Part shown: positions 1 through 44,693 of the stretch, piece after piece
How the letters are laid out: every line of letters starts with the position of its first letter
Position numbering within the stretch: position 1 is the stretch's first letter
Virus genome (UHGV): UHGV-0200912
Length of the DNA stretch: 44,693 nt
Source: a virus
Direction: 5' to 3' (one strand)
Notes under the pieces: generated by a model
Databases searched by the model: none
What the model saw: the letters and a program-made list of their open reading frames with translations, nothing else
Told to the model about the DNA's origin: nothing
Translations under genes and position numbers: made by a program

Positions 1-17
1 ATCAAGGTTTACCTTGC

Positions 18-503
18 TCATTTGTCGGCCCCCTCGCGCAGCTGCTGGGCGATATCTTCCAGGATGTCATCAGCAAAGGAGCGGTCGAAATCACCCTCTG
101 GTGCATCTGCCATAAACTCGGTTGAGGCGAGAATCATGCGGGCGATATCGGCGGTGTTTTTGGCTGTGTCGTCAATAAAACCTGCATCCCAGGCGGCCAG
201 CATTCGGTTAGCCACAAAGTGCGCACCTTCAACGCGGCCATCAGCCTTAATCCCGGCTACGACGCGATCGGTGGCGGGGGTTTCAGGTGCGTTTTTAATC
301 TTGTCTTCTGGGTCGGCCCATGCGTTCCAGTGGTCTACTGCGGGAGCGTGATTAGCAACGCAATCTTTCAGCGCCACATTCTCCGCCGCCAGCTGCTTAA
401 ACGCTTTCGCCAGCTTCAGGAACTTCTGCTCTCTGATCGACAGCTCGCCTGCGCTCTCCAGGGAGGCGATGAGCTCGTTTACTGCCTGTAATGTGATAGT
501 CAT
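18..503 (-). CDS. hypothetical phage protein, first gene after the replication module (nin-region start)
   Basis: ORF track 18..560; internal ATG at 503 overlaps the TGA of the upstream gene (ATGA), so the start is refined to 503; acidic C-terminus; no recognisable motif. Confidence 0.5.
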   Translation of the reverse strand: MTITLQAVNELIASLESAGELSIREQKFLKLAKAFKQLAAENVALKDCVANHAPAVDHWNAWADPEDKIKNAPETPATDRVVAGIKADGRVEGAHFVANRMLAAWDAGFIDDTAKNTADIARMILASTEFMADAPEGDFDRSFADDILEDIAQQLREGADK

Positions 504-793
504 GCTGATGTTCTCCCGTAAACAGCCAGTACCCGCTTCATCGCCGGGCTTTGCCGACACTCGTTGAAAATCTGATTGGTGCTCTTTCTGCCTGAAATTT
601 CTTCTTCAGTGGCCAGCCGGTAGTAAACCGTCCGCCACACCCGAGCTTCCGCTACCAGCACCCCCTGCTTTGCCAGGATATTTGCAGCCTGGTTGATGCA
701 GGTATGCGTCATTCCGGAAGCCGCGGCGACATCTGGAGAGCTGCATGTTTTATGCGTTTTCAGGTAGTTCAGAATTGCGTCTTTTCCTGTCAT
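500..793 (-). CDS. small winged-helix-like DNA-binding protein
   Basis: 97-aa ORF; start overlaps the DnaC-like stop (ATGA at 790-793); helix-turn-helix-like segment INQAANILAKQGVL. Confidence 0.45.
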   Translation of the reverse strand: MTGKDAILNYLKTHKTCSSPDVAAASGMTHTCINQAANILAKQGVLVAEARVWRTVYYRLATEEEISGRKSTNQIFNECRQSPAMKRVLAVYGRTSA

Positions 794-1641
794 GACCGGT
801 TCTCCCGATAGCTGTCCCAGGTAAACGAAATCGTGCAGCCGCCGCCGTCGTTCATGCGGTCGATGACGCGCTCGCCGATAAACTGCGTCAGCTCATCCTT
901 CGGCAGGTTGCTGATCAGGATCGTCGGCTTCAGGCGCTCGTAGCGGGTGTTGATGATTTCAAACATGATCATCTTCTCGGCTTCGCTGCCGAACTGCACA
1001 CCAACCTCATCGACAATCAGAAGGTCTGGCTTCGTGAAGTAGGAGATCACCTCATCCTCAGTGCGCGTGGCTGTTTTTGACCAGGTCGATTTAAACTCCC
1101 GGGCAATCTTGAGCGCCGTCGTAAAAATGACTGAGCTTTGGTGGTGCTCAATCACATGGCGGGCAATGGCCAGCGCAAGGTGGTTTTTACCGGTACCAGG
1201 CTTGCCACACATAACCAACCCGCCTCCCTGCTGGAGTCGATCAGTCCATTTCGATGCGTAGGCCTGGCAGACCCGTAATGCTCGCTCAGAATCCTTCCCA
1301 ACAGGCTTGTAGCTGTCCAGAGTGCACGTGGAGAAGCGCTCTGGTATGTCCAGCTGTCGAAGCAGCCTTTCTGCAGTTTGCTGGCGAACTCGCTTATCCC
1401 AGCGAACCTTTTCATCCCTCAGAAAATTCAGTTCATCTTCCAGGCAGCCCGGGCAGCGTGTCGGCGGTGATGGCAGATTGATTATGCTGCTGGTCAGGAT
1501 CCGCTTGCGCTGCTCATACTCGCCATGCTTTTCGCAACAGACGCGCTCGATAACCACTTCGCAATTCGGTATGTCTTCCGGTGGCTTACTCAGCTGATCA
1601 AGCATCCGCTCAATGGCAGTGATTTTTTCTTCCAGTTCCAT
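790..1641 (-). CDS. replication protein, DnaC/IstB-like AAA+ helicase loader (lambda P analogue)
   Basis: Walker A GKPGTGKNHLALAIA and Walker B LLIVDEVG; N-terminal Cys-rich segment; GAGGGA RBS before ATG 1641, which lies 2 nt after the O-like stop. Confidence 0.8.
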   Translation of the reverse strand: MELEEKITAIERMLDQLSKPPEDIPNCEVVIERVCCEKHGEYEQRKRILTSSIINLPSPPTRCPGCLEDELNFLRDEKVRWDKRVRQQTAERLLRQLDIPERFSTCTLDSYKPVGKDSERALRVCQAYASKWTDRLQQGGGLVMCGKPGTGKNHLALAIARHVIEHHQSSVIFTTALKIAREFKSTWSKTATRTEDEVISYFTKPDLLIVDEVGVQFGSEAEKMIMFEIINTRYERLKPTILISNLPKDELTQFIGERVIDRMNDGGGCTISFTWDSYRENRS

Positions 1642-1643
1642 GA

Positions 1644-2498
1644 TCAGTCCCTCGCCCATGATGGGATTTCAGTCTGCCCGTAGTCCTTCCCTGCGAAATT
1701 TTCGGTAACTCGCACCTGTTGACGTGGTTGAGGCTTGGCGCCCTTTGGCTCAAACAGGCCCTGCCAGCCATTCGCGATGCTCTGGTTAATAATTTCTTCG
1801 GGGGAGTAACCGTTCAGCCGGCAGCGGTCCAGCAGGTTGATCGCCTGGGTGACCGTCTGCTGAGACTTGATCGGCTTTTTCAGGTCGCGACGGTATGCCA
1901 CCCATGACGACCAAATTTCTGCAGAAAGCCAGTCAGGCAACTGAACAGCTAACGCATCGAACGAAACCGCCCGGGGGGATTTAGGGGGGTTATTAATATT
2001 GTCTTTATTGTCTTTTGTATGTTTGTCTTTTGTGTTTACCTGATTCGGGTAATAGGCGTTACCTGATTCGGGTAAACTTTTCTTACCTGATTCTGGTAAT
2101 GTTACCTTTTTCAGGTAAGGGTTTTTTTCTTTACCTTTTACGGGTAAAGATGACCATTCGCTGACCGTTTTATTAATCCCGATAACACGACCGGTTTGAG
2201 TTAATATCCCCCGCTTAACCAGGACGCTTTTTGCAGCTGAGCACTTATGCGGGAGAATGCCGGTCAGCTCCGAGAGCTGCTCGTTACTGACCCAGTCAGA
2301 TTTCTTGTTGAAGCCGTATGTCTTACGCATGACAGCCATGAACACCAAAAGCTGATGCTGCGACAGACCCGCACGCATGACAGCTTCAAGGAGCTCATTG
2401 GCGATGCGCGTAAACCCATCGTCGAGATCTGCCACGCGCAGCTCCTGTAGTGCCACGACAGGCACAGGGAAATTGATTACTTCGGCAGTATTTGCCAT
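1644..2498 (-). CDS. O: replication initiator, lambda O-like, with the origin embedded in the gene
   Basis: 284 aa; sits between cII and the DnaC-like gene; iteron array inside the ORF; AGGAG RBS. Confidence 0.75.
   Translation of the reverse strand: MANTAEVINFPVPVVALQELRVADLDDGFTRIANELLEAVMRAGLSQHQLLVFMAVMRKTYGFNKKSDWVSNEQLSELTGILPHKCSAAKSVLVKRGILTQTGRVIGINKTVSEWSSLPVKGKEKNPYLKKVTLPESGKKSLPESGNAYYPNQVNTKDKHTKDNKDNINNPPKSPRAVSFDALAVQLPDWLSAEIWSSWVAYRRDLKKPIKSQQTVTQAINLLDRCRLNGYSPEEIINQSIANGWQGLFEPKGAKPQPRQQVRVTENFAGKDYGQTEIPSWARD
1985..2035. other. AT-rich DNA-unwinding region next to the iterons
   Basis: ttattaatattgtctttattgtcttttgtatgtttgtcttttgtg sits immediately downstream of the iterons in the direction of O transcription, as in ori-lambda. 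Confidence 0.6.
2036..2147. repeat. ori iterons: five 17-bp palindromic repeats TTACC-N7-GGTAA at 2036, 2059, 2083, 2102 and 2131
   Basis: direct reading; three copies are the identical TTACCTGATTCGGGTAA; spacing 19-29 bp; lies inside the O-like gene as in ori-lambda. Confidence 0.8.
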
Positions 2499-2583
2499 AA
2501 TTACTCCTGTGAATTGATCCAGTTAATTCGCGTAGAAAGCCGTTAGTGTTCGCGCACTGCGGCTTTCGCCTTTCTGTTCCCAC

Positions 2584-2805
2584 TCATGCTTCGAAGTCAC
2601 CTTTCTCTCCCGTCCTGTTAGAAATCAGGATGGCCAGCAGCAGCGACATGTTCGGCAGCAGACTTTCCCGCCAGCGACTCACCGTCGACTTATTCACTCC
2701 GGCCACTTTGGCGATATTCGTGGTTCCCAGTTCAGCTATCTGGCTGTGTAACCAGCTTTCTATCCTGCGAGCCTCCACTTTGTTGCGTGTCGTTGAACTC
2801 TCCAT
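2584..2805 (-). CDS. cII: CII-like transcriptional activator
   Basis: N-terminal and central similarity to lambda CII (NKVEARRIESWLHSQIAELGTTNIAKVAGVNKSTVSRWR versus lambda ANKRNEALRIESALLNKIAMLGTEKTAEAVGVDKSQISRWK); between cro and O. Confidence 0.8.
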   Translation of the reverse strand: MESSTTRNKVEARRIESWLHSQIAELGTTNIAKVAGVNKSTVSRWRESLLPNMSLLLAILISNRTGEKGDFEA

Positions 2806-2836
2806 TTGTGATACTTCCTCTGGTGGTGATTGGAAT

Positions 2837-2880
2837 AGCTGAATTACTCAGTCAGAACCCGCTGACTGCTCAATTCAGCT
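2837..2880 (-). promoter_or_regulatory. nested inverted repeat in the cro-cII spacer (tR1-like or nutR-like hairpin candidate)
   Basis: AGCTGAATTactCAGTCAGaacccgCTGACTGctcAATTCAGCT, 9+7 bp stems, no T-run. Confidence 0.3.
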
Positions 2881-2884
2881 TTGT

Positions 2885-3076
2885 TTAATCAGGATTTCTG
2901 TTGTGTGGGAAAGGCTTGATCTCTTCAGCCTTAATTTTTCCATCAGGCAGCGTGTTAACGAAAATCTTCCTTCCCACCCGGATAGCTTTACTAATTGCGG
3001 TCTGGTGAACGCCGATGGCATCAGCAGCTCTTGCCTGTCCAACTTCGTCAACGTATTCAGCTAAAGAAATTTTCAT
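2885..3076 (-). CDS. cro: Cro repressor
   Basis: MKISLAEYVDEVGQARAADAIGVHQTAISKAIRVGRKIFVNTLPDGKIKAEEIKPFP aligns along its length with lambda Cro; GGAG RBS; divergent from cI. Confidence 0.85.
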   Translation of the reverse strand: MKISLAEYVDEVGQARAADAIGVHQTAISKAIRVGRKIFVNTLPDGKIKAEEIKPFPHNRNPD

Positions 3077-3107
3077 GTGGTTAGCTCCTATCAACTCATG
3101 AGCAAAC

Positions 3108-3169
3108 AATACCACAAGTATTAAACATTGCAATACCTAGGGTATTTTTAAAATAAGAGCATTGGTATT
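3108..3169. promoter_or_regulatory. OR region: three 15-bp operators (3108..3122, 3132..3146, 3155..3169) overlapping divergent pR and pRM
   Basis: AATACCacaAGTATT, AATACCtagGGTATT (perfect palindrome), AAGAGCattGGTATT (weakest, next to cI as for OR3); centre spacing 24 and 23 bp as in lambda. Confidence 0.7.
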
Positions 3170-3180
3170 ACTATTTGAAA

Positions 3181-3891
3181 ATGGAAAAGAAAAAGACACT
3201 GACATCGGCTCAGATTGCTGACGCAGAAAGGCTGAAAGCCCTCTATGAAGCCAAGAAAAAAGAGCTTGGGATAACACAGCAATCAATAGCTGACATGCTA
3301 GACATATCTCAGGGTGGCGTTGGGCATTACTTGAATGGCAGGAATGCCCTTAATGCTGCCGTGGCTGCTGTTTTTGCCAGAGCCCTCCAGGTGGATGTCT
3401 CTGATTTTAGCCCCAGCCTTGCGAAAGAAATATCTGTAATGAGTGCTGCCGCTACATCGAATGCCAAGTATGTAGGCCAGTACACCCCAGGCATTAAATA
3501 CCCTGTATTAAGCAAGATTCAGGCTGGGCATTGGTCGGAAGCGTGCGAGCCGTATGCACTTAAAGATATCGATCTATGGCTCGAATCAGACGCTCACATC
3601 CAGGGGGATGCGTTCTGGTTGTTGGTTGAGGGGGAATCTATGACCGCCCCTGCCGGCCTTAGCATACCGGAGGGTACGTATGTTCTTTTCGATACAGGCA
3701 GGGAGCCAATCAACGGAAGCCTTGTTATTGCAAAGCTGTCCGAATCAAACGAGGCGACATTCAAAAAGCTGATAATCGATGGTGGCCAGAAGTACCTGAA
3801 GGGATTGAATCCACAATGGCCAATGGTACCCATCAACGGAAACTGTCGAATCATTGGGGTGGCTGTAGAAACTAAGTTGAGACTCGTGTGA
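3181..3891 (+). CDS. cI: CI repressor (HTH plus S24 LexA-like autopeptidase domain), likely leaderless start
   Basis: MEKKKTLTSAQIADAERLKALYEAKKKELGITQQSIADMLDISQGGVG matches the lambda CI N-terminus closely; the track start at 3175 is a TTG, and the ATG at 3181 matches the lambda start. Confidence 0.85.
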   Translation: MEKKKTLTSAQIADAERLKALYEAKKKELGITQQSIADMLDISQGGVGHYLNGRNALNAAVAAVFARALQVDVSDFSPSLAKEISVMSAAATSNAKYVGQYTPGIKYPVLSKIQAGHWSEACEPYALKDIDLWLESDAHIQGDAFWLLVEGESMTAPAGLSIPEGTYVLFDTGREPINGSLVIAKLSESNEATFKKLIIDGGQKYLKGLNPQWPMVPINGNCRIIGVAVETKLRLV

Positions 3892-3945
3892 TCAGCAGCA
3901 TGCCGCAGACGTACAGGAAGCATGGGTAGCTAGGCCGGAGGAATT

Positions 3946-4380
3946 ATGCAAGTTAACCTAGAAAGAATATCATTTATAACACCTTTTTCTGATAGTGAGG
4001 ACCAGACACAGCCAAAGCTTAGTTTTGAGTGCGTGAACTTCCCCGCTCAGTTTTCGATAAATTTCCGGGTGGGAATGGTAGGTTTGAAGCCAAATACTCG
4101 CTATCAACTCGGACTGTTTGTTATACCAGCTCATTTATTTATTAAAGAGGGGCAGGGATTTCAACTTCCTGACGGCACTCAGGAATCTGTTTCTGTTAAC
4201 ATTGATACTAAAGACAGCAACATGGCGACGGGTGCCAGTGGACAGGTTGTCATTACTCTAAACGAAATGCGCCTCCCTGGTAAGGGGCTGTATAGTGTGA
4301 CTGGCGTCTTACACGCCAACGATTCGATAAAAACCGTGCTTCATAAAAACGAGTCATTTTTCACTGTTGATAAATTATGA
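3946..4380 (+). CDS. hypothetical soluble protein, first gene of a cI-cotranscribed cassette in the rexA position
   Basis: strong GGAGGAATT RBS; 54 nt after the cI stop; AT-rich compared with neighbours; no known motif. Confidence 0.6.
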   Translation: MQVNLERISFITPFSDSEDQTQPKLSFECVNFPAQFSINFRVGMVGLKPNTRYQLGLFVIPAHLFIKEGQGFQLPDGTQESVSVNIDTKDSNMATGASGQVVITLNEMRLPGKGLYSVTGVLHANDSIKTVLHKNESFFTVDKL

Positions 4381-5024
4381 GTGACGATAAAGAATCAAAA
4401 AATCAAGAGAATCAGAGCGCGAGACCAAATAGCCTAAGGAGGCTGAAAGTTATCGGTGGCTCAGATTTCGATGCTGAATTTGATAATTCCTCTGAGAAGG
4501 TGCAAGATCACTTCATAACGTCGCATACTTCGGAGCGAGAAGTGGATAGGATTAGCAGAGAAGAACTTGAAGCAAGGCTGTCCGCCAATAAAGCGGAAAT
4601 GGAATCAATAGCCTCTTCAATTCGAGCAGACATGGCCTTAGCCAGAGAAAATACCAATGTCCAGTTCGCAAATCTCTCCTCCGCAATTAATTCTATCTCT
4701 TCAAAAATTGACGGGAAGATGGATAGTGTAGATGGAGAAATGAAAGCAATAACTGGTAAGTTTGATGGCATCCAGGGTCAGATAACTGGCCTGAACACAG
4801 CCATTAGCGGAATCCAGTCAGGCATATCTACGCGACTTGCAATTTTTAGCGTAATTATCGCTGTGATTGTCGCCTTGCCTGGGATTATCTCCTCATTTAA
4901 GGACTCTCCAGCTAAGTCTGATGATAATCCTTCACCCTTGATTATTCAGATGCCAGCGCAGCAACAAAATCAACAACCCGCCCCCCAAAACCAACAGAAA
5001 GCCTCGCCAAATCAGCATAAGTAG
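4377..5024 (+). CDS. coiled-coil protein with a single C-terminal TM helix and Q/P-rich tail (rexB position); candidate exclusion or abortive-infection effector
   Basis: ATGA overlap with the upstream gene; heptad-like N-terminal region; TM LAIFSVIIAVIVALPGIISSF; followed by a terminator. Confidence 0.6.
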   Translation: MSDDKESKNQENQSARPNSLRRLKVIGGSDFDAEFDNSSEKVQDHFITSHTSEREVDRISREELEARLSANKAEMESIASSIRADMALARENTNVQFANLSSAINSISSKIDGKMDSVDGEMKAITGKFDGIQGQITGLNTAISGIQSGISTRLAIFSVIIAVIVALPGIISSFKDSPAKSDDNPSPLIIQMPAQQQNQQPAPQNQQKASPNQHK

Positions 5025-5050
5025 CCCGGCCACCGCGCCGGGTTTTTATT
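5025..5050 (+). terminator. rho-independent terminator ending the cI cassette transcript (tImm-like)
   Basis: CCCGGCcaccgcGCCGGG followed by TTTTTATT. Confidence 0.7.
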
Positions 5051-5053
5051 GCC

Positions 5054-5257
5054 CTACTCTTCCCTCAACATCAGCACATCCAGTGCCAGCTCCACAGCCA
5101 GATCTGGCTGGTCCCCCAGCCACAGCACCTGAATCATCTCTATCAGCGCCTCTCTTGATGGCTCGCGCTTCTCAACCAGCATCTGCATAACCGCCATCCC
5201 GATAATCTGCGCTATCTGCGGGTGCATTTCTGCGAAAAACTCATCCTCATTCGACAT
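5054..5257 (-). CDS. small acidic hypothetical protein, divergent from pL
   Basis: 67 aa from ATG 5257 with GAGGGT RBS; the longer track ORF lacks an RBS; AT-rich promoter-like region upstream. Confidence 0.45.
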   Translation of the reverse strand: MSNEDEFFAEMHPQIAQIIGMAVMQMLVEKREPSREALIEMIQVLWLGDQPDLAVELALDVLMLREE

Positions 5258-5326
5258 GGCGCTACCCTCTTTGGCGTTTTTTTGAGCATGACAGCACTCT
5301 TTACAAAAATAAATTAACTTTAAAAT

Positions 5327-5398
5327 CATACCTTTAGTATTTTTATTAAACATTATAATACTGGCGGTATTGATATAAAATAATACCCGGAGTATTAT
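5327..5398 (+). promoter_or_regulatory. OL/pL: three operators (5327..5341, 5357..5371, 5382..5396) overlapping a strong sigma70 promoter (-35 TTGATA 5370..5375, 17-bp spacer, -10 TATTAT 5393..5398)
   Basis: cATACCtttAGTATT, AATACTggcGGTATT, AATACCcggAGTATT; same half-sites as OR. Confidence 0.7.
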
Positions 5399-5477
5399 AA
5401 TCTCATCCAAACAACAACGTTGGCGCCGGTAATAGGTAACAACGCTCCGTTAGCCGCGATAAGGCAAAGGTGAAGAG

Positions 5478-5585
5478 ATGATCCGAGAACAAGACAAGCC
5501 TGCATGGCGTAATTTTTGGTTAAAGGTCGTTCCGTTTTTGGTTGCTGTTATCGCAGTTAGCTATCCGTGCTGGGGTGGCAAATGA
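5478..5585 (+). CDS. small membrane peptide (35 aa), first gene of the pL operon
   Basis: MIREQDKPAWRNFWLKVVPFLVAVIAVSYPCWGGK; AGGTGA RBS; one TM helix; below the ORF-track size cutoff. Confidence 0.45.
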   Translation: MIREQDKPAWRNFWLKVVPFLVAVIAVSYPCWGGK

Positions 5586-5692
5586 GCAAACAAGGCATTC
5601 GTTCACTGATTTACTGCCTGCTGATCTGCGGCGTTATCTGGACAGCGTTGATTATCAAAATTCTGCACGTTACGGGGGTGTTCAATGGTTAG
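5582..5692 (+). CDS. small membrane peptide (36 aa)
   Basis: MSKQGIRSLIYCLLICGVIWTALIIKILHVTGVFNG; ATGA overlap with the upstream peptide. Confidence 0.45.
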   Translation: MSKQGIRSLIYCLLICGVIWTALIIKILHVTGVFNG

Positions 5693-5891
5693 TCATCATT
5701 ACGGGACACAGACCGTTAACCGCGGCGCCGTTCTGCCAGGGATGCTCGTTAAGCATCGGGAAAGCACCTGGACAGCATCAGCAAATAAACGCGGCCGCCT
5801 GTACCTGCATCGCGGGATTGAGCGGACTTACACAACCGACTTGCTGGTTGAAGTTTATCTGAACGGGTTGGGACAAGGTCTCAGCCGGTAA
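5685..5891 (+). CDS. small basic hypothetical protein
   Basis: 68-aa ORF overlapping the upstream stop; R/K/H-rich. Confidence 0.4.
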   Translation: MVSHHYGTQTVNRGAVLPGMLVKHRESTWTASANKRGRLYLHRGIERTYTTDLLVEVYLNGLGQGLSR

Positions 5892-5971
5892 TCGAAACGA
5901 AGAATTTAACTGAGCTATCAGGCAGCCAATACGGTGCCGGGATTCTTACAACCAAATTTCAGGAGCGAGCT

Positions 5972-6256
5972 ATGAACGCATACCGCGCATACGACGCTAT
6001 CGAAGAACGGAAATGGGCTGAACAGTCGCTCACCGAAGAAAAGCAAAAGTGGATTGACGATCGGGCGCAGGAAATTATCGACGCCCTGCCGAAAGAGCCG
6101 TCAGGCCTGTTCCGCTTCTCTGTGCCGATGGACAAAAGCCCATACGAAGGCCTCCGCAGCGATGCAGCTGGCGAGGCATATAACGATCTCATCTCGGCAG
6201 TAGCTTACGCCCAGGCGGAATACGACTGGGACCACCGCACCGGCTGCCCGTTTTAA
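5972..6256 (+). CDS. hypothetical protein
   Basis: AGGAG RBS; 94 aa. Confidence 0.5.
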   Translation: MNAYRAYDAIEERKWAEQSLTEEKQKWIDDRAQEIIDALPKEPSGLFRFSVPMDKSPYEGLRSDAAGEAYNDLISAVAYAQAEYDWDHRTGCPF

Positions 6257-6267
6257 GGAGAGAGTTA

Positions 6268-6501
6268 ATGGCCCGCAGAAATTTACTCCACAAATCGAAA
6301 TTAGCCGACTTCAAGGAGTGGCTCTCGATGAACGGAATTCAGTGGAGAGATGGGAAAGGTAGTTACCAGGTAATCCAGGTGAATACGGGATGCGGCTGGA
6401 CACCGATTTATGACAGCAGCAAAGAGCGACGCGAGCATTTCACTATTCAGGATGCTCTCAGGCCTTTGGTAAACAGATTCATCAGAGAGGCTGCAAAATG
6501 A
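6268..6501 (+). CDS. hypothetical protein
   Basis: AAGGAGAG RBS; 77 aa. Confidence 0.5.
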   Translation: MARRNLLHKSKLADFKEWLSMNGIQWRDGKGSYQVIQVNTGCGWTPIYDSSKERREHFTIQDALRPLVNRFIREAAK

Positions 6502-7001
6502 CAGATTCAAAAACACATTACCGTAAGGCTTTCGATTCTCCATACCTGAGCAGTGCCGACATCGTTGAACCCACGGTGCTGACGATCGCCCGGGCAACGT
6601 TAGAAAGCGACAAAACCAAAAAAACTAAAGACGTTTTTAACACCGCTTATTTTGAGGAGAGCGAGTTGCGCCCTGGCGAAAAGCTTAAGCCAATGATCCT
6701 GAATGCCACCAACAGCAAGATGCTGAAAAGCATTACCGGATCGCCATTCCTTGAGGATTGGGTCGGCGTGAAAGTCACTGTTTACGTCGATAAAAATGTC
6801 AGGTTCGGAAAGGAATCGGTTGAAGGTCTCCGCTTAAGCCCAGCGCGCGTTTCAAAACCTGTGCTTTCGCCGGAAAAAACGCAGGCATGGAATAACGCTA
6901 AGGCCGCCTTCAAGCGCGATGGCAACCTGGATGCAGTGCTGGCGAGAATGGACATTTCTCCAGAGCATCGCCGCCAACTGGAACAGGAGTGCTCAGCATG
7001 A
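6498..7001 (+). CDS. hypothetical protein upstream of the exonuclease (possible annealing or ssDNA-binding partner)
   Basis: 167 aa; ATGA-type overlap; its position matches bet/recT in the lambda pL operon but it is too short for the usual RecT or Red-beta. Confidence 0.4.
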   Translation: MTDSKTHYRKAFDSPYLSSADIVEPTVLTIARATLESDKTKKTKDVFNTAYFEESELRPGEKLKPMILNATNSKMLKSITGSPFLEDWVGVKVTVYVDKNVRFGKESVEGLRLSPARVSKPVLSPEKTQAWNNAKAAFKRDGNLDAVLARMDISPEHRRQLEQECSA

Positions 7002-7621
7002 TCTGGCATGACGTCGAGCAAAACGGGGAAGAGTGGGATGCTCTTCGCCTTGGGAAGGCTACCGCTTCAAACTTCGGCTTGATTATGGCTAACGATGGCA
7101 AGGCGTTTGGTGAGCCAGCCAAGCGTTATGCGCTTCAGTTAGCTCTTGAGCAGATTAAAGGGTGCAAGTCTGAGTTTGGCTTCACAAACGACCATATGGA
7201 GCGCGGCCACGAACAGGAGCCAATCGCTCGCATGCTGTACGAAGAGATGAACTTCGTCGACGTGGATAACGGCGGTTTCTTTGATCACGAAACGTATGGG
7301 GATAGTCCAGACGGACTCGTTGGCCGGGACGGGTTGGTTGAGATTAAGTCGGTAATTGCCGCCACTCACTACGCCACCCTCACCCGCGGCGCCTTCGATC
7401 CGGCATATAGATGGCAACTAATCGGCCACCTTGATTGCTCTGGCCGGGATTGGGTTGACTTCATCAGCTACTGCTCTGATTTCCCTGAAGGAAAGCAACT
7501 CATTGTTTACCGTCTGACAGCCGCTGAGTGCCAATCAGAAATAGGCCGCCTTCGCGCGAGAAGGAATGAGTTCCTCTCCCTTGTGGCAGAGACTAAGCGA
7601 ATGATACTGGAGATCGAATGA
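6989..7621 (+). CDS. YqaJ/lambda-Exo family recombination exonuclease (PD-(D/E)XK)
   Basis: WHDVEQNGEEWDALRLGKATASNFG resembles the lambda Exo/YqaJ N-terminal motif; 210 aa. Confidence 0.7.
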   Translation: MLSMIWHDVEQNGEEWDALRLGKATASNFGLIMANDGKAFGEPAKRYALQLALEQIKGCKSEFGFTNDHMERGHEQEPIARMLYEEMNFVDVDNGGFFDHETYGDSPDGLVGRDGLVEIKSVIAATHYATLTRGAFDPAYRWQLIGHLDCSGRDWVDFISYCSDFPEGKQLIVYRLTAAECQSEIGRLRARRNEFLSLVAETKRMILEIE

Positions 7622-7776
7622 AACATTACCGCGACGCCATAACCGTAGGAAAAGTGAAGTGCATGTACTCCGTCCTTCATCGTGGCTGGCTAATGCCATC
7701 TGGTGAAGTGGTAAGAAACCCGTTAAAGGCTCAGAGGCTGGCTGAAGAGCTGGACACGAAAAGAGGTGCGCAATGA
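7618..7776 (+). CDS. small hypothetical protein (52 aa), translationally coupled on both sides
   Basis: ATG 7618 overlaps the exonuclease TGA; its TGA overlaps the methylase ATG 7773; not in the ORF track. Confidence 0.4.
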   Translation: MKHYRDAITVGKVKCMYSVLHRGWLMPSGEVVRNPLKAQRLAEELDTKRGAQ

Positions 7777-8300
7777 CTGACTACGGCGGATCGAAAACTC
7801 CAAAAAATGAACGTGACTACTGGCAAACGCCGATTGAAATTTTCAACGCGCTCGACCGCGAGTTTGGCTTCTGGCTGGATGCTGCAGCCTCTGAGAGTAA
7901 CGCGCTATGCGCTCACTATCTCACTGAGCTGGATGACTCGCTGAATAGCGAATGGACGTCATACGGGGCGATATGGTGTAACCCGCCCTATTCCGATATC
8001 GGTCCATGGGTGGAAAAAGCTGCTGAACAATCCCGGGCGCAGTCTCAGGCCGTAGTGATGCTGTTACCTGCTGACATCTCTACTAGCTGGTTTATTTCAG
8101 CCATGCAATCAGCTGATGAACTCAGGCTGATAACCGGCGGCCGTGTTCAGTTTGTTCCGGCATCCGTTACAGGAAAGCGCCAGAGCAACCCCAAAGGCTC
8201 GCTCCTGTTTATCTGGCGCCCGTACATCACCCCGCGACACATCATCACGACCGTATCGCTGGCTGAGTTAAAGCGGATCGGAAATCTGGAGGCAGCATGA
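7773..8300 (+). CDS. phage-type DNA N6-adenine methyltransferase (Dam-like)
   Basis: NPPY motif (CNPPYSDIGPW); WQTP...FWLDAAA N-terminal motif; 175 aa. Confidence 0.8.
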   Translation: MTDYGGSKTPKNERDYWQTPIEIFNALDREFGFWLDAAASESNALCAHYLTELDDSLNSEWTSYGAIWCNPPYSDIGPWVEKAAEQSRAQSQAVVMLLPADISTSWFISAMQSADELRLITGGRVQFVPASVTGKRQSNPKGSLLFIWRPYITPRHIITTVSLAELKRIGNLEAA

Positions 8301-8518
8301 CGCCTGAAGAAAAAGAAAACGCTCTCCGCGCCCAGGCTCGTCGCTGCGCAGAAGAGATAACCAAAGCGATGAGCGTAAAGCCTAAACCGAAGTGGAACGC
8401 TGTATGCCCCCCCATCCTTCGCAAGCACTACGAGAAGGTAAAGCCGATGGGTGTCAGCCTGGTGAAATTTGTCAGTGTTATTGGCCGCATGAATGGGCGG
8501 TATGGAGTGGAATCATGA
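8297..8518 (+). CDS. hypothetical protein
   Basis: ATGA overlaps at both ends. Confidence 0.45.
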   Translation: MTPEEKENALRAQARRCAEEITKAMSVKPKPKWNAVCPPILRKHYEKVKPMGVSLVKFVSVIGRMNGRYGVES

Positions 8519-9192
8519 AAGAACGCGGAATGATATTCAACGGGGAGATGGTGCGCGCCATCCTCGACGGTCGGAAGATGCAGACCCGGCGGCCTATCAA
8601 ATGGAAACAGACTCGGTTCACTGAAATTGGTGAGCGTGAAGACGGTAGCAAATGGCCGTGGAGCGAAGATGCAGAGCATGCTTTCGATTTCTGGCATCCA
8701 TGTCCGTTCGGTTCCGTCGGCGATCGTATCTGGGTGCGAGAGACGTTTCAGGGGCCGCTATTCGATTTCGACCTTATGGATAGCTATTGCAAAGACTCAA
8801 CTCCTTTTGAGAAGTCAGAGTTTTGTGTTTACAAGGCTGACGGCGTGCCTGCACCAGAGTTTTACGATGCAGATGATGAACTGCATTGCTGCTGGCGACC
8901 ATCTATCCATATGCCGCGCTGGGCCAGCCGCATTCTGCTGGAAATCACCGACGTGCGGGTTGAGCGGCTGAACGCTATCAGCGAGGAAGATGCCACTGCC
9001 GAAGGCGTTCCGCCTGCAGGGAGTTTGCTTCCTGATTACCCGGGAACATTCCTGACTCCGAAAGGTGATTTCGCAACGGCCAAGGTTGCATTCCAGCGTC
9101 TGTGGGAATCCATCTACGGCGAAGAAAGCTGGAATGCTAATCCCTGGGTTTGGGTAATTTCTTTTGAGCGCATTGAAGGCGGTGCAGCATGA
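8515..9192 (+). CDS. ASCH (PUA-like) domain protein
   Basis: N-terminal MIFNGEMVRAILDGRKMQTRR is the hallmark ASCH motif; start at 8515 by ATGA overlap rather than the longer track ORF. Confidence 0.6.
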   Translation: MKERGMIFNGEMVRAILDGRKMQTRRPIKWKQTRFTEIGEREDGSKWPWSEDAEHAFDFWHPCPFGSVGDRIWVRETFQGPLFDFDLMDSYCKDSTPFEKSEFCVYKADGVPAPEFYDADDELHCCWRPSIHMPRWASRILLEITDVRVERLNAISEEDATAEGVPPAGSLLPDYPGTFLTPKGDFATAKVAFQRLWESIYGEESWNANPWVWVISFERIEGGAA

Positions 9193-9893
9193 GCTTCTTT
9201 GAAATCGACTCCCGATTTTTGATCGATACAGCATTTCACCGCCTGGAAATCATCCGTGATGATGGCCTGTATCGACACCTGCGTATGCAGCAGCCCGAAA
9301 CGTCCTGTTATTACTACGACGTTATCACTTGGCCTGGTTACTTGACCGTAACCGGCGACATGGGAACTTGGACATTCAGTCGCATCGCGGACATGTTCGA
9401 CTTTTTTGGCGCCTGGGAAGGTGGAATCAATACCCATTATTGGGCTGAAAAGCTGGAGGCTGGCGCGGGATGTTCGGCACGAGAAATGCTGGCAAAAGAG
9501 TATGACCACGACGCGTTCTGCAAAAGCCTGAAAGAGTCTCTGAGTGATTACCTGAAGGACGATGAAGATGCTGAGACAGAAGAGGATGAAGACTGGGACG
9601 ACGATGACGATACACCGGATAGCGACAAAGCAGTGGTACGCGAAATCGTCCGCGACTTGTGCCGAGCTGGCTTCAATAACGAATGGGAGGCTTATCAGGC
9701 TGTTTATGACGCTGATTGGCCAGCTGGTTGGAGCGCCTGGGATGTCTGCGAAGGCCTGACATTTAAAACGTATACCAGCCATTTCCGATGGATTCTGTTC
9801 GCCATCACATGGGCAATCAGCAAATACCACAACGCGAAGATTGTTGATAAAGCGATGGCTACGTTTTTGGCCGTTAAGGGAGTTTCAGCATGA
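9189..9893 (+). CDS. hypothetical protein with a poly-acidic tract (DEDAETEEDEDWDDDDDTPDSD)
   Basis: 234 aa; ATGA overlap at start. Confidence 0.5.
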   Translation: MSFFEIDSRFLIDTAFHRLEIIRDDGLYRHLRMQQPETSCYYYDVITWPGYLTVTGDMGTWTFSRIADMFDFFGAWEGGINTHYWAEKLEAGAGCSAREMLAKEYDHDAFCKSLKESLSDYLKDDEDAETEEDEDWDDDDDTPDSDKAVVREIVRDLCRAGFNNEWEAYQAVYDADWPAGWSAWDVCEGLTFKTYTSHFRWILFAITWAISKYHNAKIVDKAMATFLAVKGVSA

Positions 9894-10108
9894 GCGCAGA
9901 AATCATCGTTCAGGCCAACGAGCTGGCAGAGCGCCGGCTGGAAATGACCATCCAGAGCATGCGGATCAACCATGCGGCAGTTTCAGCTACTCACTGCCGC
10001 GACTGCGGGGAAGAGATACCAGAACCGCGCCGGGAAGCTGTGGCGGGCTGTCAGCGCTGTGCTGACTGTCAGGAAGAGTTTGAAGAACGTGGTAAGCATC
10101 GGAGGTGA
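9890..10108 (+). CDS. TraR/DksA-family C4 zinc-finger protein
   Basis: CRDCGEEIP...CQRCADCQ, two CxxC pairs; 72 aa. Confidence 0.65.
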   Translation: MSAEIIVQANELAERRLEMTIQSMRINHAAVSATHCRDCGEEIPEPRREAVAGCQRCADCQEEFEERGKHRR

Positions 10109-10110
10109 TA

Positions 10111-10445
10111 TGGCATCTGACAAACCGATAACAGCACAGCAGGCCGCCGATTTGCTCATCGTGTCGGCGCGGGTGATCTACCGCCTGATTGAGTCTGGGG
10201 AGCTCGCTGGCCGCAAGGTCGGCAACAAGTACAGAACGACCGAAGCAGCTTGTATTGCATATTTGAAAACCCCGCGCGATCCTGTCATCGCGAACGCGGG
10301 TGAACATAAAGGAGAAGTTTTATGTCAATCACCCTCAGGGGCGGCGTGTGGCACTGTCATTTCTTTACGCCGTCAGGAAAAAGAGTTAGGCGATCTCTTG
10401 GCACGGGGGACAAAAAGCAGGCTCAGGAGCTCCACGACAAGCTGA
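10111..10445 (+). CDS. xis: excisionase-like HTH DNA-binding protein overlapping the int start
   Basis: GGAGGTG RBS; [32 protein letters not shown] helix-turn-helix; overlaps int by about 120 nt. Confidence 0.55.
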
Positions 10446-11485
10446 AGGCGGAAACGTGGCGGGTTGACCAGATCGGCGACCTGCCCGTCAGAACCTTTGA
10501 AGAGTGCTGCATCCGGTGGCTGCGGGAAAAGGACCATAAGCGATCGCTGGATGATGACAAAACCAAAATTGAGTTTTGGCTGCAGCATTTTTCCGGCCGT
10601 GATGTCTCGAAGATAACGGCGGATGAAGTTCATGAAGCCGTTAACGGGATGATCAACCGTAAACACCTGCAGGTGTGGGAGAGTAAGCGTGATGCCGCGC
10701 TGAGGAAGGGTAAGCCTGTTCCGGAGTACAAACCACGGCAGGTTTCGCAGGCGACGAAGGCGCAACACCTTTCCTTCATTCGATCCCTTCTCAGGGCCGC
10801 GGCGAATGACTGGGGCTGGATAAAAACAGCTCCTGTTATCAAAACCCGCAAGCCGATCAGTAAGCGGATACGGTGGCTGACCAGAGAAGAAGCTGAGCGG
10901 TTGATCGAGTGCATGCCGGAGAGCATTAAGCCAGTGGTGATATTTGCACTGGCAACCGGCCTGCGCCGCTCAAACATCATTGGGCTTGAGTGGCAACAGG
11001 TCGATATGCAGAGAAAGGTTGCATGGGTAAATCCGGAGAACGCAAAAGCGGGCAAGGCGATTGGCGTAGCTCTGAATGATACCGCATGCAGGGTATTAAG
11101 GGATCAGATAGGGAAGCATTCCCGGTGGGTGTTCGTTCACACGACGGCAAAGCATCGCCCTGATGGAACGCTGACGCCCGCGGTTAGAAAAATGCGTGTG
11201 GATGACAATAACGCCTGGCGAGCCGGGTTGAAAAAAGCGGGGATCGAGGATTTCCGTTTTCACGACCTCCGGCACACCTGGGCGAGCTGGCTTATTCAGT
11301 CCGGCGTCCCACTTTCTGTTTTGCAGGAAATGGGAGGATGGGAGAGCATCGAGATGGTACGTCGTTATGCTCACCTGGCGCCGAACCACCTGACCGAACA
11401 CGCACGGAAAATTGACGCCATTTTTGGCGCTAGCGACACAAATACGACACAAGGAGGAAATCAGGCTGGTTTGAAACTTGCATAA
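10322..11485 (+). CDS. int: tyrosine integrase
   Basis: C-terminal [15 protein letters not shown]...VRRYAHL (R..HxxR..Y catalytic motif); 387 aa; 3' end points at the att core. Confidence 0.9.
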
Positions 11486-11500
11486 GTGCTTGTTTCTTAA

Positions 11501-11545
11501 TGGCACGCCCTACAGGATTCGAACCTGTGACCTACGGCTTAGAAG
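11501..11545 (-). other. attP core: 45-nt copy of the 3' half of a tRNA-Arg(UCU) gene, anticodon loop to CCA
   Basis: reverse complement reads CTTCTAAGCCGTAGGTCACAGGTTCGAATCCTGTAGGGCGTGCCA, closely resembling the E. coli argU 3' half; the upstream part cannot form an anticodon stem, so it is a fragment and not a gene. Confidence 0.7.
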
Positions 11546-11605
11546 AAAGTAGAGCGTTAAATAACACACTGTAATCACACATGTTTTCCGCGTTCGCATC
11601 CGGTT

Positions 11606-11625
11606 TTGTGTCGTTTCGTGTCGTT
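11606..11625. repeat. tandem GTGTCGTTTC/GTGTCGTTTG in the attP arm (candidate Int arm-type or accessory sites)
   Basis: direct reading; a related inverted copy cgacacagaaaccacg lies at about 11664. Confidence 0.3.
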
Positions 11626-11712
11626 TGAATACATCCCTGTCTTTATCGTGCATTCCTGTCACGCCACATCTACGACACAGAAACCACGAACTCTTCCACT
11701 CATTGACAGCAA

Positions 11713-11937
11713 CTAAATAACCGCATTGTCCTGGCGCACATCGCAGATAGTAAACGTCACGATGCCGATGACAGTAACATTGTCCAGGGCTTCACCCTCG
11801 ATCGCTTCACCATCTTCGGTAATCAGCGACTTTCCTCTCAATGTGGCAAGTTCCGTCCCGCCGCCGTGCTGGATCAGAACCTGACTTCCCTGCTTTGGCT
11901 TCAGGGAGATATCCAGCACAACGTAACCGCAGAAATC
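11713..11937 (-). CDS. in-frame continuation of the tail fibre gene past an amber codon (readthrough extension or truncated remnant)
   Basis: same reading frame as 11938..12672, separated only by TAG at 11938..11940; 6 sense codons then a 68-codon ORF. Confidence 0.4.
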   Translation of the reverse strand, partial: DFCGYVVLDISLKPKQGSQVLIQHGGGTELATLRGKSLITEDGEAIEGEALDNVTVIGIVTFTICDVRQDNAVI

Positions 11938-12672
11938 CTAGAGCGGAACACCTACAGCCTTAGCCCACGCCATCCACTGAGTGGCGGCTTTTGTAATTTC
12001 ATCATCTGTCAACGCAACAGTGTGTAAAGCAGAAAATCGGTGAATCCCTGCGTTCGTTAGATCAGCCTGGTAACTACCGCCGATACGCAGTTTTGCCCCC
12101 AAATCCGCCGGGTCGCCCATATCTGTTGTTTTCTCTGCTGACAGAGCTTTGTTCAGGATTTGAAAGTCCATTTTTTGTCCCGATTTAAAACGCGCGCACA
12201 CTAAATAGTTTGTGTTTGCCAGCAACCCACCGAGCGCGACTGTACGCTGCGTCGACACGCTACCGTTGAGAGTGTTTACCGAAAAGTTCAGGGTCATGCT
12301 GGTAGATCCAGGCTGCGTTCTGAGCACTACGCCCTGCGTGGTTCCTGAGCCAGATTGCCGGGGCCCGTTAAAATTGCTGAGCAGCAGAATCTGTGAAAGG
12401 GTCGGACAGTTGAAGATTGTGAAAAAAGTAAAGTCCAGAGGCTGAAGAATACCCGTATCAAGCAATGTGCCTGCAGGCGTAAACTGGACGCCATTTTCCT
12501 GCACAACAGGCGAACCCAGTACCGTTGCAGCTACCCCATCCGGTGCGAGGTTTCGACCGGTTTTATCTGCCTCTCCATAAAAATTCAAATATTTCAGGCC
12601 ACGGCGAACGAGCGGGTCAAAACCCAGGCCTTTATCACCAAAATAACCCGGAACAATAATACGCGAACCCAT
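11938..12672 (-). CDS. putative side tail fibre or receptor-binding protein (N-terminal 244 aa before the amber stop)
   Basis: last structural gene before attP; beta-rich, S/T/N/G-rich sequence. Confidence 0.5.
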   Translation of the reverse strand: MGSRIIVPGYFGDKGLGFDPLVRRGLKYLNFYGEADKTGRNLAPDGVAATVLGSPVVQENGVQFTPAGTLLDTGILQPLDFTFFTIFNCPTLSQILLLSNFNGPRQSGSGTTQGVVLRTQPGSTSMTLNFSVNTLNGSVSTQRTVALGGLLANTNYLVCARFKSGQKMDFQILNKALSAEKTTDMGDPADLGAKLRIGGSYQADLTNAGIHRFSALHTVALTDDEITKAATQWMAWAKAVGVPL

Positions 12673-12684
12673 AATTTGTTTTCC

Positions 12685-14868
12685 TTAAATAGCGATTGCC
12701 TGGCGACGAAATGCCACACAGGGGTTATTCAGTGGGTATGGACGGTTTACCAGCTCTGGAATATTTGATTCCGGATATTGCCCTGTCCCTTCATGAAATT
12801 CGTAATTCGCAACAGCGACCGTTGTGTCGCTGTCAAACAGATTTCCGTTACCGTTACTTCCGGTCTGGCTGGCGTACCATAGATAAACATCGCCGGTCGT
12901 TTCACGCCCCAGCGTAATATCGACTACGGTATCGGCTACAATTTCGACACGCGTCACCGGAACGTCCCCGGCATCGTCAGTGACTCTGAATCCTTTTGCG
13001 GCATACGTCGTCGGAGATGAACCCACGTAGCATGATCGAAACTGAAGCGGCGGGCTCCACACCAGGAAATCCGCACGCAGGAATGTTCCGCTCAGCGTGA
13101 CTGACAGGGGTTGCAGTGGACGCCAGTTCTGGCGACGATCAATTGCACGATGGAGCACTTTTCCGAACTGCATTCCCAGCCAGCGGTAGCCGTTCGCGTC
13201 AAGATGGCCACCCTTGTCGGTGACAGCATACGCCGGTGATGCCATCATTACGTTTGCATCTGCTGCACAGATATCGAGCTGAGCCTCGCCAATGCTCATA
13301 TTCGTGCTGTCGCGCGTCCAGCTGCCGCTGGTCTGATACAGCACAGTCAGGGGGGGCTCTGTCTGCCCGGTGATAGCGGTAGTATCGGTAATGACATCAT
13401 CAATGAGCTTTCTCAGGAGTGCTCTGTATTCTGCGCGGTCTGTCGCCCCTCCTTTTGTGCTGTCATAGTTATATTCATTGCCAAGATATAAAAAACCCAC
13501 CACGCCGCAGGTTTTACCTTCGGCATCAGCAATGGCTTTAATCTGGGTAACGGCTGAAATGATCCGGTTGTAGAATCCCCAGGAATGGCCTTTAGAGAGA
13601 TGTTCAATAATCTGCCCGCCCACACCGCAGTTCACAGCCACAATTTTGCGCTCATCCGTTACCACTCCCCGGAACTGTAACTGCATTTCCCGCCACATCC
13701 ACATCGCGCCAATATCGACGGTTTCACCGAAATTGTTAGCCCCACGAGGCAGTGCGGCCACAGCCTCATCGGTCATAAGGTTTCCGCCGTCAGGAGGGGC
13801 GATTAAATCCTGCACCACCGCACGGGCTGATCTGATTTCAGCTCCGTTCAACGGCGTAAATGTTGAACCATTCTCATTTTTTGGCCGGACGGAGTCACCG
13901 AGCATATTAATGTTCAGAGTAGCGCGAATGTCCTTGCTCAGTGCAGCCCATCCCTCATTCCCGTTACTCAGCGACTGGCCGTCTGTGATCAGAATATTGT
14001 AATCGTAAACCGGCCGAGCAATACGCGTATTAATTTCGTCTCGTGCGGCAGCAGCAGCGGCAAGATTTGCTGCATTTCTGCGTGAAATGTCATCTACCCC
14101 ATCGTTATTCTGATCGCTTTGCTCACCATTGAGATTCATCAGGACAAATCCCACACTGTCGCGAAATACAAAACCAGAAATATCCGCGTCAGATTCAGCA
14201 CTGAATGCCTCAGTCACCAATCGCTGCTGCTCAACGACAGGCTGAACACTGTCAACAGAGCTGAGCAGAGGAGCCCCTATTTGCTGAATAACGAATCCGA
14301 CGCTATCCCGGAACACAAAACCATCAATAAACTCATCATACTCAGCCGTCATCGCATTGCTCTGAATTGCATTCAGGCCGAATGCCGCCAGACGAAACCC
14401 CGCCTCATCATTAAGTGTCAGTAAAGGAGAATCAGCATCATCAGTAGCAATGAGAGATGAGATATAGTCAAGAACTGCCTGGATGGCCGCTTGAGAAGGC
14501 ATTCTACGCCCGGTTGCTGTCAGCGTCCCAGCCACATTCATGTACTCGTCAGCCAGCGCGCTGCTGTCCGGGCTACGCACATAGGTGCTGCTGCCTTCTG
14601 GAATATTAGCGATATCCGCTTGCGCTTCCGCTAAGGTCATATACTGCCGGCTAAGAGGGATCAGGTTCTGTCGCGTTTCTTCAACGACTTTATCCCCTTC
14701 CGCCTTAATTCCGTCTACGGTGTAGTGCTCTCCGCCGAGGCGATCGGTGTATGTCAGCTCTGTACTGGTGACAACTTTATCCAGCATGGCGCCTGCATAA
14801 ACTGCGTCCCGGATATCAGTGCTGGGTACCGGGTTGTCGGTTGGAGTTGGTAACGGTACTTCTGCCAT
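12685..14868 (-). CDS. tailspike/tail fibre with SASA/SGNH-type carbohydrate esterase domain and N-terminal internal repeats
   Basis: ILITDGQSLSNGNEG matches the sialate-O-acetylesterase/SGNH block I (GQS catalytic Ser); duplicated about 50-aa segment ISGFVFRDSVGFV; 727 aa. Confidence 0.55.
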   Translation of the reverse strand: MAEVPLPTPTDNPVPSTDIRDAVYAGAMLDKVVTSTELTYTDRLGGEHYTVDGIKAEGDKVVEETRQNLIPLSRQYMTLAEAQADIANIPEGSSTYVRSPDSSALADEYMNVAGTLTATGRRMPSQAAIQAVLDYISSLIATDDADSPLLTLNDEAGFRLAAFGLNAIQSNAMTAEYDEFIDGFVFRDSVGFVIQQIGAPLLSSVDSVQPVVEQQRLVTEAFSAESDADISGFVFRDSVGFVLMNLNGEQSDQNNDGVDDISRRNAANLAAAAAARDEINTRIARPVYDYNILITDGQSLSNGNEGWAALSKDIRATLNINMLGDSVRPKNENGSTFTPLNGAEIRSARAVVQDLIAPPDGGNLMTDEAVAALPRGANNFGETVDIGAMWMWREMQLQFRGVVTDERKIVAVNCGVGGQIIEHLSKGHSWGFYNRIISAVTQIKAIADAEGKTCGVVGFLYLGNEYNYDSTKGGATDRAEYRALLRKLIDDVITDTTAITGQTEPPLTVLYQTSGSWTRDSTNMSIGEAQLDICAADANVMMASPAYAVTDKGGHLDANGYRWLGMQFGKVLHRAIDRRQNWRPLQPLSVTLSGTFLRADFLVWSPPLQFRSCYVGSSPTTYAAKGFRVTDDAGDVPVTRVEIVADTVVDITLGRETTGDVYLWYASQTGSNGNGNLFDSDTTVAVANYEFHEGTGQYPESNIPELVNRPYPLNNPCVAFRRQAIAI

Positions 14869-14954
14869 TGTGCATGTCGCCCTATAAAAGGCGCACGAAG
14901 CCCTCAGAAGTGAATCTGATGGTGTGCGCGAAGGTTGGTAATTACTGCTGTGTG

Positions 14955-17426
14955 TTACGGATAAATCGAGTCTGAATACTCAGTCAGGGAAAGCGTTTGA
15001 GTATCGTCACCGTTTGGTTTTGCGCTATCGACGCGCCAGATTGTGGAGTTGAGTTCCGAGTCGGTAGCGATGAAATACCGGCTGGGGTTTTGTACCGTAC
15101 TGCGGTCATAAATGGCCAGGTCGAAGGTATCGGCTGCAGCCTGAAATGCTTTTGGCTTGCCGCTTACCGGATAGGCCCGCCAGCGACCGCGGTAATTGCC
15201 GAGACTGTCAGTCATCACCACCCACATATCGCCGAGAGAAAAGTCGATACGCTCTGATGTCGAAAACACGTCGCCGGATCGCCCGGTGATATAGCCTGTT
15301 TGCTGCGCGTTATCGTACATGTCAGGACACTGAACCACCGTACCGCGCACCACCTGAGTCGACTCCAGCACTTTCACCGTCATGGTCAGGCGTGAGTAGA
15401 GAATTTTCCTCGCCTCAAGCCAGGCCCTGTCGGTTGCCTGAGTGGCGTTGCGGCAGCCGTCCAGGCTGATCTGCATCGCGTTAACAGTAGCGTCGGAAAT
15501 TTCACTTATTCCGGAGGTCCCCACGTTTAGGTATATGTAGGTCTTTTTGTTAGTTGAAGGGTCGACGTAGTCGAGCGTCACGCCGTCATACCCACCAGGT
15601 AAAGACATTTTCCATGACAACTTGTAATCTTCCCAGAACATATTCGAACGGGCGAAAACCGCATCTGGGTTAGAAACCCTTTCATCACGCCAGAATGTAA
15701 GAACATCACCGATCCAGTTAAAACTAACGCGAGCTACGTTACAGATAGTCTGTATTCGCTCACCTAGCGGCTGATTTTCATCGGAAAATGTCCAGTCAAA
15801 ATAACCAAGCTGAGCATCTGGCAGCGAGTCTTTAATGGCGTAAAGCGAAGGTAAATCAAGCCTGGATGGATCCTGTTTGCCAATGATCACCCACTCATGT
15901 AGTACGGCGTCAGCAAATGACCTGCTGGGCCGCAATGCAAAGTCAATGCCGCTTGACGTCCATGATATGACCTTCCTCTGCACCAGACAGTTATATTTAC
16001 GATCTGACGCTACAGTCTGTGTTTCCGTCTGTCTGACAGTGACCCTGACAATTGTGTCATCGGTATATACTACGTTTTTACGGATGGTTACAGCATGCGC
16101 GCCGGACAAATACAGTACTGAGTTGCTGGCCGAGTTATTGGTTCGCTCAGCTCTAAAGGCATAACGTCCAAAACCCGCAACAGGTGTTATTTTGTATGTC
16201 CGGTAAATGTAATCCTGATTGCCTCCATCGTTATGCACGTTTACATCAATGCTCTCTTCGGTACCAGGTATCTGGTTGTTATCGGTGTCGACCTGCCACC
16301 ATGTGATACGGGCAGGCCCGTCATATCCGCCTGCTTCATTCGCGTAGAGGTGCACCCAAAGCTGATCACCAGGGAGCGCCGCAAAAAATGGCCCAACCGC
16401 AATAGTCGAATACTGAGTCAGTGTGAAAAGAGTGCTGTTTACCGTGGCGTCTGCTGGCAATCCCTCAAAGTCTGGACCAGACAAATAGTTAAACCAAAAC
16501 TCATAGAATTGTTGCGGATCGATAAGTGTCCCATCATCTGATAGCGCAGAGTTAAACAAACTAGCAGATACATTAATGTTTTTTGTTACCAGCCCACTGG
16601 CTGTATTATATGACACATTTACAGTGATTGTGACCGAAAATGGTTTTGGAGAGTCATAGAAAACATCAAACTCATTTTGTTTTTCAATTTTTGCATAAAA
16701 CTGGCCTCCAGCGAAACTACCAGCCAGCAAATTATTCGTCGTGGCTTGATTAACGATATTTGATGTCTGCTCGTTGGTGCCAGGAAGCTCCTGCCCATCA
16801 ACATCGTCAAAGGCATATCCCTGAATAATCTCTGGGATTACCGTGCCTGGATGATAAACTTCATAGCTGGCGCCGGCCATAGCTACCAGAGAAGATTCGG
16901 AATAACGTACTGATGAAATATTGTAGTGTCCATAGCCTATCTCCATCCACTCTGTAACCATTTTATTATTACTGATGTATTCAAACATCGATTCCTGTAT
17001 GAGATCTGGATAGGCTCGTACTTGACCATAAATATTCGGCCTACCTTTATATAGACGGGCCCGGTTGGTCTGCTGGGTGACATCATTGTTGGGCGACTCT
17101 CCAGTTGCAACAGAAACGCCTCCGGATTTTGGTGCAAGACCGAGCAATTTCATTGCGCCAGAGAGAATTTTTGTGACCGGTCGTAATATGGTGTTGATCA
17201 GTTTCCCTACCCCACCCTCTGGCTGGTCGAATATAAGGACTACATCATTTCTGCACAGCGGATAAGTTATCTCGAAGTCGTCATCAAGTTCTCTGCCGTT
17301 AAGCTTAACTACCACATCATTGTGCAAATTCAGAGAATCAAGTAACTCAGCTAGCGGCGTTCCTTCCTCCGCAACTCCACGATGCTTTGGCGCGCCAGGA
17401 AGGCGTTGTAATTCATATCGAACCAT
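14955..17426 (-). CDS. tail tip/host-specificity protein (GTA gp15-like central fibre)
   Basis: about 824 aa after the NlpC/P60 tail gene; start refined to MVRYELQ (ATG 17426), overlapping the upstream gene by 14 nt. Confidence 0.55.
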   Translation of the reverse strand: MVRYELQRLPGAPKHRGVAEEGTPLAELLDSLNLHNDVVVKLNGRELDDDFEITYPLCRNDVVLIFDQPEGGVGKLINTILRPVTKILSGAMKLLGLAPKSGGVSVATGESPNNDVTQQTNRARLYKGRPNIYGQVRAYPDLIQESMFEYISNNKMVTEWMEIGYGHYNISSVRYSESSLVAMAGASYEVYHPGTVIPEIIQGYAFDDVDGQELPGTNEQTSNIVNQATTNNLLAGSFAGGQFYAKIEKQNEFDVFYDSPKPFSVTITVNVSYNTASGLVTKNINVSASLFNSALSDDGTLIDPQQFYEFWFNYLSGPDFEGLPADATVNSTLFTLTQYSTIAVGPFFAALPGDQLWVHLYANEAGGYDGPARITWWQVDTDNNQIPGTEESIDVNVHNDGGNQDYIYRTYKITPVAGFGRYAFRAERTNNSASNSVLYLSGAHAVTIRKNVVYTDDTIVRVTVRQTETQTVASDRKYNCLVQRKVISWTSSGIDFALRPSRSFADAVLHEWVIIGKQDPSRLDLPSLYAIKDSLPDAQLGYFDWTFSDENQPLGERIQTICNVARVSFNWIGDVLTFWRDERVSNPDAVFARSNMFWEDYKLSWKMSLPGGYDGVTLDYVDPSTNKKTYIYLNVGTSGISEISDATVNAMQISLDGCRNATQATDRAWLEARKILYSRLTMTVKVLESTQVVRGTVVQCPDMYDNAQQTGYITGRSGDVFSTSERIDFSLGDMWVVMTDSLGNYRGRWRAYPVSGKPKAFQAAADTFDLAIYDRSTVQNPSRYFIATDSELNSTIWRVDSAKPNGDDTQTLSLTEYSDSIYP

Positions 17427-17808
17427 GCACCATATACTCCACGCGGCTGTATACTTTAAGAAGCGCCAGCGGGTTGTCGCTGCGCACGAAACCAAACTCC
17501 CCACGGGAATGCAGGCACTTAACGGGGCTTGTCATTACGCCAATATGCGCCGGGACTTCACCACGATAGAAAACCGCAATGCAACCCGACACCGCTGCTG
17601 GTATCGTTCGCCAGTGCTCCACCTCCTGCTCATGGCAAGTAATGAAGTCAGCCCCGGCTTCATACGCTGGAATATGGTGTAACTCAAGTCCCAGCACATG
17701 CCGGTAATACAGAACAACCAGCGCCCAACAATCCATCGAGCCAAAACTGCAGGAGCGGTTAGCCCACGGCTTGCCGGTAACAAGCCGGATAAATTCGTCT
17801 TGCGTCAT
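17413..17808 (-). CDS. tail-associated NlpC/P60 family cysteine peptidase
   Basis: catalytic Cys context SMDCWALVVLYY and downstream His; 131 aa; GTA gp14-like position. Confidence 0.65.
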   Translation of the reverse strand: MTQDEFIRLVTGKPWANRSCSFGSMDCWALVVLYYRHVLGLELHHIPAYEAGADFITCHEQEVEHWRTIPAAVSGCIAVFYRGEVPAHIGVMTSPVKCLHSRGEFGFVRSDNPLALLKVYSRVEYMVHGSI

Positions 17809-18275
17809 GAAGTTTTCAGTCCTGGATAAAGTTCTGTTGTGTAAATAATCGGGTTGGCTAGCGTCAAAGGGTTGGTGAACCCAGCGTCAACAGTCACATT
17901 GTTTGCGTCAGCAGAGATGTCACTCACATACAGCGTCCAGTCTTTCAGGGATGATGCATCGCCGATCGCGTTCCACTGCTGATACAGGCACTTAATCGGC
18001 GTCATACGCGCCGCCCCGCGCCAGCTTTTCAGTGTCTGCCGGACATGCTCCGTCGCGGCGACAAAGGTGATCGTCATGGATATCACTGCCGTTCCGTCCT
18101 GCGCCGGCTCGGTCACGCTGAACCGCGCAGGCTCGAATGAGTTCCCGCCAAACGTCGCCGGACGAAACAGGTTATTTACCACCCGGTAATAACCAAACGC
18201 AGGGTGATAAAACTCCACCGTTTGTTTGATATCGCTTGCCGGCCGCCGCTCTTTCCATTCTCTCAAAGTCGGCAT
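17805..18275 (-). CDS. minor tail protein (GTA gp13-like position)
   Basis: synteny between the distal tail protein and the NlpC/P60 gene; ATGA overlap. Confidence 0.4.
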   Translation of the reverse strand: MPTLREWKERRPASDIKQTVEFYHPAFGYYRVVNNLFRPATFGGNSFEPARFSVTEPAQDGTAVISMTITFVAATEHVRQTLKSWRGAARMTPIKCLYQQWNAIGDASSLKDWTLYVSDISADANNVTVDAGFTNPLTLANPIIYTTELYPGLKTS

Positions 18276-18766
18276 TAGTCAGCCCTCGGCATCACTTCGG
18301 TGATCAGGTAATCCAGCCAATAGCCGTAGCCCGGCTGCGCCTCGACAATCCAGTCGTCATAGTCCTCGGTAATGTCCTCTATACCGTTGCTTATAACCGT
18401 TGCGGTCCAGGTGACAATGTTGCCGTTTTTGCTGGTCTGCACCGGCATGTCGACGAAATGCAGCGTCTGCTGCTGAACGCCCTGCGTATCACCCAGGTCG
18501 ATCGGCATCTGGAACCAGTTGCGTCCGCGGTCGCAGTAGGTCGGCGATCGCAGCCATGACTTAAACCGCTCGGCCTGGGCAAGCGTGAATATCCACTGCA
18601 GCGTCCAGGTTGCTTTAAGGTCCGTAGTGATCGGCGTGATTATCAATGGACCGACTGCCGTCTGCGTCGTCTGCCAGGCTGTATCCTGCGTCATATTCTG
18701 ATCGGCACGCTGGGGCAGTGGCAGGAACGGAGGGTATTGAACTGTTGCCACGTTTCCTCCGGGCAT
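18275..18766 (-). CDS. minor tail protein (distal tail/Dit-like position)
   Basis: first conserved tail gene after the tape-measure region. Confidence 0.4.
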   Translation of the reverse strand: MPGGNVATVQYPPFLPLPQRADQNMTQDTAWQTTQTAVGPLIITPITTDLKATWTLQWIFTLAQAERFKSWLRSPTYCDRGRNWFQMPIDLGDTQGVQQQTLHFVDMPVQTSKNGNIVTWTATVISNGIEDITEDYDDWIVEAQPGYGYWLDYLITEVMPRAD

Positions 18767-18864
18767 AAAAAATGCCGCGGCTGCGGCACTGATCTTTTAT
18801 CAGGATATTACTAAATGTGTCTCGCTGATACTGTGTATTTTTCACACACAGCAAGAGAGGTCAT

Positions 18865-19131
18865 ATGTCTTACACGCACAGCAGGGATTACATGGAGGGA
18901 GGATCAATAGTTTCCGTTCAGTGCTCCCACCAAATCAACGTCCTTGTTATGGATGACGCTGCTTATAACCGATATAAGCGAGGTGAAGGTTGCAAGGTCT
19001 ACGGAGGGTTCTATAAACAATTTCCTGCCAACATTGTGGTGCCGCACTCCGGTCACTGGAATGTCGTTCTGGCTCTCCCTGCCGGGCATCGCGCTACATA
19101 CAGATATTCAATCAACGTAATCAGGCAATAG
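18865..19131 (+). CDS. hypothetical protein on the opposite strand inside the tail module (moron)
   Basis: strong GAGAGG RBS; 88 aa; 3' end overlaps the convergent 19108..19287 gene by 24 nt. Confidence 0.5.
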   Translation: MSYTHSRDYMEGGSIVSVQCSHQINVLVMDDAAYNRYKRGEGCKVYGGFYKQFPANIVVPHSGHWNVVLALPAGHRATYRYSINVIRQ

Positions 19132-19287
19132 CATCTGCCCTTTCGCCTGGAATAATGCCTCCTCAAGGGCGGCAATGATTTTCTGCTGTGTGCCGTCCTT
19201 CAAGTAGCCCAACGACGCCATCCCCTCCTGTTTATCGCTGTCGCGGTACCAGATAACCTCGCCATTAACTTCGATTGCTACTTTCAT
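19108..19287 (-). CDS. small hypothetical protein (59 aa from ATG; the track uses an upstream GTG)
   Basis: GGTGA RBS; lies directly after a terminator; acidic C-terminal helix. Confidence 0.45.
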   Translation of the reverse strand: MKVAIEVNGEVIWYRDSDKQEGMASLGYLKDGTQQKIIAALEEALFQAKGQMLLPDYVD

Positions 19288-19300
19288 TATGTTCACCCAT

Positions 19301-19321
19301 TAAAAAACCCGCCGGAGCGGG
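19301..19321 (-). terminator. rho-independent terminator
   Basis: CCCGC-cgga-GCGGG stem with a T6 run on the minus strand. Confidence 0.6.
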
Positions 19322-19331
19322 TTTGGTTTAG

Positions 19332-19577
19332 TTATTCAATTGCCTGCGGAGACTTAGGAGTATCTTCGATTATAATGTCGAATTTTTTGATATCCCCATC
19401 CTGAGGCGTAATCTTAAATTCAGAGTTAGCCGGGATGATCCCCTCCACAACACTCCCGTTAACCATTTCCAGACGGAATTTTACCGGTCTGTTTTGGCGG
19501 AAAATGGTCGTCTTGCCTATCTCCATACCCCTACTAAAACTTTCTCCAGGCCCATAGATATTATCTTTCCCCATCAA
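19332..19577 (-). CDS. small tail-module protein following the tape-measure gene
   Basis: ATGA overlap with the tape-measure stop; 81 aa. Confidence 0.5.
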   Translation of the reverse strand: MMGKDNIYGPGESFSRGMEIGKTTIFRQNRPVKFRLEMVNGSVVEGIIPANSEFKITPQDGDIKKFDIIIEDTPKSPQAIE

Positions 19578-22500
19578 AACGCTCCTTTTGCTTTACGAGA
19601 TAACCCAAGCGTCGATTGTAGCGTGCTGATGTAAGGCCCATTGCGTTCCGCATCAGAAATCAGGAATTCCAGCACATAATTACCGTCATTCTGAGTGGCC
19701 CCCATGTATTGCGGCTCAGCATTGGACGCTTGATTGTTGATGACTACCTGAACATTCAACCCGCCGCCGCCCTGCATATCCTTATTGCTGATGACCTTCC
19801 CGTTATCGCCAGGGATCATGTACTGCTTGCCGGTGCTGGCCTGGTAAATCTCTGGTTTGCCGCCTTCACCCACCTGGTACATTGAGCCAGCAGATACTGG
19901 ACCACCGTTTTTACGTTTACCGGCCAATGCCATAACGCCAGCCATAGCGCCCAGACCGATAGCAACTGCACCTCCCCATGAAGCTATCGAGGACATGATC
20001 GCAGCTGGAGTCCATGCTGCAGTGGTAGTGGCCGCCGCCGCAGTGCTTGCCGCTGTCTGAGTGGTTATCCCTGCGACTTGTGCGGCAGTAGTTGCTGCTA
20101 TTGCAGTCTGTTGGGTGGTCGCGCCCACAATCGCGTTTCTGGCCCACTCAACACCCATTTGAACGAATGCGTTTACAAGACTGTTCAAAACGGTGCTGGC
20201 AAGTGATTGCGCTGCTTCCTGTGCGCTCATACTTCCTGTAATTATGCCGGTCAGGGCGTTAGAAGCATTACCAGCCAGAGCATCGAATGAAGCAGCGATG
20301 GCCTCATTGCCAAGGCTCTGATTTCGGTAAACCTCCCACATAGCAGCGGTTCTCTGCTGCTCATACTGAGTGTCAGCGGCTTTTTTCAGTGCCAGGGCCT
20401 GAGTGTGAGCAATAACCCCTTGCTGCTCGAACTGCTGAATCAGCGCCAACTCCTGCGCGTGCTGGTTGGCCAGCCGCTGAACTGGATCAATCTCTCCCTG
20501 AGCTTGTTGCTGAGGAGTTGCTACTTGCCCAGCCCGAATTTTTGCCAGATTAACTTGGTGCTGTTGCTCAATCTGCTCGCTAGCCTGATTGTATTGCTGC
20601 TGAGAGATGATCAGATTGCCTTGCGCATCTTTCGCATCCTTGAGGGTTTCAAGTTGCGATTTCTGTGCATTGTAGTCTGCATTTTCTTTAAGCTCAGGAA
20701 CGGCATTGCGCGCCTTAATTGCTGCCGCCGTATCCCAAACAGCAGCCGCGTAATTTCTAGCCTGCTGAACCTGATCGGCTGATGCGGATTTACCGAGTGA
20801 CTGCTCGGCCCTTAGCATCGCCTGTTCCCGGCTTAACTCCTGAGTTGAGCCAGCAGCGAGTTCTGATTGCTGTTTGAGGTTGGCCAGCTTTTGGGCTACA
20901 GATTCCTGCTGGTTAGCAAGTTTCTTAGCCTCAGACGCCGCAGCATTATCTTCCTTCTTCTGATCCTTTCTTGCCTGAGTGTTTCTCTCTGTTGCAGCAT
21001 AATTATCCTGAAGCCTTTTGATTGCTCGATCATCTGTAACGCCTGCATCCTCAGCATCATAGGCTGCCTGCTGCCTGGCTTTTGCTTCCCCCTCCAATTT
21101 TGACAAGGCAAGTCGGCGCTCAGCCTGCTTAATTAACTTCTCGCCTTCTTTCCCGCCCCAGTTTATTTTCAGACTTTCTGAGTTGAAGGCTTTCAGGGCC
21201 TGCGTTGATTGGCCGAGTTTTTCAGCCAGGAATGCCTGGGTTCCACCGAGGAATGACGCTTGCTTTTCAGCTTCAGCGATAGCGATAGCGTTATCTCTGG
21301 CAGCCCTCATCTGATCAACAATGCCCTGATTAACTTGAATGTTAATTAGGTGTAATGCGTCTTCAGTTTGCTTAAGAGTGGCTGTCGCTCCATCCAGATC
21401 CCTGCGCTTTTTGGCCAACTCGTTTGCGGCATCCCTTGCCTTAATCACGAAACCATTATTTTGATCTTCGGTAACTCCGTATTGCCTTGCAAGCGTTGTA
21501 TATTTCTCGTAATCGGATTGCAGACCTGAAATGGTATCTTTCAGATCGCTAATAGCTTCCTTTTGCGCCTCAATTGAGGTGACCGTATCAGCCCTAACGC
21601 CCTGAGCTTGAGCAAGATTCATGTCCTTGAGGCGCTTAATAACGTCAGGTACGGTGTCAGCAAAAGCTATTGCCTCTTTTCTGGCCTCAGCCTGTCGCTG
21701 TGAATACAGATACCAGCCAGCGGCAACAATGGCTATTACGCCAATGGGCCCACCCAAAGGGGCAGTAACCGAATTCACTACCTTCATTGTGTTTGCAAAA
21801 GTTATACCCGTAGCGGCCACTTTGGCTTGTGATGCCGCTAGTGCATTATTAGCCAATGCAGCTTCAGCGGATGTTGCGACATAAATCCCCCTTAGCCGTA
21901 TAACGTTCTCAAGTGCAAAGGCTTCAGCGGCAGATCCTTTTGCTACGTTATACTCCGCAGTTGCCAGATTTAGAGCGGAAAGGGCAGCATCTTTATCTGC
22001 TACTGCTTTTCTGGCTGTTACTGATGCCGCTGCAGCTTCCTGCTGCGCCGATTGCCTTGTCGCAACTATTCCCTGAATTGTTGCTTTCACTCTTGAGGCT
22101 TGAGCGGCTGTTGCCATTGCTAGCGCGCCAGCAAACCTACCACCCATTATTGCAGCAGCGCCAATTAAAGCTGTCCCCAGCGTCTCAAGGTTTTCGCTTA
22201 TTGTAATAACAGAGTCTCGGAACCCTGCTGCGAATGATTTAACCGTTGAGTTTTCGCCAAAGAACTTCGTTACGTTGTTACCGGCCACCTGCAATCCCTT
22301 GGCGATTGAGACGGTGGTGTTGGCAAATTCTTTGCCGATTGCATCCCCTTGTGATAAAAGCCCTTTAACCACAACGTCTGTTGTCAGTTGCCCTTGAGCG
22401 GCCATAGCCCTTAACTGACCGATAGAAACACCCATCGAATCAGCCAGAGCGACCATGAGGCGGCTCCCCTGCTCTGACACTGAGTTAAACTCTTCGCCGC

Positions 22501-23047
22501 GCAGAACGCCGGAAGCGATACCCTGTGATAGCTGAATGATTGCGTTCTCAGCTTCCTGAGCAGTTGCGCCGGATACCGCAAATCCCTGGTTGATAATGGT
22601 GGTAAGGCGGGTTAAGTCTTCTGCGCTGGTGTTGTATGTTCTGGTTCCGCGCTCAAGCCGGGCGTAAAGAGTCGCCGTGCCGTTCAGGGATGACTGGGTT
22701 GCTTGTGAAACATCAAAGATCCGCTGCATAACTTCGGCCTGCGTCTCTCCAGTACGAACCGAGTTAGCGACTTTGTTATTCAGTTCAGTCCAGGCATCGG
22801 CGTAACTCGCAACCTGTTGCACAGAAAGCGCGGCAAGCAAACCTTTAGCAACGCCAGAGAGGCTGGACATTGTCCGCTCCATAGAGCCAATGGAACGTTC
22901 AGTGCGGTTAACACTGGCCTCCAGACGCCCCATGCTCCCATTAAGACCGTTCAGCGCCGCATCAACTTCCCGGCGAGCTGCCAGTAAGCGCGAAGTATCC
23001 ATGTCCACTTCATAGATAACGCTACCAGCATCAAATGTTCCAGCCAT
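19574..23047 (-). CDS. tail tape measure protein
   Basis: about 1157 aa; A/Q-rich coiled-coil centre; TM-like segments; start refined to the ATG with a GGAG RBS at 23047. Confidence 0.85.
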   Translation of the reverse strand: MAGTFDAGSVIYEVDMDTSRLLAARREVDAALNGLNGSMGRLEASVNRTERSIGSMERTMSSLSGVAKGLLAALSVQQVASYADAWTELNNKVANSVRTGETQAEVMQRIFDVSQATQSSLNGTATLYARLERGTRTYNTSAEDLTRLTTIINQGFAVSGATAQEAENAIIQLSQGIASGVLRGEEFNSVSEQGSRLMVALADSMGVSIGQLRAMAAQGQLTTDVVVKGLLSQGDAIGKEFANTTVSIAKGLQVAGNNVTKFFGENSTVKSFAAGFRDSVITISENLETLGTALIGAAAIMGGRFAGALAMATAAQASRVKATIQGIVATRQSAQQEAAAASVTARKAVADKDAALSALNLATAEYNVAKGSAAEAFALENVIRLRGIYVATSAEAALANNALAASQAKVAATGITFANTMKVVNSVTAPLGGPIGVIAIVAAGWYLYSQRQAEARKEAIAFADTVPDVIKRLKDMNLAQAQGVRADTVTSIEAQKEAISDLKDTISGLQSDYEKYTTLARQYGVTEDQNNGFVIKARDAANELAKKRRDLDGATATLKQTEDALHLINIQVNQGIVDQMRAARDNAIAIAEAEKQASFLGGTQAFLAEKLGQSTQALKAFNSESLKINWGGKEGEKLIKQAERRLALSKLEGEAKARQQAAYDAEDAGVTDDRAIKRLQDNYAATERNTQARKDQKKEDNAAASEAKKLANQQESVAQKLANLKQQSELAAGSTQELSREQAMLRAEQSLGKSASADQVQQARNYAAAVWDTAAAIKARNAVPELKENADYNAQKSQLETLKDAKDAQGNLIISQQQYNQASEQIEQQHQVNLAKIRAGQVATPQQQAQGEIDPVQRLANQHAQELALIQQFEQQGVIAHTQALALKKAADTQYEQQRTAAMWEVYRNQSLGNEAIAASFDALAGNASNALTGIITGSMSAQEAAQSLASTVLNSLVNAFVQMGVEWARNAIVGATTQQTAIAATTAAQVAGITTQTAASTAAAATTTAAWTPAAIMSSIASWGGAVAIGLGAMAGVMALAGKRKNGGPVSAGSMYQVGEGGKPEIYQASTGKQYMIPGDNGKVISNKDMQGGGGLNVQVVINNQASNAEPQYMGATQNDGNYVLEFLISDAERNGPYISTLQSTLGLSRKAKGAF

Positions 23048-23063
23048 TTTATTTTCTCCGGGC

Positions 23064-23088
23064 AATAAAAAACCCCGCCGGAGCGAGG
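23064..23088 (-). terminator. rho-independent terminator after the moron pair
   Basis: CCCCGC-cgga-GCGAGG stem then TTTTTTATT on the minus strand. Confidence 0.55.
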
Positions 23089-23113
23089 TTGGTTAATTCA
23101 ATCCATAATTAAA

Positions 23114-23812
23114 TCAATCTTCTCCTAAGCGCACTGCTGAGCATGGAGTAAAACTGTGTGCATCTGAAATATATCCACTGACCTTTTGAGGGTTGTATGC
23201 AACTCTCATTGAACCACCATTGAAGGTTATAGAATACTCTCCATTTTTAAATGATGCCCTTTCACCCTGGTAATACGATTCTCCAATCATAACAAGCGGT
23301 TTATAGCCAGTTGAAAACCCTACACTACCAGCCCATCCACATTCAAGAAGCATGAAAAGATGAGTCTCCTTGAGGAAAAATTTATGTGCCTCTTTACCGC
23401 CCCACGGAATGGATGCAATTCGTTTCATTTGCTCTTTGACGTCTGATTTTGTTCTATCTAGGCCATCTTTGGCGACATCAACTGAGCATTTATCCCACTG
23501 CTCGGTGGTTTTTTTTATTCGGTCAGATATCGCAAAGTTAGATTTGTCCTGGCTAGCGGCAAATACCTTTGTTTTATCATCAATGAAAATCATACCATCT
23601 TTCTTTTCAGTCAGTGGTGGGCTTACTACATAAGAGCCTCCTGGCCTATATGCTGTAAAAGATTTTCCGTTGAATATTACATTTGCGCTGCCTTTAGTGA
23701 GAAGAGTTGGAGGTGAAGAAAAATCCCCGACCGCATACTCACAAACAAGATTTTCATTAGCCACAGCCACGCCTGAGGCCATCAAAAGACTAAGCGCAAT
23801 AAAACCCCTCAT
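23114..23812 (-). CDS. secreted/periplasmic hypothetical protein (moron)
   Basis: signal peptide MRGFIALSLLMASGVAVA from ATG 23812 with a GGGGATAGGGAT RBS; AT-rich; the upstream track extension is Cys-rich junk. Confidence 0.55.
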   Translation of the reverse strand: MRGFIALSLLMASGVAVANENLVCEYAVGDFSSPPTLLTKGSANVIFNGKSFTAYRPGGSYVVSPPLTEKKDGMIFIDDKTKVFAASQDKSNFAISDRIKKTTEQWDKCSVDVAKDGLDRTKSDVKEQMKRIASIPWGGKEAHKFFLKETHLFMLLECGWAGSVGFSTGYKPLVMIGESYYQGERASFKNGEYSITFNGGSMRVAYNPQKVSGYISDAHSFTPCSAVRLGED

Positions 23813-23897
23813 ATCCCTATCCCCATTGGTTTGTTTTGGACAGATTAGCAGGGATAGGAGGGAACGACAAAACCCGCAGCAGTTCACTTAAAAAGGG

Positions 23898-24410
23898 CTA
23901 AACAATGCCGGGCAAGTACAACTGAACTTCATCGGCGGCCCGCTCCCGCGCTGCGTGCAGTAGCTGCTTACGTCCGCCGACTCCCCATTTCGCCATCTGG
24001 CTAGCACACTGGCTAATCGCTTTGGTTTCGGTGTTGATGATATGGTCGATTTTGTTCAGCCGTGACATAGCGTCAATGCCATGACGGATTAGCATCTGGA
24101 ATGTCTCGTATACCTTTATCTCGAATAAGGGGTTAAGCCAAGCAGCATAACGGATGGCAATTAATTCGAGCCCCCATGACCCCTGAAGCGGTCCACCTTT
24201 GATGGTTAACACCGATGCGATTTTCTTCGCATCGCTCAGGGCCTGCACAAACCGCCTTACTTGCTTTGTTTTAAGGAATTCACCGGGTCGCTGTGATTCG
24301 GTGGCTTTGCCTTCAGCCACAGCCGCAGCATGTAGATCGTTCAGGTTGTAGCGACCTGCGCCATCTACGCGAACGGAGACGCCGTTTACTGATACGGTAG
24401 GATATTTCAT
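23898..24410 (-). CDS. KilA-N domain protein (moron)
   Basis: N-terminal VSVRVDGAGRYNLNDLHAAAV is KilA-N-like; inserted between the tail chaperone and tape-measure genes. Confidence 0.5.
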   Translation of the reverse strand: MKYPTVSVNGVSVRVDGAGRYNLNDLHAAAVAEGKATESQRPGEFLKTKQVRRFVQALSDAKKIASVLTIKGGPLQGSWGLELIAIRYAAWLNPLFEIKVYETFQMLIRHGIDAMSRLNKIDHIINTETKAISQCASQMAKWGVGGRKQLLHAARERAADEVQLYLPGIV

Positions 24411-24556
24411 ATCGGTATTACCTTTTAGTGATGAACCTTGTCACACAGGAATCCGGCCCACAGAAAGGCACCGATAGCCAAACCGGTATCCTCAAGGGTC
24501 ATCCTGAAAGGTTCTGTGTGTTGATATGCGCGTGTGAAGCGCGGGGAGTTGCGGGC

Positions 24557-24584
24557 ATAAAAAAGCCCCGGACTATGCCTGGGC
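24557..24584 (-). terminator. rho-independent terminator after the tail chaperone gene
   Basis: GCCCAGG/CCGGGGC stem then TTTTTTAT on the minus strand; shares the GCATAAAAAAGCCCCGG motif with the 39792 terminator. Confidence 0.55.
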
Positions 24585-24588
24585 TGGT

Positions 24589-25266
24589 TTATTTGTTGGC
24601 TTTAGCCTGTCTGCGCTTACGGCGCGCAAAGTAGTCATCAGCTGCATGATCATATTCTTCCCTGGTATACCCTTTCTGATCCGGGTATTTGGCGATGAGC
24701 ATTAACTGAAACTCGGTCATCGTCAGGTTTTCAGCTTCCTCTCTGCTGATCCCGAAGTGGTTGCGTGCAGCAATGACGTAATCGGCAGCCCGGAACTCAC
24801 TGGTTTTTTCATTTGTCTCATGGCGCTGAAGTTTGCGTACTTTGGCCTTTCCGATAATGCCATGCATCATCAGACTTTGTGCAAGGATGACCATATCCTG
24901 CGGATTCATGACGCCCTTATGCCACACAAACGCCCTTCTTTTGGTTTTGCCGGGCTTCATCCAGCCAACCAGATCACCTATGTCATCATTGCAGCAAGCG
25001 GTGAGGACCGTGTGGGCGGCCAGTAGAGATTTCTTATCAAGATGTAAAGCAGAAAGGTGTTTAGCCAGCCATTCAGGCACTCTGCCGTACGCTTCGACAA
25101 CCCTCTGAATGAGAGGTGTTATTTCATCGTTGCAAAGGTCATAGAACGTCTGAACTATTTCTGCTGGCTCGCCAATGCGCGACATAGCCATGAATGATGG
25201 CCGGAAAAAATAATCCCGGTCCCCGACGGTTACCAGGCATTCTCCCAGCTCTTTTAGCGGAACCAT
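24589..25266 (-). CDS. tail assembly chaperone (G/GT-like)
   Basis: between the major tail and tape-measure genes; AGGAGG RBS at ATG 25266; basic C-terminus. Confidence 0.5.
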   Translation of the reverse strand: MVPLKELGECLVTVGDRDYFFRPSFMAMSRIGEPAEIVQTFYDLCNDEITPLIQRVVEAYGRVPEWLAKHLSALHLDKKSLLAAHTVLTACCNDDIGDLVGWMKPGKTKRRAFVWHKGVMNPQDMVILAQSLMMHGIIGKAKVRKLQRHETNEKTSEFRAADYVIAARNHFGISREEAENLTMTEFQLMLIAKYPDQKGYTREEYDHAADDYFARRKRRQAKANK

Positions 25267-25318
25267 TTGCTGCCTCCTGTAAACAAAATCAAGGGCAGGA
25301 TCCTGCCCTTTGTTTTGC

Positions 25319-26071
25319 TTACGCCGTGACAGTAACCACGTGGGTAGCCACGAATTCACCATCAACCGTCTTCACAGTAATTGTTGCTGTTCCCGCCGTT
25401 GCACCTGACGGCGCTGACACGGTTACCGTATTACCAGTGATGGCGACGGTTGCACGTGCCGGCACGGATGAGCTGGCTGTGAACAGTTTGTTATCAGCAT
25501 CTTCCGGTGCAATATTCACTGCGAATGTAGTACTGGAGCCAGCAGCAATAGAGCTGGTCGTCGGCGCAACACTTACACCGGTAACCAGAATGTCACCATC
25601 AGCTTCGGTGATCTGGAAAGTCTGACCGTCAGCCAGTTTGAACTCAAAGCTGTAGGTCACGATTTCTTTTACACCACCACCGTCACTGGCTCCTGATGGG
25701 ACCATATAGCCGATGTGGTAATAATCGCCCCAGTGGAAACGCATCCATACACCTGGCTGGCGGCGGGCACGAACCTCATCGACGATGTATTTCACGAACT
25801 GCTGAATGCCAAACTCATCAGTGCGGTCTTTAACGCGAACCTCCCCTTCGATGGAGTAGGTCGGGTCCAGACTGGCAATCAGGTTTGAACTGAATCCGCC
25901 GTTATCAGCATCAGAGGTCAGGGCCTCCGGGCTAAGGTCCCACGTTGCCGATGTTGGCAACCCCATCAGTTTCCAGTCGCCTTCCGCCGGAAACTGGTCG
26001 GCACAGCCGTAAGCCAGTTCCAGCGTCTTAGCGCGTCCAATTAGTTGTCCGTTGTCGGAGCAGCCTTGCAT
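25319..26071 (-). CDS. major tail protein with C-terminal Ig-like domain (lambda gpV-like)
   Basis: 250 aa; C-terminal T/S/V-rich beta repeats TATITVKTVDGEFVATHVVTVTA. Confidence 0.7.
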   Translation of the reverse strand: MQGCSDNGQLIGRAKTLELAYGCADQFPAEGDWKLMGLPTSATWDLSPEALTSDADNGGFSSNLIASLDPTYSIEGEVRVKDRTDEFGIQQFVKYIVDEVRARRQPGVWMRFHWGDYYHIGYMVPSGASDGGGVKEIVTYSFEFKLADGQTFQITEADGDILVTGVSVAPTTSSIAAGSSTTFAVNIAPEDADNKLFTASSSVPARATVAITGNTVTVSAPSGATAGTATITVKTVDGEFVATHVVTVTA

Positions 26072-26139
26072 CGTTGCTTACCTCGCTTCAGATAATAAAA
26101 AAGGCCGCTCCAGGCGACCTTATGTGGTTTTATTCGGTG

Positions 26140-26532
26140 TTATCCGCCAAAGAGGCAGGCGAACTGCAGGCGCCACACCATACGCCCCTCGGCTGTGATA
26201 ACAGGCGAAGGAATTCCGCCCATGTTGGATATCTGCCCAAGGCAGGTGTGCGTCATCGGGTTTTGCTGCACGTAATCGATGATGGCCTGAGCGTCGTTCT
26301 CTGACTGCGCATAGTCAGCAGATGCCTTTCCCTTGCTTATCACGTCCACCATGACGTAGTAATCAGCGGCCATATCACGATCTACTGGCGTGCCACCATT
26401 TGGTCGGAACACAATAAAGCGGTCAGATGCCTTGCCGGTATCATTCCATGACAGTGACTGAACGATGTATCCGGCAGTCAATCCTGACTCAACAAAGACA
26501 TTTCGAACCCGCCTGTACATAGGAGGTGTCAT
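26140..26532 (-). CDS. putative tail terminator or tail-tube joining protein
   Basis: synteny upstream of the major tail gene. Confidence 0.4.
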   Translation of the reverse strand: MTPPMYRRVRNVFVESGLTAGYIVQSLSWNDTGKASDRFIVFRPNGGTPVDRDMAADYYVMVDVISKGKASADYAQSENDAQAIIDYVQQNPMTHTCLGQISNMGGIPSPVITAEGRMVWRLQFACLFGG

Positions 26533-26954
26533 AGCTCCATCTCCCTGCGTATAACTGCGTCAACTCTGTCTCTGGCGTTTTCAGCACCTTTCTCAAGGAA
26601 TTTTGGCTCGCCTGATGTATCCCATATATTTCCACGGGAGCCGGGCGCTTCGCCTTTTCTTACAGGACGCGGGGTGTTTTTACCAAGATGAATACCTTTG
26701 GCCTCATGCACGTACGCCGCATAATTTGCAGAATAACCAATTCTCCCGGTTAGTCTGGTGCCCTTGATAACAACCTCTCTAAACTGAGAGTTAACCAGAG
26801 TGCTGGTATCGATAGGAACCAGCACCGCGGACTCCAGCCCAATCTCAAACAGAGCAGAGTAGAGCGCCCGCATGGTTTTTCGCTTTTCGATATTATCAAT
26901 CAGCCGGTTGATATTATTGCTGACCTTGGAGACTCCCCGAACTTTAACGCCCAT
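26529..26954 (-). CDS. head-tail joining protein, HK97 gp10-like
   Basis: size and synteny; ATGA overlap. Confidence 0.45.
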   Translation of the reverse strand: MGVKVRGVSKVSNNINRLIDNIEKRKTMRALYSALFEIGLESAVLVPIDTSTLVNSQFREVVIKGTRLTGRIGYSANYAAYVHEAKGIHLGKNTPRPVRKGEAPGSRGNIWDTSGEPKFLEKGAENARDRVDAVIRREMEL

Positions 26955-27005
26955 AATCAGATTCCAGACGTAAAAAAGGCCGCCGTAGCGACCTTGTTTT
27001 GTGAA

Positions 27006-27548
27006 TTATTGGGCTCGCCCATGGTTTTCATGGTAGCCATACTTAAATTCTGCTGACTTTCTTGCAGCAACAGCATCAATCAGGCTCTCATAATATCCGA
27101 GGTGAATCTGCCCACCCGCATGGTTAATCGAAGCAACCCAACGATTATCCCTTAAGCGCCAATGTACCCCGCAAACGCCAGAGATATTATTTTTATGCCT
27201 TGCCGAATTCCTTCCATTACCAACCCTGTCGACATCCCTTAAATTAATTAGGCGATTATCGTTTCTGACACCATTGATGTGGTCAATGAAGCCCTCTGGA
27301 TAGGCTCTGTAAGATAGCGCCCAAGCTATACGATGAGCCTTCATAAGCCTACCTTGAATACCAATCTCTAAATATCCATTGATGTTCAAGCAACCTGCTT
27401 CTTTCCCGCAAAATCTAGAGTGCCAAGTATTGAATACCCTTTCGGTTGAAAAATGAATCCTTGGTCTAGGTTTCCAGGTAATAATTCCAGTTCTTGGGTT
27501 ATAACTGAAACATTGATGTAAAAAATCGATATCAGGGTCTTTAGCCAT
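27006..27548 (-). CDS. HNH homing endonuclease with AP2 domain
   Basis: HNH_3 NGYLEIGIQGRLMKAHRIAWAL...IDHINGVRNDNRLINLR; AP2-like SGVCGVHWRLRDNRWVASINHAGGQIHLGYYES; AT-rich; GAGG RBS at ATG 27548. Confidence 0.75.
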   Translation of the reverse strand: MAKDPDIDFLHQCFSYNPRTGIITWKPRPRIHFSTERVFNTWHSRFCGKEAGCLNINGYLEIGIQGRLMKAHRIAWALSYRAYPEGFIDHINGVRNDNRLINLRDVDRVGNGRNSARHKNNISGVCGVHWRLRDNRWVASINHAGGQIHLGYYESLIDAVAARKSAEFKYGYHENHGRAQ

Positions 27549-27647
27549 AACAAACCTCACAGTAGGTTTCACAGAGAGAGGTGCGCGGCAACAGAGTCTG
27601 TGTTCTCTGCTTTCGACTGGCCGGTCTAGCCGCGCCATTACATTTTA

Positions 27648-28010
27648 TCACGCGCCGGTGATAATCGCATAATCGTCCGCCAGTCGCTCGAACGTATCTG
27701 CGAACTGGACGATCTGCCGAATCTCATCGGCCTCATCCGGCGGAGCCGCATCTGTCGACGTACCAATCAGGATGTAATCTCCCTCCCGCGCCGTTTCGTA
27801 CTCGGTCCATATCGTGTTTTTAACCACGATTTCCCGGCCAAGGTCACCGATTTTTGCAGAGAGTCCGCCCTGGTAGTCGCAGAGGATAGCGATCGGCGCT
27901 TCCCATCCATACGGCTGACCTCCGCCGTCGGTATCGCTACCGTCAGCATCGCGTATGCGCCGCCAGATTGTCGCCGTCGCGGTGTATGACCAATTGGCAA
28001 CCGATGACAT
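27648..28010 (-). CDS. head-tail connector or head closure protein
   Basis: synteny; 120 aa. Confidence 0.4.
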   Translation of the reverse strand: MSSVANWSYTATATIWRRIRDADGSDTDGGGQPYGWEAPIAILCDYQGGLSAKIGDLGREIVVKNTIWTEYETAREGDYILIGTSTDAAPPDEADEIRQIVQFADTFERLADDYAIITGA

Positions 28011-28183
28011 CAGTCATCCCTCCATCGCAGCACAACGGCGCCTGTGGCGCGTATGCGGTCGCAGTTAATGAACCACTCGCCGTCGCTTTTCACGTACGCT
28101 GTCGTTTGCTCACCGGTATCGGTGATAACCCACACCCGGGTAAACGTCCGCGGAAGCCGTTGCTGAACTGAAACCCAGGCCAT
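28010..28183 (-). CDS. small hypothetical head-tail region protein (57 aa)
   Basis: TAATG overlap with the upstream stop and TGATG overlap with the downstream start; not in the ORF track. Confidence 0.4.
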   Translation of the reverse strand: MAWVSVQQRLPRTFTRVWVITDTGEQTTAYVKSDGEWFINCDRIRATGAVVLRWRDD

Positions 28184-28563
28184 TAACAGCCCCCGACCAC
28201 CATAAACAGGCCGACACTGTTCCCGGCGCTGATAGGTAGTTCACTGGTGCAGCCGCTGGTATCCAGTTTCGCCAGCGAGTCACGCAGCCAGGTAATGCCG
28301 TCATCTCCATAATCGAACGAGCGCGACGCGCCTGATGGCGCTCCCTGCGATTTTATTCGCCGGGCACCAGAAGACGTCGCCATGAGCGCAGCGGCATACA
28401 TCAGAATGAGCTTTGCCGTGCATTCGTCATACCCCGCACCATCAAGGCACGGGATAATCTTGTTCACCACGCAGAGAATCGGATCGAGCAGCGCGGCGGG
28501 GATGGCGTAACCCAACTCACCGAGGAACGCCTGCACGTCTGCCGCTGTGATTGGGTCAGCCAT
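28183..28563 (-). CDS. head-tail adaptor or head completion protein
   Basis: synteny after the major capsid gene; 126 aa. Confidence 0.4.
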   Translation of the reverse strand: MADPITAADVQAFLGELGYAIPAALLDPILCVVNKIIPCLDGAGYDECTAKLILMYAAALMATSSGARRIKSQGAPSGASRSFDYGDDGITWLRDSLAKLDTSGCTSELPISAGNSVGLFMVVGGC

Positions 28564-28565
28564 GG

Positions 28566-28814
28566 TTATTTCGCCTTCTTCGATTTGCTGGCAGATTCTT
28601 CCTGCTGCTCTGCCTGCTCTGCCTGCTCTGCAGCATCATTGCCAGGCGTAGCCACTTCCAGCGTTTTGTCTTCCACTTCGCCCACCACCGATACACGACC
28701 AGCAAAAGCTGAAGGAATGTCCGCCGCGACGAATTCGTGGCCAACAGGAAGTTGCTGGAAGACGCCATCAATCATGCCCCAGCAGCCGGTTTTCTCGACC
28801 TTTAACGTTTTCAT
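28566..28814 (-). CDS. hypothetical head protein with an (AEQ)3 repeat
   Basis: 9-bp tandem repeat gcctgctct x3 at 28606..28632. Confidence 0.45.
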   Translation of the reverse strand: MKTLKVEKTGCWGMIDGVFQQLPVGHEFVAADIPSAFAGRVSVVGEVEDKTLEVATPGNDAAEQAEQAEQQEESASKSKKAK

Positions 28815-28846
28815 GCTTTCTCCCGAAGAAAAGGGGCCGAAGCCCC

Positions 28847-29902
28847 TTAACCCTGTGCGTTGAACACTTTCGAGCGACCGTTGAAATCGCGCTTAATCTG
28901 CAGACCAACAGCACTCCAGACCAGAGTGTTGTAGTTATCGAACGGATTCTGTCTCGGGATCATGAAGGTACCCACCGGCGCGGCGATGCGCGTCTTGATG
29001 TACTGCGAGTTGCGAACGTACGCAATGAAGTGGTTACCGGTCAGCTTAAAGGTCTGGTTGAACGACTCGATGCGACCATAGTGCAGGATGTATTCCAGCA
29101 CAGTGCCTTCTTTGAAGCCCGCGGCATCGGAATACGGTCGGTTCAGGTTGCGCATGATATCCGGGGATGCCCACACTTTTACCTTCTCCTGAACGTAGTT
29201 ATCGTCCAGCAGTTTGGCGAACGGACCGGTGAAGAATGCTACTGATTCATCAGGAGTCGAGGTGGTCAGGTCAATATTCAGACCAGATGCACTCAGGTCT
29301 ACCTGGTTGGTGTTGGCGTGGTTGGTAATACCAGCGCCAACATAGCCCTTCACCTTCACCTTCGCATCGCCGGAAAGCATGTAGTCGGCCATATCTTCGC
29401 GGATGGCTGCAACATGCGCTTCCTGGTCATCGGCCATTGCATCAAGGTTTTCGGACTGCATGCCGTTCCATTCACGCCATTCACGGCCGTAGCCGGTGTT
29501 GAAGATCGGGATCGGGTCGCCGGCTTCGTCGTAGATGACTTTATCCAGCTCTTCCGGTACATGGCCAGTCAGTGAGCGATGAACCTTGCCAGCGTCACTG
29601 GAAACGCGGTAGAGCGCCGCCGTCTTGCCGATTGAGATCGGCGTACCGAGACCGAGCAGGTCATCAAGCAGGCCGTTGCCTTCGTCGTTGCGGAAGACTC
29701 GGGTGGTGATGTTGTCAACTTCACGCCAGTAGTCTTTAGAGATCAGCGCAGCCTGGTTAACTTCCAGCGCGCCGCCGTACTGGGCGGAAATGTTGTTCTG
29801 GTTAACGTTGAAGGATTCGCGCTGCATCAGCAACTGATTCCATGCCTTCTTGATCTGGTTATGTTCAGTAACCAGCTTTTTGTTAAATACGATCATGCTC
29901 AT
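28847..29902 (-). CDS. major capsid protein
   Basis: 351 aa; position after the scaffold/decoration genes; GGGG RBS. Confidence 0.65.
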   Translation of the reverse strand: MSMIVFNKKLVTEHNQIKKAWNQLLMQRESFNVNQNNISAQYGGALEVNQAALISKDYWREVDNITTRVFRNDEGNGLLDDLLGLGTPISIGKTAALYRVSSDAGKVHRSLTGHVPEELDKVIYDEAGDPIPIFNTGYGREWREWNGMQSENLDAMADDQEAHVAAIREDMADYMLSGDAKVKVKGYVGAGITNHANTNQVDLSASGLNIDLTTSTPDESVAFFTGPFAKLLDDNYVQEKVKVWASPDIMRNLNRPYSDAAGFKEGTVLEYILHYGRIESFNQTFKLTGNHFIAYVRNSQYIKTRIAAPVGTFMIPRQNPFDNYNTLVWSAVGLQIKRDFNGRSKVFNAQG

Positions 29903-30360
29903 GCGGTAGCTTTCCCTGATTTGCGAACTTTCACGAGCTGGGCTTCAGCACCAACGGTGATCTTTTCGCGTGAAAAGAAGAGGACCTGGTCGGTGGCTGG
30001 AGTGGTCGACTTGGCCAGTGTGCCGTCACCGGCAGAAACCAGACCTTCGTTTTCCAGCAACACTTCGCCAGCCTTTACCAGCATGTGGTAATCGACATCG
30101 TCTTCGCACATGATGGCCGCGCCAGTATCCCCGGCCGGCACTGCATCGCGGATATCACCGCCGCCGATATAATTGTGCTGGAGCGCCAGGGCTACCCCTG
30201 CACCACCGGCCACATTGTGAACAGCCAGTTTCCCTGTGCTATCCAGCATTACCAGAGATCCTGGCTTCACTGCTGCCGCCATGATTGCTTCAATGACCTG
30301 CGGGTCATTCTTGCGGGCCGGGCCCGCGATTACGGTATGGAAACGAGGTGCGAGAGCCAT
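29899..30360 (-). CDS. putative head decoration or stabilisation protein
   Basis: G/A-rich 153-aa protein between the scaffold and capsid genes. Confidence 0.4.
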   Translation of the reverse strand: MALAPRFHTVIAGPARKNDPQVIEAIMAAAVKPGSLVMLDSTGKLAVHNVAGGAGVALALQHNYIGGGDIRDAVPAGDTGAAIMCEDDVDYHMLVKAGEVLLENEGLVSAGDGTLAKSTTPATDQVLFFSREKITVGAEAQLVKVRKSGKATA

Positions 30361-31715
30361 TATTCAGGAGCCTCCATAGAAAGGATTTCACTCTGAGCGC
30401 CATTCCCCTGGAATGCCGGGTTCAGACCGGTGCTGGTCTGGCACTGCGAGTACATGTCGTTCAGCGCTTCGCCGGCCAGCGAGTTGATCGCCGCTTCGGT
30501 CATGAACGGGAATTTCGCTTTGACCGCTTCACGCTTGGTCTTGAGGTCTTTTTCAGCGTTGGCCTGCAGCTGAGTTTTCAGCGTACTGATCTCGTCAGTC
30601 AGCGGCTTAATCGCCAGATTTACTGCTGCGGTAATCGCGTCAGAGTTAATCTGAGTACCCGGCTGGTCGCCTGCTTTCTTCTGTACCTGCTGGTTATAGG
30701 CATCCCAGACCTGATCGTCGGTCAGCCCCTCGGTTTTAACGCCTGCGGCATTGAGCGCGGCGATCATCTTCTCTTTCATCGGGTTTGTTTCTCCGTTGGT
30801 TTTGACTTCGTACTCAGTGGGTTTGCGCACGACCTCTACTGGATCGCCGACCAGCGTGACTGTGCTGTCGTCGATGAGGTATTTTTGCTGGAAGAGCTTA
30901 TTGCCCTCTTCGAAAATGAATTTGTCGGGCCATACGGTCACGACATAGCGATAAACATCGCTGCCTGACGGCGCGCGAATGGCTTCCCGCAGCATCTGGT
31001 AGATTTCATCGAATGAGGCATCTGAGTTGTGGGTGAGGAAGAACTTCACTTTGTTCAGCAGGCCATCTTTGAGGCTATTTGCCGCATCAACGAGGCTTGC
31101 AGTCTCGACTTCGCCTTCCTGACCATCGGCATTCACGAACATGCCGACGCCTTCCTCTGGAGTACCGGCGCCCGGCTCATCGAGCAGGATAGCGATATGG
31201 TCGAACTGCATATTGCGAGCAATCCATGAATACTTCTTCTGCTTAGACTCGCCTGACTTTCTCTCTTTGTTCGTGAGTAAGCCGGTAGACAGGTGGATCG
31301 GGTCGGTGTTGGTGCCGGCGATCATCTCATCGAGGCGATTAATCAGACGCTTACCGTCAGGCTTTGTCTCGGCGACCGCCTTATTGATATAAACGTCCAT
31401 GACGACCTGGTCGCCTGACTTACTGACGTTCTGCGCCCAGGCTCCGACGTGATAGCTGTTAATGGCCCGAGGGTCATTGGCGCTGACATACTTGCCATCT
31501 ACCATCGGGTGCGGAAGAGGCATCAGCTTGCCTTCCATCGTCTTGTAGCTGTTGTTAATCTCCTCGGCTGGATAAAGACCGCCATTCATCACGATGTCAT
31601 CGACGATCGGAACTGCACCACGGATAATATAGTGTTCCTGATCATTAATTATGGTCGTAGATATATTGGAGGCGTTGATCGCCAAGGATTTCACATGGAT
31701 ACTGGTTAAGTTCAT
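30360..31715 (-). CDS. putative prohead protease/scaffold protein
   Basis: 451 aa from ATG 31715 (GAAGGG RBS); coiled-coil C-terminus; between the Mu-F-like and capsid genes. Confidence 0.45.
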   Translation of the reverse strand: MNLTSIHVKSLAINASNISTTIINDQEHYIIRGAVPIVDDIVMNGGLYPAEEINNSYKTMEGKLMPLPHPMVDGKYVSANDPRAINSYHVGAWAQNVSKSGDQVVMDVYINKAVAETKPDGKRLINRLDEMIAGTNTDPIHLSTGLLTNKERKSGESKQKKYSWIARNMQFDHIAILLDEPGAGTPEEGVGMFVNADGQEGEVETASLVDAANSLKDGLLNKVKFFLTHNSDASFDEIYQMLREAIRAPSGSDVYRYVVTVWPDKFIFEEGNKLFQQKYLIDDSTVTLVGDPVEVVRKPTEYEVKTNGETNPMKEKMIAALNAAGVKTEGLTDDQVWDAYNQQVQKKAGDQPGTQINSDAITAAVNLAIKPLTDEISTLKTQLQANAEKDLKTKREAVKAKFPFMTEAAINSLAGEALNDMYSQCQTSTGLNPAFQGNGAQSEILSMEAPE

Positions 31716-31737
31716 GTTTAACCCTTCAGGAAAAAGA

Positions 31738-32082
31738 ATGAAAAAGGCTCTTCTTTTGTTGTTTGTCGCTTTCAGTGGAAATAGTTTTGCGACGTTTTTG
31801 ACAGGCAATGACCTTTACACCAGATATCAAGCATATGTGCGAAGTGACAACGGGACGGCTTCAAGAGAAGACTATTTCGCGGCATACGATTATATGGGGT
31901 ATGTAACCGGCGTATGGGACACATTGGGGTCAGAGCTAATTTGCCCTCAGGGCAGCATTACCCGGGGACAAATTGCCGATGTTGTCGGTATGGGATTGCA
32001 GAAAAATCCACAGACCAGAGCCGCAGATGCGGACAAATTAACCGCCTTATATCTTATGCAGTCATTTCCTTGTAAAAAATAA
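31738..32082 (+). CDS. secreted small protein encoded antisense inside the head operon (moron)
   Basis: AGGAAAAAG RBS; signal peptide MKKALLLLFVAFSGNSFA; start 22 nt from the divergent scaffold start; stop abuts the Mu-F gene stop. Confidence 0.55.
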   Translation: MKKALLLLFVAFSGNSFATFLTGNDLYTRYQAYVRSDNGTASREDYFAAYDYMGYVTGVWDTLGSELICPQGSITRGQIADVVGMGLQKNPQTRAADADKLTALYLMQSFPCKK

Positions 32083-33012
32083 CTAAGCGGCCTTTTTATC
32101 CGGGCCCCACTGTTTGCGCTCTTTTGCCAGCTTCTCAGCTAACCCCTGATTGAAAATGCTGCCGTCGTCGTTGAGCAGCACCGGAATCTGGCTGCAATAG
32201 CAGTTGTATCGGTTGCCGTTCTCGGCGTAGAAGTCCCGCACCTCTTCGGTGGTGTAGACCTTGCCGTGGCGGCTGGCGTGCCAACTGCGCGTCGTCGGTT
32301 TGAGCGCCGACAGCCACAGCAAGCCAGTATTCAGCCCAAGCCGATCCGCTGCCCAGTCCGTCTCGTTCCATTGCGCCTGCCGCAGCGCGCCGACCTGCTC
32401 AGTCTGAGCGATGGTCTTTGCGCGGCCCATAGAGACATCAAGGCGCTTGCTTATCACCTGCGCCGTTTCGCGGGGATTCACACCGCGAGCAACCGCATCG
32501 GTAATGATGTTGGTCAGATCGCCGCGGGCTGTATCGCTGATGACCTTCCAGTCACTGAACGTTGTCAGTCTGGCGGCTGCCACCTGATTAAGATAACCGG
32601 GGCTGCTTAAAAGCTGCTGTAGAGTCGTCTGGCTGGCATATACCTGCGACTGCTGCGACAGGTTGTTGAATGCCTCTAGCGTGCCGCGCTGCGCCTCTGC
32701 GGCGACGTAATCCATCGCCCACAGGTTTTGTTCGCCGCCTTCGAGCAGGTAATCGTCGAGAATAACCTGCACCGCTTCCAGCAGGTCGGCCAGTTCCTGC
32801 GCTGACATGTCGTAGATGAACTTGCCAGCGTTGACCTGGTAGAGCGTTGGCTCTGCACCGTTAACGTGACACAGGAAGTGCCAGCTGTGGCTGTTAACCT
32901 CTCGCTCACGCCCGGTCAGCCGCTGGTCGAACAGGGCTTTCAGCGCCACCTTTATCGCGTAATACCGATCCTCAATGTCGCGCTCCATCTTGCTGACGGA
33001 CTTACGTGACAT
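32083..33012 (-). CDS. head morphogenesis protein, Phage_Mu_F/SPP1 gp7 family
   Basis: core RETAQVISKRLDVSMGRAKTIAQTEQ typical of the Mu F family; start refined to MSRKSVSK just after the portal stop. Confidence 0.65.
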   Translation of the reverse strand: MSRKSVSKMERDIEDRYYAIKVALKALFDQRLTGREREVNSHSWHFLCHVNGAEPTLYQVNAGKFIYDMSAQELADLLEAVQVILDDYLLEGGEQNLWAMDYVAAEAQRGTLEAFNNLSQQSQVYASQTTLQQLLSSPGYLNQVAAARLTTFSDWKVISDTARGDLTNIITDAVARGVNPRETAQVISKRLDVSMGRAKTIAQTEQVGALRQAQWNETDWAADRLGLNTGLLWLSALKPTTRSWHASRHGKVYTTEEVRDFYAENGNRYNCYCSQIPVLLNDDGSIFNQGLAEKLAKERKQWGPDKKAA

Positions 33013-33019
33013 TGTTGGG

Positions 33020-34471
33020 TCAACTTTCGACCGTGGTATCACCGGGCTTTTCGGCTTCTGACTGAGGGTCGGCCAGAGGATCAGGTTTTGGTTTGTTGCC
33101 ATCTGGCAGATCCTCATCATCAAGCTCAGGCAGCGGTTGCAGTTCGCCCGCAGCGCGAATTTCGTTCTCAGTGATAGCAGAACGGCCAAAGGCATTCGTG
33201 GATTTCACAGCCACGTCCGCGAGCTTGTCCATGTTGGCAATCTTCTCTGCCTGACTCGGTGCCAGAAGATCAGACCAGCCTACGGTAATTTCTTCATTCT
33301 GAGCTGGCGGAATAATTCCAAGGGTCCAGAAGCGCGAAACCACATCCGTGATCACGTCGGTAAGGAAGCCATTACGGCGACTCATGCGGGTTTTGGCCCA
33401 GTCCTTAGCGTCTTCCGTACTGGCCCTCTCCCCGGTCTGCATGCCGATCAGAACTTTAACGGGGATCGGCACGGTGGCGCAGAACTCATTAAGCGCCGTT
33501 CGCCAGGTGGGTTCCGGGTCTGCAACGGCCACTGAGAGCACGCTGGCATCGCCTTCCTGCATCATGACTGCGCTGTCGGTGCTGTCATTCAGTCGACGCA
33601 CCTGATCATCCATCGCATTCGATAGCTCGGCCTCTGTTACGCCGAGGGCGCGTGCCAGTTGAGCGAAGTTCGTCTTGGAGCTGAAATTGAAATTTAGCTG
33701 GCGACTGGCATTCTTAAGAAACCCCTCCGCCCCGCCGCCGGAAACCTTTTCGAGATCCAGGAGCTTGTTAAAACCCTCTTCCAGCATCGAGCGCCCGGAA
33801 GTCATTGAGCCATCATCGGAGCCTTCAGCCAGGATAATGACGCGATCTGGGTGAACGTTGATTATGCGGCTGGGCCGGGCGTCTTTGTTGTTGCCCACCG
33901 ACAGCTCAATGAACGAGTACATCGTCACATCGCCGAAAGTTTCACTTTCTGGGTCACTATCCCATTCAATGGGCTCAATCTGCGCTTCCCATGCAGGGAT
34001 GAGTTTTACCAGCGCCTTTTCTTCCAACTGACCTACGACCACGGTATCTACCGGATCACGCCACTGTTTGCTGTCTTTAACCTGAATCAACAAAGCAGAA
34101 TATCGACCTACCAGGTTGCGTCGGTCAGCGCCCTTAATCTGCTTCCAGCAGCGCTTGAGCAGCTTGTTAACCCGCTTGTCCCACTGAGTTTGTTTGGTGG
34201 CATCTTTGGTTTTATCGCCTTCATAAATATCCGGGAAATCCTCCCAGCATCCATCAACCATGCGACTGACGGCCGCACCAGCAACAGCATTGCGGCGACA
34301 TGCCCGGTAGAAATCCTCAAAGCAGAGATCGACGGGATATCCGAACTCCTGGTAAAGGCGCTGGCGCTTCGTATTGCTGGTTCCGTTGAACAACGAGGAC
34401 AGGTAGTTCAGGCGTTCTTTTTCAAGATTGGCATTCGAGGCGCGCTCTTGTTTCATTTGGCTTTCGTTCAC
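33020..34471 (-). CDS. portal protein
   Basis: 483 aa; lies between terL and the Mu-F gene; acidic C-terminus. Confidence 0.7.
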   Translation of the reverse strand: MNESQMKQERASNANLEKERLNYLSSLFNGTSNTKRQRLYQEFGYPVDLCFEDFYRACRRNAVAGAAVSRMVDGCWEDFPDIYEGDKTKDATKQTQWDKRVNKLLKRCWKQIKGADRRNLVGRYSALLIQVKDSKQWRDPVDTVVVGQLEEKALVKLIPAWEAQIEPIEWDSDPESETFGDVTMYSFIELSVGNNKDARPSRIINVHPDRVIILAEGSDDGSMTSGRSMLEEGFNKLLDLEKVSGGGAEGFLKNASRQLNFNFSSKTNFAQLARALGVTEAELSNAMDDQVRRLNDSTDSAVMMQEGDASVLSVAVADPEPTWRTALNEFCATVPIPVKVLIGMQTGERASTEDAKDWAKTRMSRRNGFLTDVITDVVSRFWTLGIIPPAQNEEITVGWSDLLAPSQAEKIANMDKLADVAVKSTNAFGRSAITENEIRAAGELQPLPELDDEDLPDGNKPKPDPLADPQSEAEKPGDTTVES

Positions 34472-34483
34472 TTATGTCCTCCG

Positions 34484-35956
34484 TCAGCGCGAACGCACCA
34501 ACATGCCGATTGATTGTGGCTCTGATAATTCGGTGAGTGCATACACAGCAGCATCAAGCCGGTCCGGCGATTTCTTGGCGGTAGATGGCACGTATTCCAT
34601 GAACTGGTTTTCCACCTCGTAGAGGCTGCCACGGTGGGCGACGCGACCCTGTGCATACAGTGCAGATATAGGCTCTGCGCGGGCATACTTGCCTTTGCTG
34701 GCATGCACCCTGATAACGCGCCCGGTGAACCCGGCGTTTCGGAGTGTGTCCTCTGCCATGTCCCCGCCCTGGTTTGTCTCAATGACGATCGCGTCAGCTT
34801 CATGCTGCTCATAGGCCTCAATGGCTTTCGTCGCCCATCCATTGGGGGAATATTTGCCACTGTAGTCAGCATCAAGGCTGTACTGCCGCTCATCACCACT
34901 ACCGTAAACACTCGCAACAGCGATGCCGGATTCGTCACTCTCTTCGCTATTTGTGGCCTGCGGGTCGATTGCCACGACCGTACGGGCCAGATCCTGGGTG
35001 ATTCGCATCGCGTGTGCGGCGCTGATCATCTCCTCATTCCACAGAGCACCCTCCGCATTGAAGCGTTTCGGGTTCTGCATGTACTGAGCTTCGGCGGTGC
35101 GCCGGTGAGAGAACAGAGATACACGGTGCGATTCGTTATGCTTAAACGGCCATAGCCAGCCATCAGGCAGGCCGTGGTCAATCGGGATAGCGTGAGTGTT
35201 TTCCGGATATGTTTCTTCGTAACTGCGGCTGCTATCGATAATCACCGGCAAATTCAGGTGATGCCACTTTTCCCCACTTCCACCACGCAACAGATAGCCG
35301 CTCAGGTCGTGGTAGTGGATTCGTTGCATGATGACAATCATCGGCGTCGTCTCGAGCGCCAGTCGTGATTTGATTGTCTCGTTGAAACGATTGTTGACTC
35401 CGTCTCGGACGATTTCAGAGTAAGCGTCATCCGGCTTAACCGGGTCATCGATAATCAGTGCGCCCTGCCAGCCCGGCTCCATGTGTCCTGCGCGGAACCC
35501 GGTAACCTGCCCTGCAGCTGAGGATGCGTAAACGCCGCCGCCGTGCTCAGTCCACCACATAGCCTTGCTGTCTGCATCGTCACGCAGCGCCATGGGCCAC
35601 ATGGACTGGTATGCCTGCGACTTAATCATGCCGCGGGCCGTCGAGGAGTTCAGGAGCGCCAGGTTATGCGAATAGGACAAATGCATGAAACGGGCCCGGC
35701 AATTTAGCGCCAGGCCGCGCCCCATCATATTGATGGTTGCAAGTTCCGTTTTCGTGTAACCAGGAGGGACGTTGATGATCAGGCGCTGAATCTCACCATC
35801 AATAACGCGGTCCAGTGTTTTCTGAATCACCTTGTGGTGAGGCGCAACTATCATCTTTCCGCCGGTGCGTTGCTTGAAGAAATAGCGAGCGTAGTAAAGC
35901 CCGTCCTCCTCACATTCCACCTTTCTGGCAAACGCCTTTTGCTCAGCAGTCGTCAT
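34484..35956 (-). CDS. terL: terminase large subunit
   Basis: 490 aa; ATPase Walker B ALIIDDP; C-terminal nuclease acidic residues; overlaps the terS end. Confidence 0.8.
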   Translation of the reverse strand: MTTAEQKAFARKVECEEDGLYYARYFFKQRTGGKMIVAPHHKVIQKTLDRVIDGEIQRLIINVPPGYTKTELATINMMGRGLALNCRARFMHLSYSHNLALLNSSTARGMIKSQAYQSMWPMALRDDADSKAMWWTEHGGGVYASSAAGQVTGFRAGHMEPGWQGALIIDDPVKPDDAYSEIVRDGVNNRFNETIKSRLALETTPMIVIMQRIHYHDLSGYLLRGGSGEKWHHLNLPVIIDSSRSYEETYPENTHAIPIDHGLPDGWLWPFKHNESHRVSLFSHRRTAEAQYMQNPKRFNAEGALWNEEMISAAHAMRITQDLARTVVAIDPQATNSEESDESGIAVASVYGSGDERQYSLDADYSGKYSPNGWATKAIEAYEQHEADAIVIETNQGGDMAEDTLRNAGFTGRVIRVHASKGKYARAEPISALYAQGRVAHRGSLYEVENQFMEYVPSTAKKSPDRLDAAVYALTELSEPQSIGMLVRSR

Positions 35957-36422
35957 CCTCCATCATCTCCTGCCGTGCGGACTTGTATTCCTCTTTGCTC
36001 ATGGTGATCGTCTGGATAGCGCCACCATTCGGGCCGGAATGTTCAAACTTATGTTTGTTGGTATAAGCATCCCCGCATTCCTTGGCGGCTTGCTCAATAA
36101 TCTCAGCAGTGAGCGCGAGGTTTTTCATTCCCTCGGCGCGCGTAGCCATACGGTCAAGAACGCGAAGCCGGTACGCCTTGTTAGCGATCGGGATGTCGGA
36201 AATTTCGTTGAGGAAGCGGTCGCGGGTGCGGTTGAAGAGGTCGACCCATTTTTGAGCCAGACCCTTGCCGCTTATCTTCGTCGGGTCGTTTTGCTCAACC
36301 TGTTGGCGGGTAATCTGAACACCAAATTCTTTCAGGACGGACTCCACCACTTGAGAGGGGGTATCAAAGCACGCAACTGATTGAACTATGAAGGCTTTAA
36401 TCTCTGGTTTTAATGCCGCCAT
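35943..36422 (-). CDS. terS: terminase small subunit (DUF2280-like)
   Basis: MAALKPEIKAFIVQSVACFDTPSQVVESV N-terminal motif; directly upstream of terL. Confidence 0.6.
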   Translation of the reverse strand: MAALKPEIKAFIVQSVACFDTPSQVVESVLKEFGVQITRQQVEQNDPTKISGKGLAQKWVDLFNRTRDRFLNEISDIPIANKAYRLRVLDRMATRAEGMKNLALTAEIIEQAAKECGDAYTNKHKFEHSGPNGGAIQTITMSKEEYKSARQEMMEDDDC

Positions 36423-36453
36423 AATTCACCATCCGTCCTAACTAGTCCTGAAT

Positions 36454-37089
36454 TTATGCCAACTTCAGCATGCACGTCCCACACGCTCTGGCAACATCGA
36501 TATGAGCAACCTCCGCCGGCCTGTTCGCCGCATCCACCATTTCCTGCACGTCTTTGCTAGCGCCGTAACGCCGGACCACTCCGACGAACTCCTCGACGTC
36601 ATGGCCGCGAAGTTTGAGCACCGGCATTCCGGTCTCTTTGTTGAACTTCGGCGCGCCATAGTCATCGGTAGCCTGGGCGATGTGGTAAAGCTCATGCTCA
36701 ACCAGTGCGCAGAACTCCAGATCGTTGCATTGCTCGCAGTAGTCTGCAGCCAGGGTGATGATGAACTTCGGTATGCGCCCAAACCATTCATGCATCTGCT
36801 GCTCCATGCGGGATTTCTGCCAGCCGCCGGCACGCATCATTACCTGCTCGCACTGACCAAGCACAATGCGACCGCTTTTGGCGAATGAGCCAGAGGCCCA
36901 CATGAACGCCACATCAGCGTCGACCAAGTGCGTATGGTCAGAGTTATGGATTCGGCCCCCTTCGGAGAGGATGTTCTGATTTACCCATTCTCCGATTTCG
37001 GCAGCAGGGATTAGCCTGGTGTAAGGCAGCCAGTTCTCACCAGTGAAATTAACGGGGGGATATGGCCTAATCATTTTGGTATCAGCCAT
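36454..37089 (-). CDS. HExxH motif protein (putative metallopeptidase-like)
   Basis: VEHELYHIAQA; GGAGGCT RBS at ATG 37089; sits between the lysis cassette and terS. Confidence 0.45.
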   Translation of the reverse strand: MADTKMIRPYPPVNFTGENWLPYTRLIPAAEIGEWVNQNILSEGGRIHNSDHTHLVDADVAFMWASGSFAKSGRIVLGQCEQVMMRAGGWQKSRMEQQMHEWFGRIPKFIITLAADYCEQCNDLEFCALVEHELYHIAQATDDYGAPKFNKETGMPVLKLRGHDVEEFVGVVRRYGASKDVQEMVDAANRPAEVAHIDVARACGTCMLKLA

Positions 37090-37214
37090 ATTAGCCTCCA
37101 ATATCACGCTAAAAAATAACCAGTATCTCAGGCATCGTTTTTGCGTGGTGTATACTATCTTGACAGCATTTTGTTAAATCACGCCGTAGATCACCGCACA
37201 GCAGGAGACTTTAA

Positions 37215-37433
37215 ATGACTGATGAATATAAAAAGAAAATTGGGATTCCAGATAACCATACTCTCGAGGAAGTATCTTCCACCTGGAAGGGGCCACGAAG
37301 AGGTCAAGATACTGATGAATATCTTCTGCGTGAGCTCGACGAAAACGGGGAAGTAGTTGCTCACTATGAAGTATATGACTCAACTTCAACTTACCCGCCG
37401 TTTGGTCGTTCGATTACATACAAAAAAGTCTAA
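37215..37433 (+). CDS. small hypothetical protein on the opposite strand after Rz (lambda bor position)
   Basis: GCAGGAGAC RBS; 72 aa; followed by two hairpins shared convergently with Rz1. Confidence 0.5.
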   Translation: MTDEYKKKIGIPDNHTLEEVSSTWKGPRRGQDTDEYLLRELDENGEVVAHYEVYDSTSTYPPFGRSITYKKV

Positions 37434-37497
37434 GCATCATCTTAGATGATTAGAGCCTCATGACCGCTTTCTTTAAGCTATTAGTGAGGCTATAAAA

Positions 37498-37752
37498 CTA
37501 AAGCCCCCTTTTCATCTCCGCCTGTCTGATATCAGCCTTATCCCGGTTGCACTGTCCCAGCGCTGATAGCAGACTGACGTTTAAATCCAGGCTCTGCCCC
37601 CACGTCAGGTTGTCGGGGATTTCCGGTTGCGGGGTGTCAGCCGTCAGGCTGGCCGGTAACGGGACCACCGGCACTTTGGCGTAGACCGTTCGCGAATTGT
37701 TGCATCCGCTTAACTGCGCCAGCAGGCACAGGGCGATTAGTGCAATCATCAT
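37498..37752 (-). CDS. Rz1: o-spanin Rz1 lipoprotein, overlapping the Rz 3' end
   Basis: lipobox LAQLSGC, proline-rich; +1 frame relative to Rz. Confidence 0.7.
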   Translation of the reverse strand: MMIALIALCLLAQLSGCNNSRTVYAKVPVVPLPASLTADTPQPEIPDNLTWGQSLDLNVSLLSALGQCNRDKADIRQAEMKRGL

Positions 37753-38026
37753 TCGCAACAGCAACCCGGATATCAGCCGAGGCTCCCGATGCGTCCAGTG
37801 CGATCTGCTCTTTTGCATGCTGATTGGCCTCGGCGATGGTGTTGAAGATGGTCATGGTTGTCAGAACATTGGCGGTGATGGCCTGAGCGGTATTTACCTG
37901 CTGCTCAGCGTTTTCTGCTCTGGCTTCCTGCTTACTGGCAGCGTTGTGGTAATGCATTGCCAGCCATCCAAGGCAAACCACCAGGCAGATCACAACGGCA
38001 CTGATAATGGCGGCTAAACGGCTCAT
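37637..38026 (-). CDS. Rz: i-spanin Rz
   Basis: N-terminal TM then coiled coil; ATG overlaps the endolysin stop. Confidence 0.7.
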
Positions 38027-38532
38027 TTCTGCCCCCAAAGACAAACTTCGCGCTCAATCTCGCGGCGAGTTACCAGACCCTTCCACTGCTTACCCTTGGC
38101 GTAGGTCCAGCGGCGCAGCTGATCACATGCACCTTTCTGGTCGCCCTGGTTGATTTTGCGCAGCAGAGTGGAGGTCTGGAAGTTCCCAGCGCCGACGTTA
38201 TAGGCGAATGAGTAAAGCGCCCCGCGCATTGTCTCGGGAATCGTCTTCTGGATGTATGGGTTAATCTGGCGAGCGACGGTATTCAGGTCTTTGCTGAGCA
38301 GCGCACGGCATTCAGCCTCGGTGTACTTCTTGCCGAGCATGATGTCTTTGCCAGTGTGGCCATAGCAGACAGTCCAGACGCCTACCACATCCTGATAGGG
38401 GTCATAACGCACACCTTCAAGACCATCGTTACCGGTTGGTCCAGTGATGAGAGCAGAGGCAATGGCTATGGCGCCACCGCCGCCGGCGATCACGCCAATC
38501 AGTTTATTCCTCATTGATGGCGTCATGCTCAC
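38023..38532 (-). CDS. SAR-endolysin, GH24 T4-lysozyme family
   Basis: Gly/Ala-rich N-terminal signal-anchor [19 protein letters not shown]; catalytic E-D-T region [23 protein letters not shown]. Confidence 0.8.
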
Positions 38533-38843
38533 CCCTGTGTATCACTTGCGATCCGCTTCAAGGCCTCGGTTACCACTTCGGCTGAAGCCGGGCGGTCACC
38601 CCCAGGCTTTGCGGAGACATCAGCCAGATAACTGGCCAACAGCTGCGTGCGCTTTTTCTCTTCATCCAGTCGCTCTCGCTCTTCCTTGCGCTTTGCGTAA
38701 TACGTCTTGATTGTGAAGAAGGCAGAGATCAGGGCGCCAATGATGAAGACATAATCCTGCAGACTCAGGACGGAAAAGATACCAAGCAATGCTGACCACC
38801 AGTAAGGCAGATTGTGACCATCGGTTGGGTTCATACGTTGCAT
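38529..38843 (-). CDS. holin, likely pinholin partner of the SAR endolysin
   Basis: two TM helices; charged C-terminus; GGAGGTGAGAG RBS; ATGA overlap with the endolysin. Confidence 0.65.
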
Positions 38844-38950
38844 CTCTCACCTCCGATAATGTTCGGGGTGCTATCTGTAGTCAGTAAAAGGTTCAGGGCC
38901 GTCGGGCTGATTTACCAACAAAGCGTCGAGGGTGATTCCCGCGACCCTGA

Positions 38951-38975
38951 AAATAAAAAACCCGCTCAAGGCGGG
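38951..38975 (-). terminator. rho-independent terminator between the late leader and the holin
   Basis: CCCGC-cttga-GCGGG followed by TTTTTTTATTTT on the minus strand. Confidence 0.6.
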
Positions 38976-39233
38976 AAGAAATACCAAGGGTAAAAGCGAC
39001 GGCTCGGTAGCCGTAATAGTCCCAAGGTAGAGGGATTTAGAAGGCTGCAGCATAACTATCACTGGTGATGCAGGATAGCCAGTTAGGGCTGCAGCTCGGT
39101 TCCGTGAGTGGTGGCCGGCGCTGATCTCCGGCTTTCTCTGGCATTACAGGTACCCAAGACTATTCTCCAGAGATAGCGCTGTCCTCATCAAGGGGTGCCG
39201 TCTCTAACGTATCAGCCTACGCATTCACCACAA

Positions 39234-39250
39234 CGGAAAGAGCACTGGTT
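39234..39250 (+). repeat. CGGAAAGAGCACTGGTT, copy 1 of a 17-nt exact repeat, each copy closing a long-range stem
   Basis: identical copy at 39477..39492; resembles the D-arm CCGGAAAGAGCA of the adjacent tRNA-Arg. Confidence 0.5.
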
Positions 39251-39476
39251 TGGCTCGACATCAGATAGGGTGGAACAGCCCTCAAATGCCCAATGCTCTT
39301 ACCTGTTGTGTGCCCATTATTAATCACACCGGGCCAGTGCGCCGAATTCATTGACAAGGAGTCGGAAGACCTTGCTGGTGTTTAGCTGTTAGGCTACTGC
39401 CAGATACATTTCTTCGTTTGCATTTATCTTTGTGGTCAGTTTCTAAAAAACCGCAAAGTCGCTTACGAAAACCATC

Positions 39477-39492
39477 GGAAAGAGCACTGGTT
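39477..39492 (+). repeat. copy 2 of the 17-nt repeat
   Basis: exact repeat. Confidence 0.5.
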
Positions 39493-39546
39493 GCATTTAA
39501 GCCAAGCCCCATGACGGGAAGCGCTCTTGCCTGATAGCCTTCAATC

Positions 39547-39623
39547 TGGCGCACCATTCAGGACTCGAACCTGAAACCGATAGCTTAGAAGGCTATTGCT
39601 CTTTCCGGTTGAGCTAATGGCGC
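39547..39623 (-). tRNA. tRNA-Arg (anticodon UCU)
   Basis: GCGCCATTAGCTCAACCGGAAAGAGCAATAGCCTTCTAAGCTATCGGTTTCAGGTTCGAGTCCTGAATGGTGCGCCA; 7-bp acceptor, D, anticodon (CTTCTAA) and T arms; CCA encoded. Confidence 0.85.
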
Positions 39624-39628
39624 TGAAT

Positions 39629-39706
39629 TGGTGCTCGCATCAGGGATCAAACCTGAAATCATCCGATTATGAGTCGGGTGCTTTAACCTTGTTAAGCTAT
39701 GCGAAC
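39629..39706 (-). tRNA. tRNA-Met or tRNA-Ile2 (anticodon CAU)
   Basis: GTTCGCATAGCTTAACAAGGTTAAAGCACCCGACTCATAATCGGATGATTTCAGGTTTGATCCCTGATGCGAGCACCA; T-loop GGTTTGATCC; anticodon loop CTCATAA. Confidence 0.75.
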
Positions 39707-39711
39707 AATCT

Positions 39712-39775
39712 GGTTCAGGGCTCTGCGCGTGTAGGGTGTCGACGTGTCGTGCAGCACGTCTCTACCCAAGAGCCC
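39712..39775 (-). other. nested stable hairpin (9-bp outer CAGGGCTCT/AGAGCCCTG, 6-bp inner GACGTG/CACGTC) between tR' and the tRNAs
   Basis: direct reading; no tRNA features. Confidence 0.5.
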
Positions 39776-39791
39776 TGACCGGATCGCAGGC

Positions 39792-39820
39792 ATAAAAAAG
39801 CCCCGGCGGAATGCCGAGGC
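39792..39820 (-). terminator. tR'-like rho-independent terminator downstream of the Q-like gene
   Basis: GCCTCGGC/GCCGGGGC stem then TTTTTTA on the minus strand. Confidence 0.6.
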
Positions 39821-39909
39821 TAATTTTACAAACTGGTATGTGACTATCATCTTCATGCCGCCACTTAAAGTTAAGGCAGCATATCAAAGTAGACTCAAAT
39901 ATGACGCAT

Positions 39910-40599
39910 TTAATCCAGTTTTGCAAGAGTTGAGTGAAAATTTGTCGCCTTTTGTTGTGAACGTGATCGCGTAACCTGCAAAAGAGAATCGCTATCAAGG
40001 CGCCGCAAGGTGGTTTTCATCTCCTCCCACCGCTCTGTAAACGTTTCTGACCAGTTCTTCGGGGTCACTCCGACCAGAGAGGCAAGTTTTTGGTATTCAT
40101 ACGTCTCCCGCCCTGCCAGCTCGGCTTTGACATCCTGCGCCGCCAGCCAGATAAGTTGACGGAGGCGATCGACTGTTTTCTTTGCAATGCGCGCGCCGGC
40201 CAGCTTCTTGCTGAATTGCTCCCATGCCCACCGGGTGATCGTCTCCTGGTGCTCCCAGCGGATATTGTCGCTGTAGTTCCACAGCAGCCACGTTTTCTGA
40301 TGCTCTTCCAGCGACAGTAGAGCCCGGCGCCAGCTTGCCGTCGAATACTCAACGGGAAGAACGAGAGCGATCGATGAACCCTTAGCGCGGGACTGGCTGC
40401 CACTCATTGGCGGCCCGTCCGGGTTAACCATGCGTTGTTTCACCTCGCTATAAACCTTCTTCCTTCCCCGGCTGCGCGCCGTAGCGGTGAATTGCGCGTT
40501 TTCTGCAAAGGCTACCAGTTGCCCTTTCGTCGCACCGCTCAGATCGGCGGTGGCCACTATCAGCTGCTGGCGAACAAATTCCAAGTATTGAGCTGTCAT
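39910..40599 (-). CDS. putative late antiterminator, Q-like by position
   Basis: 229 aa between NinG and the tR'/tRNA/lysis region; ATGA overlap with the upstream small ORF. Confidence 0.45.
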   Translation of the reverse strand: MTAQYLEFVRQQLIVATADLSGATKGQLVAFAENAQFTATARSRGRKKVYSEVKQRMVNPDGPPMSGSQSRAKGSSIALVLPVEYSTASWRRALLSLEEHQKTWLLWNYSDNIRWEHQETITRWAWEQFSKKLAGARIAKKTVDRLRQLIWLAAQDVKAELAGRETYEYQKLASLVGVTPKNWSETFTERWEEMKTTLRRLDSDSLLQVTRSRSQQKATNFHSTLAKLD

Positions 40600-40736
40600 G
40601 CTGTCTCTCCCAGGGTCTGATAGATGCGAACGAAATTTCTCAGTATGCGGTAGTCAACCAGTACGGTGCCGCGGTGCCGGCAGAGGCGGAGCTTTTGCCA
40701 GCGGTCGCGGATACGTTCGATAACGTCGTGGTTCAT
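40596..40736 (-). CDS. small basic protein (46 aa) in the NinH position
   Basis: ATGA overlaps at both ends (NinG stop and Q-like start); not in the ORF track. Confidence 0.4.
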   Translation of the reverse strand: MNHDVIERIRDRWQKLRLCRHRGTVLVDYRILRNFVRIYQTLGETA

Positions 40737-41371
40737 GCGGCCTCCTGATGGCGGGCGCGGCGCTTCTCCAGCGCGCGGGCTCTGCGGGTGAATATGGATT
40801 TGATGCGCTGCAGGTAGGGAATGTCGAACCGGCGCGGCACGTTATCAGCCTCAAGGCGCTCAACGCGATCCTGGCCAATGCGCTCAATCAGGTGAATGCG
40901 GTATTCAACGGCATTTCCGCTCAACTGCCGATTGCAGCGGGTGCAGGCGGAATGAACATTGAACACGTTGAATTTCAGGTGAGACGCTGCGCCGCGGGAA
41001 CGGTAGTGACTGGCGTCAATAGCGCTGCCGGTCAGGTAGTTGCTCTTACCAATAAGCGGGTTTCCGCAGCTCACGCAGGGCTTACCTTCATCACGAATGC
41101 GAATGTACCGGTTAAAGGCAGACTGAGCCTCTTTATCCCATTGAGCCTTTGTCTTGAATGACTCACGCTTAGCGCGGCGACGCTGGCGCCCCTCTTTCTC
41201 GGATTCGCGCTGGCGCTTCACCGCCCTGGCCTTCGCCACTTCCCGGGCTTTTGCTGTCTGTTTTTTGCCGATCGCGCTGGCGCATTCAAAACTGCATACC
41301 ACCTGCCCTTCCCGGGCAGGATGGAACCATTCGCGGCAGTGGGCGCATTTACGACGTGCAGGTTTACGCAT
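40733..41371 (-). CDS. ninG: NinG-like protein
   Basis: N-terminal MRKPARRKCAHCREWFHP...CSFECA matches lambdoid NinG; AAGGAGG RBS. Confidence 0.75.
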   Translation of the reverse strand: MRKPARRKCAHCREWFHPAREGQVVCSFECASAIGKKQTAKAREVAKARAVKRQRESEKEGRQRRRAKRESFKTKAQWDKEAQSAFNRYIRIRDEGKPCVSCGNPLIGKSNYLTGSAIDASHYRSRGAASHLKFNVFNVHSACTRCNRQLSGNAVEYRIHLIERIGQDRVERLEADNVPRRFDIPYLQRIKSIFTRRARALEKRRARHQEAA

Positions 41372-41540
41372 GTGGCCTCCTTGCTCTCAGGCGTAGCCAC
41401 TTCTTATCGACCAGGCGGGCGGTGTAGTCTTTCAGGGTCGGGATGTCGGAAGGCTTAACCTCTACCTTGCGCTTGCGGCGCGCCGGCACGCGGAAGATGC
41501 CGCGCTCCATTACTTTGGCGAGAAGACATTGCATAGCCAT
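41364..41540 (-). CDS. ninE: NinE-like protein (58 aa)
   Basis: C-terminus KDYTARLVDKKWLRLRARR resembles lambda NinE NYTAHLWDIRWLRRRARK; TGATG overlap with the upstream stop; 8-nt overlap with the ninG start; not in the ORF track. Confidence 0.55.
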   Translation of the reverse strand: MAMQCLLAKVMERGIFRVPARRKRKVEVKPSDIPTLKDYTARLVDKKWLRLRARRPHA

Positions 41541-42136
41541 CACCCCGCAAAGCTCAGCAACTGACTGGCGGCATTTTCAGCCTCAGCCGGCGAGTGGAAT
41601 TTGCGACGCAGAATGTAGTTCCAGAGCACATTCAGCACTGATTTGTAGACGCCGTTGAACTGGCTGTCGTCCATACTGGCGAAGGAGATCGACTTTGCGA
41701 CACGACGACGGCTACCGTCAGGCATCTGGTATTCGTCATAAAAGCCAGCCTGAATGGTTGCCCACTCGCGGAAGGATTCGAAGTGTTTCAGCAGCGCCAT
41801 ATCGCGGGAGCGGGAGATACCGACCGAGGAGAGATACATCTCGGAGGCGTTCTGGAGCGCAGCGCGCTGTTCGAAGTCGGATGAAAGGAAGTCGATAAAC
41901 CCGGATATGAGGGCGCGCTCAGCGGGCTCAATGAGGCCACCGGAAGGCGTCCAGTAGTGATACCCGAGAGTCAGAAGTTTGAAGAACTTCTTGTGGAATG
42001 CGTAATTCCTGGGCTTGCGGAACTCACCGCAAAGCAGTTGCCCTACTGGGATAAGTTGCAGGTATTCGCTGGTTCCCGGCTCTGCGGGAATCAGTACGTT
42101 TTGATAACTTTTCTCAAATTGCAGTGTTTGCGCCAT
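41540..42136 (-). CDS. nin-region protein, DUF1367-like
   Basis: 198 aa; resembles a family common in enterobacterial lambdoid nin regions. Confidence 0.45.
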   Translation of the reverse strand: MAQTLQFEKSYQNVLIPAEPGTSEYLQLIPVGQLLCGEFRKPRNYAFHKKFFKLLTLGYHYWTPSGGLIEPAERALISGFIDFLSSDFEQRAALQNASEMYLSSVGISRSRDMALLKHFESFREWATIQAGFYDEYQMPDGSRRRVAKSISFASMDDSQFNGVYKSVLNVLWNYILRRKFHSPAEAENAASQLLSFAG

Positions 42137-42231
42137 GTGTCCCCACTTGGCGCCGGATAATCGTGTCAGTTGCTCAGGCTGACGAGGTAATTATCGCCCT
42201 TCCCGGGGATAAAAGCAAAATGAGCATATAC

Positions 42232-42255
42232 GAGAAAAACCCCTCCGGAGAGGGG
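42232..42255 (-). terminator. rho-independent terminator inside the nin region (tR2-like)
   Basis: CCCCTC-tccg-GAGGGG then TTTTTCT on the minus strand. Confidence 0.55.
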
Positions 42256-42257
42256 TG

Positions 42258-42557
42258 TCATTGAGGGGATTTTTCGGCAACCTTGTTGTGCACTTCCCAC
42301 AGGCTAATGCCACAGCTCGCGCAGAAGTTGGCAAGGCAGTCCAGGCCAGACCACTCGCGAATCCCTCCGCGAGCAGCCTCCACAAACACGGCTATATCTT
42401 TACCCCGCCACAAGCCGAACAATCTCCAGCCGCCGCCATCAGGACTTTTTATCGCGGCTATGCGCGTTAATACGCCGGTTTGATAAAGCTCAGTGAAGGC
42501 TGGCTTCTTTCTGGTTATCATTCGCATAAATACAAACCTGTGATTTGTTGATAACAA
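42258..42557 (-). CDS. hypothetical nin-region protein
   Basis: 99-aa ORF followed by the terminator. Confidence 0.45.
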   Translation of the reverse strand: MLSTNHRFVFMRMITRKKPAFTELYQTGVLTRIAAIKSPDGGGWRLFGLWRGKDIAVFVEAARGGIREWSGLDCLANFCASCGISLWEVHNKVAEKSPQ

Positions 42558-42599
42558 ATAGCATGTTTGCGTTTTATGGTTTTTGTCGCCGAGGGGGAT

Positions 42600-42914
42600 T
42601 TAGGCATGCTCCCGTTCCTTCTGGCGCTGGTCTTCATTGCTGAAGTCGTCGCCGTCGATGGGCATCAGGTATTGTGCTGGTATCAAGCCAAAGTCCAGTC
42701 TCTTTGCTTCTCCGGTATCCCCATCCCGAACTATCAGGTCACCAGAGATTAACCATGCATCACCCATCGGCACCGGTTCGGCGTACACTTCGCCATTCCA
42801 GGTAAACCGCGAGCCATTAGGTACGAAACCTACAACCAGCACTGACTTACCGTCATTTGTGCGGTAGAAGCCGCCAATAATCATTGCCTGACAACCTGCG
42901 CGTAACTCAGCCAT
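42600..42914 (-). CDS. hypothetical nin-region protein
   Basis: 104-aa ORF; 8-nt overlap with the upstream gene. Confidence 0.45.
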   Translation of the reverse strand: MAELRAGCQAMIIGGFYRTNDGKSVLVVGFVPNGSRFTWNGEVYAEPVPMGDAWLISGDLIVRDGDTGEAKRLDFGLIPAQYLMPIDGDDFSNEDQRQKEREHA

Positions 42915-43809
42915 GGTTCACTTCCTGCCGGGCAGCTGCGAGCAGGCGCTCTACTTCAATGTGCGCGTCGTAACACTTGATTGCGTTATAACAACCACGG
43001 CTTCCGTTGCTATCGAGCAGGCGGTTAACCGCAGCGATTAGCTCATTAGGAATAATTTCGGGAATATTTTGTGGTGCGTTTTGTGGTTGCGGGACGGCTG
43101 CGAGCATGGCGGCGCGTCGAATATCAGTCTCCAGTTCATCAGCCCAGTCTTGCCACTCATCAGGAAGTCCGTTTTTGCTGCTGGCGATGTGATTAGCGAG
43201 TTTGTATAAAACCTCGTTCACTACCGGCGCTGGCTGCTCTTTGATGTGCAGGCGCGGCTCTCCGTCTTTCGGCTCCGGCCATTTACGCTGTTTATTGACT
43301 GCCAGCTTTTCAACCATTGCCTGCGTAATCTGCTCATCAGTGATGCCTGCACGACGCTGCGCATCCCACAGCAGGAACTGCATATCAGCCCACTCCGACA
43401 GGTCGCCAGGCTCGGCAGCGGCTTCCAGTGCTTCTTTGCTGAGGTGCTTCAGCGGGCCAACCGGGCCGACATTGCCGAAGGTAGCCTGTGACCACTCGGC
43501 ATGCGCGATGCGTACCTGGTCACGTTCCGGCGCTGGCTGCGCGTGGCGATAGAGCGGCGTGCAAGTTATCTCGTGCTCGTTAATGTCTTCCTGGCTAACA
43601 TATTTCGATACATGGCTACGGCTAAGATACCCATCTACTCCTCTCTCTCTTTCATACTTGTCCTGAATGATGTATGCGAACGGCTCGCTGTTCATTGCGG
43701 CCAGCGCGATTTGTGCCAGTTCGATCCGCTCATCCCATGAAACTTTGCAGATAGTGTTGTTATCAGCGAGTTGTTCCAGGCGCTCTCTGGTTATGGTTGA
43801 TTTGGTCAT
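42907..43809 (-). CDS. DUF550-type protein (putative MazG-like dNTP pyrophosphohydrolase domain)
   Basis: central segment IAHAEWSQATFGNVGPVGPLKHLSKEALEAAAEPGDLSEWADMQFLLWDAQRRAGITDEQI recalls the prophage DUF550 family. Confidence 0.45.
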   Translation of the reverse strand: MTKSTITRERLEQLADNNTICKVSWDERIELAQIALAAMNSEPFAYIIQDKYERERGVDGYLSRSHVSKYVSQEDINEHEITCTPLYRHAQPAPERDQVRIAHAEWSQATFGNVGPVGPLKHLSKEALEAAAEPGDLSEWADMQFLLWDAQRRAGITDEQITQAMVEKLAVNKQRKWPEPKDGEPRLHIKEQPAPVVNEVLYKLANHIASSKNGLPDEWQDWADELETDIRRAAMLAAVPQPQNAPQNIPEIIPNELIAAVNRLLDSNGSRGCYNAIKCYDAHIEVERLLAAARQEVNHG

Positions 43810-43813
43810 TGGG

Positions 43814-44005
43814 CTATTCCTCCACGCTTATATCTACGGAAACTTTCATCTTCCCTGCGGTGACCTCAAAGCCAGTAACATCCGCATTAAGCATGTATTC
43901 CGAGATAACAAGGGCGAGTAGTTTCAATTTGGCGTCGGTGTTGTTGCCGTTCAGTTCTTCCAGGAGCTCGACAACCGGCTCCATGTGTTCACCCATTTTC
44001 ATCAC
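43814..44005 (-). CDS. hypothetical protein
   Basis: 63-aa ORF; GTGA-type coupling downstream. Confidence 0.4.
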
Positions 44006-44529
44006 TCAGCCTTCACCTTGAAGCCAGCAGTATGAGCCGCCAGGCATTTATTGAACCCTTCGTTGTTATTAGCCAGCCCAAGATTCCAGCCAGCAGTTAA
44101 GCCAGCTCTGTAGGCGCTCTCCTGCAGGTTTTCTACAGTGACGGCGTGGGACTCGTCATCCAGCGGTGGCAGATCTGGAGTGTTCACGCCAAACAGCGCC
44201 GCCAGTGCTCGGTAGTTCTGCTCGGAATGGTAGCGGCCTTTGCAGCGGACCAGTTTCTCGGCTGCTGCGTTGATGGTCTGCGCCTTCTCCAGCGCCTCTA
44301 CCAGCGCTAGGATATTGGCAGGGTTAGCCAGGGCGATGAACTCTCCATTCCTGTCTGTCTGAGCTTGGGTGAAATCACCACTATCGACATAGAGGATTGA
44401 GCCCTGAGATTCATCACTGCCTACGTCATACTCAATGCTGGTATTTTTCGGAAAATAAACCCATTCACCCGGAGTAGCCTTCTCTGCTGCCGCTTTCAGG
44501 CTCTGCGCCAGTTCGGTGATATTGGTCAC
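44002..44529 (-). CDS. hypothetical protein (possibly Ead/Ea22-like)
   Basis: 175 aa with GTG start overlapping the upstream stop. Confidence 0.4.
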
Positions 44530-44678
44530 GCTTCACCTCCAAGTTCAGTTGATGCCTTTTCAATCGCGCAACGGACCAGGGAGTTAATCTCGTAGTGATC
44601 TTCTGCCGTAAGTGCCCCCACTTCGTTTTCAACAGAATCCAGAATTTCAAACAGGTAATTTTCAATACTGCTCATCAT
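44526..44678 (-). CDS. small hypothetical protein (50 aa) at the window edge
   Basis: ATG-ATG start 15 nt from the window end; GTGA overlap with the downstream gene; the different-frame track ORF 44465..44665 is likely spurious. Confidence 0.4.
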   Translation of the reverse strand: MMSSIENYLFEILDSVENEVGALTAEDHYEINSLVRCAIEKASTELGGEA

Positions 44679-44693
44679 CGCGTTTGCAACTAA

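What the first reader, a model, noticed from the sequence alone, without database searches (positions are those of the whole stretch)
3946..5050. Two-gene cassette co-transcribed with cI in the rexA/rexB position: candidate new lysogen-expressed exclusion or abortive-infection system
A strongly RBS-equipped soluble 144-aa protein sits 54 nt after the lambda-like cI stop. A 215-aa protein overlaps it by ATGA; it has a cytoplasmic coiled coil, a single C-terminal TM helix and a Q/P-rich tail. The unit ends at a clean terminator at 5025..5050, just before OL/pL. This is the locus where lambda keeps the RexAB Abi pair, where P22 and others keep sie genes, and where many prophages carry defence morons. 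The cassette is AT-richer than the core genome and neither protein shows a motif I recognise. The sensor-plus-membrane-effector architecture suggests, but does not show, a Rex-like mechanism.
Basis: partly seen in the sequence, partly recalled or inferred. Interest (0 to 1): 0.85.

Follow-up and report, generated by a model that had tools for sequence, protein, structure and literature searches.

The report
Uncharacterised prophage gene pair replacing rexAB
A Klebsiella lambda-like prophage carries, right behind its repressor gene where phage lambda keeps rexA/rexB, a conserved but uncharacterised pair of genes (a small soluble beta-sandwich protein and a membrane-anchored coiled-coil protein) that sits in a proven hotspot for anti-phage defence genes and is most likely a new, modular phage-exclusion system, although no function has been tested.

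Summary
cI (3175-3891) is followed after 54 nt by a 144-aa gene A (3946-4380). Gene B (215 aa, 4377-5024) overlaps it by ATGA and ends at a clean terminator (5023-5052). The cassette is AT-rich. Both genes are under purifying selection.

They belong to PHROG families of unknown function. They match no Pfam, NCBIfam, PADLOC or PDB family. The same pair replaces rexAB in coliphages HK244 and HK542 and occurs in 51 of 5,426 complete E. coli genomes, always as 'hypothetical protein'.

Sibling Klebsiella phages with the same flanks carry RexA/RexB, a ParA-like gene or another unknown in this slot. In 96 loci with a related repressor I found 79 cargo architectures, including BstA, PD-Lambda-2, PD-T4-6 and several PADLOC candidates.

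The new point is modularity. B-family proteins pair with at least five unrelated small upstream partners, and each partner type goes with its own B N-terminal region. A-family proteins pair with at least three non-homologous proteins of the same build: disordered N-terminus, coiled coil, C-terminal membrane anchor.

The best reading is a lysogen-expressed exclusion module, with A as sensor or adaptor on B's N-terminus and B as membrane effector. This is inferred, not shown. It is a new variant of a known kind, of moderate to high interest.

The parts
3175..3891 (+). cI-type prophage repressor (HTH plus S24 peptidase). First gene of the operon that the cassette appears to belong to.
   Evidence: Pfam Peptidase_S24 2.3e-23 and HTH_3 1.2e-8. 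phrog_4 transcriptional repressor 2.4e-50. 44% identical to the HK542/HK244 repressor, which those records describe as similar to lambda repressor.
3900..3929 (+). Fossil 3' end (last nine codons MPQTYRKHG plus stop) of a different S24 repressor allele. It is out of frame with and just downstream of the window's cI stop. It is a recombination scar marking the left edge of the cargo slot.
   Evidence: The conserved 41 nt (3888-3928) recur after unrelated repressors, and again just upstream of the cargo, in L009, L011-L016, L058 and L060. In most of 120 IMG/VR loci the same 30 nt form the in-frame C-terminus of a 220-250-aa repressor ending ...FGKVIGSMPQTYRKHG. The RNA is not structured (z = +2.2).
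3937..3942 (+). Shine-Dalgarno sequence GGAGGA for gene A.
   Evidence: Read directly from the sequence. The AGGCCGGAG...ATG context is shared with other Klebsiella copies.
3946..4380 (+). Gene A: 144-aa cytoplasmic all-beta (Ig-like sandwich) protein. Proposed specificity, sensor or adaptor subunit.
4377..5024 (+). Gene B: 215-aa tail-anchored membrane protein. Variable disordered N-terminus (aa 1-59, nt 4377-4553). Heptad coiled coil (aa 61-147, nt 4557-4817). TM helix (aa 150-174, nt 4824-4898). Q/P-rich periplasmic tail (aa 175-215) with the conserved P-x-I-I-Q-x-P motif (aa 187-193, nt 4935-4955). Proposed membrane effector.
   Evidence: phrog_5820 8.3e-74. Only sub-threshold coiled-coil Pfam hits, e.g. 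Baculo_PEP_C 25 bits against a cut-off of 38. Structure model. The 30-sequence alignment shows a variable N-terminus and a conserved coil, TM and tail motif. The start overlaps the A stop by ATGA in four divergent cassettes. 16 synonymous against 2 non-synonymous changes among close copies.
5023..5052 (+). Intrinsic terminator closing the cI-A-B unit, equivalent to lambda Timm.
   Evidence: Stem AGCCCGGC/GCCGGGTT with 8 pairs (6 G-C) followed by TTTTTATT. The HK244 record annotates the equivalent site as Timm.
5054..5257 (-). 67-aa gene of unknown function, convergent with the cassette. It is the conserved right flank of the cargo slot and probably not part of the system.
   Evidence: phrog_3946 1.7e-37. 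Present next to RexAB, ParA-like and other cargos in sibling phages. Absent from the E. coli cassettes.
5326..5398 (+). OL operators and pL-like promoter: the right boundary of the immunity region.
   Evidence: TTGATA-17-TATTAT at 5370-5398. AATACYNNNRGTATT-type palindromes at 5357-5371 and 5382-5396 are shared with the OR region at 3132-3146.

Best explanation
The cassette is accessory cargo of the prophage's repressor operon. It is made in the lysogen together with cI and most likely protects the lysogen from other phages.

Proposed mechanism:
- A, a cytoplasmic Ig-like beta-sandwich, docks on the disordered N-terminal region of B.
- B is a tail-anchored inner-membrane protein. Its long heptad coiled coil runs straight into a single TM helix with a conserved small-residue face.
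- Translational coupling through the ATGA overlap, with no separate ribosome-binding site for B, keeps the two proteins stoichiometric.
- A acts as the specificity or sensor subunit and holds B inactive.
- A signal from an infecting phage changes the A-B contact, and B then acts at the membrane. The likely action is coiled-coil-driven clustering of TM helices that compromises membrane integrity. That would be abortive infection with the same logic as Rex, though with unrelated proteins.

Shown: gene order, coupling, conservation, purifying selection, allelism with rexAB, hotspot context, and partner/N-terminus co-variation.

Inferred: expression from pRM, A-B binding, membrane topology, anti-phage function, and the Abi mechanism.
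For: Position:
- The same pair replaces rexAB between cI and Timm in HK244 and HK542.
- A sibling Klebsiella phage with the same flanks has RexA plus RexB in the slot. Others have a ParA-like gene or a further unknown gene.

Hotspot:
- Downstream of one repressor family, 96 loci show 79 cargo architectures.
- The 66 cargo clusters include BstA (3 clusters), PD-Lambda-2_B, PD-T4-6, mad6, PDC-M11, PDC-M63, PDC-M66, PDC-S25 and PDC-S42. They also include SIR2, HipA-like and kinase domains.
- The literature states the same for the cI-N region (PMC8585504).

Operon layout: strong SD for A, ATGA overlap conserved in four divergent cassettes, no terminator before 5023.

Modularity:
- The B family (34 clusters) sits on the same strand downstream of an S24 repressor in 42 of 53 loci.
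- It is always preceded by a small gene from one of at least five unrelated families.
- Partner family tracks the B N-terminal cluster almost one to one: 34/34, 6/7, 5/6, 3/3.
- Conversely, distant A-family members in Serratia, a metagenome and Photorhabdus are each followed by an overlapping, non-homologous protein of the same build. That build is a disordered Gly-rich N-terminus, a coiled coil and a C-terminal TM.
- In all 38 loci examined, A is followed by such a protein.

Selection: B shows 16 synonymous to 2 non-synonymous changes, A shows 4 to 5 among close copies. This fits a faster-evolving specificity subunit, though the numbers are small.

Mobility: the identical cassette sits next to repressors unrelated by BLAST and carries a fossil repressor 3' end.
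Against: - No experiment supports the function, and no expression data are available.
- Neither protein has any homology to a validated defence protein.
- Guilt by association in a moron slot is not proof. Such slots also carry non-defence cargo.
- The A fold is a generic Ig-like sandwich that says nothing about function.
- The B model has low confidence outside the first part of the long helix, about residues 61-110.
- A-B binding is inferred only from co-variation among partly redundant loci.
- A single TM helix is not an obvious channel.
- The conserved periplasmic motif of B is not explained by a purely cytoplasmic-sensing model.
Confidence: 0.5

Rival explanations
1. Superinfection exclusion at the envelope. 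B sits in the inner membrane, and its conserved periplasmic P-x-I-I-Q-x-P segment interferes with genome injection by incoming phages, for example by contacting the injection apparatus or the host permease it uses. A acts as a stabiliser or assembly factor. Infected cells survive.
For: B is a membrane protein with a short periplasmic tail whose membrane-proximal motif (P187, Q191, P193) is invariant or nearly so across 30 homologues from Klebsiella to Xenorhabdus. It would be expressed in the lysogen, judging from layout. Prophage morons of this kind are known (HK97 gp15, P22 SieA; from memory).
Against: The variable, apparently specificity-determining parts are cytoplasmic: the partner protein and the B N-terminus. 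The A-paired analogues in Serratia and Photorhabdus end at the TM helix with no periplasmic tail at all. Most of B's mass is cytoplasmic coiled coil.
Confidence: 0.2
2. A toxin-antitoxin-like addiction or maintenance module. B is a membrane toxin, A is its upstream, translationally coupled antidote, and the pair stabilises the prophage rather than sensing phages.
For: A small two-gene operon with ATGA overlap and the soluble protein first. The partner co-varies with the B segment it would bind. The cassette is mobile between immunity regions.
Against: No hit to any known toxin or antitoxin family. The placement in a slot rich in defence systems fits defence at least as well, and many TA modules are themselves Abi systems, so the two readings overlap. 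There is no evidence that B alone is toxic.
Confidence: 0.1
3. A function in the phage's own life cycle: modulation of induction, of the lysis-lysogeny switch or of lysis timing. Precedents would be the secondary role proposed for RexAB, or XhlA-type lysis accessory proteins.
For: The short analogue of B in Serratia gives a weak XhlA match (PF10779, E = 5.8e-4, below cut-off). XhlA of PBSX is a coiled-coil plus C-terminal-TM lysis accessory protein (from memory). The cassette lies in the immunity region.
Against: The window's B itself does not hit XhlA at E <= 1. The slot is dispensable and hypervariable among otherwise similar phages, which argues against a core life-cycle role. The same pair type also occurs as a moron inside a Photorhabdus tail gene cluster.
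Confidence: 0.1
4. Lysogenic-conversion cargo unrelated to phages, such as envelope stress tolerance, a host-interaction trait or ribosome/membrane tethering. It would simply be riding in a highly expressed slot.
For: Moron slots also carry non-defence genes. Tail-anchored coiled-coil inner-membrane proteins with stress roles exist in enterobacteria (ElaB/YqjD family; from memory). The function of both PHROG families is unknown.
Against: The combinatorial swapping of partner and N-terminus and the faster protein-level change of A look like an arms-race signature. The neighbours in the slot are predominantly defence-type.
Confidence: 0.1

Closest known systems
Lambda RexA/RexB abortive-infection pair
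   Same: Same genomic place: downstream of cI, upstream of Timm and OL/pL. In HK244/HK542 and in sibling Klebsiella phages the two cassettes are literally interchangeable. Both are two genes in the order soluble protein then membrane protein, and both are presumed to be expressed from the repressor promoter in lysogens.
   Different: No sequence or profile similarity (no Pfam or PADLOC hit). B has one C-terminal TM helix after a long coiled coil, whereas RexB is a multi-pass membrane protein. A is a 144-aa Ig-like sandwich, whereas RexA is about 280 aa (839-nt gene). No conserved internal promoter equivalent to pLit was found.
BstA (Salmonella prophage BTP1) and other single- or two-gene cargos of the cI-N hotspot
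   Same: Same slot and same presumed promoter sharing with the repressor (PMC8585504). BstA occurs as alternative cargo behind the same repressor family as the A-B cassette.
   Different: BstA is a single cytoplasmic DNA-associated protein with a cognate aba element. There is no similarity to A or B.
XhlA-type and other short 'coiled coil plus C-terminal TM' phage proteins (PF10779)
   Same: Same overall build as B and, more closely, as the short B-analogues that follow A-family genes in Serratia and Photorhabdus.
   Different: The matches are below the curated threshold (20.4 bits against 34.7 for the Serratia protein, none for the window's B). XhlA sits in lysis cassettes, not in the repressor operon, and has no upstream A-like partner.
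PHROG families phrog_5893 and phrog_5820
   Same: Full-length, highly significant matches. These are the families the two proteins belong to.
   Different: Both are annotated 'unknown function', so they carry no mechanistic information.
Membrane-acting type II-like toxin-antitoxin or Abi pairs
   Same: Two overlapping small genes, soluble partner first and membrane protein second. The partner co-varies with the segment it would bind.
   Different: No homology to any catalogued toxin or antitoxin. B is much larger than classical small membrane toxins, and most of it is coiled coil.

Membership tests
RexAB (lambda) | Sequence or profile similarity to RexA and RexB | tested here: not met
   No Pfam, NCBIfam or PADLOC match for A. 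B gives only chance coiled-coil matches.
RexAB (lambda) | Location between cI and Timm/OL, same strand as cI | tested here: met
   Interchangeable with rexAB in HK244/HK542 and in Klebsiella phage ST101-KPC2phi6.1.
RexAB (lambda) | Multi-pass membrane protein (RexB) as second gene | tested here: not met
   B has a single hydrophobic helix at residues 150-174 after a long coiled coil.
RexAB (lambda) | Abortive-infection phenotype with loss of membrane potential | not testable with these tools
   Needs phage challenge and membrane-potential assays.
phrog_5893 / phrog_5820 | Full-length profile match | tested here: met
   1.4e-44 over residues 3-143 of 144, and 8.3e-74 over residues 1-207 of 215.
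XhlA (PF10779) | Score above the Pfam gathering threshold (34.7 bits) | tested here: not met
   No hit for the window's B at E <= 1. The Serratia analogue scores 20.4 bits.
Baculo_PEP_C (PF04513) | Score above the Pfam gathering threshold (38 bits) | tested here: not met
   25.1 bits, E = 2e-5, over the Gly-containing heptad region. Treated as a compositional or coiled-coil resemblance.
Known or candidate defence systems in PADLOC-DB v2 | Profile match of either protein, or of the alternative partners and analogues | tested here: not met
   No hits for A. B hits only ZorA3 at E = 9e-4 over a coiled-coil tail. The alternative partners and B-analogues give no hits except generic coiled-coil matches.
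Proteins with a solved structure | Sequence-profile match to any PDB chain | tested here: not met
Prophage-encoded anti-phage defence system (functional class) | Located in a recognised, variable defence-cargo slot of a prophage | tested here: met
   plus PMC8585504.
Prophage-encoded anti-phage defence system (functional class) | Confers resistance to phage infection when expressed | not testable with these tools
   No experimental data were found in the searched literature.

The most novel reading that the evidence does not exclude
The window's pair is one instance of a previously unrecognised, combinatorial superfamily of prophage immunity modules. Its invariant principle would be 'a small cytoplasmic recognition protein clamped onto the disordered N-terminus of a tail-anchored coiled-coil membrane protein'. 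Recognition proteins (at least five folds or families) and anchors (at least three non-homologous families) would be shuffled like sensor and effector cartridges. The effector would work by a mechanism not yet described for defence systems, namely coiled-coil-driven clustering of single TM helices, SNARE- or holin-like, rather than a preformed channel or an enzyme.
Probability: 0.3. Interest if true: 0.8.

Novelty: new variant of a known kind. Interest (0 to 1): 0.6.

Why it matters
If the pair is a defence system, it adds a protein family with no relatives among catalogued systems. It sits at the textbook rexAB position, so the natural genetic background (lambda-immunity phages HK244 and HK542) is already in hand for direct comparison with Rex. 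The mechanism of Rex itself is still poorly understood.

The partner/N-terminus swapping offers a built-in experimental handle: chimeras should re-target specificity. It also suggests that tail-anchored coiled-coil proteins are a reusable membrane effector chassis in prophages.

Practically, the cassette is present in clinical Klebsiella pneumoniae prophages and in about 1% of complete E. coli genomes. It could therefore affect the host range of therapeutic phages.

Tried and rejected
1. Mini-ORF or leader peptide in the cI-A spacer. The 30-nt box at 3900-3929 encodes MPQTYRKHG-stop, and 42 purely synonymous variants exist in IMG/VR, which looked like a translated leader. One search showed that the box is the in-frame C-terminus of a common repressor family. 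In the window it is a fossil, so the idea is rejected.

2. Structured RNA in the spacer. The fold is weaker than shuffled controls (z = +2.2), so this is rejected.

3. An internal pLit-like promoter at 4367-4395. It is a 9/12 consensus match, promoter-like sites occur at chance frequency in the region, and it is not conserved in HK542, L038 or L043. I do not rely on it.

4. Homology of B to the short coil-TM proteins that follow distant A homologues. hhalign gives probability 0.4%. They are analogues, not homologues.

5. Homology of A to phage tail proteins. The Photorhabdus A-like genes lie in baseplate clusters. However, they come with their own coil-TM partner and other morons, so they are cargo, not structural genes. 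The phrog_341 'major tail protein' match has E = 0.076 only.

7. The genome-contig scan with the B alignment found only one locus. The A alignment was too divergent for the search for related loci.

8. Literature. No paper in the held library mentions HK24404/05, HK542_035 or the RefSeq WP ids, and they are absent from the DefensePredictor supplements. Brenes & Laub 2025 and Degnan 2007 are not held, so I cannot exclude that one of them tested this pair.
Full report
**1. What is in the sequence**

The window is a Klebsiella lambdoid prophage; all 16 phage-database DNA matches are Klebsiella phages. On the minus strand lie cro (about 2885-3076), cII, O and a DnaC-like P gene. On the plus strand lies an S24/HTH repressor at 3175-3891.

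Gene A starts 54 nt after the repressor stop. It runs 3946-4380 (144 aa) and is preceded by GGAGGA at 3937-3942. Gene B (4377-5024, 215 aa) overlaps A by ATGA and has no ribosome-binding site of its own.

A strong intrinsic terminator follows at 5023-5044 plus a T-run, and nothing terminator-like lies between cI and A. The cassette is 0.43-0.44 G+C against 0.53-0.56 in the flanks.

- A 67-codon minus-strand gene (5054-5257, phrog_3946) lies between the terminator and OL/pL. The operator-like palindromes and the pL-like promoter are at about 5326-5398.
- Part of the 54-nt spacer is a fossil of another repressor gene (section 5).

**2. The two proteins**

B matches phrog_5820 (8e-74) and gives only sub-threshold coiled-coil Pfam hits. 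Its model and a 30-sequence alignment show:
- a variable, disordered N-terminus (residues 1-59);
- a conserved heptad coiled coil with a glycine in most heptads (61-147) that runs directly into a TM helix (150-174) with a conserved small-residue face;
- a Q/P-rich tail whose membrane-proximal P-x-I-I-Q-x-P motif is nearly invariant.

The model is confident (pLDDT 73-90) only over about residues 61-110. The TM helix and the tail rest mainly on the sequence and the alignment.

With no signal peptide, the topology is most simply N-in/C-out, i.e. tail-anchored. This is an inference.

Neither protein matches any PDB sequence.

Both are real genes. Among close Klebsiella copies, B shows 16 synonymous to 2 non-synonymous codon changes. 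A against HK542 changes mostly at third positions. A shows 4 synonymous to 5 non-synonymous changes among close copies.

**3. The pair is known as sequence, not as function**

The same pair, at 64% and 62% identity, lies between cI and the annotated Timm terminator in coliphages HK244 and HK542, exactly where lambda has rexA-rexB. It is annotated 'hypothetical protein'.

It occurs in 51 of 5,426 complete E. coli genomes, again as 'hypothetical protein' in RefSeq 2026. No paper in the held library mentions the identifiers, and neither do the DefensePredictor supplements.

**4. The slot is a defence hotspot**

Sibling Klebsiella phages share the flanks, namely the repressor 3' end on the left and the 67-aa minus-strand gene plus OL on the right. 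In the slot they carry RexA plus RexB (MK448231), a ParA-like protein (MK448234) or a 125-aa unknown (PV539235).

I used the fossil repressor end as a probe and fetched 120 IMG/VR loci. Of these, 96 have enough downstream sequence, and they show 79 different cargo architectures and 66 cargo protein clusters of at least 100 aa.

PADLOC recognises among them BstA (3 clusters), PD-Lambda-2_B, PD-T4-6, mad6, PDC-M11A/B, PDC-M63A/B, PDC-M66A/B, PDC-S25 and PDC-S42. Pfam adds SIR2_2, HipA_2, protein kinase, DUF4411 and SocA_Panacea.

The A-B pair is the cargo in 4 of these loci. A B-family protein with a 92-95-aa partner is the cargo in 2 more. Owen et al. 2021 (PMC8585504), citing Degnan et al. 2007, already describe the cI-N interval as a mosaic hotspot that holds rexAB and bstA.

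**5. How the cassette moves**

The 41 nt starting at the window's cI stop (3888-3928) recur after repressors that are unrelated by BLAST. In several loci they occur a second time, just upstream of the cargo.

The 30-nt core encodes MPQTYRKHG-stop, and I briefly took it for a conserved leader peptide. One search shows that it is the in-frame C-terminus of a widespread repressor family.

In the window it is therefore a recombination scar. The cassette was exchanged by recombination within or next to the 3' end of cI, and it carries that scar with it.

**6. Modularity (the main new result)**

B-family proteins form 34 clusters, from Klebsiella, Enterobacter, Kosakonia, Cedecea, Leclercia, Yersinia, Serratia and Xenorhabdus.

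Context was examined in three genomes and 49 IMG/VR loci. B sits on the same strand downstream of an S24 repressor in 42 of 53 loci. It is always immediately preceded, usually with overlap, by a small gene.

That small gene belongs to at least five unrelated families:
- the A type, 143-144 aa;
- a 98-101-aa type;
- a 112-125-aa CxxC...CxxC type (phrog_4293);
- a 96-aa type;
- an 84-92-aa type.

None of these has a Pfam or PADLOC annotation. Partner family and B N-terminal sequence cluster correspond almost one to one: 34/34, 6/7, 5/6 and 3/3.

The converse also holds. A profile search of 1.8 billion representatives finds about 15 further A-family clusters of 136-153 aa. Four of them could be placed in context. 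In Serratia odorifera and in a metagenome contig the order is repressor, then A-like, then an overlapping 131-135-aa protein, then the N gene. In two Photorhabdus loci the A-like gene is followed by an overlapping 108- or 175-aa protein inside a myovirus baseplate cluster, next to other morons.

All four downstream proteins have the B build: a disordered Gly-rich N-terminus, a coiled coil and a C-terminal TM. They are not homologous to B (hhalign probability 0.4%; weak sub-threshold XhlA match).

In all 38 loci examined, A is followed by such a protein. The recurring principle is thus 'small soluble protein plus tail-anchored coiled-coil protein whose N-terminus matches the partner'.

By eye, the N-termini of B and of the Serratia-type analogues share a short R-x-[KR]-[VI]...[DE]-F-x-x-x-[FY]-[DE] segment. 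It is a candidate docking site for A. This is an inference.

**7. Mechanism**

The best-supported reading, with confidence of about 0.5, is a lysogen-expressed phage-exclusion module. A is the specificity or sensor subunit bound to B's N-terminus, and B is the membrane effector. The most likely outcome is abortive infection through membrane damage. This copies the logic of Rex but not its proteins.

Support:
- allelism with rexAB;
- the hotspot census;
- the arms-race-like cartridge swapping;
- translational coupling;
- the hint that A evolves faster than B.

Against:
- there is no functional evidence and no homology to a validated system;
- the conserved periplasmic motif of B has no role in this model.

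Rivals:
- Injection-blocking superinfection exclusion (0.2). The periplasmic motif favours it. The cytoplasmic location of all the variable parts disfavours it, as do the tail-less analogues.
- A TA-like addiction module (0.1). This overlaps with Abi.
- A role in the phage's own switch or lysis (0.1). The dispensability and hypervariability of the slot argue against it.
- Unrelated lysogenic conversion (0.1).

**8. Verdict**

The pair is not a member of RexAB, BstA, XhlA or any PADLOC family. It belongs to two PHROG families of unknown function.

If it is a defence system, it is a new variant of a known kind (prophage repressor-operon Abi or exclusion cargo) with an unusual, modular effector architecture.

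Interest is 0.6. The case is directly testable in lambda-immunity phages HK244 and HK542 and relevant to Klebsiella phage therapy. It is not categorically new, and it has no phenotype yet.

Noticed in passing
window 5054-5257 (-): A 67-aa gene (phrog_3946, unknown function) is convergent with the cassette and lies between its terminator and OL/pL. It is conserved as the right flank of the cargo slot in sibling Klebsiella phages whatever the cargo. A promoter-like site on the minus strand (5379-5352) overlaps the OL operators, so the gene may be repressor-controlled and divergent from pL.
   Followed up: partly
window 3888-3929 (+): Directly after the cI stop lies the intact last nine codons plus stop (MPQTYRKHG*) of a different, widespread S24 repressor family, out of frame. 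It is a recombination scar. In several related loci the same 30-41 nt occur twice, bracketing a small extra ORF.
   Followed up: yes
L018-L030 and L037 (E. coli IMG/VR loci), about 4158-4499; L019 1827-2168: Many E. coli copies of the cassette have an additional 113-aa DUF3024 gene (phrog_3467) between the repressor and gene A. It matches the PADLOC candidate single-gene system PDC-S43 (7e-42). The slot can therefore hold stacked cargos.
   Followed up: partly
L064 4604-6056; L062 4645-6267 (Photorhabdus): A moron island lies inside a myovirus or tailocin baseplate cluster. It comprises a 115-aa secreted or lipoprotein-like protein, an A-family protein, an overlapping coil plus C-terminal-TM protein, and a T4 Y11B-like protein. 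In L062 the remnant lies next to a T6SS tssM (IcmF) gene.
   Followed up: partly
L040 about 4532-4935: A B-family gene has the N-terminus type that normally goes with the 120-aa CxxC partner, but no intact partner ORF lies upstream (402-nt gap). This may be a decayed partner gene.
   Followed up: no
L051, L056, L057 (IMG/VR): The weakest B-like hits (29-46% identity over the coil) lie next to tape-measure-like or transglycosylase-like tail genes rather than behind a repressor. They are probably unrelated coiled-coil proteins, but the Gly-containing heptads resemble tape-measure repeats.
   Followed up: no
window 7773-8300 (+): A 175-aa ORF in the pL operon has a WCNPPYSD motif, typical of N6-adenine DNA methyltransferases. 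It is a possible anti-restriction or orphan methylase.
   Followed up: no
window 3132-3146, 5357-5371, 5382-5396: AATACYNNNRGTATT-type palindromes are shared between the OR and OL regions and are the likely operators of this repressor.
   Followed up: partly
L004 4214-4588 (Yersinia): A further 124-aa protein with an N-terminal hydrophobic helix lies between the repressor and the partner-B pair. This is another example of stacked cargo.
   Followed up: no

Follow-up and report, generated by a model that had tools for sequence, protein, structure and literature searches.

Paired genes for predicted membrane peptides at the head of the pL operon in a family of lambda-like phages

The immunity region and the pL leader

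The DNA considered here (the window, 44,693 nucleotides) is the complete genome of a lambda-like siphophage whose nearest relatives are temperate phages of Klebsiella. The features that matter to the argument are collected in Table 1. Among them are two very short genes, here called mini1 and mini2, that come directly after the leftward early promoter.

Table 1. Features of the immunity region and of the beginning of the early-left operon
Feature	Position	Strand	Remarks
Cro		minus	divergent from cI; PF09048
CII		minus	divergent from cI; PF05269, 48.8 bits
cI-type repressor	3175-3891	+	HTH_3 and Peptidase_S24 domains
Two genes of unknown function after cI, in the rexAB position	3946-5024	+	
Terminator-like hairpin	5023-5044		after the rexAB-position gene pair
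oL operator cluster	5327-5396		AATAC-N5-GTATT at 5357-5371 and 5382-5396, and at 5327-5341 with one mismatch
pL, promoter-like site TTGATA-17-TATTAT	5370-5398	+	10 of 12 consensus matches; overlapped by two operators
Leader, about 72 nt, free of ORFs	5405-5477	+	Shine-Dalgarno AGGTGA at 5468-5473; the start, 5405, is an inferred coordinate, not a mapped transcription start
mini1, predicted single-helix membrane peptide, 35 aa	5478-5585	+	ATG start; MIREQDKPAWRNFWLKVVPFLVAVIAVSYPCWGGK
mini2, predicted single-helix membrane peptide, 36 aa	5582-5692	+	MSKQGIRSLIYCLLICGVIWTALIIKILHVTGVFNG
KilR-type division inhibitor gene, 68 aa	5685-5891	+	starts 8 nt before the mini2 stop
GamL host-nuclease inhibitor, next gene	5972-6256	+	match to NF033500 with 141.6 bits (cut-off 40)

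The 15-bp palindrome AATAC-N5-GTATT is matched five times in the window, where 0.81 matches would be expected, and outside the oL cluster it occurs only between cro and cI (3108 and 3132). I read these copies as the operators oL and, between cro and cI, oR. The oL operators cover the TTGATA-17-TATTAT site, and pL should therefore be controlled by the repressor. Where a relative has a different immunity region, its DNA becomes similar to that of the window right at the -10 hexamer of this site. The first-pass annotation had taken the two peptides to be the first genes of the pL operon, behind a good ribosome-binding site 80 nt from the promoter, and so they are: the ATG of mini1 lies 80 nt past the -10 hexamer and 4 nt beyond AGGTGA, and no ORF falls between it and the operator-covered promoter. 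Relatives vary in this interval. A minority have a different sequence ahead of mini1, about 46 loci carrying the leader GCATGAGATTAATTTTCGAGGTACTGAAGA, and at one locus (L257) a 53-aa gene at 1104-1265 precedes mini1, so that the pair is not the first cistron there.

In phages of the lambda N type, the first pL gene encodes an arginine-rich protein and the leader carries nut boxA and boxB. That arrangement was not found in the window. None of the 13 early-left ORFs scanned (5478-10445) belongs to an N-like family, in agreement with the earlier failure to identify an antiterminator. The leader has no significant fold or hairpin (z -0.67). No Rfam family appears at E ≤ 1 in 2400-8000, leader included, nor did that scan find a nut or put RNA family, of which Rfam may hold none. 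A nut- or put-like element in the leader was considered and set aside in view of the blank Rfam scan, the fold score and a conservation no better than that of mini1. Elsewhere, a strong, interrupted 17-bp hairpin lies on the minus strand in the cro-cII interval of the pR transcript (2838-2879; -25.6 kcal/mol, z -4.0). No U-tract follows, and in this phage, whose N is not recognisable, the hairpin could serve as a tR1-like or regulatory element.

Two neighbours of pL deserve mention. On the minus strand a 70-aa gene of unknown function (phrog_3946, 5054-5266) is transcribed away from pL, and its promoter-like site, TTTATA-16-TATAAT at 5379-5352, sits within the oL operators, so that the repressor may govern transcription either way. 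The same place is taken in HK225 by gp41 and in an E. coli prophage by a pseudogene. The pair of genes in the rexAB position belong to phrog_5893 (144 aa) and phrog_5820 (215 aa, coiled-coil-like, with a hydrophobic C-terminal segment). A scan with defence models matched neither, bar one faint ZorA-like hit, and they are candidates for an exclusion system expressed in lysogens.

Coding evidence and predicted topology of mini1 and mini2

The two frames proved to be as the first-pass annotation had them, 35 and 36 codons in tandem, joined by an ATGA in which the ATG of mini2 (5582-5584) overlaps the TGA of mini1 (5583-5585). The Shine-Dalgarno sequence of mini2, GGGGTGG (5572-5578), is located within mini1, and that of the KilR-type gene, GGGGGTG (5674-5680), within mini2. 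Are frames so short truly genes? They were followed through 29 GenBank phage records with mini2, all from Klebsiella, through IMG/VR (362-365 loci with mini2, 244 with mini1), and through representative genomes and complete E. coli genomes, of which 60 of 5,426 were positive.

The frame of mini2 is open at exactly 36 codons in all 86 distinct DNAs. That of mini1 is open in 73 of 75, at 35, 36 or 38 codons, its length varying by whole codons. Amongst closely related pairs, pN/pS in frame is 0.33 for mini2 and 0.35 for mini1, as against 0.7-1.2 off frame overall and 1.1-1.2 off frame for mini1. Stops interrupt the alternative frames in a large fraction of the DNAs, five out of five for mini1 and four out of five for mini2, where the remaining one is the mostly open 106-aa frame discussed below. 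Invariant residues are spelled with two to six different codons (four each for R3 and V17 of mini1, six for V33 of mini2, three each for its G5 and S8), the hydrophobic core is retained in all mini1 alleles, which go down to 34-51% identity, and the Shine-Dalgarno motifs before all three starts are kept despite unrelated flanking sequence. I consider it very probable that mini1 and mini2 are real genes for membrane peptides at the head of pL.

Then there is the junction itself. The order mini1-ATGA-mini2 holds for 138 of the 152 distinct contexts of mini1. About ten others have a gene of 71-81 aa, with a phrog_2201-like C-terminal domain, set between mini1 and mini2 and joined to each by an ATGA, which shows that the 4-nt junction is a module boundary. 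An insertion so exact means that mini1 and mini2 are independent cistrons, not one frameshifted gene. (Loci with the insert include L004, L008, L027-L029, L036, L057 and L061; the insert is in the stretch of some 210-240 nt that comes before mini2.)

Several other ways of reading the DNA can be dismissed. Fused proteins of 70-71 aa do occur, but only rarely, set against split copies that number in the hundreds, and by my own application of the positive-inside rule a fusion would put a positively charged loop in the periplasm. The fused database entries include P0077, P0017, P0018, P0011 and P0012; compared with the split sequences, they point to a change of 1 nt at the GGCAAATGAGC junction. 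They are best taken as mutants or as sequencing errors, perhaps in a homopolymer; P0077 occurs on 15 contigs, among them one of 5.4 Mb. A start for mini2 at GTG 5567, giving 41 aa, is used in many NCBI PGAP-type records, but the codons upstream vary with the mini1 allele and what is conserved is the ATG with its Shine-Dalgarno sequence. Finally, the first-pass annotation had allowed that the expressed product might be a rival 106-aa ORF (5542-5862). That frame matches no family, has a pN/pS of 1.1-1.4, is long only in loci that carry the KilR-type gene, and overlaps that gene's strong Kil match out of frame. It can be discarded.

What sort of peptides are these? The description of each as one hydrophobic helix with charged flanks is borne out by AlphaFold, which predicts a single helix for mini1 (H9-31, pLDDT 78) and for mini2 (H3-31, pLDDT 88), and by hydrophobic cores with Kyte-Doolittle means of 2.1 and 2.5 in the two window peptides. 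Over all alleles the core means are 1.4-2.5 for mini1 and 2.0-3.1 for mini2. The N-terminus of mini2 has a net charge of +2, that of mini1 contains two to four K/R across alleles, and a count by hand gives the mini1 of the window +2 over residues 1-16. Both peptides thus have the hydrophobic helix of about 20 residues and the flanking charges of single-pass small membrane proteins. Since their N-terminal tails are positively charged and their C-termini near neutral, both most likely sit in the inner membrane with their N-termini inside, and the N-terminus of mini1 is probably cytoplasmic.

There is also a hint of contact between the two, in the form of a charge swap. K at residue 30 of mini1 is found only with E at residue 26 of mini2, and E or D at residue 30 is found mostly with K26. 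The counts, 18:3 against 0:6, give a Fisher p of 3e-4 if shared descent is ignored, and there are exceptions. The helices may lie side by side, joined by a salt bridge near their outer ends.

The gene downstream of the pair

The first-pass annotation had likened the peptides to Kil, DicB and Hok. The analogy finds no support: neither peptide matches anything in Pfam, PHROGs or NCBIfam, and the real Kil is the next gene. The product of 5685-5891 matches phrog_294 (E 5e-34), is 39% identical to Rac KilR and also hits the "FtsZ inhibitor" model PRK11354 of NCBIfam at E 6e-19, although its 67.8 bits fall short of the curated cut-off, 92. By these matches it is the phage's actual Kil, a KilR homologue that was previously overlooked.

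The stop codon of mini2 is always overlapped, by 8 nt, by one of three unrelated families (160 distinct contexts): KilR-type genes in about 62 contexts, phrog_3722 (64 aa, function unknown) in about 74, and proteins of 93-97 aa with a Lambda_Kil domain (PF06301, 40.5 bits) in about 24. The score quoted is that of the downstream gene of ST405-OXA48phi1.2; lambda Kil itself scores 72.4 bits. Two of the three, then, are families of division inhibitors. The remaining one, phrog_3722 (64-66 aa), stands in place of Kil in about half of the relatives, for example at L010, L024, L255 (1492-1692) and L256 (1486-1686), and its position suggests that it could be another factor of host division or takeover.

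Most of the possible combinations of mini1, mini2 and downstream alleles are found, though the E26-type allele of mini2 is seen only with the HEV-type mini1. Alleles that combine this freely indicate modules that can be exchanged and that meet where a stop codon overlaps a start. None of the downstream families is confined to loci with the pair; without it there are KilR-type genes in HK225 and Rac, Lambda_Kil in lambda, and phrog_3722 in Salmonella SW-37 and Citrobacter Omnitron. No hidden peptide ORF is present upstream of the Kil of HK225. The independent existence of the downstream families speaks against an obligate partnership with Kil.

Are there relatives elsewhere? Pfam, PHROGs, NCBIfam and PADLOC hold nothing above noise for mini1 or mini2; weak matches to UL2, phrog_31975 and phrog_10484 are put down to chance resemblance of hydrophobic segments. 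A profile search of 1.84 billion representative proteins gave only 17 matches, all close relatives, which with the lack of a family model indicates a narrow, uncharacterised family. A literature search turned up no publication about the two. The databases, however, already contain both, annotated as hypothetical. In the Klebsiella phages GZ7 and Mulock both ORFs are annotated as CDS, "membrane protein" or "hypothetical protein", NCBI has many "hypothetical protein" entries for both, and RefSeq (PGAP) leaves out mini1 in an E. coli prophage. The pair is neither a new class of system nor startling. The most useful new lead is the link to the slot of cIII, to which I now turn.

The cIII slot and what the pair might do

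In lambda, P22 and ES18, cIII lies directly upstream of kil, and in lambda and P22 it overlaps kil (PMC3961180). The overlapping lambda genes have no known functional link. The gene orders are easily compared: cIII-kil-gam in lambda, c3-kil-arf-erf in P22, mini1-mini2-kil-gamL in the window. Like lambda cIII and P22 c3 (PF02061), the pair is small (cIII has about 50 aa), is driven by pL, stands directly upstream of kil with gam or recombination genes after it, and is found in phages that encode CII. Homologues of cIII were found in 364 phage records, with kil annotated under the match in most of those listed; organism names accompany part of these matches, and a few Klebsiella phages with cIII may be among them. 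A custom cIII HMM was built from the lambda, P22 and Edno5 proteins and recovers all three; run at maximum sensitivity over every frame of the window and of about 240 related loci, it gave no match. The pair is present in each of the 21 Klebsiella phages that have the CII of the window; conversely, 9 of the 29 GenBank phages with mini2 have no match to this CII, and at least one of these is annotated with a different "CII".

Transcribed from a pL under cI repression, the pair should be off in a lysogen and expressed immediately upon infection or induction, by a chain of coupled translation from mini1 to mini2 to KilR in which the end of each upstream gene also encodes the next ribosome-binding site. 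As to function, I propose, tentatively and with a probability of about three in ten, that the pair takes over the part of cIII from within the membrane, with FtsH/HflKC as its target. The two helices would lie side by side in the inner membrane and there bind the membrane protease FtsH or the cage of HflK and HflC. Such binding would slow the degradation of the phage's CII activator, and slower degradation would tune the decision between lysis and lysogeny, the job that soluble cIII does in lambda and P22. There is precedent in MgtR and MgtS, small transmembrane peptides that modulate FtsH-dependent proteolysis (PMC12648545). Together with AcrZ and KdpF they resemble mini1 and mini2 in size (about 30-50 aa) and in having a single transmembrane helix; unlike them, all four are encoded by chromosomal stress-response genes, unpaired and non-homologous, not by early genes of a phage.

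Several considerations weaken this proposal. The likeness to cIII is one of position only, and the sharing of a slot is weak evidence. There is no similarity in sequence or predicted structure: in Pfam, including PF02061 with its core of a conserved amphipathic-helix region, mini1 and mini2 have no match at E ≤ 0.1. And there are two peptides here, both predicted to cross the membrane, where lambda and P22 have one soluble protein. The cIII protein acts on FtsH from the cytoplasmic side, by means of a soluble amphipathic helix. Even so, position and gene content point to the cIII slot at least as much as to the analogy with Kil or toxins.

An alternative view takes its cue from the downstream gene. 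The pair might be an accessory of Kil that tethers, gates or times the division inhibitor at the inner membrane, where FtsZ, ZipA, FtsA and MreB act. Mini2 is, after all, always coupled by the same 8-nt overlap to one of three unrelated genes, two of them from division-inhibitor families. KilR, a cytoplasmic inhibitor of FtsZ and MreB, acts on these where they are associated with the membrane (PMC12482147), and lambda Kil needs the membrane protein ZipA (PMC3961180). But Rac KilR (PMC12482147) and lambda Kil (PMC3961180) each show activity when expressed by themselves, and all three downstream families do without the pair in other phages, so I regard this as rather unlikely. Less likely still is a stronger form of the idea, in which mini1 and mini2 form a parallel heterodimer that serves as a portable inner-membrane adaptor or gate for phage division inhibitors. 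If true, it would explain why the same 8-nt overlap leads to three unrelated genes, and phrog_3722 would be a third, unrecognised division-inhibitor family. The peptides themselves match neither Kil profile, that of lambda Kil (PF06301) or that of KilR (PRK11354). They share with Rac KilR and lambda Kil that they are small early-left products of lambdoid phages in the same chain of coupled genes, and differ in that the KilR homologue is a separate, third gene. Lambda Kil, which is unrelated to KilR, has no predicted transmembrane segment (PMC3961180). YdaG and YdaF, the two small first genes of the early-left operon of Rac, were also considered as analogues and rejected, neither being hydrophobic.

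Could the peptides instead act against something other than division? Early T4 Imm and HK97 gp15, the latter from a prophage, are exclusion proteins that block the entry of DNA, and the pair might likewise enter the inner membrane and shut out later phages. Predicted membrane location and immediate-early expression fit, as does the free reassortment between phages of several deeply diverged alleles, which is what an arms race would give, and so does the narrow host range (Klebsiella, Raoultella and that small set of E. coli genomes). Yet with pL repressed a lysogen would go unprotected, a better position for the task belongs to the genes that follow cI in the rexAB slot, and known models of defence and exclusion do not match; I find this improbable. 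The toxin-like host shut-off of the first-pass annotation, in which the peptides depolarise or permeabilise the membrane, is a little more doubtful again. Short hydrophobic helices with charged flanks do resemble Hok/Gef and other type I toxins (PMC12648545). But neither peptide matches Hok/Gef or any other toxin family in Pfam, NCBIfam or PHROGs, and the region 5478-5700 has no Rfam RNA match and, on the minus strand, no consensus antisense promoter. Type I toxins are made from a stable mRNA, the pair from a repressor-controlled operon promoter, which in a lysogen is shut, so the pair cannot be a resident toxin-antitoxin module, and killing the host at the start of infection would harm the phage. 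It is too much to expect, finally, that the peptides are irrelevant and that only their translation counts, keeping ribosomes behind RNA polymerase as a guard against Rho and delivering them to kil. The pair does come first in an operon with no N-like gene, and its chain of overlapping stop and start codons is unbroken, each Shine-Dalgarno sequence lying within the preceding ORF. Still, the amino-acid sequence is under purifying selection (pN/pS 0.33-0.35), the invariant residues are spelled with several codons, and hydrophobicity persists across alleles that are only 34-50% identical, and I give the idea hardly any credence.

Annotation routinely overlooks small membrane proteins or labels them "hypothetical", and mini1 often goes unannotated. 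This pair is the first thing made on induction of a common family of prophages in Klebsiella, Raoultella and some E. coli, and it stands at the point where a lambda-like phage chooses lysis or lysogeny and stops its host from dividing. A partnership with Kil, if true, would link cytoplasmic division inhibitors to the membrane. The replacement of cIII, if true, would be a new, membrane-embedded means of controlling FtsH, and would offer a handle on lysogeny in the phages of a major hospital pathogen.

Follow-up and report, generated by a model that had tools for sequence, protein, structure and literature searches.

Is the fragment of a tRNA gene located immediately after the integrase gene of this virus a site of integration, and is it related to the complete tRNA of the same specificity found elsewhere in the genome? 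The question arises from the gap at 11486-11712 of the viral genome UHGV-0200912, analysed as a single stretch of 44,693 nucleotides (the window). The gap opens after the int stop codon (TAA, 11483-11485), closes at the following ORF (11713-11919, minus strand) and bears the core of a putative phage attachment site (attP). A first-pass annotation, made from the letters alone, had read this core as the 3' half of a tRNA-Arg(UCU) and had predicted integration into the argU gene of the host.

The window comprises replication and early genes, an xis-like gene, int and attP, followed on the opposite strand by tail, head, terminase, lysis, Q and nin genes. Its closest relatives are Klebsiella prophages and phages, with 90-96% identity across 13-45% of the window. 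On the basis of gene order and phage matches it is therefore identified as the circularly permuted genome of a mosaic lambdoid temperate Klebsiella phage. The ORF adjoining attP (11713-11919) encodes 68 amino acids and matches a UmuD-like PHROG; phage HK639 has a UmuD of 133 aa at this position, and the version in the window may be truncated.

The tRNA fragment is a 45-mer on the plus strand at 11501-11545, TGGCACGCCCTACAGGATTCGAACCTGTGACCTACGGCTTAGAAG, beginning 15 nt past the int stop codon. Read on the minus strand, CTTCTAAGCCGTAGGTCACAGGTTCGAATCCTGTAGGGCGTGCCA, in the sense of the tRNA, it extends from the anticodon loop through the 3' strand of the anticodon stem, the variable loop and the T arm to the 3' acceptor strand and CCA, with the anticodon TCT at 11541-11543. 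No tRNA was called by ARAGORN at 11501-11545, the score of the 45-nt element against the Rfam tRNA model was 19.4 bits (threshold 29), and the DNA located 5' of the anticodon loop in attP (tRNA sense) is unrelated to the host tRNA. The half-tRNA is thus real but is not a gene, and no complete cloverleaf is formed by the element; sequence, ARAGORN and Rfam agree with the earlier description of a 45-nt tRNA-Arg(UCU) 3' half just past int and devoid of a 5' half. The scan of the attP region for promoters and terminators found none, and the strict IHF consensus WATCAANNNNTTR does not occur anywhere in the window.

The 45-mer agrees at 45 of 45 positions with the 3' part of the Klebsiella pneumoniae tRNA-Arg(tct), a gene of 77 nt (L066, L099), a match that is not due to chance. 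In a scan for exact matches covering one genome per bacterial species it was identified at 94 loci, 83 of them full tRNA-Arg genes and 11 of them 3' fragments that run into unrelated DNA; an Int homologue ends 18-94 nt away from at least 18 of the 83 full copies. Exact copies are also present in many species of Pantoea, Erwinia, Mixta, Photorhabdus, Pseudescherichia, Scandinavium and Trabulsiella and in a small number of more distant genera. The alignment with host argU genes, proposed as a check of the prediction, is exact for K. pneumoniae, many Erwiniaceae and other Enterobacteriaceae, but not for Escherichia coli K-12, whose argU has 6 mismatches in 45. Beyond the Enterobacterales the exact 45-nt half is present in Halopseudomonas, Motiliproteus, the Pasteurellaceae genera Testudinibacter and Chelonobacter, and Pasteurella testudinis (loci L004, L008, L010, L031, L038, L046, L047, L052, L055 and others).

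All four att forms were identified at the K. pneumoniae tRNA-Arg(UCU) gene beside folD. The attP form, with the layout int, core, arm, is found in the window and in L098. The int-proximal junction (L099 and 17 similar places) comprises int, with a 100% identical protein, the core, the tRNA 5' half and folD-ybcJ-cysS; in these lysogen contigs the exactly identical Int protein adjoins the host tRNA-Arg. The int-distal junction, located via the tail gene on the other side of attP, was identified in K. pneumoniae chromosomes (L101, L102, L104, L106-L108), where the host flank ...GATAAGTGATTGATTATTAAA is followed by the core and by an arm identical to that of the window. The fourth form, attB, is the intact tRNA gene of K. 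pneumoniae ATCC 13883 (L066), with the same host flank as the int-distal junctions. Comparison of attP, attB and the two junctions delimits the attP core as a 47-bp block of identity with the K. pneumoniae attB at 11499-11545 (minus strand), formed by 2 nt past the tRNA end (11499-11500) and the 45 nt of tRNA-Arg(UCU) from CCA to the first base of the anticodon loop. A collection of viral contigs added 83 further loci with the arm of the window, 41 of them with a K. pneumoniae flank and about 10 in the attP layout; 22 junction pairs from single viral contigs were looked at and both cores were readable in 15. The lysogens with a duplicated core that had been predicted are therefore present in public genomes with both junctions, the host gene is the one foreseen, and the tRNA-Arg of the lysogen is identical to the native one, as expected if the phage copy reconstitutes it.

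The absence of a 5' half, the score below the Rfam threshold and the presence of tRNA genes elsewhere in the phage would also suit a decayed phage tRNA remnant, or the scar of an imprecise excision, with no role in integration. However, the identity of the 45-mer is with the host gene, the phage's own tRNA-Arg differing from it at 10 of 45 positions; it occupies the same distance from int in DLP12, epsilon34, HK639 and RAH1; and it is the exact prophage boundary at both junctions. The four att forms effectively refute such a remnant or scar, which is left with practically no probability. The segment 11434-11678 is in our estimate the attP of the phage with a probability of about 93%, and nothing was found against this reading.

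L098 is a metagenome scaffold of 93.7 kb, about twice the phage length, with the attP layout internal; a double lysogen in tandem, or an assembled concatemer, could account for it. The K. pneumoniae attB flank located 3' of the tRNA (L066, L101 and others) itself derives from the 3' end of an integrase gene, a 27-aa stretch being 89% identical to Int residues 343-369, so that the site carries the mark of a previous occupant. Tandem elements were identified at the tRNA-Arg site in L103, L026 and L117/L196. In L103 (5128-6552) a P4-like integrase island (Arm-DNA-bind_3 integrase, AlpA, Bro-N) abuts a displaced core copy, in L026 the 3' end of another integrase abuts the core copy, and in L196 the arm of another element comes after the int-proximal core copy. 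The distal junction of L105 (5128-5172) is an exception: the first 8 nt of the core are TGAATGGC, versus the usual TGGCACGC, and it is flanked by ShlB/TPS two-partner-secretion genes, not by the usual host flank; the site may have been rearranged or may be a secondary one. A Klebsiella tRNA-Arg locus named 'arg3A', which may not be the UCU gene, was reported as occupied in more than half of the strains, mostly by prophages (bioRxiv 10.1101/2020.11.02.365908).

The protein expected to act on these sites is a tyrosine integrase of 387 aa (10322-11485, plus strand), identified with Pfam Phage_integrase PF00589 (residues 184-355, 1.1e-41), where the HxxR motif and the region of the catalytic Tyr are readable (HDLRHT ... 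VRRYAHL). Its identity, ungapped over 387 of 387 residues, is 63.6% with IntD of DLP12, 61.5% with Int of epsilon34 and 87.1% with Int of HK639. No solved structure covering the N-terminal third of the integrase was found. Recombination by this Int on these sites is predicted, with the lysogens carrying the exact Int as indirect support. Upstream and overlapping the start of int by 124 nt is a gene of 111 aa with a helix-turn-helix (10110-10445, plus strand), presumed to encode the excisionase (Xis): it matches Pfam HTH_17 (2.9e-8), PHROG 2907 'excisionase' (1.6e-37) and NCBIfam TIGR01764 'excise' (36.4 bits, cut-off 28.8).

The int-distal arm of attP (11546-11712) is non-coding, and K. pneumoniae lysogens carry it unchanged at their int-distal junctions. 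It contains the tandem repeat GTGTCGTTT at 11608-11616 and 11618-11626, which had been proposed as a pair of arm-type sites. The pair is present and its motif is enriched, but it is part of a larger set of five GTGTCG candidates, two of which lie inside int. These two are on the minus strand within the last codons of the gene, at 11434-11439 and 11445-11450, 11 bp from each other. The other three are in the int-distal arm, at 11608-11613 and 11618-11623 on the plus strand, 10 bp apart, and at 11673-11678 in inverted orientation on the minus strand. In 11425-11700 the motif was counted 5 times versus 0.13 expected (Poisson P ~3e-7); the motif has the consensus TTYYGTGTCGT, and its five copies lie within about 245 bp. 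In HK639 all five motifs are kept at their positions with the intervening DNA diverged. The two motifs within int are kept in HK639 and RAH1, which coding constraint may explain in part. The GTGTCG motifs are reasonable candidates for arm-type sites.

In the reading preferred here, the integrase recombines attP with the argU orthologue of the host, the tRNA-Arg(UCU) gene beside folD-ybcJ-cysS. After integration the working tRNA gene joins the host 5' half to the 3' half brought by the phage, and the 3' half originally in place persists as a non-functional fragment at the opposite prophage end. Since the phage copy is the K. pneumoniae allele, integration leaves the tRNA unchanged. The five GTGTCG motifs, two int-proximal and three int-distal, would presumably be bound by the N-terminal arm-binding domain of the integrase, and the product of the gene overlapping int upstream would presumably serve as excisionase.

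The point of strand exchange was approached through relatives, since the core of this phage equals the host allele and its own lysogens are therefore uninformative on the crossover. The attP of RAH1 has the same arms as the window and a core with T at position 4 and G at position 17, corresponding to the discriminator position 73 and the T-loop position 60 of the tRNA. In three pairs of prophage junctions with K. pneumoniae flanks (L112/L230, L126/L216 and L179/L207), each pair being drawn from a single viral contig, the host alleles C4/A17 are in the distal fragment and T4/G17 in the working tRNA. A fourth pair in another host (L344/L272) presents the same phage-side pattern at position 4 only. 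Among the copies with a K. pneumoniae flank, T4/G17 was identified in 0 of 41 distal copies and in 7 of 41 int-proximal ones, with T4 alone in another 3 of 41; T4 is linked to a phage-side spacer variant (Fisher p = 0.0003). The paired chimeric junctions possibly derive from clonally related lysogens and may represent few independent events. The segregation of alleles in them indicates that the working tRNA from CCA through the T-loop is phage DNA. At the RNA level, the working tRNA-Arg(UCU) of the seven junctions (L216, L309, L230, L250, L207, L237 and L261) has G73A, at the discriminator, together with U60C, and that of the three additional K. pneumoniae-flank junctions has G73A alone.

These alleles place the crossover between tRNA positions 32 and 59 (core positions 45 and 18, respectively), nearer to the anticodon than the T-loop is. 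Within this interval, strand exchange would most likely occur in the 7-nt anticodon loop at 11539-11545 (CTTCTAA, minus strand), the putative 7-bp overlap region in which the exact cleavage positions would fall. The anticodon loop is preferred because the identity block ends at its 5' edge and because in attB it is flanked by the inverted repeat ACGGC/GCCGT; the chimeric cores are consistent with it. The stop of attB identity exactly at the 5' edge of the loop was observed for at least 6 unrelated phage arms plus DLP12.

Exchange in the T-loop or at the tRNA 3' end of a correctly recognized attP has in its favour that many tRNA-targeting integrases use such sublocations (summarised in bioRxiv 10.1101/2020.11.02.365908) and that direct mapping brackets only tRNA positions 32-59. 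This placement is nevertheless improbable: paired junctions show the alleles of positions 73 and 60 travelling with the phage side, the identity block stops at the same edge of the anticodon loop in every arm variant, and the T-loop mismatch, which would be a heterology within the overlap, argues against the T-loop in that role. An overlap at the anticodon loop also agrees with integrases whose identity block reaches this loop, as do the Klebsiella 'arg3' recombination sites, which may not be in the UCU gene (bioRxiv 10.1101/2020.11.02.365908).

Other sources of crossover information were considered and set aside. For E. coli lysogens of HK639, a megablast search of 5,426 complete E. coli genomes with the HK639 int was negative, and the two core copies of DLP12 in MG1655 are identical and hence uninformative. 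HK639 (L109) and about 37 viral-contig loci carry a T-stem changed from ACAGG/CCTGT to GTAGG/CCTAC; as a chimera marker this allele was rejected, being native to hosts with Enterobacter-like flanks, and a chimera was identified only at position 4 of L344/L272. HK639 is recorded as an E. coli phage and carries this non-E. coli tRNA allele. Eight loci with the HK639-type arm 17-mer after non-tRNA DNA, taken as possible secondary-site insertions, were chance matches in which the arm is not continued.

The complete tRNA genes of the phage are located in the late region. The tRNA-Arg(UCU) of 77 nt (39547-39623, minus strand) was identified by ARAGORN and with 66.2 bits in Rfam; it is identical to the host gene at 61 of 77 positions overall and at 35 of 45 in the 3' half, so that the intact, sequence-distinct tRNA described earlier holds. 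Next to it is a complete CAU tRNA (39629-39706, minus strand; Met(cat) in ARAGORN, 58.1 bits in Rfam), also reported earlier, to which the annotation of related copies adds an identity. In E. coli prophages, copies 98.8% identical are annotated by PGAP as tRNA-Ile and tRNA-Arg, and the CAU tRNA is likewise annotated as tRNA-Ile in the records of the Klebsiella phages RothC and RothD. Because near-identical prophage copies are annotated in this way, the CAU tRNA is probably a tRNA-Ile2, the AUA decoder.

On the minus strand the order is the Q antiterminator gene (39910-40599; PHROG 304 'Q-like', 1.7e-95), a promoter-like site (39823-39850), a strong terminator-like hairpin with 9 GC-rich bp (39799-39821), the probable tRNA-Ile, tRNA-Arg, the holin (38529-38843) and the endolysin (38023-38526). 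The promoter-like site and the hairpin come from a consensus scan, and the two lysis genes downstream of the tRNAs from PHROG matches. The pair of intact tRNA genes, flanked by Q and its terminator on one side and by the lysis genes on the other, is in the classical late-leader position. They would be made with the late transcript and would decode AUA and AGA, plus AGG by wobble. The count of AGA and AGG that had been suggested shows the phage to be rich in both: in 12,387 phage codons versus a small host gene sample of 1,927 codons, the frequencies per 1000 are 7.0 versus 1.0 for AGA, 6.3 versus 0 for AGG and 9.0 versus 1.0 for AUA. These counts fit the usual codon-compensation role of phage tRNAs. 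The highest AGA/AGG density in the genome is that of an HNH endonuclease gene located among the head and tail genes (27006-27638, minus strand), with 17 AGA/AGG in 210 codons (about 8%); it is probably a recently acquired homing-type gene.

The first-pass annotation had joined the two features in the statement that the phage both targets and supplies the AGA decoder. Both are present, but they are two independent known modules that occur separately in related Klebsiella phages. A coupling in which the carried tRNA-Arg compensates for loss or alteration of the host argU, or serves the expression of an AGA/AGG-rich int, would draw on the fact that both features concern the same rare decoder, on the 11 AGA/AGG among the 387 codons of int and on the phage alleles gained at positions 73 and 60 of the working tRNA by some related K. 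pneumoniae lysogens. It is very unlikely: integration of this phage regenerates an identical tRNA, the tRNA genes are in the late leader past Q and its terminator and apart from int, and phage records combine the int and tRNA-Arg modules independently of each other. The int (at least 93% identical) occurs with the tRNA-Arg in 6 records and without a detectable copy in 7, and the tRNA-Arg is found in at least 13 phage records absent among the best 25 of 46 int matches. No functional link between argU targeting and tRNA-Arg supply was found in module co-occurrence, gene position or lysogen tRNA.

A different kind of link would be that the co-occurrence is not accidental since a tRNA-Arg diverged from the attP core in the anticodon stem and T arm, at 10 of 45 positions, could boost AGA/AGG decoding without creating, 28 kb from attP, a second substrate for Int or for homologous recombination. 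We regard this as a long shot. If true, the AGA/AGG-rich genes served by the diverged phage tRNA-Arg would be int, the HNH endonuclease gene and tail genes. As a related point, integration of phages with cores of the RAH1 type alters the host tRNA-Arg(UCU) at its discriminator base and in its T-loop, as in 7 of the 41 K. pneumoniae-flank junctions, which could have physiological effects.

The earlier observation is thus confirmed and its interpretation supported, the locus being an ordinary attP in a phage with a standard tRNA cassette, both of known kind. It matters little past correct annotation, where it fixes the integration site of the phage, a host range marker (the Klebsiella tRNA-Arg(UCU) gene beside folD), and the exact boundaries of the prophage. 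The natural variants illustrate the textbook principle that the phage supplies the 3' portion of the working tRNA of the lysogen. In many Enterobacterales genomes tRNA-Arg(UCU) genes of this type have an Int homologue nearby, and tandem elements are possible, which is useful for delimiting islands and prophages in Klebsiella genomes.

Among the known systems, lambdoid phages with tRNA genes in the late leader are exemplified by phage 933W, with ileZ-argN-argO upstream of stx. The window shares with this type a tRNA-Arg(UCU) and a probable tRNA-Ile(CAU), located after Q and its terminator and before the lysis genes, in a phage rich in AUA, AGA and AGG; it differs in having two tRNAs only and no toxin gene.

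Integration into argU with the tRNA end rebuilt from a phage copy is a familiar arrangement whose first description was that of DLP12, a prophage of E. coli. In E. coli K-12 (MG1655) the IntD of DLP12 also has 387 aa, with the same gap of 15 nt to the argU 3' end, and a 45(+2)-bp copy of the tRNA from anticodon loop to CCA marks the limits of the prophage, the distal copy ending at the CTTAGAAG boundary as in the window. The annotation of MG1655 begins the DLP12 prophage inside argU, at about nt 33. The argU copy of DLP12 was reported as 47 bp, the same block length as here (PMC6379469). DLP12 differs in its E. coli argU allele (6 mismatches to the core), in being defective and in its arm motifs, its distal arm being of the epsilon34 type, unlike that of the window.

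Phage epsilon34 (EU570103) shares the overlap of xis with int and has an attP of 44 nt annotated right after int ('putative attP site; region of similarity to 3' end of Salmonella argU'). This podovirus is P22-like and carries the argU allele of Salmonella; its distal arm is a different one (TTCCTAGAA...), and beside attP it has the gtrABC conversion module where the window has tail genes. A further group is formed by Klebsiella records (ST11-VIM1phi8.1, ST13-OXA48phi12.5, RAH1, KpnBHU6 and others) with int 93-98% identical. The Klebsiella prophage records with int 97-98% identical annotate an adjacent tRNA-Arg, and the records sharing int differ in the rest of their mosaic genomes (13-45% coverage of the window). 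The core of RAH1 departs from that of the window at tRNA positions 73 and 60, and HK639 has the same five motifs but two compensatory pair changes in the T-stem of its core. The site described here is a member of the known DLP12/epsilon34 family of argU-type attP sites.

Follow-up and report, generated by a model that had tools for sequence, protein, structure and literature searches.

The family members closest to the protein described here that have been studied, Rap1a (SMA2260) of Serratia marcescens and AtTai4 (Atu4346) of Agrobacterium tumefaciens, neutralise Tae4 peptidoglycan DL-endopeptidases that are delivered by type VI secretion systems (T6SS) (PMC3852654, PMC6277958). Both act as dimers that sterically block the endopeptidase, and the same mode of action would be expected of the phage protein (PMC3852654, PMC6277958). 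Immunity genes can also occur as orphans in T6SS immunity islets: the S. Typhi islet t0728-t0734 holds a Tai4-like orphan, and in some Enterobacter Tai4 is kept without Tae4 (PMC7400221, PMC12999792).

We analysed a window of 44,693 nucleotides, the whole stretch deposited as virus genome UHGV-0200912, and focused on a small plus-strand gene within its head-gene module (Table 1). With moderate confidence, we read this gene as an orphan immunity gene of the Rap1a/Tai4a type, carried as a moron by a lambdoid temperate phage of Klebsiella.

Table 1. Coordinates of features at the Rap1a/Tai4a-family locus (positions in the window).
Feature	Position	Strand	Basis
DUF2213 / phrog_760 gene, 451 aa, putative prohead protease/scaffold	30360..31715	-	Pfam DUF2213, phrog_760
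AT-rich left arm travelling with the type A allele (DUF2213 5' end and spacer)	31550..31737	.	Identity profiles, GC
Best candidate sigma-70 promoter, TTGATC-17 nt-GATACT	31675..31703	+	PWM scan; inferred
Divergent intergenic spacer, 22 nt between start codons	31716..31737	.	Read from sequence
Shine-Dalgarno AGGA, 6 nt 5' of the ATG	31728..31731	+	Read from sequence
Rap1a/Tai4a-family gene, 114-aa precursor	31738..32082	+	ORF and translation
Mu-F-like minor head / head-morphogenesis gene	32083..33084	-	PF04233, phrog_758

The gene fills the space between two head genes almost completely. Its ATG, at 31738, faces that of the DUF2213 gene (minus strand, read as 'cat' at 31713-31715), and both ribosome-binding sites lie in the spacer between them, AGGA serving the plus-strand gene and GAAGGG (minus strand) serving DUF2213. 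At the other end its TAA (32080-32082) directly adjoins the TAG of the Mu-F-like gene ('cta', 32083-32085), with zero bases between the two stops. The head, tail and lysis genes around it, and Q, all lie on the minus strand; the reading frame is therefore antisense to the transcription of the Q-dependent late operon. The initial annotation of this DNA had described the short divergent gap, the absence of slack at the convergent stop, a good ribosome-binding site and the antisense orientation, and the coordinates bear out each of these. The DUF2213 protein matches phrog_760 at 6e-181 and also has a weak match to a head maturation protease. The start of the Mu-F-like gene is uncertain, as its reading frame reaches 33195 but a product of 333 residues is called in identical loci. 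A longer version of the plus-strand frame, from an ATG at 31651 (143 residues), was rejected; it overlaps DUF2213, and the homologues use the other start.

The predicted protein belongs to the Rap1a family. Its match to PF18602 (Rap1a) scores 53.2 bits against a gathering cut-off of 27.7, with an E-value of 4.4e-14, and residues 22-112 span the entire profile (1-90 of 90). It also matches phrog_3870. A search of NCBIfam gave no family match, and a single-sequence phmmer search of the PDB gave nothing meaningful; Tai4 and Rap1a were reached by the family profile only. Built from 114 sequences and run against the whole PDB, this profile retrieved Tai4 (6IJE/6IJF, 5e-13) and Rap1a (3ZFI/4BI8, 6e-9) and nothing besides these entries. 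Structure prediction, which had been suggested for the mature protein, gave an AF2 model with a pLDDT of 93.8 and a pTM of 0.81, in a compact all-alpha fold like those of 3ZFI and 6IJE. When the model was used as a Foldseek query, the top seven entries were those of AtTai4 and Rap1a (probability 1.00, TMt 0.76-0.81); an E-value of 0.001 or below was reached by the first match alone, and no other entry was better than E = 1.7. Taken together, the Pfam match, the family profile and the fold identify the product as a full-length member of the Rap1a/Tai4a family.

Sequence features support export of the 114-residue product by the Sec pathway to the periplasm. The N-terminus reads MKKALLLLFVAFSGNSFA followed by TF, with a KK n-region, a hydrophobic core of nine residues, and Ser and Ala at positions -3 and -1. 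Residues 1-18 would thus form the signal peptide, with n, h and c regions and the -3/-1 rule obeyed. Ala18 is conserved in at least 90% of homologues, and inspection of the N-terminus revealed no lipobox cysteine. The SPase-I-type signal peptide that had been proposed is in keeping with these features, as read from the sequence. The mature protein, of about 96 residues, is predicted to be entirely alpha-helical and contains Cys69 and Cys112, each conserved in at least 90% of the family. In the PDB profile matches both cysteines align with those of Tai4 and Rap1a. Disulfide bonds join Cys78 to Cys122 in Rap1a and Cys80 to Cys124 in AtTai4 (PMC3852654, PMC6277958), and in the alignment Cys69 and Cys112 correspond to these residues; in the phage protein the bond itself is predicted. 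The helices of the AF2 model comprise residues 23-37, 43-67, 76-89 and 98-109. The mature part thus has four long helices in the model, compared with five in the crystal structures.

Homologues were collected by an exhaustive search of representative sequences, used in place of a word-indexed search that had returned only three proteins. At E <= 1e-3 it yielded 851 representatives (50%-identity clustering level). A locus search with a smaller alignment found three genome loci, in Enterobacter and Lelliottia. An identical protein, named 'Rap1a/Tai family immunity protein' at NCBI, is present on 526 contigs, always in the same prophage slot, and the named members of its cluster are from Klebsiella pneumoniae. 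Within allele types dN/dS is 0.05-0.18, at dS up to 0.5, indicating purifying selection, and the frame is kept intact at 114-115 residues in every allele type. We asked whether the frame could instead be a chance antisense ORF or a decaying, functionless remnant. The copy in Cronobacter phage ENT47670, which is apparently frameshifted in the region of the signal peptide, would suit a remnant, but the probability of this explanation is close to nil: the Pfam E-value and high-confidence fold, the selection and the 526 identical copies all speak against it, and the selection and family evidence refute it. The ORF is a genuine plus-strand gene, as the initial annotation had taken it to be, and is far beyond chance.

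The site between the MuF and DUF2213 genes is a hypervariable moron slot in the head-gene module. Among 80 related viral contigs the slot ranges from about 30 to 1450 nt in length and contains a Rap1a allele in 19; relatives without Rap1a carry other cargo there, in both orientations, including an unrelated 66-residue ORF in KO-TP1. Alleles in the same slot are 56% identical in ENT47670 and 32% identical in an E. coli prophage. Across types the Rap1a alleles of the slot are 37-45% identical, whereas identity in the flanking DUF2213 and MuF genes is about 95% (85-98%). The GC content is 42-46% across 31500-32100, compared with 51-63% in the flanks, and the dip begins near 31500, within DUF2213. 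Over the first 180 nt of that gene, identity to loci without the type A allele is 0.75-0.90, and beyond this segment it is 0.93-1.00 among close relatives. All type A loci are 0.97-1.00 identical in this 5' segment, but on their right flanks divergence sets in within 60 nt. Cassettes of types A and B share a near-identical spacer junction but have Rap1a ORFs of only 43% identity. An antisense insert in the late operon, of low GC and present, absent or replaced among close relatives, fits the description of a moron that had been given before.

The arrangement would suit a gene that is expressed in the lysogen from a promoter of its own. A position weight matrix (PWM) scan upstream, where a promoter search had been suggested, gave the candidate listed in Table 1, which lies within the first 41 coding nt of DUF2213, with its -10 element ending 35 nt before the ATG. 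It ranks in the top 3.5% when compared with 199 background windows and matches 8 of 12 consensus positions, in conserved codons. A consensus scan gave a single candidate, TCGACG-17-GATAAT at 31600-31628, which is at chance level. Equivalents of the PWM candidate (TTGATG or TTGATA, 17 nt, AATACT or GATACT) are present in the type B loci, L013 and L014. The -10 variant xATACT, rather than xATGCT, was found in 16 of 18 classified Rap1a loci and in 4 of 62 loci without Rap1a. The two variants differ by a synonymous Ser codon in DUF2213. Given the physical linkage between the -10 site and the cassette junction, this association is not independent evidence for the promoter. No intrinsic terminator was detected 3' of the gene by a terminator scan or by RNA folding of the 3' flank (z = -1.4). 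The earlier statement that simultaneous expression with the late genes is impossible goes too far; convergent transcription would lower expression without preventing it. In a metagenomic contig an S24 repressor gene is followed, 12 nt downstream, by a homologue, and the position just after the repressor gene is the classic one for a gene expressed in the lysogen.

Among the ORFs scanned in the window there is no Tae4 effector or T6SS gene and the neighbours are phage head genes, which makes this an orphan member of the family. Contig look-up of the ten nearest family representatives sampled gave the same picture: all are phage-borne or chromosomal orphans, and none has a Tae4 or T6SS neighbour. 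This branch of PF18602 would therefore be dominated by orphans of putative function. The link to T6SS draws on homology, at about 20% identity, to two characterised proteins in a family noted for its very narrow specificity, and the target may be a different one. A periplasmic inhibitor with the Rap1a fold could act on another NlpC/P60-type or unrelated cell-wall hydrolase that enters the periplasm otherwise than by T6SS, as with bacteriocins, CDI toxins or a host autolysin, or it could have a different partner. The orphan representatives and the size of the family favour this explanation, which we regard as possible but rather doubtful. All members that have been characterised by experiment are T6SS immunity proteins (PMC3852654, PMC6277958), and orphan T6SS immunity genes are already known (PMC7400221). 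Furthermore, the most variable segments of the mature protein, residues 62-68 and 70-74 on either side of Cys69, align in the profile alignment with Ser81-Thr87 of Rap1a, the segment responsible for most of its contacts with Ssp1 (PMC3852654), so that the variable residues fall in the effector-contact region.

The initial annotation had proposed two other roles. In the first, superinfection exclusion, the periplasmic protein would inhibit the tail-tip enzyme with which related phages cut peptidoglycan, and thereby block DNA entry. The gene is phage-borne and, being antisense to the late genes, plausibly expressed in the lysogen; its allele diversity could track phage variants, and one homologue lies near an Imm_superinfect gene. 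The phage's own tail module encodes a small protein (17413-17808) with a match to NlpC/P60, the enzyme superfamily of Tae4. However, at 21.4 bits this match is below the threshold of 23, and the entry role of such tail domains is putative. No PADLOC-DB defence model matches the protein at E <= 1, and no member of the family is known to act on phage proteins. With the protein placed in the Rap1a/Tai4a family, we consider this role very unlikely. The second proposal, a lysis inhibitor that would set the timing of lysis by acting on the phage's own lysis enzymes, agrees with a phage-encoded periplasmic protein from a family of peptidoglycan-hydrolase inhibitors. We rejected it because the endolysin is a GH24 enzyme (Phage_lysozyme), of a fold unrelated to the NlpC/P60 targets of the family. 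The gene is also convergent with late and lysis transcription, not part of it, and is missing from most close relatives despite the same lysis genes. A role in lysis is thus extremely improbable.

We infer that the gene most likely functions as a periplasmic shield, expressed in the lysogen, against Tae4-type peptidoglycan endopeptidases. In the lysogen the late operon is silent, and the gene would be transcribed from its own weak sigma-70 promoter inside the 5' end of the divergent DUF2213 gene. The precursor would be exported by Sec and cleaved after Ala18. The mature helical protein, locked by a Cys69-Cys112 disulfide, would dimerise by analogy with its relatives. In the periplasm it may bind and sterically block the active site of an incoming NlpC/P60 DL-endopeptidase of the Tae4/Ssp1 type, injected by the T6SS of a competitor. 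The lysogen, and hence the prophage, would survive the contact-dependent attack. The divergent alleles at the same site presumably match different effector variants.

If lysogens are protected from Tae4-type toxins, lysogenic conversion would here affect warfare by contact between bacteria, and not virulence or resistance to phages. A species of clinical importance would be concerned: hundreds of contigs carry the identical protein, and the named members of its cluster come from Klebsiella pneumoniae. A broader proposal, which we consider unlikely, is that in this group of enterobacterial temperate phages the MuF/DUF2213 slot is a dedicated, recombination-driven site of 'immunity allele exchange' or, alternatively, that a T6SS-immunity fold has been repurposed against the NlpC/P60 tail enzymes of competitors. 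As an exchange site, it would shuttle a polymorphic library of orphan Tai4a proteins between Klebsiella, Enterobacter, E. coli and Cronobacter, and prophages would be a major determinant of survival in T6SS warfare in the gut; repurposing would instead make a T6SS immunity fold the origin of a new class of superinfection exclusion. The series of alleles at one site provides a natural panel for mapping the specificity determinants of Tai4a proteins, and could show whether T6SS competition between Enterobacteriaceae turns out as their prophage content would predict. This moron, which has no room of its own between genes and whose candidate promoter overlaps an essential head gene, may also serve as a model for the accommodation of antisense cargo by phages. 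Databases already name genes of this type; the location in a phage and the many alleles at one site have been little described. Literature searches of incomplete coverage found no paper on phage-borne orphan Tai4/Rap1a genes, which is weak evidence of novelty.

Compared with Rap1a and AtTai4, the phage protein has the same PF18602 'Tai4a' family assignment and fold. It shares with them a signal peptide, a helical domain of about 100 residues, the cysteine pair, whose disulfide in the two bacterial proteins links the alpha2-alpha3 loop to the C-terminal region, and a C-terminal FPCK motif. The sequences are 17-23% identical. The phage gene differs in that it stands alone in a head module, on the opposite strand, with no adjoining effector or T6SS cluster. 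In this respect it resembles the orphan immunity islets, in which an immunity-type gene without a cognate effector is thought to protect against the toxins of rivals (PMC7400221, PMC12999792). Those are chromosomal islets or T6SS remnants and belong to another (Tai4) fold family, whereas the gene described here is carried by a temperate phage in a fixed slot where alleles are swapped. Phage DSL-LC04, from lake water, also has a Rap1a-family gene, annotated 'Tai4 (type VI amidase)' and 27% identical; it has the same orientation as its neighbours and lies in an early-gene block, not in the head-module slot.

The arrangement also recalls the morons of lambda-type phages. The bor gene of lambda, a late-operon moron, points against late transcription and is expressed in the lysogen. 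Like such morons, the gene described here encodes a small exported protein between essential late genes, is lower in GC and dispensable, and may have expression signals of its own, with a candidate promoter. Its insertion would likewise be tolerated since Q-modified polymerase reads through. Unlike bor, it has no intergenic room: any promoter must sit inside the coding sequence of the neighbour, and the convergent stops abut. Its product belongs to a toxin-immunity family, and not to a family of serum-resistance lipoproteins.

The gene under study, a 114-codon moron ORF in the head module, is a real gene of a named family, Rap1a/Tai4a. The sole Pfam match of its product, the window protein, is PF18602 ('Rap1a immunity proteins'); the score is 53.2 bits (gathering score 27.7), and residues 22–112 span the whole 90-position profile; PHROGs assigns it to phrog_3870, function unknown. 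The N-terminus, MKKALLLLFVAFSGNSFA/TF, reads as the SPase-I-type signal peptide proposed in the initial annotation, with all three regions, Ser and Ala at positions -3 and -1, and no lipobox. Among 1.84 billion representatives searched exhaustively with HMMER, 851 relatives scored E ≤ 1e-3, and almost all of them are 100–125 aa long. An alignment of 114 of these shows conservation of at least 90% at G23, L26, G54, G58, C69, Q78, P91, P111 and C112. Searched against the PDB, the profile of these relatives matched only four distinct sequences, those of Tai4 and Rap1a (A. tumefaciens Tai4, 6IJE/6IJF, 5e-13; S. marcescens Rap1a, 3ZFI/4BI8, 6e-9), and aligned both cysteines of the family with theirs. 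Structure prediction, which had been suggested earlier, gave a confident AlphaFold2 model (pLDDT 93.8, pTM 0.81). Its first seven Foldseek matches in the PDB are the same Tai4/Rap1a entries (probability 1.00, TM-score 0.76–0.81 on the target); the first alone reaches E ≤ 0.001, and other structures do no better than E = 1.7. Members of the Tai4a group are periplasmic five-helix homodimers stabilised by a disulfide (Cys78–Cys122 in Rap1a, Cys80–Cys124 in AtTai4), and each dimer binds two molecules of a Tae4/Ssp1 DL-endopeptidase, blocking the active sites sterically (PMC3852654, PMC6277958).

The local geometry is as first described. The start codon is 22 nt from that of the divergent DUF2213 gene, the stop codon directly abuts the convergent Mu-F-like stop, and AGGA, 6 nt upstream of the ATG, provides the good ribosome-binding site. 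A longer reading from ATG 31651 was rejected, as homologues do not use that start. Every neighbour is on the minus strand: the major capsid (DUF6260), decoration-like and DUF2213/phrog_760 protease-scaffold proteins, the Mu-F-like protein, portal, terminase, lysis genes and antiterminator Q. The phage is a lambdoid siphophage with a Q-dependent late operon, and the moron ORF is therefore antisense to late transcription, as had been claimed. The longest Mu-F-like ORF shares 176 nt with the portal gene; because the gene is called at 301–339 aa in identical loci, its true start is probably internal (e.g. 33084).

Coordinates of the moron ORF, its surroundings and other features of the window
Feature	Position	Strand	Remark
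Moron ORF	31738–32082	+	ATG 31738, TAA 32080–32082; 114 aa
DUF2213 gene	30360–31715	-	ATG at 31715
Type A-specific arm	~31550–31715		first ~165 nt of DUF2213 gene
Promoter candidate	31675–31703	+	TTGATC-17-GATACT
Terminator-like hairpin	32006–32028	-	followed by T-run
Mu-F-like longest ORF	32083–33195	-	370 aa; stop 32083–32085
Portal gene	33020–34471	-	
NlpC/P60-like tail-module protein	17413–17808	-	131 aa
Tape-measure gene	19574–23065		
Accessory ORF	23114–23887	-	257 aa, function unknown
KilA-N domain gene	23898–24410	-	
Excisionase-like HTH gene and integrase	within 9972–11937		integrase 10322–11485 (+)
Expected attP	within ~11486–11937		
Distal tail genes	from 11938	-	

The Mu-F-like/DUF2213 junction, the slot that holds the moron ORF, is a general cargo hot spot. 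Across 80 viral contigs whose DUF2213 proteins are close relatives of the window's, the Mu-F end and the DUF2213 start lie ~30 nt to ~1450 nt apart. A Rap1a-family ORF occupies the slot in 19 of the 80, always antisense and 114–115 aa long. Identity to the window protein is 98–100% for type A alleles (the window's own), ~43% for type B and ~37% for type C, and the adjacent DUF2213 N-terminus is 94–98% identical in nearly all of these 19 loci (84% in one). The other contigs carry unrelated cargo, including two antisense families of 66–67-aa ORFs, sense HNH endonucleases (230–263 aa) and a membrane protein (171 aa). Several sense cargos end in a AAAAAAGGCCGCC-type terminator just ahead of the DUF2213 ribosome-binding site. 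In the compared loci L023–L102 the slot lies at ~2100–2500 of each locus, upstream of the DUF2213 start. In more distant phages the slot holds an allele that PGAP annotates as Rap1a/Tai (E. coli prophage, 32% identical), alleles 60% and 42% identical in two metagenomic phage contigs, and an unannotated, apparently frameshifted 56% identical homologue in Cronobacter phage ENT47670 (HQ201308, 3997–4339); in Klebsiella phage KO-TP1 it holds an unrelated 66-aa ORF. In the ENT47670 copy the signal-peptide codons (ATG 3997) are out of frame with the body (from 4013), through a frameshift or else through a homopolymer error in sequencing.

GC content is 0.42–0.46 over 31500–32100, compared with 0.51–0.63 in the flanks. 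In ungapped comparisons, the 5' arm of the DUF2213 gene is specific to type A: its identity to loci without type A is 0.75–0.90, and further into the gene identity is 0.93–1.00 in close relatives. Type A loci are 0.97–1.00 identical to one another in this arm, even where the Mu-F flank diverges within its first 60 nt. Thus, the co-travelling unit comprises the 5' end of DUF2213, the spacer and the ORF, with its right boundary at the stop codon. Types A and B share a nearly identical junction despite ORFs of only 43% identity; it covers the DUF2213 ribosome-binding site, start codon and first eight codons. The start is ATG in types A and B and GTG in the examined loci without Rap1a.

Because the spacer is only 22 nt, any moron promoter must fall within DUF2213 coding sequence. 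The plus-strand promoter search proposed in the initial annotation yielded a best candidate that a PWM scan ranks within the top 3.5% against 199 background windows; type B and two further alleles have equivalents of it. An A that improves its -10 element is a synonymous change in a DUF2213 Ser codon, present in 16 of 18 classified Rap1a-bearing loci versus 4 of 62 others; this association is only suggestive, since the site lies within the co-inherited junction. Type C and E. coli alleles have ~30 nt of extra spacer and candidate promoter elements of their own. From the geometry, it is reasonable to infer lysogen-specific expression. A supporting observation comes from a metagenomic contig (L106, 1–920), where a 36% identical homologue (P0025) follows a same-strand Peptidase_S24 (cI/LexA-like) gene after 12 nt, a position typical of genes co-expressed with a prophage repressor. 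No intrinsic terminator was found 3' of the moron ORF. A terminator-like hairpin on the late-transcript strand, within the antisense of the ORF, scored no better than chance, and Q antitermination would override it anyway.

What does the window protein act on? The best-supported reading, which we moderately favor, is that the moron ORF is a lysogenic-conversion gene supplying the periplasm of the host with a Tai4a-type inhibitor, whose role would be to neutralise peptidoglycan endopeptidases of the Tae4/Ssp1 type that competitors inject through the T6SS. This reading is weakest in its T6SS link, a homology at ~20% identity. The ORF is an orphan, with no effector or T6SS gene beside it or among the window ORFs scanned, nor does an effector adjoin any of the ten closest family representatives that could be placed in context. 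Of these, P0003, P0019 and P0023 are phage-borne, at the slot or elsewhere; P0025 (after the repressor gene) and P0021 (near an Imm_superinfect gene) have phage-like surroundings; and the remaining five are chromosomal orphans. Given the low identity and the lack of adjoining effectors, we consider it possible, though less probable, that a periplasmic inhibitor of the same fold has a different target. Superinfection exclusion, the earlier proposal, seems improbable: one small protein of the phage tail module does match NlpC/P60 below threshold (21.4 versus 23 bits), but the window protein matches no defence model and the role is without precedent in the Rap1a family. The Tae4 enzymes that Rap1a-type immunity proteins target belong to the NlpC/P60 superfamily. 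The lysis-inhibitor role also put forward is very unlikely, as the endolysin is a GH24 lysozyme and the ORF opposes late transcription.

Within allele types the moron ORF is under strong purifying selection (dN/dS 0.05–0.18 at dS 0.1–0.5). When ten slot alleles are compared, variation in the mature protein is highest at residues 62–68 and 70–74, on either side of Cys69. The variable segment aligns with Ser81–Thr87 of Rap1a, just after Cys78, which makes most of the contacts to Ssp1 and includes a residue reaching the catalytic His (PMC3852654). Judged from the alignment, this pattern is as expected of a specificity-determining binding surface.

Elsewhere in the window, the KilA-N domain gene and the 257-aa ORF, which lie between a DUF6246 gene (just upstream) and the tape-measure gene (just downstream), are probably further accessory cargo; in related prophages a VasI-family (PF11319) gene replaces them. 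The excisionase-like HTH gene and the integrase adjoin the distal tail genes, so the window is in circular or vegetative, not integrated prophage, gene order, and attP should lie between the integrase and those tail genes.

A literature search of partial coverage found no description of a head-module slot of temperate phages holding a set of Tai4a alleles that differ greatly from one another, or of moron expression signals overlapping an essential head gene. The slot alleles come from phages of Klebsiella, Enterobacter/Lelliottia, E. coli and Cronobacter. The protein family and its fold were known before, as was the concept of orphan immunity genes. The exact window protein is also present on 526 contigs in the public collection, at the same prophage position in each of eight distinct genomic places; the named members of its cluster are Klebsiella pneumoniae, and NCBI already lists it under the correct family name, 'Rap1a/Tai family immunity protein'.

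What the first reader, a model, noticed from the sequence alone, without database searches (positions are those of the whole stretch)
38844..39910. Unusually long structured non-coding late leader with duplicated tRNA D-arm-like motif, nested hairpin, two tRNAs and three terminators
About 1 kb between the Q-like gene and the holin carries no convincing ORF. On the minus strand it reads: tR'-like terminator (39792..39820), 64-nt nested hairpin, tRNA-Met(CAU), tRNA-Arg(UCU), then 570 nt holding two exact copies of CGGAAAGAGCACTGGTT (39234 and 39477), then a strong terminator (38951..38975) 100 nt before the holin. Each repeat copy closes a long-range stem (AAGAGCACTGG...CCAATGCTCTT). The repeat matches the D-arm of the adjacent tRNA-Arg but lies on the opposite strand with no T-loop. 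These could be decayed tRNA genes or structured sRNAs. In Stx phages this interval is a hot spot for tRNAs and cargo.
Basis: seen in the sequence. Interest (0 to 1): 0.55.

Follow-up and report, generated by a model that had tools for sequence, protein, structure and literature searches.

The report
Phage tmRNA-like gene with anti-tmRNA leader
The "empty" kilobase between the phage's late-gene activator and its lysis genes holds two tRNA genes and an unannotated 248-base RNA gene: a copy of the message part of the bacterial ribosome-rescue RNA (tmRNA), preceded by a leader that is antisense to the host's own tmRNA, so the phage may block or re-programme host ribosome rescue.

Summary
The interval (window 38844-39909, minus strand) has no supported ORF. 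It holds two terminators, a nested hairpin, two tRNAs and an exact 17-nt repeat.

The repeat is not a decayed tRNA. It is the 3' strand of two hairpins that flank a 248-nt tmRNA-derived gene (39476..39229).

That gene has:
- a 10-codon tag frame (ANEEMYLAVA, then stop);
- a helix-5-like stem and two pseudoknots, all supported by covariation;
- a long terminal stem with a hypervariable cap;
- no tRNA-like domain.

ARAGORN at default settings and Rfam miss it. Relatives occur in 785 phage records (Felixounavirus, Ackermannviridae, Schitoviridae, P1, Klebsiella siphophages), about 1,290 plasmids and 784 of 5,426 complete E. coli genomes. They are never annotated and usually lie in tRNA clusters. 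All 133 copies examined keep exactly 10 codons plus a stop (17 different peptides).

The conserved single-stranded 5' leader is antisense to host tmRNA nt ~68-106 (3' strand of pseudoknot 1, resume codon, codons 2-6). Shuffles reached its score in at most 6 of 1,000 for each of ten leader types tested. The K. pneumoniae target is identical to E. coli's here.

Best reading: a late-expressed RNA that anneals to host tmRNA and blocks, and possibly replaces, its tag template. The replacement step is inferred, not shown.

The parts
39910..40599 (-). Antiterminator Q gene (context)
   Evidence: Pfam PF06323 Phage_antiter_Q, E=3.7e-84.
39792..39821 (-). tR'-like intrinsic terminator
   Evidence: 9-bp G+C-rich stem plus U-run. 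Folds at -18.5 kcal/mol, z -4.7. In related prophages the same kind of terminator lies 12 nt upstream of the upstream hairpin.
39711..39778 (-). Nested hairpin (10-bp outer stem) followed by ACCA; function unknown
   Evidence: Inverted repeat I4. Folds at -34.4 kcal/mol, z -4.3.
39629..39706 (-). tRNA with anticodon CAU (Met by ARAGORN; near-identical relatives are annotated tRNA-Ile)
   Evidence: ARAGORN; Rfam tRNA 58.1 bits; annotations of relatives.
39547..39623 (-). tRNA-Arg (UCU)
   Evidence: ARAGORN; Rfam tRNA 66.2 bits.
39477..39531 (-). Upstream flanking hairpin (GGCAAGAGCGCUU...CCAGUGCUCUUUCC). Its 3' strand is repeat copy 2 and it ends where the tmRNA-like RNA begins.
   Evidence: In virulent phages a sigma70 promoter occupies this position instead.
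39422..39476 (-). 5' leader: single-stranded and antisense to host tmRNA nt ~54/68-107
   Evidence: RNAalifold finds no internal structure. The reverse complement aligns to K. pneumoniae and E. coli ssrA with SW score 27, against 15 +/- 2 for shuffles (0-1 of 1,000 reach it). The predicted duplex is -45.6 kcal/mol with 40 pairs.
39389..39421 (-). Tag reading frame: GCA AAC GAA GAA ATG TAT CTG GCA GTA GCC TAA = ANEEMYLAVA*
   Evidence: Read from the sequence. All 133 family members have 10 codons plus a stop, giving 17 peptides. Sub-threshold Rfam tmRNA and tmRNA_permuted alignments cover it.
39375..39403 (-). Helix-5-like stem-loop holding the stop codon (CUGG...CCAG)
   Evidence: 99.8% canonical pairs in 106 distinct sequences, 39% or less when the partner is slid, with compensatory changes.
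39342..39374 (-). Pseudoknot PK2-like: stem CAAGG/CCUUG; loop CCGA pairs with the downstream UCGG
   Evidence: Stem 1 is 99.2% canonical and stem 2 is 99.8% canonical. Pair types seen include GC, AU and CG.
39312..39341 (-). Pseudoknot PK3-like: stem CGCAC/GUGUG; loop GCCC pairs with the downstream GGGC
   Evidence: Stem 1 is 99.4% canonical, including an invariant G.U pair that fixes the strand. Stem 2 is 85% canonical and covaries in Ackermannviridae.
39229..39310 (-). Terminal long stem (CACAAC-A-GG-U-AAGAGCAUUGG / CCAGUGCUCUU-U-CC-GUUGUG) with a hypervariable cap. Its 3' strand is repeat copy 1.
   Evidence: Folds at -33.4 kcal/mol, z -3.9. There are 56 distinct upper stems with many compensatory variants, and a U.G wobble is kept in 48 of 56. 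Caps run from 26 to 144 nt in 80 distinct hairpins.
39090..39234 (-). Downstream conserved module of unknown role: GUUGUGGUG ... hairpin GCCGG-AGAUCAGCG-CCGGC ... CACCAC
   Evidence: Shared with KP591P1, MK54, UPM2146, L048 and L094. MK54 covaries (GUAGG/CCUAC). The fold is not better than shuffles.
38953..38975 (-). Intrinsic terminator upstream of the holin gene
38529..38843 (-). Holin gene (context)
   Evidence: PF16080 match below the Pfam cut-off (24.9 bits against 28.8, E=2e-5). Near-identical relatives are annotated as holin.

Best explanation
The interval is a late-operon cargo region. It carries two rare-codon tRNAs and a 248-nt tmRNA-derived RNA gene (39476..39229, minus strand) that lacks a tRNA-like domain.

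Shown:
- The RNA keeps tmRNA's message module: an AUA at -6 to -4 before a GCA resume codon, a 10-codon tag ending in a hydrophobic Ala-rich C-terminus, a stop codon inside a helix-5-like stem, and two pseudoknots.
- It ends in a long stem-loop.
- Its roughly 50-nt single-stranded 5' leader is complementary to host tmRNA from the 3' strand of pseudoknot 1 through the resume codon to codon 6.
- The leader is not complementary to the phage's own tag region.

Inferred:
- After Q-mediated read-through of tR', the RNA is transcribed together with the tRNAs and released at the flanking hairpins.
- The leader anneals to host tmRNA and masks the host tag template, as synthetic anti-ssrA oligonucleotides do in vitro.
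- Most speculatively, ribosomes entered by host Ala-tmRNA-SmpB then resume on the tethered phage frame. This would add (A)ANEEMYLAVA in place of (A)ANDENYALAA.

My estimates: tmRNA-derived family about 0.9; antisense pairing with host tmRNA in vivo about 0.6; template substitution about 0.35.
For: - Tag frame: 133 of 133 copies have 10 codons plus a stop, giving 17 peptides. All four Ala codons occur at the last position.
- Structure: the helix-5-like stem, PK2 and PK3 stem 1 are at least 99% canonical in 106 distinct sequences with double compensatory changes, against 71% or less when the partner is slid. Invariant G.U pairs fix the strand.
- Homology: Rfam gives sub-threshold hits to tmRNA, tmRNA_permuted and beta_tmRNA across the tag, helix 5 and PK2.
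- No tRNA-like domain: ARAGORN at default settings calls nothing in the window, and the window holds no other acceptor piece.
- Leader: no internal structure. The reverse complement of ten leader types aligns to ssrA nt 68-106 with SW scores of 22-42, against 14.7 +/- 2.2 for shuffles. Shuffles reached the score 0 times in 1,000 for eight types, and 1 and 6 times for the other two. The same-sense control scores 12-19.
- All 56 distinct leaders hit the same ssrA site.
- Host duplexes average -41 kcal/mol and own-tag duplexes -25. The own-tag duplex is never the stronger in 74 combinations.
- The K. pneumoniae ssrA target is identical to E. coli's. For it the score is 27 and 0 of 1,000 shuffles reach it.
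- The antisense signal is confined to 39485-39455.
- Virulent phages drive the RNA from their own TTGACA-17-TAnAnT promoters, so it is a gene and not a lambdoid leader.
- Anti-tmRNA oligonucleotides suppress tmRNA-dependent release in vitro (PMC3384345).
Against: - There is no expression, processing or interaction data.
- Measured by duplex energy alone, the window's leader is only about 4 sd better than shuffles, and 1 of 300 shuffles matches it.
- No natural case is known of a tmRNA template supplied in trans through base pairing.
- Annealing would unfold host pseudoknot 1, and a 35-40-bp duplex might instead trigger RNase III cleavage.
- The conserved U.G wobble in the terminal stem and the conserved downstream module are not explained by this model.
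- Salmonella ssrA differs by one base in the core target (GAAACC rather than GAAAAC), yet FelixO1 keeps UAGUUUUCG.
- The 2025 tmRNA database lists 79 phage tmRNAs whose identities I could not see.
Confidence: 0.5

Rival explanations
1. Self-sufficient two-piece tmRNA. The hypervariable cap of the terminal stem is an intervening sequence that is cut out. This leaves ..AGCAUUG as a 3' acceptor strand and CAGUGCU.. as a 5' acceptor strand, with a G3.U70-like wobble for alanyl-tRNA synthetase. CCA would be added after transcription.
For: - A U.G wobble in the motif GCAU/GUGC is kept in 48 of 56 distinct stems while the lower stem covaries.
- Caps are unrelated in sequence and run from 26 to 144 nt, as expected for an excised spacer.
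- The nearest Rfam relatives are permuted, two-piece betaproteobacterial tmRNAs.
- One cap type carries a hammerhead-like motif.
Against: - There is no T-arm between PK3 and the putative acceptor strand.
- No CCA is encoded after ..CAUUG.
- The number of pairs above the wobble varies from 0 to 4 in nearly all of the 48 stems that have it.
- Some virulent-phage variants have a plain stem without the motif.
- Neither ARAGORN nor Rfam recognises a tRNA-like domain.
- The model does not explain the antisense leader.
Confidence: 0.12
2. Pure antisense inhibitor or sponge of host tmRNA. The leader shuts down host trans-translation or triggers RNase III cleavage of tmRNA. The tmRNA-like body only provides stability, protein binding or ribosome proximity, and its tag is not translated.
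For: - The leader is complementary to host ssrA.
- Antisense oligonucleotides against tmRNA work in vitro.
- There is a phage precedent for interfering with tmRNA: the domain-only tmRNA of mycobacteriophage DS6A, a form reported to inhibit tmRNA (PMC4131195, PMC11915505).
Against: - The tag shows peptide-level conservation: a fixed 10-codon length, a stop codon always present, synonymous variation, and a conserved AN[DE] start and A/V-A end.
- The conserved AUA before the resume codon is also hard to explain if the frame is never read.
Confidence: 0.22
3. One reading: the repeats are decayed tRNA genes or generic structured sRNAs in an unusually long late leader, unrelated to tmRNA.
For: - An 11-nt match to the tRNA-Arg D-arm in inverted orientation.
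- T-arm-like motifs occur in about 15 of 80 caps in relatives.
- The element lies among tRNA genes in most phages.
Against: - No tRNA call at the repeats.
- The stem covaries as a simple helix.
- The sequence between the repeats is a tmRNA-like module under structural and coding constraint.
Confidence: 0.03
4. The hairpins are primarily DNA-level module boundaries, that is, recombination hot spots that shuffle cassettes (tRNAs, the tmRNA-like gene, homing endonucleases) between phages. This complements the RNA model rather than excluding it.
For: - Homology with relatives breaks exactly at the repeat copies. L001 and L004 resume at 39247, and the virulent-phage segment spans 39476..39291.
- The hairpin occurs without the tmRNA-like core in L001 and L004.
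- RothC has a homing endonuclease gene in this slot.
- The tRNA pair is bounded by an 8-bp direct repeat, CCAGATTG.
Against: - Compensatory changes between the two arms indicate selection on RNA or single-strand pairing.
- No recombinase is associated with the element.
- The cores do not fit integron attC consensus (judged by eye).
Confidence: 0.1

Closest known systems
Bacterial tmRNA (SsrA; Rfam RF00023)
   Same: - A GCA resume codon preceded by AUA at -6 to -4.
- A 10-codon AND/ANE...A(A/V)A tag.
- A stop codon inside a helix-5-like stem, followed by pseudoknots.
   Different: - No acceptor stem, T-arm or CCA, and no pseudoknot 1.
- About 250 nt instead of 363.
- Its 5' end is an antisense copy of host tmRNA nt 68-106.
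- It scores far below the Rfam threshold (12-29 bits against 47).
Permuted (two-piece) tmRNA of Betaproteobacteria (RF01850, RF04321) and the two-piece tmRNA of an OM43 methylophage (PMC9004378; title and abstract listing only)
   Same: It gives the best Rfam alignments across the tag, helix 5 and PK2. It is also a phage-borne tmRNA variant.
   Different: The known permuted forms have a recognisable acceptor piece with a T-arm and CCA. None is present here.
Mycobacteriophage tmRNAs and the domain-only tmRNA of phage DS6A (PMC4131195, PMC11915505)
   Same: They are phage-encoded tmRNA derivatives. DS6A keeps only one half of tmRNA, and a similar molecule has been shown to inhibit host tmRNA.
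   Different: DS6A keeps the tRNA-like half. This family keeps the message half and adds an antisense leader. The hosts here are Enterobacterales.
Synthetic anti-ssrA (anti-tmRNA) oligonucleotides used in cell-free translation and ribosome display (PMC3384345)
   Same: They are complementary to the tmRNA tag-coding region. The phage leader motifs UAGUUUUCGUC and GCGACU cover the same target.
   Different: The phage version is natural, RNA, and fused to a replacement tag template.
ileZ-argN-argO tRNA cluster and sRNAs in the late leader of Stx phages
   Same: The same genomic slot (Q - tR' - tRNAs - lysis or cargo genes) and the same pair of rare-codon tRNAs (Ile2 and Arg-UCU).
   Different: As far as I know, no tmRNA-like gene has been described there.

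Membership tests
tmRNA (SsrA) | Tag reading frame that starts at an Ala resume codon with no start signal and ends at a stop codon | tested here: met
   GCA...TAA with 10 codons in the window and in 133 of 133 relatives.
tmRNA (SsrA) | Frame-setting nucleotides upstream of the resume codon (U-5 and A-4 in E. coli; my own knowledge) | tested here: met
   AUAAAU|GCA in the phage against AAUAGUC|GCA in the host. The AUA at -6 to -4 is shared, including in the divergent SS9 copy.
tmRNA (SsrA) | Helix 5 with the stop codon, followed by pseudoknots | tested here: met
   Covariation for the helix-5-like stem, PK2 and PK3. No counterparts of pseudoknots 1 and 4 were found.
tmRNA (SsrA) | tRNA-like domain: 7-bp acceptor stem with G3.U70, T-arm, 3' CCA | tested here: not met
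   ARAGORN at default settings finds none. With thresholds relaxed to 80% it borrows the T-arm of tRNA-Arg. There is no T-arm or CCA at the terminal stem and no acceptor piece elsewhere in the window.
tmRNA (SsrA) | Reaches the Rfam gathering score for RF00023, RF04321 or RF01850 | tested here: not met
   Best scores are 19.4 bits in the window and 29.4 bits in relatives, against thresholds of 47-84.
   No ARAGORN or Rfam tRNA hit at 39229-39310 or 39477-39531 on either strand. The element folds as a single long stem.
trans-acting antisense RNA against a host RNA | Extended complementarity to one defined target site, conserved across divergent homologues and absent for the RNA's own paralogous site | tested here: met
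trans-acting antisense RNA against a host RNA | Demonstrated duplex formation and effect in vivo | not testable with these tools
   Needs RIL-seq or CLASH, gel shifts and genetics.

The most novel reading that the evidence does not exclude
The phage RNA is a 'tmRNA hijacker'. It has no tRNA-like domain of its own. It tethers itself by about 35-40 base pairs to the host's alanyl-tmRNA, masks the host tag template, and presents its own resume codon 9-16 nt beyond the duplex (the host spacing is about 11 nt). Rescued ribosomes would then add a phage-specified tag. This would be the first natural case of trans-translation whose template is supplied in trans by a parasite. The family is widespread in Enterobacterales phages and phage-plasmids.
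Probability: 0.3. Interest if true: 0.95.

Novelty: new variant of a known kind. Interest (0 to 1): 0.8.

Why it matters
tmRNA-SmpB is the main ribosome-rescue system of bacteria and a drug target, and it is needed for the growth of some phages. This family is conserved and unannotated. It occurs in model and therapeutic phages (FelixO1, P1, Vi1-like, N4-like and Klebsiella phages) and in about 14% of complete E. coli genomes. That suggests phages routinely manipulate ribosome rescue with an RNA.

If the leader pairs with host tmRNA, it is a natural anti-ssrA RNA. If its tag is used, the fate of rescued proteins during infection is set by the phage.

There are practical consequences too. ARAGORN and Rfam miss these genes or mis-call them, so phage annotation pipelines should model the family. 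The hypothesis is directly testable by Northern blots, mass spectrometry for the tag, and RIL-seq.

Tried and rejected
- Decayed tRNA at the repeats: rejected.
- Protein-coding cargo: the six longest ORFs in the interval have no PHROG match.
- Canonical or permuted tmRNA:
  - ARAGORN at default settings finds nothing. At 80% thresholds it builds chimeras that use the tRNA-Arg T-arm.
  - No T-arm lies upstream of the upstream hairpins; a terminator or a promoter lies there instead.
- Variable caps as tRNA-like domains: caps are unrelated even between close relatives (87 nt in KP591P1, 31 nt in MK54), and T-arm-like motifs occur on either side or in either orientation.
- Internal pairing of the 5' leader (a pseudoknot 1 equivalent): no covarying helix and an empty RNAalifold prediction.
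- A separate acceptor RNA complementary to the leader elsewhere in the window: none found.
- Integron attC or MITE interpretation of the hairpins: the cores do not fit by eye and no recombinase is nearby; not pursued.
- My broad regex census of the GCAU/GUGC motif was too permissive to be informative.
- The all-pairs covariation list was dominated by phylogenetic noise and was replaced by helix-level tests.
- Hammerhead-like cap in L054 and L103: it does not reach Rfam thresholds.
- Literature searches (9 of the 10 allowed) for the tag peptides, phage tmRNA-like RNAs and antisense to tmRNA found no description.
Full report
**Context.** On the minus strand the window reads NinG, Q antiterminator (39910-40599; PF06323, E=3.7e-84), a 1,066-nt interval, then holin, lysozyme and Rz. 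The holin call rests on a sub-threshold Pfam match and on the annotation of near-identical relatives. BLAST shows the region belongs to Klebsiella-type lambdoid prophages.

**Check of the observation.**
- The interval holds only short ORFs, and none matches a PHROG family.
- ARAGORN and Rfam find two tRNAs: CAU at 39629-39706 and Arg-UCU at 39547-39623. Near-identical relatives of the CAU tRNA are annotated tRNA-Ile.
- Two intrinsic terminators are present and fold well (39821..39799 and 38975..38961). I found no third.
- The nested hairpin at 39778..39715 is real (z -4.3) and is followed by ACCA.
- The 17-mer CGGAAAGAGCACTGGTT occurs exactly twice, at 39234-39250 and 39476-39492. Each copy closes a stem, and 11 nt match the tRNA-Arg D-arm in inverted orientation.

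**What the repeat is.**
- Local BLAST against relatives shows that homology breaks at the repeat copies. Prophages L001 and L004 resume at 39247. The segment 39476..39291 is 97% identical to a stretch of the virulent Klebsiella siphophage KP591P1 and 86% identical to MK54, where it lies next to their tRNA clusters.
- Aligning these showed a conserved core flanked by a stem, GGUAAGAGCAUU...AGUGCUCUUUCC, whose interior differs completely between phages.
- The stem extends to about 17-20 bp. It is supported by many compensatory variants:
  - CACC-AA-UGAGAGCAUU / AGUGCUUUCA-UUC-GUGG;
  - CAACUGUAACGACGCUUC / GGAGCGUCGUUACAGUUG;
  - GAUAAUUGCAUUG / CAGUGCAAUUAUC;
  - FelixO1: AACAUU-CU-AAAGGGUAU / GUACCCUUU-AA-AAUGUU.
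The D-arm resemblance follows from the stem being nearly palindromic.

**The core is tmRNA-like.**
- Between the hairpins lies GCA AAC GAA GAA AUG UAU CUG GCA GUA GCC UAA, which encodes ANEEMYLAVA. The E. coli SsrA tag is ANDENYALAA.
- The core has BLAST matches in 785 phage records. These include Felixounavirus, Kuttervirus and Taipeivirus, Schitoviridae, Akiravirus, Mooglevirus, Kolesnikvirus, P1 and Klebsiella siphophages. The matches almost always carry no annotation and lie beside tRNA genes.
- In 133 copies the frame is always 10 codons plus a stop. There are 17 peptides, all AN[DE]... and ending in a hydrophobic A/V-A. Codon changes are synonymous, including all four Ala codons at the last position.
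- In 106 distinct sequences the following are at least 99% canonical with double compensatory changes, against 71% or less when the partner is slid: a helix-5-like stem that holds the stop codon, a PK2-like pseudoknot, and stem 1 of a PK3-like pseudoknot. Invariant G.U pairs fix the transcribed strand.
- Rfam gives only sub-threshold hits (tmRNA, tmRNA_permuted, beta_tmRNA). The best alignment runs across the tag, helix 5 and PK2 of the betaproteobacterial model.
- ARAGORN finds nothing at default settings. At relaxed thresholds it reports the same tag but borrows a tRNA's T-arm. In phage HP1 it emits an implausible 749-nt 'tmRNA*'.

**No tRNA-like domain.**
- No T-arm or CCA accompanies the terminal stem in the window.
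- Caps are unrelated even between close relatives.
- T-arm-like motifs occur in about 15 of 80 caps, at inconsistent positions.
- Upstream of the RNA there is either a sigma70 promoter (virulent phages) or a hairpin that itself follows a tR'-like terminator (prophages). There is never an acceptor piece.
- A U.G wobble in the motif GCAU/GUGC is kept in 48 of 56 stems. If the cap were excised this would mimic G3.U70, which I keep as a rival model. The varying number of pairs above the wobble, the lack of CCA and the lack of a T-arm argue against it.

**The leader is antisense to host tmRNA.**
- The first ~55 nt show no conserved internal structure, yet they are highly conserved.
- The invariant motif UAGUUUUCGU is the exact complement of ACGAAAACUA in the host tag-coding region.
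- The reverse complements of ten leader types align to E. coli ssrA nt 68-106. This stretch covers GCCGC of pseudoknot 1, the A-rich linker, the resume codon G90 and codons 2-6.
- Smith-Waterman scores are 22-42, against 14.7 +/- 2.2 for shuffles. Shuffles reached the score 0 times in 1,000 for eight types, once for the window's type and six times for one other. Same-sense controls score 12-19.
- All 56 distinct leaders target the same site.
- The window's leader forms a predicted 40-pair duplex of -45.6 kcal/mol. Shuffled leaders give -31.0 +/- 3.6, and 1 of 300 is as low.
- The leader pairs much less well with the phage's own tag region: mean -25 against -41 kcal/mol, and never better in 74 combinations. 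The phage tags differ from the host tag at exactly the codons the leader covers.
- K. pneumoniae ssrA, recovered from a chromosome filed in PLSDB, is identical to E. coli's across the target.
- A sliding scan shows the antisense signal only at 39485-39455, and sense homology only around the resume codon.
- DNA oligonucleotides complementary to tmRNA are a standard way to suppress tmRNA-dependent release in vitro (PMC3384345).

**Mechanism.**
- Shown: the gene's architecture, its conservation, and the complementarity.
- Inferred:
  - late co-transcription with the tRNAs after Q-mediated read-through of tR';
  - release at the flanking hairpins;
  - annealing to host tmRNA;
  - masking of the host template;
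  - most speculatively, use of the phage frame by ribosomes entered by host Ala-tmRNA-SmpB.
- The phage resume codon lies 9-16 nt beyond the predicted duplex (my estimate). The host resume codon lies about 11 nt beyond pseudoknot 1.
- The peptide-level constraint on the tag favours translation over a purely inhibitory role.

**Distribution and novelty.**
- The core matches 784 of 5,426 complete E. coli genomes. Of 837 places, 687 are on plasmids of P1-like and larger phage-plasmid size.
- It also matches 1,287 PLSDB plasmids, 1,243 of them non-mobilisable.
- Nearly every listed match lies under no annotated feature; the one exception is a 'hypothetical protein'.
- Species-representative genomes gave six hits.
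- The tmRNA database papers name phage tmRNAs only for mycobacteriophages, Bacillus phage G and DS6A. They count 79 phage sequences whose identities I could not see.
- No paper in the library contains the tag peptides or describes a phage antisense to tmRNA.
- I therefore rate it a new variant of a known kind (a tmRNA derivative), with a possibly new mechanism.

**Unexplained.**
- The conserved U.G wobble in the terminal stem.
- The hypervariable caps.
- The downstream conserved module at 39234..39090.
- The ACCA-tailed nested hairpin.

Noticed in passing
window 39706-39713 and 39542-39549 (minus strand): The tRNA(CAU)/tRNA-Arg pair is bounded by an 8-bp direct repeat, CCAGATTG. Related loci without the tRNAs (L025, L078, L111) have a single copy joining the same flanks. 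This suggests insertion or loss of a 164-nt tRNA cassette by microhomology.
   Followed up: partly
window ~11490-11530 (minus strand): A tRNA 3' half (anticodon-loop-like CUUCUAAG, T-arm GGTTCGAATCC, ...GTGCCA) that ARAGORN does not call as a gene. It may be an attachment-site remnant of a tRNA-Arg-type integration site.
   Followed up: no
L054 and L103, cap of the terminal stem (sequence shown): The cap contains a hammerhead-like arrangement: GCGCGCC-CUGACGAG-stem-CGAAAC-stem-GUC-GCGCGG. It does not reach any Rfam gathering score.
   Followed up: partly
L009, L017, L071, L088, L137 (Ackermannviridae), 3' of the tmRNA-like core: A conserved ~125-nt tRNA-like element with an acceptor stem (GCCGUUA/AAACGGC), a T-arm (GGGUUCGACUCCC) and an encoded UCCA. 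SS9 and L071 carry a second mini tRNA-like element ending in CCCA. ARAGORN calls neither. Position 3:70 is C-G, not G.U.
   Followed up: partly
L003 (Klebsiella phage RothC) 1756-2295: An annotated homing endonuclease gene occupies the slot between tRNA-Arg and the holin gene, where the window has the tmRNA-like gene.
   Followed up: no
L014 (Citrobacter phage HP1) 20-768: ARAGORN at default settings reports a 749-nt 'tmRNA*' with tag ANDNVFLAVA that spans three tRNA genes. This is an artefact, but it shows how the family can surface as odd tmRNA calls in phage annotations.
   Followed up: partly
L088 1118-1331 (minus strand); L022 1709-1862 (minus strand): Rfam hits above gathering score to STnc100 (48.7 bits) in a Taipeivirus-like contig, and to SIB_RNA (98.6 bits) in a prophage contig. 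Both lie near the tmRNA-like gene but are separate from it.
   Followed up: no
window 39597-39607 versus 39234-39244 and 39476-39486: The 3' strands of both hairpins are 11-nt perfect complements of the tRNA-Arg D-arm on the same transcript. They could pair in the precursor. I cannot say whether this is chance or has meaning.
   Followed up: no
L146 (Salmonella ssrA) versus the FelixO1 and Kuttervirus leaders: Salmonella ssrA has GAAACC where E. coli and Klebsiella have GAAAAC in the leader's core target. Kuttervirus and Taipeivirus leaders read AGGUUUUCG and FelixO1 reads UAGUUUUCG. A possible host-specific tuning was not tested systematically.
   Followed up: partly
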